This document shows, piece after piece, positions 1 through 29,254 of a stretch of DNA of 29,254 nucleotides. Numbering within the stretch: position 1 is the first letter of the stretch; each line of letters begins with the position of its first letter. The DNA comes from Thermoproteota archaeon (lineage in GTDB: Archaea > Korarchaeota > Korarchaeia > Korarchaeales > Korarchaeaceae). The stretch covers positions 1-29,254 of the forward strand of contig JAVCBY010000061.1 of NCBI GenBank assembly GCA_037917625.1, given 5' to 3'. Below the pieces are notes generated by a model. The model ran no database searches. It had not been told where the DNA came from and saw only the letters and a list, made by a program, of their open reading frames with translations. The translations under genes and the position numbers were made by a program.

Positions 1-41
1 ATAGCTTCATTGAGGAGCTGAATTCTCTCAAGGCTGATCAT
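1..41 (-). CDS. 5' fragment of the next gene in the operon (MISLERIQLLNEA...), runs off the window; product unknown
   Basis: ATG at 41-39 overlaps the TGA stop of the GNAT gene (ATGA coupling); frame is open to the window edge. Confidence 0.45.
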   Translation of the reverse strand, partial: MISLERIQLLNEA

Positions 42-901
42 TGACATTTTATCGAAGAACTACTCAATATATCCTCTAGAGAGTTCCTCCAGAGCAGATG
101 GAATACCCTCCCACTCCCCTCATCGACTACAGCTTCGAAATCTATATATCCTCTTCCCATGTAGTAGATCATCGCCTCAGCTGTGCAATTCCTCCAAATC
201 TCAACGGAATTCCTAGCTCTAGCCTCTTCGATGCTTCTAGGGATCTCAATTAGAACTAGATCCCCATCTACTTTCCTAAAACCGCATGGTTTCCCTTCAG
301 AATCGAACTCAATGACTTCCTCAGCGCCCGCTGCTAATGCGCTCTCATAACTCGGTGATTTGAGCTCTCCTCTCGCTTTTCTAAGCACTCTCTCGCTATC
401 GAGGAACCACCAAGCTTTCAACCTATCTGTTCTCAATCCCCTGTTTATTGAGTCATCCATATAACCGTAATAATTAACTTGGTACTCCCAGCTAACGACA
501 CCCAACTTCCCTAGATTGAATCTAGTGTTCAATGCTTGCAGGGGATCGAAGGTCCATTTAGCCCTTCTCAAACCTCTCCTCATGGCAGCTTCCCTCTGAG
601 CTTGCTTTACGATGAATCCCAAGCCAGATCCCTTCGCCTCCTCAATTACGGCGCTCTGGTGAGAGTAGTGATAGGGGCCCCTCTCATCCATAGCTAGGAA
701 GCCCCATGCGAACGCTAGAGCTTCGCCAGTATCGATATCGAAGGCAGCTACAACTATACCTGAGTTATCTGAGGCTGCCTTGAGCACATGGGATGGGACA
801 GCTTCAGCCCTGTCCTGCATCCTCCATGCTGATACTTGAACATCGACTAGCTTCCTAATATCATCAGGATCAACCACTTCCTTGACCTCAATCCTCCTCA
901 A
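38..901 (-). CDS. GNAT-superfamily N-acyltransferase (COG3375-like)
   Basis: Motifs YSHQSAV...KGSGLGFIVKQAQR, WTFDPLQALN, NYYG..D.IN.GL.TDRL. Probable TTG start at 901 follows SD GGAGGT; the ORF-track start at 952 lies inside the upstream gene. Confidence 0.8.
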   Translation of the reverse strand: MRRIEVKEVVDPDDIRKLVDVQVSAWRMQDRAEAVPSHVLKAASDNSGIVVAAFDIDTGEALAFAWGFLAMDERGPYHYSHQSAVIEEAKGSGLGFIVKQAQREAAMRRGLRRAKWTFDPLQALNTRFNLGKLGVVSWEYQVNYYGYMDDSINRGLRTDRLKAWWFLDSERVLRKARGELKSPSYESALAAGAEEVIEFDSEGKPCGFRKVDGDLVLIEIPRSIEEARARNSVEIWRNCTAEAMIYYMGRGYIDFEAVVDEGSGRVFHLLWRNSLEDILSSSSIKCQ

Positions 902-902
902 C

Positions 903-1580
903 TTACCTCCTATCTCCTTGAGAAAGACCCTTCCTAAGAATTTCGGGGTCATTCCTCCTCACCCTCTCGCTCACGAGGTATAGCAGGACTATCGTGATGG
1001 AGGCAAATATTAAGAGGTTCTCCACACTATCGATCCAAGATGATACCTCCTCATAAGCCTCCCCTACCATGAAACCGAGCATCCCGAGGAATGAGTACCT
1101 CAAGAAGGTCCCGGTAATCGTAGCTGCTGTGTAGGGGAGGATCCTCATTCCTATAATGCCCGCTCCGAGGGAGACGACAGATAGGGGGAACACTGGAACG
1201 GATCTCAAGATGAATATTGAGATGATCTCATTTTTACCGGATATCTTCGTGAGAATTCCATCTAATTCACTGGAATTTACCCCTAAGTACTTCCCATATC
1301 TATCGATGAGCGCCCTACCACCGTATAAACCTATGAGGTAGTGCAGCAGAGCCCCTAAAGTAGCTGCTAAGCTCCCCGTAACCCCTATCAAAAGCGTGGA
1401 AATGTAAAACGCTTCTACCATTTTCGATCCATTTGGAATTAAGGAGAAACCCGCTACCATCGGGACTAGTGGCGATGGTATTATAGTTATCAACGTCTCC
1501 AACATGACACCGAGGAATATACCTAAGGCTCCTAAGTTCCTAACCCACTCCCTCACTGCCTCAGTCATCCAATGAATCAT
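903..1580 (-). CDS. DedA/VTT-family membrane protein
   Basis: GxLGIF.GVMLE..IPSPLV..AG, YLIGLYGGR.LI.RYGKYL, R.VP......AG...M motifs; SD GGAGGG before ATG 1580. Confidence 0.85.
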   Translation of the reverse strand: MIHWMTEAVREWVRNLGALGIFLGVMLETLITIIPSPLVPMVAGFSLIPNGSKMVEAFYISTLLIGVTGSLAATLGALLHYLIGLYGGRALIDRYGKYLGVNSSELDGILTKISGKNEIISIFILRSVPVFPLSVVSLGAGIIGMRILPYTAATITGTFLRYSFLGMLGFMVGEAYEEVSSWIDSVENLLIFASITIVLLYLVSERVRRNDPEILRKGLSQGDRR

Positions 1581-2226
1581 GCCCTCCACTCTCATCACCT
1601 CTGAGGACGATACCTCCCTTAACCCTGACTAAGCCCATCTCCTCGAGGTTTCTCAGGGCCCTTAATATCCAATACCTATCGGATCCCAATTTCTTCACTA
1701 GCTCCGTAACGGTGGTCCTGTCCTTGAAGCTCTCGAGTATTCTCTTACCTAGGGCCTCCAGTATTGGGTGGGGATCCGATTGGAGCCTCTCACTTATAGC
1801 AGCGGCAGTCGCTCTATCGACGAGGAGGGTCTCCATTATATCCGATATTCTTATCCCAGTGAAACCTCGCTCCATCTTCCTCCTAACGTACTCCTGAGCT
1901 AAGGAATCCAGATCTTCCTCCTCGGGAAGCCCTAAGAGCTCATTAAGATGTATATTTATGCTGATCCTCTTGCTAGTCAACGCATATAGCTTTGCGGGCC
2001 TCCCCCTCCCCCTCCTCACCTCCACGGTCTTTATGAGGCCCGCCTCCTCTAGATCCTTCAAGTGGAGTGTTATCGCTGGGAGCGTCAAACCGAACTCATT
2101 AGCCAGATCTGTGGCTGATGCGGGGCTCTCCAATAATCTCCTGAGTATCTTCAGTTTGCTCTCACTGTTCAATGCATCGATCAGTTTCTTCGCTCTATAA
2201 ATCTTGATCCTCTCGTACAACTTCAC
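1561..2226 (-). CDS. ArsR-family transcriptional regulator with additional C-terminal winged-helix region
   Basis: ALNSESKLKILRRL..SATDLA..FGLTLPAITLHLKDLEEAGLI...GRGRPAKLY; second wHTH-like segment TVTELVKKLG..RYWILRALRNLEEMGLV. Confidence 0.8.
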   Translation of the reverse strand: MKLYERIKIYRAKKLIDALNSESKLKILRRLLESPASATDLANEFGLTLPAITLHLKDLEEAGLIKTVEVRRGRGRPAKLYALTSKRISINIHLNELLGLPEEEDLDSLAQEYVRRKMERGFTGIRISDIMETLLVDRATAAAISERLQSDPHPILEALGKRILESFKDRTTVTELVKKLGSDRYWILRALRNLEEMGLVRVKGGIVLRGDESGGHDSLDD

Positions 2227-2227
2227 A

Positions 2228-2854
2228 TCAACCCTTCATCCTGATTATATTGAGCTCCGCGACTTTAGCTCTGATCTCAACTTGGAGCTGCGGATTCCCC
2301 TCCCAGAGAGTCATCTCAACGCTCTTCCCTCTAAAGCTCTCTCCATCATATCTCAAGTATGATCTATCACAATCTAGCTTCACAATCACCCCAGAGCCCT
2401 CTTTGACCCTCAACATTAAGCTCACTGCCCCAGTCCCTATATCCATTAGCACTCCCTTGAGGACTACCATTTCCCCCTGAACGAAGCCTAGGCGCATCTT
2501 AACATTCAGCTCCTCCACTTGAATGTCATTTAGGATGACGATCCCCGATCCCATGGTCACTCTGATGAGGCCCTTCCAACCCTCGGGGATGAAGAGGGAG
2601 ACGCTACCGATAGATCCCTCAACTCTCCCCTCCTCAGATGATATAGATCCCCTTATAAGTGCATATGGTTCAGATTCGTTCGTTTCACTCAACTCCAAGA
2701 TCCCGAAATCCATGTAAATCTCTATGTCCCTCTTCCCGAACCTGACGATCTCCCCAGAGGATCCATAGCTCAAGTAACTGAGGGGGATCAGGGAGACGGA
2801 GAATGAGAATATCATGAGAGCGAGCAGAAATACGCCTAGCATCTCTCCCCTCAT
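2228..2854 (-). CDS. Membrane-anchored beta-rich protein (DUF4097/adhesin-like)
   Basis: One N-terminal hydrophobic helix followed by repeated beta-strand/Gly units (IYMDFGILEL, VTMGSGIVIL, MDIGTGAVSL); ATGA overlap with the upstream gene. Confidence 0.5.
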   Translation of the reverse strand: MRGEMLGVFLLALMIFSFSVSLIPLSYLSYGSSGEIVRFGKRDIEIYMDFGILELSETNESEPYALIRGSISSEEGRVEGSIGSVSLFIPEGWKGLIRVTMGSGIVILNDIQVEELNVKMRLGFVQGEMVVLKGVLMDIGTGAVSLMLRVKEGSGVIVKLDCDRSYLRYDGESFRGKSVEMTLWEGNPQLQVEIRAKVAELNIIRMKG

Positions 2855-3504
2855 CTCATCTCCCTCCAGTAGTAGAGGATCATCATTGAGACCGCTGGTA
2901 TAATTAATCCAGGTAAGCCGGTGATTGAGTAGAGAAGAATAGATACTATCATGAATGAGAGCGGTCCCAGGAACGATATCAATATGGATCTACTTATGCT
3001 AGAATCGTATATCAGCGAGACCTCCTCGATCAATATGTAGAGGGACCATATGGACGTGAGGGGCAATAAGGCTAGAGAGATCAGCAGGAACTCGTAGCTA
3101 CTTAATATATATGCTAAACTCATTGAGAAGGCTGTGAAGGAGTGTGGGACAGCTGAGAATGCTACAGCGCTTAGAGTCTCATCCCATCTACCGCTCAGAT
3201 GACCCATTATCCTAGCGATTACATGTATCAATGTGACATATAAGATGAGCCAGGAGACTGAGATAGTGACACCTATCGCCCCAGAGAACTCCAGGATCAC
3301 CTCGAGGAGAAATATCATCTTAGGTATCCATAGAGCAGTAGCGATAGATTTCGCTAGTAGGGAGGATAAGGAGAAGCTTAAGATTAAGTATATTAATATT
3401 GGGAGAGATAGGGAATACTTTCCAGCTAAATGGACGTAGAATGCCTCCCTAGGGGAGATCAGCAGTTTACCAACTCTGTATAGAGTATCCTCTAGGTCGC
3501 TCAA
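2851..3504 (-). CDS. Yip1-domain membrane protein
   Basis: LLISPREAF N-terminal motif, IHVIARIMG...G....TL..VAFS.VP, several TM helices; TTG start after GGTGG. Confidence 0.75.
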   Translation of the reverse strand: MSDLEDTLYRVGKLLISPREAFYVHLAGKYSLSLPILIYLILSFSLSSLLAKSIATALWIPKMIFLLEVILEFSGAIGVTISVSWLILYVTLIHVIARIMGHLSGRWDETLSAVAFSAVPHSFTAFSMSLAYILSSYEFLLISLALLPLTSIWSLYILIEEVSLIYDSSISRSILISFLGPLSFMIVSILLYSITGLPGLIIPAVSMMILYYWREMR

Positions 3505-3586
3505 CTCCGGCCACCTTAGTTAAATAAGTAAAGAACTCTTCTTAATAAATATGCGCTCGTACGATCTCCTCACTTAATAAATGTAC

Positions 3587-3601
3587 GTACGAATTTCGTA
3601 C
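3587..3601. promoter_or_regulatory. 15-bp palindromic operator GTACGAA-T-TTCGTAC
   Basis: Perfect 7-1-7 inverted repeat about 10 bp upstream of a TATA box (TTTTTAAA, 3612-3619). Confidence 0.6.
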
Positions 3602-3603
3602 TA

Positions 3604-3620
3604 CCGTTAACTTTTTAAAT
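3604..3620 (+). promoter_or_regulatory. Probable TATA promoter of the wHTH-lysC-asd operon
   Basis: TTTTTAAAT at 3612-3620, about 30 bp before SD GGAGGG (3649-3654). Confidence 0.5.
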
Positions 3621-3657
3621 TGGAGATGTCAAAGGAGCGCACTTCAGCGGAGGGATA

Positions 3658-3747
3658 GGTGATGGCCCGCCAATTTCAGGTGAAGCCCCGCCAATGGGGA
3701 GTGGTGATGCCCCGCCAATGGGGAGTGGTGATGCCCCGCCAATATCG
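3658..3747 (+). repeat. Tandem repeat, about 4 units of 21-24 bp (GGTGATGCCCCGCCAATGGGGAGT)
   Basis: Units start at 3658, 3679, 3703 and 3727; core GGTGAWGSCCCGCCAAT is present in all four. Confidence 0.95.
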
Positions 3748-4047
3748 AAGATAGACCCCTCCCTCAGGGAGTCCCTGATCTTATTCGGTCTATTCAAGTT
3801 GAGCCCTAGACAGAAGACAGTACTGACTTTGACTTTGAAATATGAGAATAAGATCTCAGCGAGTTCTATGGCTAAGATAGCGAATGAAGAGTTCAATATA
3901 CCGCTTTCATCATTCTGGTTCGCTCTGAGAGACTTAAGGAGGCTGAAACTCATAGAGTTCGGCGATGGGACCCCGATAAAGCTCACAGAAGCTGGTAAGA
4001 TGATAGCCCAAGCTTTGAGTGGGGTGAGATGGTGGGGAAGAGAGTAG
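3694..4047 (+). CDS. Small winged-helix DNA-binding protein, putative regulator; start uncertain (3694 or 3718)
   Basis: LSPRQKTVL...SASSMAK...FNIPLSSFWFALRDLRRLKLIEF...PIKLTEAGK wHTH pattern; overlaps the lysC start. Confidence 0.7.
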   Translation: MGSGDAPPMGSGDAPPISKIDPSLRESLILFGLFKLSPRQKTVLTLTLKYENKISASSMAKIANEEFNIPLSSFWFALRDLRRLKLIEFGDGTPIKLTEAGKMIAQALSGVRWWGRE

Positions 4048-5192
4048 TGGTCAAGCTAGGGGGATCGATACTATCCTCTCCCGAGGATTTCATTAGAGCG
4101 GCCGAGGTTACGAAGCGGGATTTCGAAGCTGGAAATGAGATATTGCTCGTGGTCTCAGCTATGAAGGGCCAGACTGATCAGTTAATAGAGATGGCGAGGA
4201 AAGTTGGGGCTTCAGGAGAGCTGTTGGATGCCATAGCGGGGCTCGGAGAGGTGCTCTCAGCAAGGCTCATGGCTTCCGCCTTGAACTCGATTGGAGTCCC
4301 ATCAGTAGCGATAGACCCCTGCTCCCCGATATGTCCCATCTACACAGATGGCAGCTTCGGGGATGCGGATCCCGATATTCCAACTACATGTGGTGCAGCT
4401 ATCTCAAACATCGAGCACATGCTAGGCAAATGCGTGCCAGTAGTTTGCGGTTACGTCGGTAAGACGAGAGAAGGGAAGCTGACGACTCTAGGGAGAGGGG
4501 GAAGCGATACGACTGCTGTGATACTGGCTAGATGCCTGAGAGCCGATGAGGTAGTCCTAGTGAAGGACTCAGGGGGAATAATGAGCGCTGACCCTAAGAT
4601 AGCAGAAAATGCCCGCAAGTTGGGTAGCTTAAGCGCTGAAGAGGCTTTAACGCTTTCGATGGGAGGAGCGAAGGTCCTGCATCACAAAGCAGTGAGGTAT
4701 CTCTCCCCAACGGTTAGGATGAGAGTTCTCTCGATAGATGAGGGGAGCTTCGTCAGGGGAGGGACTATAATAAGCGGTCATATACCTGAGCTTAAGGTAG
4801 AAGTTCATGAGAAACCAGTGAGCATGGTGACTCTGATCGTAGATGGGGATCTGAATAACCTAGAGCTCAAGCCTCTATCGGAGAGCAAGCTGGACAAAGC
4901 TGTCATACTTTACTTGGATGAGCCTCCGGAGGAGGTCATCAAGAAGATACATCCGCTCGTCGAGAGAGGAATAGTGAAAGCTATTTCAGTAAAGAAAGAG
5001 CTCGCTATGATAAAAGTATGGGGAGGGGCGATAGAAGACGTCCCTGGCGTCATAAACAAGATATCCGACCCTCTGGCATCAATGGGGATAAATATACATG
5101 GTCTACAGACGGTCCATAATAAGATAGCGATTTTCGTCGATTGGAAGAGCAAGGAAATCGCTGCTTCTGAACTAAAGGCAGTCTTGGGGTGA
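4029..5192 (+). CDS. lysC: Aspartate kinase with C-terminal ACT domain
   Basis: VVKLGGS, VVSAM, GEVLSARL, TTLGRGGSDTTA, SADPK, GAKVLH motifs. Confidence 0.93.
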   Translation: MVGKRVVVKLGGSILSSPEDFIRAAEVTKRDFEAGNEILLVVSAMKGQTDQLIEMARKVGASGELLDAIAGLGEVLSARLMASALNSIGVPSVAIDPCSPICPIYTDGSFGDADPDIPTTCGAAISNIEHMLGKCVPVVCGYVGKTREGKLTTLGRGGSDTTAVILARCLRADEVVLVKDSGGIMSADPKIAENARKLGSLSAEEALTLSMGGAKVLHHKAVRYLSPTVRMRVLSIDEGSFVRGGTIISGHIPELKVEVHEKPVSMVTLIVDGDLNNLELKPLSESKLDKAVILYLDEPPEEVIKKIHPLVERGIVKAISVKKELAMIKVWGGAIEDVPGVINKISDPLASMGINIHGLQTVHNKIAIFVDWKSKEIAASELKAVLG

Positions 5193-6232
5193 TTGTATTG
5201 AAAGTAGCTATCCTAGGAGGGACAGGTGCCGTCGGCCAGAGGTTCGTCCAACTTCTAGCTGGTCATCCTTGGTTCGAGATCGAGGTGATAACGGGGAAGA
5301 CTAGCGTTGGGAAGAGGTACGGAGATGCTGTCAACTGGATCTTAGATGGTGATGTGCCGGATCGGGTCAAAGATCTAGTCATCGTGGAGACGGAATTGAG
5401 GAACTTGAAGGGAGTGGATCTGGTATTCTCATCTCTCCCCTCGGGAGAAGCTTCTATAGAGAGGGAGATAATGAACTCAGGGATGCCGCTGGTCAGTAAT
5501 TCCAGCTTCCTAAGGATGGATCCGATCGTGCCCTTGGTTGTGCCAGAGGTGAATAAGGACCATCTAGCGCTCTTAGATCTCCAGAGAGATGCTGGGATTG
5601 GGCCCACAGCTACTAGTCCTAATTGCACGACCACGATGATAGTGATTCCCCTCAAACCATTGGACGATTCTTTCTCGCTCAAGAGGTTGGATGTAGCTAG
5701 CTACCAAGCAATATCCGGCGCTGGCTATCCTGGGGTGCCATCATATGATATCGTCGATAATCTGATCCCCTTCATATCAGAGGAAGAGGAGAAAGTCGAG
5801 AGGGAATCCAAGAAGATGCTCGGGAGATTAGTAGATGGTAAAATTGAAAACGCGGATTTCGATGTTCAGGCAACTTGTGTCAGAGTTCCCGTACTGGATG
5901 GGCATACGGTAGCTATACATGTGGAGTTCGAGGAGGAAGTGGATGCGGAGGACGCTAAGAAAGTGCTTGAGAGATTCGATCCCGGCCCAGATGTCAGGAA
6001 TCTACCATCTTCCCCGGATAAGGCGATAATAGTGAGGGAGGAGAGGGACAGGCCGCAGCCTAGATACGATAGACTAGCCGGCAGAGGTATGAGCGTCTCC
6101 GTAGGTAGGATCAGGAGAGGGGCCAATAAAAGGTCACTCCTCTTCATTTCACATGGTCACAATACGATAAGGGGTGCAGCTGGAGGTGCAGTGCTCTTAG
6201 CGGAGCTCATGCATTCCAAGAAATTCATATAA
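5189..6232 (+). CDS. asd: Aspartate-semialdehyde dehydrogenase (archaeal type)
   Basis: GGTGAVGQRF, PNCTT catalytic Cys, QAISGAG, RVPVLDGH, HNTIRGAAG. Confidence 0.96.
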   Translation: MIVLKVAILGGTGAVGQRFVQLLAGHPWFEIEVITGKTSVGKRYGDAVNWILDGDVPDRVKDLVIVETELRNLKGVDLVFSSLPSGEASIEREIMNSGMPLVSNSSFLRMDPIVPLVVPEVNKDHLALLDLQRDAGIGPTATSPNCTTTMIVIPLKPLDDSFSLKRLDVASYQAISGAGYPGVPSYDIVDNLIPFISEEEEKVERESKKMLGRLVDGKIENADFDVQATCVRVPVLDGHTVAIHVEFEEEVDAEDAKKVLERFDPGPDVRNLPSSPDKAIIVREERDRPQPRYDRLAGRGMSVSVGRIRRGANKRSLLFISHGHNTIRGAAGGAVLLAELMHSKKFI

Positions 6233-6264
6233 CAAAACTTTATTTTTCTCATGTTTTAAGGGGT

Positions 6265-6798
6265 ATGCTCCTATCAGATAAGGCTATAAGGTCTCTCATA
6301 AGGGAAGGTAAGCTCATAATAGATCCGTTATATGAGGATTCGATCAGGGAGAACGGTGTGGATATGAGGATAGGGCCTGAAATAGCCTTTCCTATCGTGA
6401 GAGGGGAGGTCATGGATCCGACCAAGGATGATCCATCTCTCCACTTCACTGTGAGGAAGTTCTCGGATGAGGGGATAATAATACCGGGAAATACATCTAT
6501 CCTCTTGGTGACGGAGGAGTACATAAAGATGCCCGAAGATGTCGCAGCCCTCTGTGGGTTGAGGAGTTCAATAGCTAGGTGGGGCTTCATAGCAGCTCCT
6601 ACTCTCGTAGATGCGGGTTTCGAGGGTCAGTTAACGATAGAGGTGATGTGGACTAGACCCGCTCCAGTGAGGCTCTATAGGGGCATAAGATTCCTTCATG
6701 TTGTTTTCTTCAGGACCGAGGGGAAGGTTGAGAGGCCTTACTCTGGCGCGTATCAAGGGCAGAGGGGAGTCACGCTTCCGAAGAGATTGGAAAAGTAG
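6265..6798 (+). CDS. dcd: dCTP deaminase
   Basis: MLLSDKAI, RSSIARWG, VDAGFEGQLTIE, YSGAYQGQ.GVT. Confidence 0.92.
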   Translation: MLLSDKAIRSLIREGKLIIDPLYEDSIRENGVDMRIGPEIAFPIVRGEVMDPTKDDPSLHFTVRKFSDEGIIIPGNTSILLVTEEYIKMPEDVAALCGLRSSIARWGFIAAPTLVDAGFEGQLTIEVMWTRPAPVRLYRGIRFLHVVFFRTEGKVERPYSGAYQGQRGVTLPKRLEK

Positions 6799-7016
6799 TT
6801 TCATATTAGATGGGGCCTATCTCCTCTCAAGATCATCCTTTAACATCCTAATATAAGGGGGTGCGCTTTGGGTTTCAGATTTCCGGAATTATTCATATTT
6901 TCCTTTTTTAATTATCCGACTTCTTGCTTAAAATTTAACTTACAGATGATTATTCGGAGTTGAAAATAGACCTAACAATTCATAAAGCAAGTACGCCTAT
7001 AACTGAGTGGAGCGGA

Positions 7017-9647
7017 ATGAGGGTAACTAAGGTAGTCAAAAGGGATGGTAGAATCGTTGAATTCGATTCCTTCAGGATTAGGAGAGCAATTGAGATGGCT
7101 ATGCGTGAAGTCGGAAAGTTCGATGAGGCAACTCTCGAGAAAGTCGTCAAATATGTCCTAGATGTCATAGATAGGACTTTCAGCGATGAGAGACCTCCGC
7201 ATGTGGAGGAGATCCAGGATATAGTAGAGCTCGCCTTGATGAAATACGATCTATTCGAGGTAGCTAAAGCTTACATAGTCTACAGGAAGGAGAGGGAGAA
7301 GATAAGGAAGGAAAAGATGGCAATTCTAGGGAAGGATTACGTAGATGATGTGGATAAGAGGCTTTCCCTTAATGCTGTGAGGCTTTTAGCTACTAGATAT
7401 CTCCAGAAGGGACCTGACGGAAGGTTCCTTGAGGATCCAAAGGGGTTATTCATAAGGGTAGCTTCCTTAGTCGTCATACCAGATATCCTATACGACCCAC
7501 TCATCTTCGATAAGGAGGGCAAACAGGAGGTCCATCCAAGTGAGCATTTCAATCCTGAGGAGTGGGCTGGGAAGTTAGGGCTAGGAGGAGGGGATCCTGA
7601 GAATCATTTAGCGCCTCCCTTCGTTTGGAACGCTCATCACTTAGAGAGGATGAAAGCGCTATACGATGAGCTCAACTCCCAAGGTAAGATGAGAGTTAGT
7701 TGGTCTGAATTCCTTGAGATGCTGAGAGATGGGAGATTCGATCATCACTACAAGGACTTCTTAGATTATTACAGGCTCATGGTGGATCTCAAGTTCCTAC
7801 CGAACTCACCTACTCTATTCAACGCCGGAACTATGCTCGGACAACTCTCAGCATGCTTCGTCCTTCCAATAGAGGACTCCCTAGAGTCAATAATGAGGTC
7901 CGCAACTGAAGCGGCTATGATATTCAAATCTGGAGGAGGAGTCGGGATAAACTACTCGAAGCTCAGGCCTCAGGGGGATATAGTTAGATCTACGGGAGGT
8001 CAAGCATCTGGACCGGTCAGCTTCATGAGGATAATAGATGTGATAACTGATGTCGTGAAGCAGGGAGGGAGGAGGAGAGGGGCTAACATGGGGATACTTG
8101 AGATATGGCATCCGGACATAATTAAGTTCATAGAGGCTAAGGCCAAGCCGGGGAACCTCGAGAACTTCAACATATCTGTAATGATAACGGAGGACTTCTG
8201 GAAGTACTATGAGGAGGGGAAAGATTACCCGTTGATAAACCCCAGGAACGGTGAGGTTTGGGGCACTATAGATCCTAGGGAGGTCTTCAGGAAGATAGCT
8301 GAGATGGCATGGAGGACTGGAGATCCCGGAGTCCTGTTCGCCGATAATATAAATAGGAGGAATATATTGAAGGAGCACCTAGGGGAAATAAAGTCTACGA
8401 ACCCTTGCGGAGAGGAGCCCCTCTATCCTTATGAGTCGTGCAACTTGGGGAGCATGAACCTATACGCTTACGTAAGGAGGGAGAATGGTTTAGTTACTTT
8501 CGACTGGGATGAATACTCCAAAGATATTAGGAAGGCCTTACGCTTCTTAGATAACATAATCGACGTCAATAAGTTCCCCATACCTGAGATCGAGAAGATG
8601 ACTAAGAAGACCAGGAAGGTGGGCCTCGGATTGATGGGCCTCGCAGATACCCTATTCGCATTGGGAATTCCATACAATAGTGAGGAGGGTTTCAGCTTCA
8701 TGAGGAAAGCTGCTGAGTAACTCACATACTTCGCTATGTTGGAGAGCGTGGATAGAGCTAAGGAGAGGGGGAGCTTCCCACTCTTCTCGAAATCTGGTTA
8801 TGTGAGGGGAGAGATGCCAATCGAGGGATTCTACCACCCAGAGATATGGAACCTAGATTGGGATTTCTTGAGGGAGCAGATAATGGTGAACGGTATAAGG
8901 AACGCTGAAGTAACTACTATAGCTCCAACAGGCTCAATTTCAATGATAGCTGAAGTATCCTCAGGGATAGAGCCTCAATTTGCTCTAGTGTTTGAGAAGA
9001 GGGTGACAGTAGGCTCCTTCTTCTACTTGGATGCGGAATTCGAGAGACAGCTCAAGGAAAATGGTCTATACAGTGAGAAGATCTTGAGGGATATAGCTGA
9101 GAACGGGGGATCGATATATGGGATAGAGGCCCCAGAGGGTAAGGAAGATGTGATAGAGAGGATGAAGAGTATCTTCCTAGTCGCTTACGATATCCCCTGG
9201 TGGGATCACATAAGGGCTGAGGCTGAGATATCGAGATGGATATGCGCAGCCGTGAGTAAGACGATAAACATGCCAAACTGGGTCTCCGTATCTGATATAG
9301 AGAAGGCGTATCTCTTCGCTCACAGGCTGGGATTGAAGGGGATAACTGTCTACAGGGATGGCTCTAAATCGGCTCAAGTACTGATAACCCCTGCGCAGAG
9401 GAGAGGGGAGTATGCGAGCTTTATAGAGAATGAGACGCTCAAGATGATGAATTCCCTTGGAATAGAACTTCCTCAGCTAAGAAGGGCTAAAGTTGAGGAG
9501 AAGCCACAGGCTCAACCTGTCTTCAAGCCCCCAACGCAGCCCAATCATGTTGAGACATGTCCAGAGTGCGGTAGCACTAGGCTCATTTATAAGGAGGATT
9601 GTGTCACCTGCCTGGACTGCGGTTGGTCAGCTTGCGTGGTGACTTAG
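7017..9647 (+). pseudogene. nrdJ: Class II (adenosylcobalamin-dependent) ribonucleotide reductase with N-terminal ATP cone, interrupted by one in-frame TAA at 8718-8720 (nonsense mutation, sequencing error, split gene or readthrough)
   Basis: VVKRDGR ATP cone, PNSPTLFN, QLSACFV, GGGVG, RRGANM, TNPCGE, TIAPTGSIS, SKTIN, LKGITVYRDGS, C-terminal CPECG...C.DCG. ORFs 6960-8720 and 8736-9647 are in the same frame: KAAE*LTYFAMLESV. Confidence 0.9.
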
Positions 9648-10148
9648 ATGATCCACCTCTACACGGGCAATGGAAAGGGGAAGACGACAGCTGCCTTCGG
9701 GTTGGCCATGAGGAATGCTGGATGGGGAGGTAGAGTTTTAGTAATACAGTTCTTGAAGGGACTGCCGAGTGGTGAGGTGATCTCAGCGTCTAAATTAGGG
9801 ATAGAGGTCAGGCAGTATGGGACGGGTAAATTCATCAGGGGGCGTGTGGATGAGAAGGAATATGAGATGGCTGAAAAGGCGCTTGAGGATTCTAGAGAGG
9901 CTCTGAGATCGGGAAATTATACTTTGGTCGTGCTTGATGAGGTATGCATGGCTGTTCACTTGGAGATCATCAAGGAGGATGATGTCTTAAACATTTTGAG
10001 TGAAAGGGCCCCCTCAACTGAGGTCGTGCTGACGGGTAGATATGCACCGGAGTCCTTCTATAAGTTAGCTGATTACGTCACCGAGTTCCTGGATATCAAG
10101 AATCCATATGCTCGAGGGGTTACGGCTAGAAAAGGGATAGAATTTTAA
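9648..10148 (+). CDS. cobO: Cob(I)alamin adenosyltransferase (CobA/CobO/BtuR family)
   Basis: YTGNGKGKTTAAFG, IQFLKG, LVVLDE, EVVLTGR, ARKGIEF. Confidence 0.93.
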   Translation: MIHLYTGNGKGKTTAAFGLAMRNAGWGGRVLVIQFLKGLPSGEVISASKLGIEVRQYGTGKFIRGRVDEKEYEMAEKALEDSREALRSGNYTLVVLDEVCMAVHLEIIKEDDVLNILSERAPSTEVVLTGRYAPESFYKLADYVTEFLDIKNPYARGVTARKGIEF

Positions 10149-10330
10149 TTTTATATCCCTTAGCTATATTTAAACTTTAATTTTAATTCTAAATTTCTAT
10201 CATAAATTCTCTGTTATAACTTTTCTATAAGAATGACTGGAATATAAAATAAAATTAGCTAAGAGCCAATAACATTAATTTATTATTTCTCATTTACAAA
10301 TTTCTCTAAAAGAAAGTCGAGATACAAATA

Positions 10331-10344
10331 GGAAAGTTTTTAAC
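10331..10344 (+). promoter_or_regulatory. BRE-TATA promoter of the nuo-like operon
   Basis: GGAAAG-TTTTTAAC about 30 bp upstream of the nuoA ATG. Confidence 0.6.
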
Positions 10345-10374
10345 AATCCAGTTTCGTACCACTGGGGAAATCGC

Positions 10375-10761
10375 ATGGTGGCTATGCCTCAGGAACTACT
10401 GGTCTTGGTGACTCTCTCAATAGGCCTCACTTTGGGGATAGGATTAGGGATCATAGGCATAGTCCTCGGGAAAATTGCCTCACCCTCTAGAGATTTTCCG
10501 AAGAAGAGGGAGAGGTATGAGTGCGCAAATCCTCCTATAGGGAGGGCTAGAGGACTATTGATGATGCAATATTATCCATTCCTCCTCCTCTTCCTCACCA
10601 TAGAGCCCATAATGATATACTCATTCCTCTTCCTCTTGGAGAGCTATAAGTATCCTTTGAATACGCTCCTCCTCTTTGCAGGGATCTTGGGCTTTATGAT
10701 CCCTCCATTGATCTTCGGATTGCATTCGGCGAGGAGGTTGGAACTATGGTCTGCGCCCTAG
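10375..10761 (+). CDS. nuoA: Complex I-like subunit A
   Basis: Three TM helices, RYECAN.P, QYYPF.LLFL..E. Confidence 0.9.
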   Translation: MVAMPQELLVLVTLSIGLTLGIGLGIIGIVLGKIASPSRDFPKKRERYECANPPIGRARGLLMMQYYPFLLLFLTIEPIMIYSFLFLLESYKYPLNTLLLFAGILGFMIPPLIFGLHSARRLELWSAP

Positions 10762-11270
10762 AGGGTACAATCCTCATCGGTAACTTAGAGAGATCGGCCA
10801 GGAAGGCTGCGGCCTGGCTCGTCAATAAGAGGCCTATAAGGGATCTCAGGGATTGGGGAATATCTTTCTCACTCTGGCCCGTTCATTTCACGACGGCATG
10901 TTGCGGAGCTGAGTTCGCAGCTTCAGCAGCACCTAAATATGATGCTGAGAGGTTGGGATTCCTGCCATTCATAGGGATAAGGCAGTGTAACCTCCTATTC
11001 ATCGAGGGTACTCTGAGCAAGAAGATGGCTGAAGCTGCGATATGGATATATGAGCAGATGCCCGAGCCTAAGTTCGTCATCGGGATGGGGGCATGTGCGA
11101 TAGGTGGGGGGATATTCTGGAATAGCTATAATATAGTGAGGCCCATGGACATCCTACCGGTCAACGTTTTCATACCTGGATGCCCGCCTAGGCCCGAGGC
11201 CGTCGCTCAAGCGATAATAATGCTCCAGAGGAAGATAAGGAAAGGGGAGTTGGTGAAGTATGAAGATTGA
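10746..11270 (+). CDS. nuoB: Complex I-like subunit B (4Fe-4S N2)
   Basis: SLWP..TACCGAEF, YEQMPEPKFVIGMGACA, IPGCPPRPEA. Confidence 0.95.
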   Translation: MVCALEGTILIGNLERSARKAAAWLVNKRPIRDLRDWGISFSLWPVHFTTACCGAEFAASAAPKYDAERLGFLPFIGIRQCNLLFIEGTLSKKMAEAAIWIYEQMPEPKFVIGMGACAIGGGIFWNSYNIVRPMDILPVNVFIPGCPPRPEAVAQAIIMLQRKIRKGELVKYED

Positions 11271-11733
11271 GGATCTGAAAGACATGATTGAGGAGAACCT
11301 CAGGGGGATTGATGTTGAAATAACTGCTAGAGAGCCTAATGTAATTGATGTGAAAGTCAGCAGAGATAAAATTATTGAAGTAGCTGAGAGGCTCAAGAGG
11401 AAGGGATTCGATCATGTTAAATCAGTAACAGCCGTAGATTACCCAGGGGAGAGGTTCGAGGTCATTTACATAGTATCTTCATATGAATCGCCTCTCTCAT
11501 ATTTCCTAGTGAGCCTCAGGACTTCCCTTCCATATGATGATCCGAGGATGAGCTCCCTCCTAAGTGTTTGGCCTAGCGTCTTATATCAGGAGCATGAGGA
11601 ACATGATCTGATGGGCATAGAGTTCGAGGGGAACCCTAGGATGGGGGAGAGACTCCTCCTACCCGAGAGTTACGAGGGGATACCCCCGCTGAGGAAGGAG
11701 TTCAAAGTCAAGGTGGAGGGGATAGATGCATGA
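11260..11733 (+). CDS. nuoC: Complex I-like subunit C
   Basis: SVTAVDY, FEVIY, EHEEHDLMGIEFEGNP, PPLRKEF. Confidence 0.92.
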   Translation: MKIEDLKDMIEENLRGIDVEITAREPNVIDVKVSRDKIIEVAERLKRKGFDHVKSVTAVDYPGERFEVIYIVSSYESPLSYFLVSLRTSLPYDDPRMSSLLSVWPSVLYQEHEEHDLMGIEFEGNPRMGERLLLPESYEGIPPLRKEFKVKVEGIDA

Positions 11734-12899
11734 GCTTAGAGGAGAGGACTCTCGAACTCTTGATAGGCCCCCAGCATCCAGCCTCGGGGCATATGAGGCT
11801 CGTAGCTAAGATAGATGGCGATATAGTGGTTGAGCTGAGGCCTAACATAGGTTACGTCCACAGATCGGTTGAGAAGTTAGCTGAGGTCAAGAAGTTCCTC
11901 CAAATAATTCCTCTAGTTGAGAGGCCCTCTCTAGCAGACACTACTGCTAATAACTTAGCTTACGTAATGGCATTGGAGAAGCTCCTCGGTATAGAGCCTC
12001 CAGAGAGAGCTAAGTACTTGAGGACGCTACTAGCTGAGATAAATAGGATCCATAGCCATCTTTATGGTTTAGGAATTCACGGCATAATGATAGGATCCTC
12101 AACAGCTTATATGTGGTGCTTCGGGGACAGGGAGCCATTCTTAGAGTTAGCTCAGGAGTTGACTGGAGCTAGATTGACTTACTCATATATAATACCCGGT
12201 GGAGTGAGGAGGGATCTGCCGAAGGGGTTCGCTGAGAGAGCTGAGAAGGCACTCAAGTACTTAGAAGGTAGGATGAAGGATTACTTCGATATATACTTCA
12301 ACAACCCCGTCGTCAGGGCGAGGCTAGAGGGCGTGGGTGTACTGAGCAAGGAGGATGCGATAAAACTCGGGGTGACAGGTCCCAATCTGAGGGCTAGCGG
12401 AGTTGCTTACGATGTCAGGAGGGCTGAGCCTTACGCAGCCTATCCTTATCTAGATTTCGATGTCATCACGGAGGAGGAAGGGGATTGCTATGCTAGAGTG
12501 ATGGTGAGGGTCAGGGAGACGATGGAGAGCATCAGGATAATAAGGCAAGTACTCAAGGAGATACCTGAGGGACCAATTCTACATGAAAGCTATGAAAAAT
12601 TGATACCACCTAAGCTGAGGGAGGAGATGAAGCGGAGAGGTGTAGTTAAGTTCCCCTCCGTGTTCGCGAACTTGAGGGTCCCGGCTGGGGAAGCCGTATC
12701 TAGAGTTGAAGGTGGGAGAGGGGAAGTCGTCTTCCACGTGATAAGCGATGGGAAGCTCAGCCCATACAGGATGAGGATGGTCACCCCCTCATTCAGGAAT
12801 GTTATATTATTCGAGCATTTAACGAGGGGAGCGAGAGTAGCTGATATTCCCGCGATTTACGGTAGCTTGGATTACTTCCCTCCGGAGGCTGATAGGTGA
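11730..12899 (+). CDS. nuoD: Complex I-like subunit D (no NiFe-binding CxxC motifs)
   Basis: GPQHP, GYVHRSVEKLAE, EINRIHSH, LTGARL, GVTGPNLRASG, PYRMR..TPSF, C-terminal PPEADR. Confidence 0.93.
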   Translation: MSLEERTLELLIGPQHPASGHMRLVAKIDGDIVVELRPNIGYVHRSVEKLAEVKKFLQIIPLVERPSLADTTANNLAYVMALEKLLGIEPPERAKYLRTLLAEINRIHSHLYGLGIHGIMIGSSTAYMWCFGDREPFLELAQELTGARLTYSYIIPGGVRRDLPKGFAERAEKALKYLEGRMKDYFDIYFNNPVVRARLEGVGVLSKEDAIKLGVTGPNLRASGVAYDVRRAEPYAAYPYLDFDVITEEEGDCYARVMVRVRETMESIRIIRQVLKEIPEGPILHESYEKLIPPKLREEMKRRGVVKFPSVFANLRVPAGEAVSRVEGGRGEVVFHVISDGKLSPYRMRMVTPSFRNVILFEHLTRGARVADIPAIYGSLDYFPPEADR

Positions 12900-13900
12900 T
12901 GAACATAGTTGACCTATTATTCCAGCCATATATATTCATTCCTTTGGTTTTTCCAGGCCTTATAGCAGCTTTCGTCCTACTGCTCATAATAATATGGCTC
13001 GAGAGGAAAATAGCAGCTAAAGTGCAGCTCAGATATGGTCCGCTCTACGTACTGAAACCTTTAGGAGGAGTCATACAGACTATAGCTGACTTACTCAGGT
13101 ACCTCTTTCAGGAGCCGATAATACCTAAGGATGTGGATAAAGCAGCCTTCTTACTCACTCCAGTCTTCCTTTTCGGCTTAGCTTACCTTCCTCTAGTCAT
13201 AATACCGATCAGTCCCACGTTTTACGCCTTCAGGAGCGATCTCTCCCTCTTAATAGCTCTCGCTCTGACGACATTAGCCCCTATCTTCACTCTCATAATG
13301 GGGTGGGCCAGTAACAATAAGTTCTCCTTGATAGGGAGCGTTAGAGAGGGCTATCTAGTTACTTCATATGAGATACCGATATTCCTCTCCGCTCTCTCCA
13401 TGGCAGTACTCTATAACTCGCTAGATCTCGTGGAGATAGCCGAAGCCCAGAGGAGGACATGGGGGATCTTCCTGAATCCAGTGGCGGCAGCCAATATGTT
13501 GGTCCTGATCTACATGTCTACATCGAAGTTCCCATTCGAGATACCCGAGGCGGAGAGCGAGATAGTGGCGGGGCCGTATACTGAGTACAGCGGGATAATC
13601 TATGGATTAGTGATGGGCGCATCTTACATAAAGTTATACGTATTGAGCTTAATCTATGCGATACTCTTCCTAGGTGGTTGGAACCCATCCCCCTCTCCGG
13701 ATCCCTTCATCTCAGGGGGCGTGCTCTTCCTGAAGGCCTTCATACTAGTAGCCTTCGGAGCTTTCCTAAGGGCTGTTTACCCGAGGTTCAGGATAGATCA
13801 AGCTGTGAACATAGGGTGGAGGATAGCATTTCCTCTATCCCTCCTATCAATCCTGCTCTCATTGATACTGATACTGGGAGGTGTCAGGTTTGCAAGTTGA
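12896..13900 (+). CDS. nuoH: Complex I-like subunit H
   Basis: WLERKIAAKVQLRYGP, ASNNKFSLIG, PFEIPEAESEIVAG..TEYSG, PRFRIDQ. Confidence 0.95.
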   Translation: MMNIVDLLFQPYIFIPLVFPGLIAAFVLLLIIIWLERKIAAKVQLRYGPLYVLKPLGGVIQTIADLLRYLFQEPIIPKDVDKAAFLLTPVFLFGLAYLPLVIIPISPTFYAFRSDLSLLIALALTTLAPIFTLIMGWASNNKFSLIGSVREGYLVTSYEIPIFLSALSMAVLYNSLDLVEIAEAQRRTWGIFLNPVAAANMLVLIYMSTSKFPFEIPEAESEIVAGPYTEYSGIIYGLVMGASYIKLYVLSLIYAILFLGGWNPSPSPDPFISGGVLFLKAFILVAFGAFLRAVYPRFRIDQAVNIGWRIAFPLSLLSILLSLILILGGVRFAS

Positions 13901-14387
13901 GAGGGCGGCTAGGCACCTGAAGGCTATATTCACCGGGATGAAGTACCTCTTCCTAGGGCCGAGATTGACTATAATGTACCCTGATGAGATAGAGGAACTT
14001 CCAGAGGGTTACAGGGGGATGATAGAGTATGATTGGGATTCCTGTATAAAGTGCTCCCTCTGCGCTATGGTATGCCCGGCTGATGCCATGAAAATGTATT
14101 TATCGAAGGAGGAATCTGAGAGGGAAGGAAAGGTCGTCAAGAGACCGGGGATAAATTACACTAGATGCGTCTTCTGTGGTTTCTGCGTGGATATATGCCC
14201 AACTAACTCCTTGAGATTCACGGGAGTTCACGATGTAGCTTATTATACGTATGAGGAGCAGATATATACTCCTCAAGAGTTCAGTAAGGGGGTCCCCAAG
14301 CCAATTTACGATAGAGAGCCTAAGAAGGTTAAAGCTATACTAGATGAGAGAAGAGGGATTGTGTATGAACCTTCAGGTGGATCCTAA
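13881..14387 (+). CDS. nuoI: Complex I-like subunit I (2x4Fe-4S)
   Basis: CIKCSLCAMVCP and CVFCGFCVDICP. Confidence 0.93.
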   Translation: MSGLQVERAARHLKAIFTGMKYLFLGPRLTIMYPDEIEELPEGYRGMIEYDWDSCIKCSLCAMVCPADAMKMYLSKEESEREGKVVKRPGINYTRCVFCGFCVDICPTNSLRFTGVHDVAYYTYEEQIYTPQEFSKGVPKPIYDREPKKVKAILDERRGIVYEPSGGS

Positions 14388-14847
14388 CTTTATAATATTC
14401 CTTCTATCCTCAGCTCTAGCTCTAATATCTTCAGTGCTAATAGTATTCCATAGATCCGTAGTTTACTCGGCTTTCTTCCTCTCCATGCTCGGGATAGCGA
14501 ACTCAATACTATTCACGCTCTTGGGTTTCCCTATAATAGCCCTATTCCATCTAGTCGTTTACGTGGGTGCTGCCGTCACCTTCATACTATTCTCGCTCGT
14601 GATGATGAGGGAAGCTCCTACAATCGAGCCAGGGATAAGGGCTCTTGCAGTTGCCTCCATAGTTCTCATGATCTTAGTTCTCTCAAACATCTTCTTAGTT
14701 CCAATAGGGAGGCCCTCATTCTACTTGGAGTTCAGGGGGCTCACATCTCTCCTGATGGAGAGATACTGGTTAGCTCTCCTCATAGCAACTCTCGCATTAG
14801 TTACGACTCTCATAGAAGCGATAACTTTAGCTAGGAGGGAGGTGTGA
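14365..14847 (+). CDS. nuoJ: Complex I-like subunit J
   Basis: VYSAFFL, VVYVGAA, five TM helices; ATG 14365 follows GAGGG (ORF-track start 14344). Confidence 0.88.
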   Translation: MNLQVDPNFIIFLLSSALALISSVLIVFHRSVVYSAFFLSMLGIANSILFTLLGFPIIALFHLVVYVGAAVTFILFSLVMMREAPTIEPGIRALAVASIVLMILVLSNIFLVPIGRPSFYLEFRGLTSLLMERYWLALLIATLALVTTLIEAITLARREV

Positions 14848-15155
14848 TCATGGAAGCCTATTGGTACCTCATATTGTCAGCTATCCTCCTATCTCTCGGT
14901 ATATACGGTCTCCTGACCAAGAGGAATATGATAAGGATGCTCCTCTCAGCCGAGATAATTTTTAATGCGGCCCTCCTGTCCCTACTCTCCCTAGCCTCCC
15001 TGGATGCGAGTTACGGGCCGATAGGAGGTGCTATCGCTATAATATCGATATCCCTTTCGGCCGCGGAGGTTGGGGTCATCGTCTCGATAGCTATAATGAT
15101 GTTCAGGATGAGGGAGACCCTGGATACGTATGAGTTGAGGAGCTTCAGGGGGTAA
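14844..15155 (+). CDS. nuoK: Complex I-like subunit K
   Basis: GIYGLLTKRNMIRMLLSAEIIFN, SAAEVGV. Confidence 0.92.
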   Translation: MIMEAYWYLILSAILLSLGIYGLLTKRNMIRMLLSAEIIFNAALLSLLSLASLDASYGPIGGAIAIISISLSAAEVGVIVSIAIMMFRMRETLDTYELRSFRG

Positions 15156-15159
15156 AATC

Positions 15160-16683
15160 ATGATCCTGAATTTTCCGATATTATTCCTCTCAGTAGTTGT
15201 GCCCATTCTAGCCTCCCTGTTCCTCCCGTTTTTGAAGGGGAAGAGGGAGCTCACTATCATATCCACTGTACTGCTCTTGATACCGCTCGCAGCTGTGATA
15301 TGGCTCTCCTTCACATCAGGCTTGAGGGAACCCGTCTTAGATCCCGTAGTACTATCGAATCCCGCGCTAGGGAACTTCTCTATGCTCTTAGATCCGATAT
15401 CAGCTCCAGTAGCTCTCTCGATAGGCATAGTCACTTCGATGATATCGATCTACTCTCTCAGGTACATGGAGCACAGGTTCGAGGAGATGGAAAGAGAGGG
15501 GCAGAGGCCAGCTAGCTGGGGAATATACTTCATGTTATACGTCATGTTCTCAGCTGCTATGATGGGAACTGTCCTATCTACGAACTTAGTGGAATTCTAC
15601 CTTTTCTTAGAGGTCTCACTCCTCCCCAGCTTCCTCCTCATAGCTTTCTACGGCTACGGTAAGAGGGAGAGGATAGCCCTTCTCTACTTGATCTGGACGC
15701 ATGTAGGAGCTTTAGCATTCTTAATAGGAGTCCTTTTACTTGGGCTCGATGCTGGGACTTTCGATTTCTTCAATCCGATCAGGGGAGTAGCTAATATGGG
15801 CTTAGGTGAGCTCCTGCCTGAGGCCATGAGAATGCCAGTCTTCATAGCAATCCTAATAGGCCTTTTCGTGAAGATGGCGGTCTTTGGAGTTCATATATGG
15901 TTACCTTACGCTCATGCTGAGGCTCCCACGCCTGTTTCAGCTCTCCTTTCTCCGAACTTGATAGGGATAGCTGGTTATGCTCTAATAAGGATAGCTTACG
16001 TCCTATTCCCATCGGATTTCGCTTACCTCTCCCCCTACCTTCTAGGGCTAGCTCTACTCACGATAATCTACGGAGGCTTGATGGCGTTAGCTCAAGATGA
16101 CTTCAAGAGGTTCCTAGCTTACTCCAGCGTCTCTCAAATGGGGTACTTGCTTATGGGTATAGCTAGCGTTACCTCCGTTGGAATGGCAGGCGCCCTCCTT
16201 CACTACGCTGCTCACGCTGTGGGCAAGGCCCTCCTCTTCGCGACAGCTGGCGTTCTGATAACCCAGCTCCACGGTCTAAGGAGTATCTCTAAGATGGGAG
16301 GCCTGGAAACTAAGATGCCGATGACTGCAGCTCTAGCATTGATAGGCTTCATGCACATAACTGGGGTACCGCCGTCCTTAGGTCTGTGGAGCGAGATACT
16401 GATATTAGCTGGTGTCTCGGATCTAGCGATGAGGATAAGCCAATTCACTCTAATAGTAATGCTCCTTCTCGTGGGCATAGGATTATCTACAGCATATTCA
16501 TTCGTGACTATGAGGAGGATCTTCTTCGGTGGCGAATCAGAGGCCTCTGAGCACGCTAAGGAAGCGGGTTACGACCTCCTATTGCCCATGATTGTTATAG
16601 CTGCTATGGGCCTGTTGCTCTTCTTAGTACCTCAACTCCTGATAGATCCGATGATAAGATCCCTGAGCCATCTGCTAGGGTGA
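15160..16683 (+). CDS. nuoM: Complex I-like antiporter subunit M
   Basis: FYLFLEVSLLP, VKMAVFGVHIWLPYAHAEAPTPVSALL, AYSSVSQMGY. Confidence 0.88.
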   Translation: MILNFPILFLSVVVPILASLFLPFLKGKRELTIISTVLLLIPLAAVIWLSFTSGLREPVLDPVVLSNPALGNFSMLLDPISAPVALSIGIVTSMISIYSLRYMEHRFEEMEREGQRPASWGIYFMLYVMFSAAMMGTVLSTNLVEFYLFLEVSLLPSFLLIAFYGYGKRERIALLYLIWTHVGALAFLIGVLLLGLDAGTFDFFNPIRGVANMGLGELLPEAMRMPVFIAILIGLFVKMAVFGVHIWLPYAHAEAPTPVSALLSPNLIGIAGYALIRIAYVLFPSDFAYLSPYLLGLALLTIIYGGLMALAQDDFKRFLAYSSVSQMGYLLMGIASVTSVGMAGALLHYAAHAVGKALLFATAGVLITQLHGLRSISKMGGLETKMPMTAALALIGFMHITGVPPSLGLWSEILILAGVSDLAMRISQFTLIVMLLLVGIGLSTAYSFVTMRRIFFGGESEASEHAKEAGYDLLLPMIVIAAMGLLLFLVPQLLIDPMIRSLSHLLG

Positions 16684-18752
16684 ACGCTATGGATTATGCC
16701 CTCCTAACTTGGTCCCTCCCCTTCATCGGGGCTCTGCTCTCCCTCATCCTTAGGGGGAAGGTAAGGGACATAATAGCTGTGCTCGCAATATTAGCTTCAG
16801 CTATCTTCTCCACTCTCTCACTTCAGGAATTCCTGAGGGCTGGGGAGCCCATTCACATGAGCTATCAATGGATACCATCGCTCGGCATATCCATGGGAAC
16901 TTACGTGGATTCCTTGAGCGGCTTCATGTCCCTTATAGTCTCTTGGCTGAGCTTCCTAATAGCTGCTTACAGTCTGAAGTATATGGAAGGGGACCCCGGG
17001 CTCACTAGATACTGGTTCTTGTTCGATTTCTTCGTTGGAAGCATGCTCCTCCTCGTCTTAGCGGATAACCTCGTGACCATGTTCTTAGGATGGGAGGGGA
17101 CTGGATTAGCTTCATACGCTCTGATAGGCCACTGGTACACCGATGAGGAGGAGAGGTGCGTCGGAGATATAGGTAGGGAGGCCTTCGGAATCCCGATGTG
17201 GTTCACACCTAGTCACAGCGGGCTGAGGGCTATAGTCTTCACGAGGTTAGGGGATGTGGGCTTCATAGCTGGGATAGGGGTCCTTTACTACTTCACTAAG
17301 AGCCTCTCGATACTTGAGATCTCAGAGAGAGTAGCTGATTGGGCTGGACCCATGGCTGAGAGCGGTCTGCTCCTCCCCTTCCTCCTGATATTCTCACTAG
17401 GGGCTTTCGCGAAGTCAGCTCAATTCCCGTTCCACGAGTGGTTAGTCACAGCTATGACTGGTCCAACATCAGTCAGCGCTTTGATACATGCAGCTACTAT
17501 GGTGAAAGCGGGAGTCTACTTCTTGCTCAGGTTCTCCCCAATATTCGTGCTAGCTGCTCACGAAGTTCCTATAGCTGTGGGCCAAGTTCACAGCTTCTTC
17601 TCAATCGTAGCGATAATAGGAGCTTTCACAGCGTTCTTGATGGCCTCCCAAGCTCTAGTATCGAGGGAGCTGAAGCTAATACTGGCTTTCTCAACAGCAT
17701 CTCAACTCGGTTACATGTTCCTAGCTTTAGGGGCCGCTGGCCTCATAGCAGAGTTTCCATTGGGTTTCTTAGCTGGTTTCTCCCACTTGATGAGTCACGC
17801 TATATTCAAGGCATCCCTCTTCCTCGTAGCTGGTGCGATGATACATGCTGTGCACTCTAGGTTCATAGACGATATGGGCGGCCTCTGGAAGCTCATGAAA
17901 TGGTCCTTCCTCTCCATGAGCCTGGCTTCCCTGAGCTTAATGGGGATCCCCCCGTTCATGGGGTTCTGGACGAAGGACATGGTGTTAGAAGTGGCTAAGG
18001 AATCTGGTATATATGTTGCTTACACGCTCGGCCTCATAACAGCTGGCCTCACTGCCTTCTACTCCACTAGGCTCTTAATAAGGACTTTCATAATTGGAAA
18101 AGCCCATCACGCTCACGAAGCCCATCCAATAATGCTACTCCCTTACTTAACCCTCGCAGCGATATCCTTCCTATTGGGGATGTTATGGCCCATCTTAGGA
18201 TTAAACCTCCTCTCCGGGATGGTGCTGAAAGTCATAGGGATGCATGAGGAGTTCCACCCGGAGTTGCACTTAGATCCAGAGCTCTTGATATCATCCTTAG
18301 GCATCGTCTCCCTCAGTATAATAGTGGCTCTATCCCTCTACTTGACTGAAGGAGGCCTAAGTAGGATATCCTCTATGAGGAATAGCTCCTTAGGAAAAGT
18401 TATCCACGACTTCCTCTACGATAGGTGGTACATAAATGCCCTCTACTATAAAGCGATAGTGGGGTCCCTCTCCTGGTTATCGAGGAATGTCTTCAAGTAC
18501 TTCGACTCTCTGATAATAGATGGGTTCTACCATATCCTAATACCTAAGCTCACTGAGCTGCTCAGTTACTTCGGCTTCAAGTACTTCGAGACCGAAGTGG
18601 TAGATGATACCTACCATGAGAGGGTCGTGAGAGGATTCACCTCCCTTGGATCCTTCCTCAGGAGGATGCAGACGGGATTAGTGAACCACTATCTCACGAT
18701 ATTCGTCCTGGGCCTCCTAGTGGTGTTGCTGTTGATAATATGGGTGGGATGA
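16680..18752 (+). CDS. nuoL: Complex I-like antiporter subunit L
   Basis: GWEGTGLASYALIG, AKSAQFPFHEWL..AMTGPTSVSALIHAATMVKAG, C-terminal lateral helix and QTGLVNHY. Confidence 0.93.
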   Translation: MNAMDYALLTWSLPFIGALLSLILRGKVRDIIAVLAILASAIFSTLSLQEFLRAGEPIHMSYQWIPSLGISMGTYVDSLSGFMSLIVSWLSFLIAAYSLKYMEGDPGLTRYWFLFDFFVGSMLLLVLADNLVTMFLGWEGTGLASYALIGHWYTDEEERCVGDIGREAFGIPMWFTPSHSGLRAIVFTRLGDVGFIAGIGVLYYFTKSLSILEISERVADWAGPMAESGLLLPFLLIFSLGAFAKSAQFPFHEWLVTAMTGPTSVSALIHAATMVKAGVYFLLRFSPIFVLAAHEVPIAVGQVHSFFSIVAIIGAFTAFLMASQALVSRELKLILAFSTASQLGYMFLALGAAGLIAEFPLGFLAGFSHLMSHAIFKASLFLVAGAMIHAVHSRFIDDMGGLWKLMKWSFLSMSLASLSLMGIPPFMGFWTKDMVLEVAKESGIYVAYTLGLITAGLTAFYSTRLLIRTFIIGKAHHAHEAHPIMLLPYLTLAAISFLLGMLWPILGLNLLSGMVLKVIGMHEEFHPELHLDPELLISSLGIVSLSIIVALSLYLTEGGLSRISSMRNSSLGKVIHDFLYDRWYINALYYKAIVGSLSWLSRNVFKYFDSLIIDGFYHILIPKLTELLSYFGFKYFETEVVDDTYHERVVRGFTSLGSFLRRMQTGLVNHYLTIFVLGLLVVLLLIIWVG

Positions 18753-20146
18753 TGGAGCTCATAACATGGTCGATATTCGCGATCCTCTCGGCAACTGGCC
18801 TCATAATACCAACTATAGATTACCTTAAGGGAGTGAGGACAGGCCCTTACATAGCTCTAATATCGACTGCAGCATCCACTATCCTCCTAACTTTTCTCAT
18901 GAGGGAGAGCGGAACTATATTCAATGGACTCATAAGGGTAGATCCACTATCGACGTACATAGCATTCATAGCGGCTTTCGGCTCCTTCTTAGTAATTCTA
19001 GCTTCACTATCTCAAGCTAAAGATTGGAGCACAGCTCCTAGCCTCTACTCCCTCATCCTCCTCTCCCTCCTCGGGGTCCTCTTCATCCTCTACGCTAACG
19101 ATGCCTCCGTGGTGATAGCCTCTTGGGCTCTAGTTGCGATAGCATCTTACGTAATAGTTGGCATGAGGAAGGATGAAGCATCGCTAGAGGCTTCAGTTAA
19201 GTACTCCCTCATGGGCGTGGCTTCGTCATCTCTCTTAATCTTCGGCTTCGCTCTCGTCCTCGGGGTGACTAAGGAGAGTCAATCGATTCAGTTGAGCTAT
19301 GTATCGACTCAGCTCAGGGATATCTTAATACTGGGAGTTCTCATACTGATAGCTGCAGTAGGTTTCAAGATGGGAGTCTTCCCATTCCACGCTTGGCTGC
19401 CAGATGTCTACGGTGGTGCTAATCCCCTCTTAGTCTCCTTCGTCTCTGGAGTAGTGAAACTGATAAGTATAGGAGCATTTATAAGAGTCCTGCAACCCCT
19501 AATCCCAGCTATAAGTGATTACTGGTTCACAGCGATGGCTATTCTATCTATACTCACGATGTTCTATGGAAATCTAGCTGCTCTTGTCCAGAGGAACGTC
19601 CAGAGGATGATGGCGTATTCGAGTATAGCTCAAGCTGGGTACTTCCTCATAGCTTTCGCAGCTCTATCCAGCTCCACGCAATTAGCTCTGCAGGCTATAG
19701 GGCTACAGGTAACTACGTATGTGCTCGCTAAGATAGGGATATTCGTGGGGCTCAGCTACTTGAGTAGGAAGGGCTTCGAGCTCACTCTAGATGGGCTAAA
19801 GGGGTCTGGGAGGATCATGAGGCTATCGGGATCCATGATCGCGATACTAATATTGAGCCTCATGGGAATGCCACCTCTAATAGGCTTCTGGAGTAAGTTC
19901 ATGTACATATTCTTCTCGGTGATGGACATAGCTCCGTGGCTAGCGTTACTGGGTGTGATAAACAGCGGGATATCCGTAGGTTACTATGCGTTAGTCTTGA
20001 GGTACATGTACTTCGCGAACCCCCCTGATCTAGAGGCTAAAGAGAGCTCCAGGGACCCGGAGCTATACGTACTAGCTATAGTAGGAGTGCTCTCTGTCGT
20101 CTTAGGCTTGGGATTAGTGGATTATTTGGTGCTCCTCCTCTCATAA
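18740..20146 (+). CDS. nuoN: Complex I-like antiporter subunit N (start may be 18749 or 18752)
   Basis: EASVKY, GFKMGVFPFHAWLPDVYGGA, RMMAYSSIAQAGY, SLMGMPPLIGF.SK. Confidence 0.92.
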   Translation: MGGMMELITWSIFAILSATGLIIPTIDYLKGVRTGPYIALISTAASTILLTFLMRESGTIFNGLIRVDPLSTYIAFIAAFGSFLVILASLSQAKDWSTAPSLYSLILLSLLGVLFILYANDASVVIASWALVAIASYVIVGMRKDEASLEASVKYSLMGVASSSLLIFGFALVLGVTKESQSIQLSYVSTQLRDILILGVLILIAAVGFKMGVFPFHAWLPDVYGGANPLLVSFVSGVVKLISIGAFIRVLQPLIPAISDYWFTAMAILSILTMFYGNLAALVQRNVQRMMAYSSIAQAGYFLIAFAALSSSTQLALQAIGLQVTTYVLAKIGIFVGLSYLSRKGFELTLDGLKGSGRIMRLSGSMIAILILSLMGMPPLIGFWSKFMYIFFSVMDIAPWLALLGVINSGISVGYYALVLRYMYFANPPDLEAKESSRDPELYVLAIVGVLSVVLGLGLVDYLVLLLS

Positions 20147-20221
20147 CTTTTCAGTTCAGAGCGCCCTAACTAATATTATTTTTAGCATTTGGATATACTC
20201 TGAAAATCTTAGTTTTCTATG

Positions 20222-20235
20222 AACCTTTTATATAT
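20222..20235 (+). promoter_or_regulatory. Candidate TATA box with no annotated downstream gene
   Basis: AACC-TTTTATATAT about 20-25 bp before a long hairpin and the SD GAGGGA. Confidence 0.4.
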
Positions 20236-20266
20236 TCTTACTCTTTCCTACGATGAGGGATGATGA

Positions 20267-20404
20267 TTGAGTAGAGCTCTCAATATCATCCTATCGCTAC
20301 TACTCATCCCTATTCGTGCGTAAGGTATGTTTGGAACTTTGGTGTCGATGTCAGTAGTAGCTCTCGGCTTCGGAGTAGATCACAGCGTCCCTCACGAGAT
20401 ATAA
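20267..20404 (+). other. Two in-frame hydrophobic mini-ORFs (18 aa and 25 aa) separated by TAA; micropeptides or a decayed membrane-protein gene
   Basis: TTG 20267: LSRALNIILSLLLIPIRA*; then G and ATG 20327: MFGTLVSMSVVALGFGVDHSVPHEI*. Confidence 0.3.
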
Positions 20405-20662
20405 TACGAATGTAATACCCCCTCCAATAGTTCTCTTTGCCGCGATTATACCCTCTCAGAGGGCGGCTATAAGTACCCGTCCACACCTCGTTTAGCGAGC
20501 CTGCATGTCCCTTCCTCATGATCCTCCATCTTTCTTTCGCATATTTACTTCGGCATAGCTCACATCATTTTAAAGGTTAGCAGAAGGGCTAACTCTTTGA
20601 ATCCGAGGTACTGCCACCCATGGAAAAGCTTAAGAGTCCTCTCAAATCGATCGATCGGAGGT

Positions 20663-21283
20663 ATGATGTACCTCCCGTGGAGCTACATCCATTCCTTCGA
20701 GTGTGATGCTTGCGGGATCTGTTGTTCGCACTTCTCAGTGCCCCTGAGGCCCGATGAAGCCCTAGAGATATCTAGAAAGTTCGGAAGGGATTACATAGAG
20801 ATCAGGAAGGATAGGTTCTTCCTGAAGAAGGAAGGTAGGAATTGCCCCTTCCTCTTGAGCTCCCATATGAGCCTCTGTTATCTCCAGTTGCTCGGTATAA
20901 AGCCGAGAGCGTGCAAGCTCTGGCCATTCTACATATTCAAAAACCCGGAATATGGGAGGAGGGAGGAAGCGGCTTTCTCCAATAAGCTGGGGACCTTCTA
21001 CATCTACGTAGATCCCAGATGCCCCGGGATCATTATTGGGAGGCCATCTGAGAGGCTCATAAATGCTATAGATGAGGCAGTGGAGATATGGTTAGGCCTC
21101 AGGAAGGAGCAGGTACTGACGACCTCACTTAAAGCTCTCAGGCACGTGGGGCATGAGTTAGCACCTAAGGTAACTTCAATAGAAGAATTTTTCAGAACTA
21201 CCTTTATCCATAGAATCCCAGATCCTCAAGATGAGCATACATGCGAAATCAACTCCATAAGGAAGTCCTCTCCCATCGGTTGA
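20663..21283 (+). CDS. YkgJ-family (CxxCxxCC) Zn/Fe-S cysteine-cluster protein
   Basis: FECDACGICC...CPFL...C...KPRACKLWPF...CPG; SD GGAGGT before ATG 20663; GGAAAAG-CTTAAG promoter-like element near 20622-20634. Confidence 0.85.
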   Translation: MMYLPWSYIHSFECDACGICCSHFSVPLRPDEALEISRKFGRDYIEIRKDRFFLKKEGRNCPFLLSSHMSLCYLQLLGIKPRACKLWPFYIFKNPEYGRREEAAFSNKLGTFYIYVDPRCPGIIIGRPSERLINAIDEAVEIWLGLRKEQVLTTSLKALRHVGHELAPKVTSIEEFFRTTFIHRIPDPQDEHTCEINSIRKSSPIG

Positions 21284-21290
21284 GTCGATG

Positions 21291-21304
21291 GGAAAGTTTA
21301 TTAG
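21291..21304 (+). promoter_or_regulatory. BRE-TATA promoter for the intergenic structured RNA
   Basis: GGAAAG-TTTATTA, nearly identical to the nuo promoter GGAAAG-TTTTTAA; the first T is 27 nt before the first G of the terminal stem. Confidence 0.6.
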
Positions 21305-21323
21305 GCAGCGCTTCACACTACCC

Positions 21324-21417
21324 GGGGCCGGGAGAGGGGGGATATCGGAGACCTCTGATAGCACAGCACTCTAAGGAGTTGCTGACTCCCGTATCCACGG
21401 GAACCCCCGAAAGCCCC
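21324..21417 (+). ncRNA. Candidate 94-nt structured ncRNA (four-way junction), family not recognised
   Basis: GGGGC/GCCCC and GGGGG/CCCCC closing stems enclose three hairpins (21343-60, 21364-84, 21387-402); GC-rich; upstream promoter; G-U wobble favours the + strand. Confidence 0.65.
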
Positions 21418-22047
21418 TCATATCCCCTTGAGGAGCCTCAAGTAAGTAGATGGGCTCAACTCAGTTATCCTTCCTTCGTCAACTGATGTTATGATTATCC
21501 CGTTGAGCTTACATATCTTCAATACATCCAGCGGTATCGGGGGGTTCGTGTAGTACTTATCCAGGAGTGACTTCCACTTAATCAGCTCATCCTCGCTCCT
21601 CTCATCTGGAGGCAATAAAACGAAGGGCGGTATCTCCATTAAGTATGTGGGAGGAGCAGCTAGATAAAACCTATCTGAATGGATGCTGTATCTAGCTATC
21701 TTGCTCGCTATTCTAGCTCTGCAGAAGTTATCCGGATCTAGAGCATGCTCGGGCGGGACATAACCAGTTTCCACCTCAACTATCACCTTTATATCCTTTG
21801 AACATAAGAGATCGCATTTCAGATCATCTATTGGGACCTCAACATCCACCTCATATCCCTGTGAGATGAAATGAGCTGCAACCACCATCTCCATAGCGGA
21901 GTGATTTATCTTAACTAATCCCCTCTTATGCAGACCAACGAGCTTATTTATCAAGGGATCAAGCCTGTCGCTTGGCACCACTCCCTTCTCCTCCAACTTC
22001 GAGGCGAGCTTCCTCAGATCGGATCTGAAAACTCTCTCGTTCGGCAC
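21418..22047 (-). CDS. Conserved archaeal hypothetical protein with a PD-(D/E)xK nuclease-like motif
   Basis: H..ME...HF..QGYEVDVE...KCDL...VIVEVETG pattern typical of restriction-endonuclease-fold proteins; E-x-E-T replaces E-x-K. Confidence 0.6.
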   Translation of the reverse strand: MPNERVFRSDLRKLASKLEEKGVVPSDRLDPLINKLVGLHKRGLVKINHSAMEMVVAAHFISQGYEVDVEVPIDDLKCDLLCSKDIKVIVEVETGYVPPEHALDPDNFCRARIASKIARYSIHSDRFYLAAPPTYLMEIPPFVLLPPDERSEDELIKWKSLLDKYYTNPPIPLDVLKICKLNGIIITSVDEGRITELSPSTYLRLLKGI

Positions 22048-22097
22048 TTTCGAGCATCACATCAATAACTTTTAGTCCTTACTGTATCGTGAGTTGG

Positions 22098-23531
22098 ATG
22101 CTCATGCAGAGGACGAAGATAATAGGGACGATAGGGCCAGCCTCCTCCCAAATAGAAGTAGTGAAGGGAATGATAGCTGAGGGAATGAGCATAGCCAGGC
22201 TGAACTTCTCCCATGGAACCATAGGGGAGAAGATGGAGCAGATAGAAATGGTAAGAGAGGCCTCACATGAGCTGGGGATCAGAGTGGGCCTTATGTCCGA
22301 TCTCCAAGGGCCTGAGGTCAGGACGCATATGGGAAGGAAGGAGCTCAAGATAGAGGATGGAGACCTCGTCACCGTGAGCGGTAAAGAGGGAGTTGGAGAG
22401 ATAAAGATAAAGCCATCGAGCGTTTTAAGGGATCTAGAACCGGATGATGAGATCTACATAGATGAGGGGAGGATAAGGCTCAGGGTGAGGGAAGTTGATA
22501 ACGAGCTCCTCAAGTGCGAGGTCGTTCAGGGAGGTCTCGTCAGGGATAAGAGGTCTGTACACGCATCAAAGCCTTTCGAACTCAGAGGTTTGACGGAGGA
22601 GGATAAGGAGGCTATAAGGGCTTCAATGAGCAAGGGAGTTGACTTCATAGCCCTATCCTTCGTTAAATCAGCTGAGGATGTGATGGAGGCTGCGGAATTC
22701 ATGAGATCGATCTCAGATGATCCTCCAGCTATAATATCTAAGATAGAGACCAAGGAAGCTGTTGAGAGGATAAAGGAAATACTGGATGTATCTTACGGAA
22801 TTATGGTAGCTAGAGGGGACTTGGGCGTGGAATTGCCCCTTCAAGAGGTCCCGAAGATACAGAAAAATTTGATAAGACTCGCTAATCAGAACGCTAAGCC
22901 TGTGATAACAGCGACCGAGATGCTCGAGTCCATGACCCACAGCCCTATACCGACTAGGGCTGAAGTCACTGACGTTTACAATGCTATACTCGATGGGAGC
23001 GATGCGATAATGCTATCAGCTGAGACAGCTGTAGGGAAGTACCCCGTGCTCAGCGTTAGATGGATGAGGATAATAGCTGAGATAGCTGAGAGCTCTCTGG
23101 AGAGCAGACTAGATTTCCCAATAGATGATATACCTTCTTTCATAGGGAAGGCTGCTGTAGAGGCTTCAGATGTCCTCAAGTGTCCGGTGATATTCTGCTT
23201 CACTTACTCAGGTTATACAGCGAGGCGCGTCGCTAGGCACAGGCCCAAAGCTAGAATAATAGCCCTCAGCAGCAATGAGAGAGCGAGTCAGCTTCTCACA
23301 CTCACATGGGGTGTCGAGACGATAGATGTGACTGGAGACTTAGATGAAGCTTTGAGCTTCGCCTTGAGCTATTGCATGGATAGGGGCATATTGTCCGAGG
23401 ATGATCGCATCGTAGTGATTTACGGCCATCCTCACGGTGAGGCCAAGACGAACACCCTCAGGATATTGAGCGTGAGGGAACTTCAGAGAGCTGGGACTCC
23501 GAAGCCCGCTGAGACCACGGGACCATCGTGA
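22098..23531 (+). CDS. pyk: Pyruvate kinase
   Basis: RTKIIGTIGPAS, ARLNFSHG, DLQGPEVR, IISKIET, MVARGDLGVE, ATEMLESM, PTRAEVTDV; start at 22089, 22098 or 22104. Confidence 0.96.
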   Translation: MLMQRTKIIGTIGPASSQIEVVKGMIAEGMSIARLNFSHGTIGEKMEQIEMVREASHELGIRVGLMSDLQGPEVRTHMGRKELKIEDGDLVTVSGKEGVGEIKIKPSSVLRDLEPDDEIYIDEGRIRLRVREVDNELLKCEVVQGGLVRDKRSVHASKPFELRGLTEEDKEAIRASMSKGVDFIALSFVKSAEDVMEAAEFMRSISDDPPAIISKIETKEAVERIKEILDVSYGIMVARGDLGVELPLQEVPKIQKNLIRLANQNAKPVITATEMLESMTHSPIPTRAEVTDVYNAILDGSDAIMLSAETAVGKYPVLSVRWMRIIAEIAESSLESRLDFPIDDIPSFIGKAAVEASDVLKCPVIFCFTYSGYTARRVARHRPKARIIALSSNERASQLLTLTWGVETIDVTGDLDEALSFALSYCMDRGILSEDDRIVVIYGHPHGEAKTNTLRILSVRELQRAGTPKPAETTGPS

Positions 23532-24709
23532 AATACCAATTCCCCTCTGATGAATACCTTACTAACTTTCCACTTCAACTCCTTCCCCTCTATGGGGCTG
23601 GCTCTCGCTTTAGTATGGAGATCCTCCTTCCTCAGCACCCACCTCTCCCTCCTGAGTATCACGAGGTCCGCTAAATTACCGGGTATCAATGATCCCCTCC
23701 TCAAGCCTAAGTGCAAAGCTGGGTTCAAGCTGTACATAGATAAGACTCTATAGGGAAGCCTCCCTTCCTCAACGCACTGTATTAAGAATGGAGTGAAAGC
23801 ATCTAGCCATGAAATGCCTGATGGCATCTCCTCATATCCCTTAGATTTCTCCTCCGGGCTGTGAGGGGCATGATCTGTCACTAAGAAATCTGCAAATCCA
23901 GCTCTAACCATTCCTAAGAGCTTCTCTCTCGCATCCCTTATGGGGGGGTTCACTTTGAAGAGGCTCCCCAGCGACTCAGCGTCCGATGAGCTGTAGAGGA
24001 GGTGATGCGGCGTTACCTCAGCTGTCACCTCGATTCCCTCAGCTCTAGCTTCACTAACTGCCGCTAAAGTATATGGGAGGGTGGAGTGGGCTATCCTAAG
24101 CTTAGCTCCATGCCTCCGGGCGAGCGAGATGACTCTATCGACTGCTACCCTCTCAGCGAGCTCCGGTCTCGCCCTATTATGCTCCTTGACATCGGAGACT
24201 TTTTCAGCTTCTTTGAGTATCAGAGGGTCCTCAGCATGAACTACGACTTCCTTCCCCATCTCATATGCTCTCTTGAAAACGATATTCAAGTCCTCATGCA
24301 TATCCTCTGGATATATCTTGATACCTATGACGTAACTCCTCTCATCCAAATATGGAAATGCTGTGTAGAGGAGGAAGTCTACGTAACTCTCCCTCCTAGC
24401 CTCCTCTAGTTTTATATCGAGCTTCTCCCTACTATCTATCTTCGGGACGTTATTGGGCATATCCGCTACGACAGTAACCCCTCCACTCAGAGCAGCTAAT
24501 GATTCCGACTTCCAATCTCCCTTATGCCTCTGATTCATCCCCCTCATGTGCACGTGCAGATCCACCATGCCCGGTAGTATCAAATCGACTTCCTCGCATC
24601 CCCTCATCCCAATGGAGAGGGAGCTTATCCTACCCTCGATCTCAATGCATCCATCCATCAAACCCCAAGGTAACGCGAGCTTACCGCAGAAGCATACCAA
24701 TGGATTCAC
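23483..24709 (-). CDS. pyrC: Dihydroorotase
   Basis: PGMVDLHVHMR, DMPNNVP, VHAED, EVTPHHL, KVNPPIR, TDHAPH; pyr operon context. Confidence 0.92.
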   Translation of the reverse strand: MNPLVCFCGKLALPWGLMDGCIEIEGRISSLSIGMRGCEEVDLILPGMVDLHVHMRGMNQRHKGDWKSESLAALSGGVTVVADMPNNVPKIDSREKLDIKLEEARRESYVDFLLYTAFPYLDERSYVIGIKIYPEDMHEDLNIVFKRAYEMGKEVVVHAEDPLILKEAEKVSDVKEHNRARPELAERVAVDRVISLARRHGAKLRIAHSTLPYTLAAVSEARAEGIEVTAEVTPHHLLYSSSDAESLGSLFKVNPPIRDAREKLLGMVRAGFADFLVTDHAPHSPEEKSKGYEEMPSGISWLDAFTPFLIQCVEEGRLPYRVLSMYSLNPALHLGLRRGSLIPGNLADLVILRRERWVLRKEDLHTKARASPIEGKELKWKVSKVFIRGELVFHDGPVVSAGFGVPAL

Positions 24710-25499
24710 CTCCTATCCGGATCTTCCTCCCATCGAATCCCCTCCAGTATCTCCCGAAGTCCTCAGATAAGCTGAGGGTCCTCGCATCGAAGACGGGCCC
24801 ATCCCTGCAGACGAGGAGGCCTAAGGGGTCAAGAGAACAGGATCCGCAGATCCCAATAGAGCATCTTATCAATCTCTCCATCGAGATCTCAGCGTATATG
24901 TTTCTATTAAGGGCCTCCCTGACTACCTCGACGAGCATAGCCTCTGGGCCGGCTGAATATATCGCTTGGGGCCAATCGAAATCTATGAGCTCAACTACTC
25001 TCCCCTTGAGCCCATACGATCCATCCTCAGTCGTTATTATGAGCTCATCGGAAATAGAGCTCAGTAAGTCCTCTAGAAGAACTTCCTCTTTCCTCTTGAA
25101 CCCAGCATAAAACCTTATCTTAGCGTCACCCCTCTCCTTCAGTCTCTCGGATAGGGATATGAGTGGGGAGATACCGTAGCCTCCGCCTATGAGGCAGCAA
25201 TTTCCATTTCTGAGGCTGAAACCCCTCCCATAAGGTCCTCTGACCCAGAGCTCCTCTCCAACTTTGAGGGAGTGGATAGCTGAGCTGACCTTACCCACTT
25301 TAGCTACTAAGATCCAAGTCTCTCCCCTCGGCTCCCTAGCTATGCTTATTGGTATCTCACCCACTTTGGGGACCCAGATCATCGCATACTGGCCAGGAGA
25401 AGACCCTAGATTCCCCTCTAAGACTATCTTCTTAACTTTCTCACTGAGCTTCTCACTCTCAATTATTCTCATCACTTTATACGCCTGATAATTGCTCAA
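24681..25499 (-). CDS. pyrK: Dihydroorotate dehydrogenase electron-transfer subunit
   Basis: PGQYAMIW, RGPYGRGF, GGGYGISP, CSIGICGSC...VCRDGPVF (2Fe-2S). Confidence 0.9.
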   Translation of the reverse strand: MSNYQAYKVMRIIESEKLSEKVKKIVLEGNLGSSPGQYAMIWVPKVGEIPISIAREPRGETWILVAKVGKVSSAIHSLKVGEELWVRGPYGRGFSLRNGNCCLIGGGYGISPLISLSERLKERGDAKIRFYAGFKRKEEVLLEDLLSSISDELIITTEDGSYGLKGRVVELIDFDWPQAIYSAGPEAMLVEVVREALNRNIYAEISMERLIRCSIGICGSCSLDPLGLLVCRDGPVFDARTLSLSEDFGRYWRGFDGRKIRIGGESIGMLLR

Positions 25500-25950
25500 T
25501 TATATCCTCCTCTCTCAAGTACTCCCCGCAGTACTCACATACCATCCTAAGGGGGTTCTCAGATAGAAGAGTGAATGAAGGTTTTGCTGCCTCCCTAGGG
25601 GCGTTAGTGACACAATTCGGGTTTAAGCACCTCAATATACCTACTACCCTCCGCGGTAGCTCGACTCTCCTCTTCGAAGCTACCTCGAAGTTTCTGATTA
25701 TGTTTATAGTAGCTGATGGAGCTATTAAGGATATCTTATCGACTTCCTCCTTGCTGAGCTCCCTTCCCTCTATCTTGACTATGTCCTTCTTTCCCAATTT
25801 CCTGCTAGGAACGTTCATCACGAGAGCTACGACGCCATCCCTCTCCCCAGTTATCCCTAGAAGTTTAAGCACCCTCAACGCTCTCCCAGCTGGTATATGA
25901 TCTATGACGGTACCATCCGCTATCCTCCTAACTACGAGCTCTTCCTTCAT
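25477..25950 (-). CDS. pyrI: Aspartate carbamoyltransferase regulatory chain
   Basis: [27 protein letters not shown]...CEYC Zn site. Confidence 0.96.
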
Positions 25951-26837
25951 GGTATCACCTCCGATAATAGGGCCATCCTGACGGGAACCCCGTTAGCTGC
26001 TTGCTTGAAGTAATAAGCGTGAGGAGTGGAATCCACATCTAAGGAGATCTCATCGACCCTAGGGAGAGGATGAAGTATCATCAATCCCTCCTTAGCATCC
26101 TTTAGGATGGAAGAATCTACTTTATAACTGCCCTTAACTCTCTCATATTCTGAGGGATCCGGGAACCTCTCCTTCTGAACTCTAGTCACGTATAAGACGT
26201 CGAGCTCCGCTAGAACCTCTTTGAGATCTGAGAACTCCCATGGCATCTTAAGGGAGTCTAGGAGCTCCTGCTTAGGTCTTAATCCTTCTGGACATATTAG
26301 ATAAACTTTTTTCGGAGAGTAGAGGTTTAGAGCTTTTAAGAAGCTGGCAGCAGCCCTCCCATACCTTAAATCTCCCAGCACACCGTAAGTCAAGTTGTCC
26401 AAATTACCCTTCTCCTTCCATATTGTGTAGAGATCTATCATGGCTTGAGTCGGATGATTCTTCGTCCCATCCCCAGCGTTTATGACGGGGGATTCAGCTA
26501 GCTCAGCTGCGAGCTTCGCTGCCCCCTCCAAGCTATGTCTAACGACGATCCCATCAGCGTAAGAATCCAGCATCCTTATGGTATCTGAGAAGCTCTCACC
26601 CTTAGCTATAGATGTGGAATGAGCAGCTTCAAAACTTATATAATTGCCACCTAACCTCAAAGTAGCTGTCTCGAAGCTGAATCTAGTCCTAGTGCTCGGC
26701 TCGAAGAAGGCCATCGCTATTATCTTCCCCTTGAGCTCATCCCCCTGAAACTTAGATGAAGCTACCCTGAAAAGCCTCTCGAGATCGCTCCTCCTTATAT
26801 CGGAAATAGAGATTATATCCTTACCCCTCAAACTCAT
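25947..26837 (-). CDS. pyrB: Aspartate carbamoyltransferase catalytic chain
   Basis: [39 protein letters not shown]. Confidence 0.97.
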
Positions 26838-27418
26838 ACTCCTACCTCCCTGAGGTAGTTCAGAGCATAAACTCTCTCCCTCTCCGGGAGGGAATCCAGG
26901 ACTAGCTTGACTATATCTGGGAGGGTCGCTAAGCTCTTCAATTCTATACCCTCCTCTTTAAGGCTCTCAGTCGCTCCCTGCATCCTATCTATCACTACCC
27001 AAGCTTCCTTGACATCTGGTCCGGAGCTCCTAACGATCCTAGCAGCGTTCAGTATTGAGCCTCCTGTCGTAGCTACATCATCTATTATTACGTAGCTCTT
27101 CATGTTCAAGGAGCCTTCCAAGAGGCTTTCAGTCCCATGCTCCTTCCTCTCCTTTCTCACGTATATTAGGGGCCTTCTAGATATCATCGCGACAGCTGTA
27201 GCTAGTGGAAGCCCGCCTACAGCTACTCCGCAGATACCGAAATCCCCATCCATTCTCTTAGAAATCTCCGTAGCTATCTTCATGAATTCATCTGGGAAAG
27301 ATGGAAGAGGCCTAAGATCCACGTATATATTACTCCTCTTCCCAGATGTCAGTGTGAACTCCCCGAACTTCAGCATACCCCTCGAGATCAGGATCATCCC
27401 CAACTCATGAGCGTCCAT
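26834..27418 (-). CDS. pyrE: Orotate phosphoribosyltransferase
   Basis: [43 protein letters not shown] 27418 follows GGGGTG. Confidence 0.94.
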
Positions 27419-28073
27419 GGATGACACCCCTCTGAGCCTCGACAACTCTCGTGGCTTCCAGTTTAGGGTCCTCGCTCCCCGATATGCTCCTCCCCACTAT
27501 CTCGAAGTCCGCCCCAGCAGCTATAGCGGAGCCGGGTTCAGCCCCCTGAGCTCCTACGCCTGGGGAGAATATCCTAACGTTTGGGAGCCTCCTTCTAGCT
27601 TCTCTTATCATCTCCGGTCTGGTAGCGCCTACTACTATCCCATCAACACCTAAAAGCTCAGCTTCATCTAGCAACTTCTCGAAATTCCCCCTGAAGAACT
27701 TCGCCTCCGGATGGCTCATAGCTGCAACTCCTATCAATTCCATCCTCACATCGTACCTCCTATGGCCCGTGAATAAGTGTATTACTGAGGCATCGAAGCC
27801 CTCTCGCTCCAATCCCTTGAGGATGTAATGGACGACTTCAGGTATATCAGCGAGCTTGTAATCAGCTATCCAGTAGTAATCTGGGAAATCCCTTATGAGC
27901 TCTCTTATCCCATCGAACCCCAGGGAGAGAGTTATCGGGAAGCCAACTTTGACTCCAACCGCTAAGTCGCGAAGCTCACTCAGTATTCCCCTGATATCCT
28001 TAGATGGGAAGTCCAGGGCTAGGATGAGCCTAGAATCGAGGGAAGAACACCTAGATGAAAGCTTGCTACCTAT
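27405..28073 (-). CDS. pyrF: Orotidine-5'-phosphate decarboxylase; true N-terminus extends far beyond the ORF-track start and has no in-frame ATG/GTG/TTG (start placed tentatively at ATA 28073)
   Basis: Reading upstream of 27812 in frame gives SRLILALDF...GVKVGFP...IADYKLADIP (catalytic DxKxxD); downstream SPGVGAQG and IVGRSI; frame is open to 28121. Confidence 0.88.
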   Translation of the reverse strand: MGSKLSSRCSSLDSRLILALDFPSKDIRGILSELRDLAVGVKVGFPITLSLGFDGIRELIRDFPDYYWIADYKLADIPEVVHYILKGLEREGFDASVIHLFTGHRRYDVRMELIGVAAMSHPEAKFFRGNFEKLLDEAELLGVDGIVVGATRPEMIREARRRLPNVRIFSPGVGAQGAEPGSAIAAGADFEIVGRSISGSEDPKLEATRVVEAQRGVIHGRS

Positions 28074-28102
28074 CGGAACCCTTCCATAAGGTCCGCTATC
28101 CT

Positions 28103-29254
28103 CTATATAATCTTTGGTCCCTCATCGTGAAGTCCAGCTATGGGTCTCAATAGCTCTTTAAGTGCGGGGCTCACCACGGTCATCTCCCTCTCAGGCCCTA
28201 AACCGATCATCACTATCTTAACATTCAATTCCCTCTCAATGAACTCTATGTAAGCTTTCATTTCCTCAGGGATTCTCTCCCATCCATCTCTAACTACAGA
28301 CTTCCAATCAAGTTCCTTCCATCCCTCAAATTCCTCATAGACGGGCTTCGCCTTCCCGAGCTCATCCGCATAAGGAGGAGCTATCTTGAACTCCTTCCCA
28401 TCTATCTCATAAGCCACAGCTATCTTCAGCTTCCTCAGACCTGAGAGGACATCTAACTTCCTCAGGGCGACGTATCCAATACCATTTATCAGGGTTGAGT
28501 ATTTGAGCATGGGTATGTCCAGCCATCCCACTCTCCTAGGCCTCCCAGTCGTGGTACCATATTCACCACCTCTCTCCCTTATCATATCGGCCTCGGGCCC
28601 GAAGAGCTCCGTTGGGAAGGGTCCAGCCCCTACTCTAGATGTGTAAGCCTTTGAGACCCCTAATACTGCATCTATTGAGAGAGGGCTCACACCAACGCCA
28701 GTGCAAGCTCCTCCAGCTATCGTGTTAGATGAAGTGACGTAAGGGTAGGTACCGTGATCCACATCGAGCATAGTCCCCTGGGCCCCCTCGAATATCACGA
28801 TCTTCCCCATCGCTATAGCTTCGTTGACCTCCATGTGATCTTCCCCGACGAAGGGCCTGAGGAATTCCCTCCAAGTCTCAGCCCTCCTGAGGATCTCTCT
28901 CAAGTACTCATCTAGATCCCCCTTCAATACGCCAGAGTTCCTCAACTCAGCTTCCTTCACTTTCATGACTCTCCTCAACTTCTCAGGGAAGTCCTCGGAG
29001 AGGAGGTCCCTCACCTTGAGTCCGGATATCCTTGCCATCTTATCCTGGTATGCGGGCCCTATCCCCCTCTTCGTGGTCCCGAGGGATTCACCAGCTGTAG
29101 CAGCATCCAGCTCCTTGTGGTAGGGTAGGAGGAGAGTCGCCTTCATGGATACGATGAGATCGATATCCTTAACTTCTTTCCTCAATTCATTCATCTCCTC
29201 CATGAACACTTCAGGATCGAAAGCTACTCCCGCACCTATAACGCACTTCTTCCC
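28103..29254 (-). CDS. purA: Adenylosuccinate synthetase (5' end outside the window)
   Basis: GTTKRGIGPAYQDK, FEGAQGTMLDVDHGTYPYVTSS, GTTTGRPRRVGWLD, KLDVL; frame is open to the window edge (GKKCVIGAGVAFDP). Confidence 0.96.
   Translation of the reverse strand, partial: GKKCVIGAGVAFDPEVFMEEMNELRKEVKDIDLIVSMKATLLLPYHKELDAATAGESLGTTKRGIGPAYQDKMARISGLKVRDLLSEDFPEKLRRVMKVKEAELRNSGVLKGDLDEYLREILRRAETWREFLRPFVGEDHMEVNEAIAMGKIVIFEGAQGTMLDVDHGTYPYVTSSNTIAGGACTGVGVSPLSIDAVLGVSKAYTSRVGAGPFPTELFGPEADMIRERGGEYGTTTGRPRRVGWLDIPMLKYSTLINGIGYVALRKLDVLSGLRKLKIAVAYEIDGKEFKIAPPYADELGKAKPVYEEFEGWKELDWKSVVRDGWERIPEEMKAYIEFIERELNVKIVMIGLGPEREMTVVSPALKELLRPIAGLHDEGPKII

Follow-up and report, generated by a model that had tools for sequence, protein, structure and literature searches.

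Archaeal splicing endonuclease recognises a motif called bulge-helix-bulge (BHB), defined as a 4-bp helix between two 3-nt bulges (PMC4090602). In pre-tRNAs the first two anticodon bases sit in the central helix (PMC4090602), which fixes the strand order of the motif as h-H-B-h', that is, outer helix, central helix, bulge and second flanking helix. The motif is also found in the stems of pre-rRNAs, for which cleavage by the tRNA-splicing endonuclease (EndA) and subsequent ligation to a circle are documented (PMC7714728, PMC12558985). Outside tRNA and rRNA, Haloferax volcanii has a BHB intron in the HVO_1309 5' UTR that, together with one archaeal mRNA BHB, has been described as an EndA substrate on the basis of circRNA-seq and cleavage in vitro (PMC7714728). 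As far as these two accounts describe them, the BHB-dependent circles of archaea come from pre-rRNAs, tRNA introns and one UTR intron (PMC12558985, PMC7714728). The alpha'2 and alpha4 enzymes reported for Korarchaeota are described as being of the strict type (PMC4090602, PMC5829648).

Here, we describe a locus of Candidatus Korarchaeum in a window of 29,254 nt (the whole stretch of DNA analysed; contig JAVCBY010000061.1 of assembly GCA_037917625.1). Judged from its sequence, the plus strand of 21324-21417 is an unannotated gene for a small structured non-coding RNA. The core of its terminal stem looks like a BHB substrate of the archaeal splicing endonuclease, and the RNA may mature into a small circular RNA. 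We give a probability of roughly one half to the full reading, namely a stand-alone Korarchaeum ncRNA gene with a BHB core, the product of which is cut and ligated into a circular RNA. A record-level search of the literature on small RNAs of Korarchaeum and Korarchaeota found nothing that describes this RNA.

Results

The RNA fills most of a 134-bp gap between two convergent genes (open reading frames 20597-21283 on the plus strand and 21418-22047 on the minus strand). The initial annotation had proposed a four-way junction, with a two-part terminal stem (P1a and P1b) and three hairpins, and its sequence, coordinates and pairings were all verified (Table 1). RNAfold gives precisely that fold for the plus strand, with a minimum free energy (MFE) of -43.8 kcal/mol (z -3.29) and none of 200 dinucleotide shuffles as low. 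On the minus strand z is -1.41 and 20 of 200 shuffles are equally good, in agreement with the plus-strand sense assigned earlier. A switch between two folds had also been suggested, in which 21340-52 would pair with 21384-96. This duplex has -14.0 kcal/mol in the window RNA and -15.5 in one relative and is weak (-4.5 to -9.0 kcal/mol) in the other five of the seven clade-1 sequences, and a conserved switch was rejected given that the alternative pairing is kept in only two of the seven.

The BRE/TATA element noted upstream of the RNA is present as GGAAAGTTTATTA at 21291-21303. It had been called nearly identical to the nuo promoter; a match does lie ahead of the nuo genes, at 10331, but with just 11 of 13 bases, and it is the single match elsewhere in the window at two mismatches or fewer. 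A YTTATTA box with a purine-rich stretch 5' of it occurs at 17/17 orthologous loci and ends, in every one, 24-27 nt upstream of an invariant CGGGA. We infer that the BRE-like stretch and the TATA box act as the promoter of the RNA gene. The 5' end of the predicted transcript is placed by promoter spacing, and its 3' end by the limit of conservation and pairing.

Table 1 Features of the predicted RNA gene in window coordinates
Feature	Position	Strand	Basis
Predicted BRE-like purine stretch and TATA box, GGAAAG TTTATTA G	21291..21304	+	sequence; 17/17 loci
Predicted primary transcript, 94 nt, four-way junction	21324..21417	+	fold, homology extent, CM R1
Outer helix h (P1a), GGGGC / GCCCC	21324..21328 / 21413..21417	+	RNAfold, alignment
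Central helix H of predicted BHB, CGGG / CCCG	21329..21332 / 21406..21409	+	motif test
Bulge B1, AGA; predicted 5' cut after 21334	21333..21335	+	motif test; BHB rule (PMC4090602)
G-run, 5' strand of P1b, pairs with 21404-21408 (CCCCC) in lowest-energy fold	21336..21340	+	RNAfold
Helix h' in BHB register (these bases alone pair)	21336..21337 / 21404..21405	+	motif test
Hairpin A	21343..21360	+	RNAfold; 7 pairs, 93% of cells paired
Hairpin B, one-base bulge	21364..21384	+	RNAfold; alignment
Hairpin C	21387..21402	+	RNAfold; 100% of cells paired
CCCCCG: 3' strand of P1b; in BHB register h' (CC) and H (CCCG)	21404..21409	+	
Bulge B2, AAA; predicted 3' cut after 21411	21410..21412	+	motif test; BHB rule (PMC4090602)
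Predicted excised and circularised product, 77 nt	21335..21411	+	circular fold; entirely inferred

Related RNAs were found with the models CM R1 and CM R2 in 17 of 21 genomes of Candidatus Korarchaeum and in none of 15 genomes of the other four genera of the same family; the two models gave nothing at E <= 1 in five further genomes of the phylum. As far as sampled, which for the model searches means the 43 phylum genomes except G026 and G031, the RNA gene appears to be confined to this genus. BLAST found orthologues in six other Korarchaeum genomes, and in more distant relatives the similarity is bounded by the RNA's own ends. CM R1 gave seven strong matches (80-113 bits, in seven genomes) and a weak one, while CM R2, although two of its pairs (columns 56-57 with 90-91 of the alignment) were set wrongly, found nine larger relatives and recovered every clade-2 member at 100-140 bits. 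Weak matches to either model (L050-L056, L092-L094) were rejected as family members, being coding sequence, rRNA or chance. A pattern scan of genome contigs returned four loci: two known members, the relative G004 and one chance match in a Dehalococcoidia coding region. The scan of metagenome contigs, limited to gaps of 60-90 nt and hence to members below clade-2 size, returned seven, of which four are near-copies of known clade-1 members and three are chance matches. Viral contigs held no family member and one chance match at 12 bits.

The covariation check proposed at the outset came out in favour of the structure, with arms that covary in both clades. In clade 1, 93.0% of cells are paired and there are 8 both-sided pair changes (0/500 shuffles as high; slid controls 0-3); the corresponding values for clade 2 are 88.6% and 11 (0/500 shuffles; slid controls 0-5). 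The three arms vary yet stay paired, the terminal stem has an invariant core at its base, and the junction-proximal nucleotides are invariant too. Across the clade-1 alignment the substitutions in hairpin A are one-sided only (G.U to A-U). Hairpin B has both-sided changes in 7 of 8 pairs, in a part of the alignment that is partly out of register, and its loop, UAAG in the window RNA, resembles GNRA in three relatives. The closing pair of hairpin C is U-A, U.G or C-G. The outer helix of clade 2a, YUGC/GCAR, has one compensatory change (UUGC/GCAA versus CUGC/GCAG). In one relative, G004, the inner arms fold poorly (z -0.87). The RNAs are 91-95 nt long, and their indels do not come in multiples of three, which speaks against coding. 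The initial view is upheld at the comparative level as regards a cloverleaf RNA gene with a predicted promoter of its own, by the promoter box, the structure of the RNA, its covariation and its presence in 17/21 genomes.

Of 19 family sequences, 18 can form a BHB motif in a common register; they come from 16 of the 17 genomes and from two metagenome contigs. The central helix is exactly 4 bp and identical in all 18, so covariation speaks neither for nor against it. B1 is AGA, AAA or AUA and B2 is AAA in 18/18, which leaves a single variable base among the six, the middle of B1, and this is a base predicted to be discarded. The lone exception among the 19, G004, has the same bulge bases, four C's only and an h' of 1 bp. 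Each strand has its bulge 3' of its own half of the central helix, in the order h-H-B-h'. The flanking helices h and h' are 4-6 and 2-3 bp in clade 1, 4 and 4-5 bp in clade 2a, and 2 and 4-5 bp in clade 2b and G008.

In the window RNA h' has only 2 bp, and the lowest-energy fold is a different one: the BHB register is less favourable than the MFE by 3.9 kcal/mol at 37 C and by 1.9 at 80 C, and none of its central-helix pairs has a probability above 0.012. Without constraint, 6 of the 17 MFE folds include the whole BHB at 37 C and 9 of 17 do so at 80 C; with the motif forced, the cost over all 17 is 0-3.9 kcal/mol (37 C) or 0-1.9 kcal/mol (80 C). Loosely defined BHB-like patterns that were as good arose in 0/300 to 37/300 mononucleotide shuffles, depending on the sequence.

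The same motif script, applied to the surroundings of the rRNA genes of the relative G012, found exactly one long-flanked motif each for 16S rRNA (h 16 bp, CGUG/CACG, bulges AAU and AAG, h' 6 bp) and 23S rRNA (h 23 bp, AGCC/GGCU, AAA and AAU, h' 14 bp), both with the orientation and A-rich bulges of the small RNA. Like archaeal 16S and 23S pre-rRNA BHB stems, the small RNA has paired transcript ends and two 3-nt A-rich bulges on opposite strands with 4 bp between them, and the whole RNA body lies inside. It differs in that its flanking helices are 2-6 bp compared with 6-23 bp in the rRNA BHBs and that the body is a 77-nt junction RNA instead of an rRNA. Moreover, the rRNA circle is an intermediate that is reopened, whereas the circle of the small RNA would be the end product, with a junction predicted to become a GNRA-capped helix. 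Functional circular tRNA introns (box C/D RNA, tRNA-Trp intron) are freed by EndA from a BHB and made circular, as is predicted for the small RNA, and have flanking helices of similarly small length, as in the anticodon stem. Unlike the tRNA-Trp intron, the small RNA lies outside any tRNA or host gene and has no C/D boxes, and no function is evident for its 'exons', an 11-nt leader and a short trailer. The HVO_1309 5' UTR and mRNA BHBs are, like the small RNA, outside tRNA and rRNA, but they are introns, and their removal changes a host mRNA, while the small RNA has no same-strand downstream gene.

In the proposed pathway, the promoter would give rise to the 94-nt precursor, EndA would cut each bulge behind its second base, and RtcB would ligate the ends into a circle with the junction 21411 to 21335 (...CCCCCGAA joined to AGGGGG...). 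After ligation, the register would shift, with three C's from the central helix re-pairing with the G-run (G5/C5), and the junction would then be a GAAA tetraloop, C(GAAA)G, that caps a G-C helix of 5 bp. Four hairpins in a covalently closed cross would make up the mature molecule, a form that resists heat and exonucleases. Circle sizes are predicted at 77 nt for the window, 74-78 nt across its own clade and, for the sister clade, 105-114 nt, and the C(GAAA)G junction is predicted for all 18 motif-passing sequences. Folded as a circle, the window product has four hairpins and an MFE of -30.6 kcal/mol (z -5.19), with none of 200 mononucleotide shuffles as low. Both enzymes are encoded in 5/5 genomes searched, EndA as a single reading frame of about 364 aa that contains two PF01974 domains, and the Korarchaeum enzyme is a single two-domain protein of the alpha'2 type. 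On the other side stand the strict type of the alpha'2 and alpha4 enzymes of Korarchaeota, flanking helices much shorter than those of rRNA BHBs (with an outer helix of 2 bp in clade 2b and G008) and a BHB register that in the window RNA lies above the MFE. In addition, circularity by itself implies no function.

Discussion

If the RNA is expressed as predicted, it would represent a new structured RNA family in an archaeal lineage that has received little study. Should the BHB reading hold, the tRNA-splicing endonuclease and RtcB pathway would make a free-standing circular ncRNA, beyond intron removal and rRNA maturation, and a new class of BHB substrate would join tRNA introns, pre-rRNAs and a few mRNA or UTR introns. 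We tentatively suggest a dedicated gene with a circular RNA as its sole product, and among BHB substrates this stand-alone 'circRNA gene' would be the first. The role of such a circle could be, for example, that of a heat-stable protein scaffold or sponge; a stable protein-binding scaffold is our guess, made with low confidence. The arms are variable and the RNA has no long single-stranded guide. The combination of a minimal BHB with a register shift that leaves a GNRA-capped junction would be a compact natural design, which bears on the current production of circular RNAs with archaeal BHB scaffolds, reportedly the subject of a 2026 preprint.

A different and rather less probable explanation is that the RNA is stable and linear, and that its purine-rich loop CGGGARA/GAAA is a putative protein site (a non-standard K-turn with L7Ae, or a site for another protein) in an RNP scaffold or decoy. 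The window RNA and three close relatives do keep a 7-by-4 internal loop between two G-C helices at the MFE, the helix pair probabilities around the loop are 0.87-0.97, and the loop is invariant while the arms vary. In this fold a 3-nt bulge is followed by G.A between helices, as in the kink-turns bound by L7Ae in box C/D, H/ACA, RNase P and rRNA. The K-turn was what the initial annotation had proposed for the loop, and here we depart from it. A K-turn is recognised by tandem sheared G.A and A.G pairs; 1b.1n is G.A, but every member has A.A at 2b.2n in place of the defining A.G. In nature, K-turns with A.A at this position are rare but do occur. A K-turn neither requires nor explains the invariance of the bulge bases CGG, whereas the loop nucleotides match the BHB motif at each point. 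Unlike in kink-turns, the region also pairs differently in the sister clade, in which a 3' strand with 6-7 C's folds unconstrained as helix-bulge-helix-bulge-helix, so the G.A/A.G platform is gone. Given the A.A pair and the invariant bulge, the identification of the loop as a K-turn is not supported.

It is improbable that the RNA is a partner, inhibitor or substrate of the protein encoded by the convergent neighbour. This 209-aa protein has a restriction-endonuclease-like core (PD-(D/E)xK, Hjc-like), and its model (pLDDT 71.6) matches nucleases of this fold only, with Z scores of 7.5 for Hjc, 7.7 for AF1548 and 5.3-6.3 for splicing-endonuclease subunits, a range that is middling, which counts against the idea. 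The co-occurrence is close: all 17 genomes with the RNA have an intact homologue (17/17), and the four without it are three that lack the protein and G007, in which the protein is broken by a stop and the RNA is missing from the gap. Furthermore, G006 retains both RNA and protein gene on different contigs. Against this, the genes adjoin and one deletion could remove both, and two of the RNA-less genomes lie together in an unresolved group inside clade 2a of the NuoD tree, which leaves few independent losses. The protein family is very large (at least 4588 proteins at E <= 1e-5) and the RNA is found in one genus only. Homologues in Bathyarchaeia and Nitrososphaerota have 45-52% identity, and those of another korarchaeal genus (2/2 genomes) and of an unrelated archaeon occur without the RNA, either nearby or elsewhere. 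Antisense control of the downstream gene was rejected, given that a PIN-domain gene on the RNA's strand intervenes in four genomes and that the two are unlinked in G006.

These rearrangements also bear on whether the element is a gene at all. That it fills the gap between two convergent genes would suit a terminator for both directions, a GC-rich fold that arose by chance or a cis element in the mRNAs on either side. However, the element is kept where the neighbours change, beside the inserted downstream PIN-domain gene and in G006, where the downstream gene is absent beside it. The TATA box at a fixed distance, the compensatory changes in the arms and the strand-specific structure likewise argue against this reading, T-runs after the stem are few in clade 1 as regards a terminator, and we consider it very improbable.

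More improbable still is a divergent member of a known family (tRNA or tRNA-like, SRP, RNase P, 5S, C/D, H/ACA, ribozyme or riboswitch), for which the cloverleaf-like junction and a weak CM R1 alignment to a relative's 23S rRNA at its 5' end could be cited. The initial annotation had found no family to match the RNA, and Rfam (4227 families) and ARAGORN agree: there were no Rfam matches at the gathering score in the window, only chance matches at E <= 10 or <= 1 in the RNA region and eight orthologous loci, and no tRNA genes in the window or in six orthologous loci. The 23S alignment (19.6 bits) was dismissed as mimicry because it has E 0.38 genome-wide and no R2 match and the aligned 'P1a' is no local helix in the Rfam LSU structure. 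A tRNA was rejected on its five terminal pairs only, 4-nt hairpin loops, absence of a 7-bp acceptor stem and lack of an Rfam tRNA match at E <= 10, and a box C/D sRNA on the absence of RUGAUGA/UGAUGA from 21324-21417, where CUGA occurs within hairpin stems only. SRP RNA, RNase P RNA and 5S rRNA were rejected because their models do not match at the locus and relatives have copies elsewhere: canonical SRP RNA (RF01857) is present in 5/5 genomes and RNase P RNA (RF00373) and 5S rRNA (RF00001) in 4/5 each, both misses falling in G000, which is 84% complete.

Results

Within the 134-bp gap between the two convergent ORFs, whose sequence is as the initial annotation gave it, the claimed four-way junction was recovered on the + strand. 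In the RNAfold prediction an internal loop divides the terminal stem into two helices (GGGGC/GCCCC and, further in, the G-run with CCCCC), three hairpins lie inside the stem and the minimum free energy (MFE) is -43.8 kcal/mol (z -3.29), which none of 200 dinucleotide shuffles equalled. The reverse complement is unremarkable (z -1.41; 20 of 200 shuffles equally good). The described BRE-TATA element is present as GGAAAGTTTATTA, and the single other site of this kind in the window does lie ahead of the nuo genes, with a match looser than the near-identity first reported. A 10-bp hairpin (TCCCATCGG...CGATGGGA), also found in close relatives, covers the upstream ORF's stop codon and enters the BRE of the RNA promoter; it is flagged by a terminator scan because the TATA box provides the T-run.

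Coordinates of the features discussed (G, genomes; C, contigs; L, loci)
Feature	Sequence	Position (strand)	Remark
Upstream ORF	window	20597-21283 (+)	
10-bp hairpin	window	21271-21293 (+)	
Promoter-like site	window	21291-21303	
Similar site ahead of nuo genes	window	10331	2 mismatches
RNA	window	21324-21417 (+)	94 nt
5'-strand bulge, B1	window	21333-21335	
3'-strand bulge, B2	window	21410-21412	
Predicted circular product	window	21335-21411	77 nt
Neighbour gene	window	21418-22047 (-)	209 aa
RNA family member of G004	L040	594-686 (-)	
Pyruvate kinase homologue adjoining 209-aa gene, G006	C91	2675-4075	one in-frame TGA
PIN-domain gene, G001, G009, G011, G020	L065-L068, L087-L090		translation inspected by eye
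Flanking-gene homologues with stops, G007	C128 (L074, L075, L095)	about 4400-5600	
rRNA bulge-helix-bulge stems, G012	C1 (L162, L054, L163)	around 1326300-1328100 (16S), 1328170-1331750 (23S)	finder script
23S rRNA 5' end aligned with model R1, G012	L054	1501-1582	model positions about 43-124
RtcB in two pieces, G001	C4	103314-106004	
RtcB in two pieces, G003	C38	2632-5322	

The source genome of the window is 84% complete. Six further genomes of the genus gave BLAST matches to the RNA stretch; in the three more distant of these the similarity runs from the RNA's first G to its last C and no further on either side. A covariance model built from these seven sequences (R1) scores 80-113 bits on all of them and 31 bits on an eighth, from genome G004, with no match in 15 genomes of the family's other four genera. 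For the remaining genomes of the genus, we inspected the region downstream of homologues of the 209-aa gene and found at the equivalent position a larger RNA of about 125-133 nt (clade 2), with an identical promoter box, 5' CGGGAAAGGG and 3' CCCCCCGAAA; a second model (R2) scores 100-140 bits in nine genomes. In total, 17 of the 21 genomes of the genus carry the RNA family, and in every one of the 17 YTTATTA follows a purine-rich stretch and ends 24-27 nt before an invariant CGGGA.

The RNA holds its position despite changes in its neighbours. In four genomes the RNA gene is set ~0.9 kb apart from the convergent 209-aa gene by an intervening PIN-domain (VapC-like) gene on the RNA's strand. In G006 the RNA follows the homologue of the upstream gene, and the downstream gene lies on a different contig. 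In the same genome, which is 63% complete, a pyruvate kinase homologue adjoins the 209-aa gene.

The arms of the RNA vary in length and sequence across both clades and are supported by covariation. In clade 1 (the window RNA and its close relatives) pairing holds in 93.0% of cells and both sides have changed in 8 pairs, a level reached by 0 of 500 shuffles (slid controls, 0-3); the alignment is partly out of register in hairpin B, so that the counts there are soft. The corresponding values for clade 2 are 88.6% and 11 pairs (0 of 500 shuffles; slid controls, 0-5), and in its 11-bp hairpin U-A, A-U, A-U and C-G are replaced by C-G, G-C, G-C and U-A. Lengths in clade 1 range from 91 to 95 nt, and differences of one or two bases are incompatible with a coding frame. 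Judged by this comparison, the locus is very probably an independent structured RNA gene, as had been proposed.

No family in Rfam release 15 was matched beyond chance level: the window gave no match at gathering scores, the RNA region a chance match only at E <= 10, and eight orthologous loci a single chance microRNA match at E <= 1. ARAGORN detected tRNAs neither in the window nor at six orthologous loci, and among five genomes the canonical SRP RNA (5/5), RNase P RNA (4/5) and 5S rRNA (4/5) were located at other loci. An index-level search of the literature on Korarchaeum and Korarchaeota small RNAs returned nothing describing it.

Sequence searches of Pfam, NCBIfam and PDB gave no match for the neighbouring 209-aa ORF. 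Its AlphaFold model (mean pLDDT 71.6) resembles restriction-endonuclease-fold nucleases only, with middling scores (Foldseek best E-value 6.5e-3; VIA-align Z 7.7 for AF1548, 7.5 for Hjc and 5.3-6.3 for splicing-endonuclease subunits), and acidic residues stay unchanged across 15 aligned homologues. The core is predicted to be restriction-endonuclease-like (Hjc-like), preceded by an N-terminal three-helix part. A functional link between the RNA and this protein would fit their distribution, given that all 17 RNA-bearing genomes have an intact 209-aa gene, three of the four RNA-less genomes lack it and the fourth, G007, has stops in it. However, the two genes adjoin and a single deletion could take both, and a NuoD tree puts G007 and G010, both RNA-less, into a single group of clade 2a that is not resolved, with G002 as a long-branch outlier. 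The protein also belongs to a huge, widespread and unannotated archaeal family (at least 4588 proteins of about 212 aa at E <= 1e-5), in which Bathyarchaeia and Nitrososphaerota supply many members 45-52% identical to it, and no such RNA accompanies the homologues from another korarchaeal genus and an unrelated archaeon. Hence, we regard the link as a minor alternative only. In the 98%-complete G007, homologues of both flanking genes are interrupted in frame, one by TAG and the other by TGA and TAA, and the RNA gene and its promoter are missing from the ~25-nt gap between them; this suggests either decay of the whole three-gene locus or a faulty assembly.

Invariant across both clades are 5' (G/U)C-CGGG-ARA-GGG(G) and 3' CCC(C)-CCCG-AAA-(G/A)C. 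The initial annotation suggested a variant K-turn here, and a 3-nt bulge and a G.A pair are indeed seen, but the second, K-turn-defining pair is A.A in every member and a K-turn leaves the invariant bulge bases unexplained; the K-turn reading is thus not supported. The suggested switch between two folds was not supported either. R1 also aligns end to end, at 19.6 bits, with the 5' end of the 23S rRNA of the complete relative G012, a region that carries GAGGAA-GGGG ... CCCC-GAAU around a multi-helix junction, but this score is at chance level genome-wide and the resemblance was dismissed.

Clade 2, with six or seven C's in the 3' strand, folds at the core without constraint, from the outside inward, as a UUGC/GCAA helix, an AAA bulge (3' strand), a 4-bp CGGG/CCCG helix, an AAA bulge (5' strand) and GGGGA/UCCCC. 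This predicted fold constitutes a bulge-helix-bulge motif (BHB), the substrate form of the archaeal splicing endonuclease EndA, for which one description sets the per-strand order outer helix (h), central helix (H), bulge and inner helix (h'), with the cut after the second bulge base (PMC4090602). A simple finder script of our own places the BHB at an identical register in 18 of 19 members of the family, drawn from 16 of 17 genomes plus 2 metagenome contigs, and finds none in G004, which has only four C's. The G004 member keeps the promoter, outer helix and invariant loop bases; its inner 60 nt do not form three hairpins (z -0.87), and it could be either a copy in decay or a third architecture. 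The finder was also applied, as a positive control, to the flanks of the G012 rRNA genes, where it returned for each gene exactly one motif that has long flanking helices: for 16S, h 16 bp, CGUG/CACG, bulges AAU and AAG and h' 6 bp, and for 23S, h 23 bp, AGCC/GGCU, bulges AAA and AAU and h' 14 bp, the halves of the latter ~3.5 kb apart. The motif of the RNA shares their orientation and A-rich bulges.

For the window RNA the lowest-energy fold is more stable than the BHB register by 3.9 kcal/mol at 37 °C and by 1.9 kcal/mol at 80 °C; pair probabilities in the central helix are <= 0.012, and h' has only two G-C pairs. Among the 17 sequences the full BHB is within the unconstrained MFE in 6 at 37 °C and 9 at 80 °C, and the constrained fold is never more than 3.9 and 1.9 kcal/mol, respectively, from the MFE. 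The central helix shows no variation, and covariation says nothing about it. An equally good BHB-like pattern arose in 0 of 300 mononucleotide shuffles of the window RNA and in 9, 37, 6 and 32 of 300 for four other sequences, and the single-sequence signal is therefore modest. The case for a BHB rests on a conserved motif in a fixed place while everything else changes; the motif is canonical in form, but short. Strict endonuclease types have been reported for Korarchaeota (PMC4090602). The enzymes that would cut and join such an RNA are encoded: EndA in 5/5 genomes, where one uninterrupted frame of about 364 aa contains both of its tRNA_int_endo domains (alpha'2 type), and RtcB in 5/5.

In G001 and G003 the match to RtcB is split in two inside a single frame of 946-955 aa, against a frame of 487 aa in G000 and G012, which suggests that RtcB carries an intein-like insertion in one of the genus's clades.

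Discussion

The best mechanistic reading, to which we give a probability of about one half, is a stand-alone BHB-flanked gene that would yield a small circular four-hairpin RNA. Cuts after 21334 and after 21411 would release the intervening segment, and joining of its ends would create a ...CCCCC-GAA/A-GGGGG... junction (slash, joint). Three C's freed from the central helix could then pair with the G-run, so that a GAAA tetraloop would cap a 5-bp G-C helix at the junction. Such processing would account for the G5/C5 run of clade 1, in which two pairs would serve h' and three the register shift, and would explain why the third base of B1 and all three bases of B2 never vary. It would likewise fit the free variation (G, A or U) at the single variable bulge base, which would go with the discarded leader. 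Published accounts of BHB substrates include tRNA introns, pre-rRNAs, one mRNA and one 5' UTR (PMC7714728, PMC12558985); if the reading is true, a stand-alone circular-RNA gene would be a new variant among them.

The circular form predicted for the window RNA folds into four hairpins around a junction (-30.6 kcal/mol; z -5.19, 200 mononucleotide shuffles). The clade-2a circle folds similarly, with a GAAA-capped helix of 8 positions that includes one A.C mismatch, and U/A swaps in this helix in genome G008 keep the pairing in the precursor and circle registers alike.
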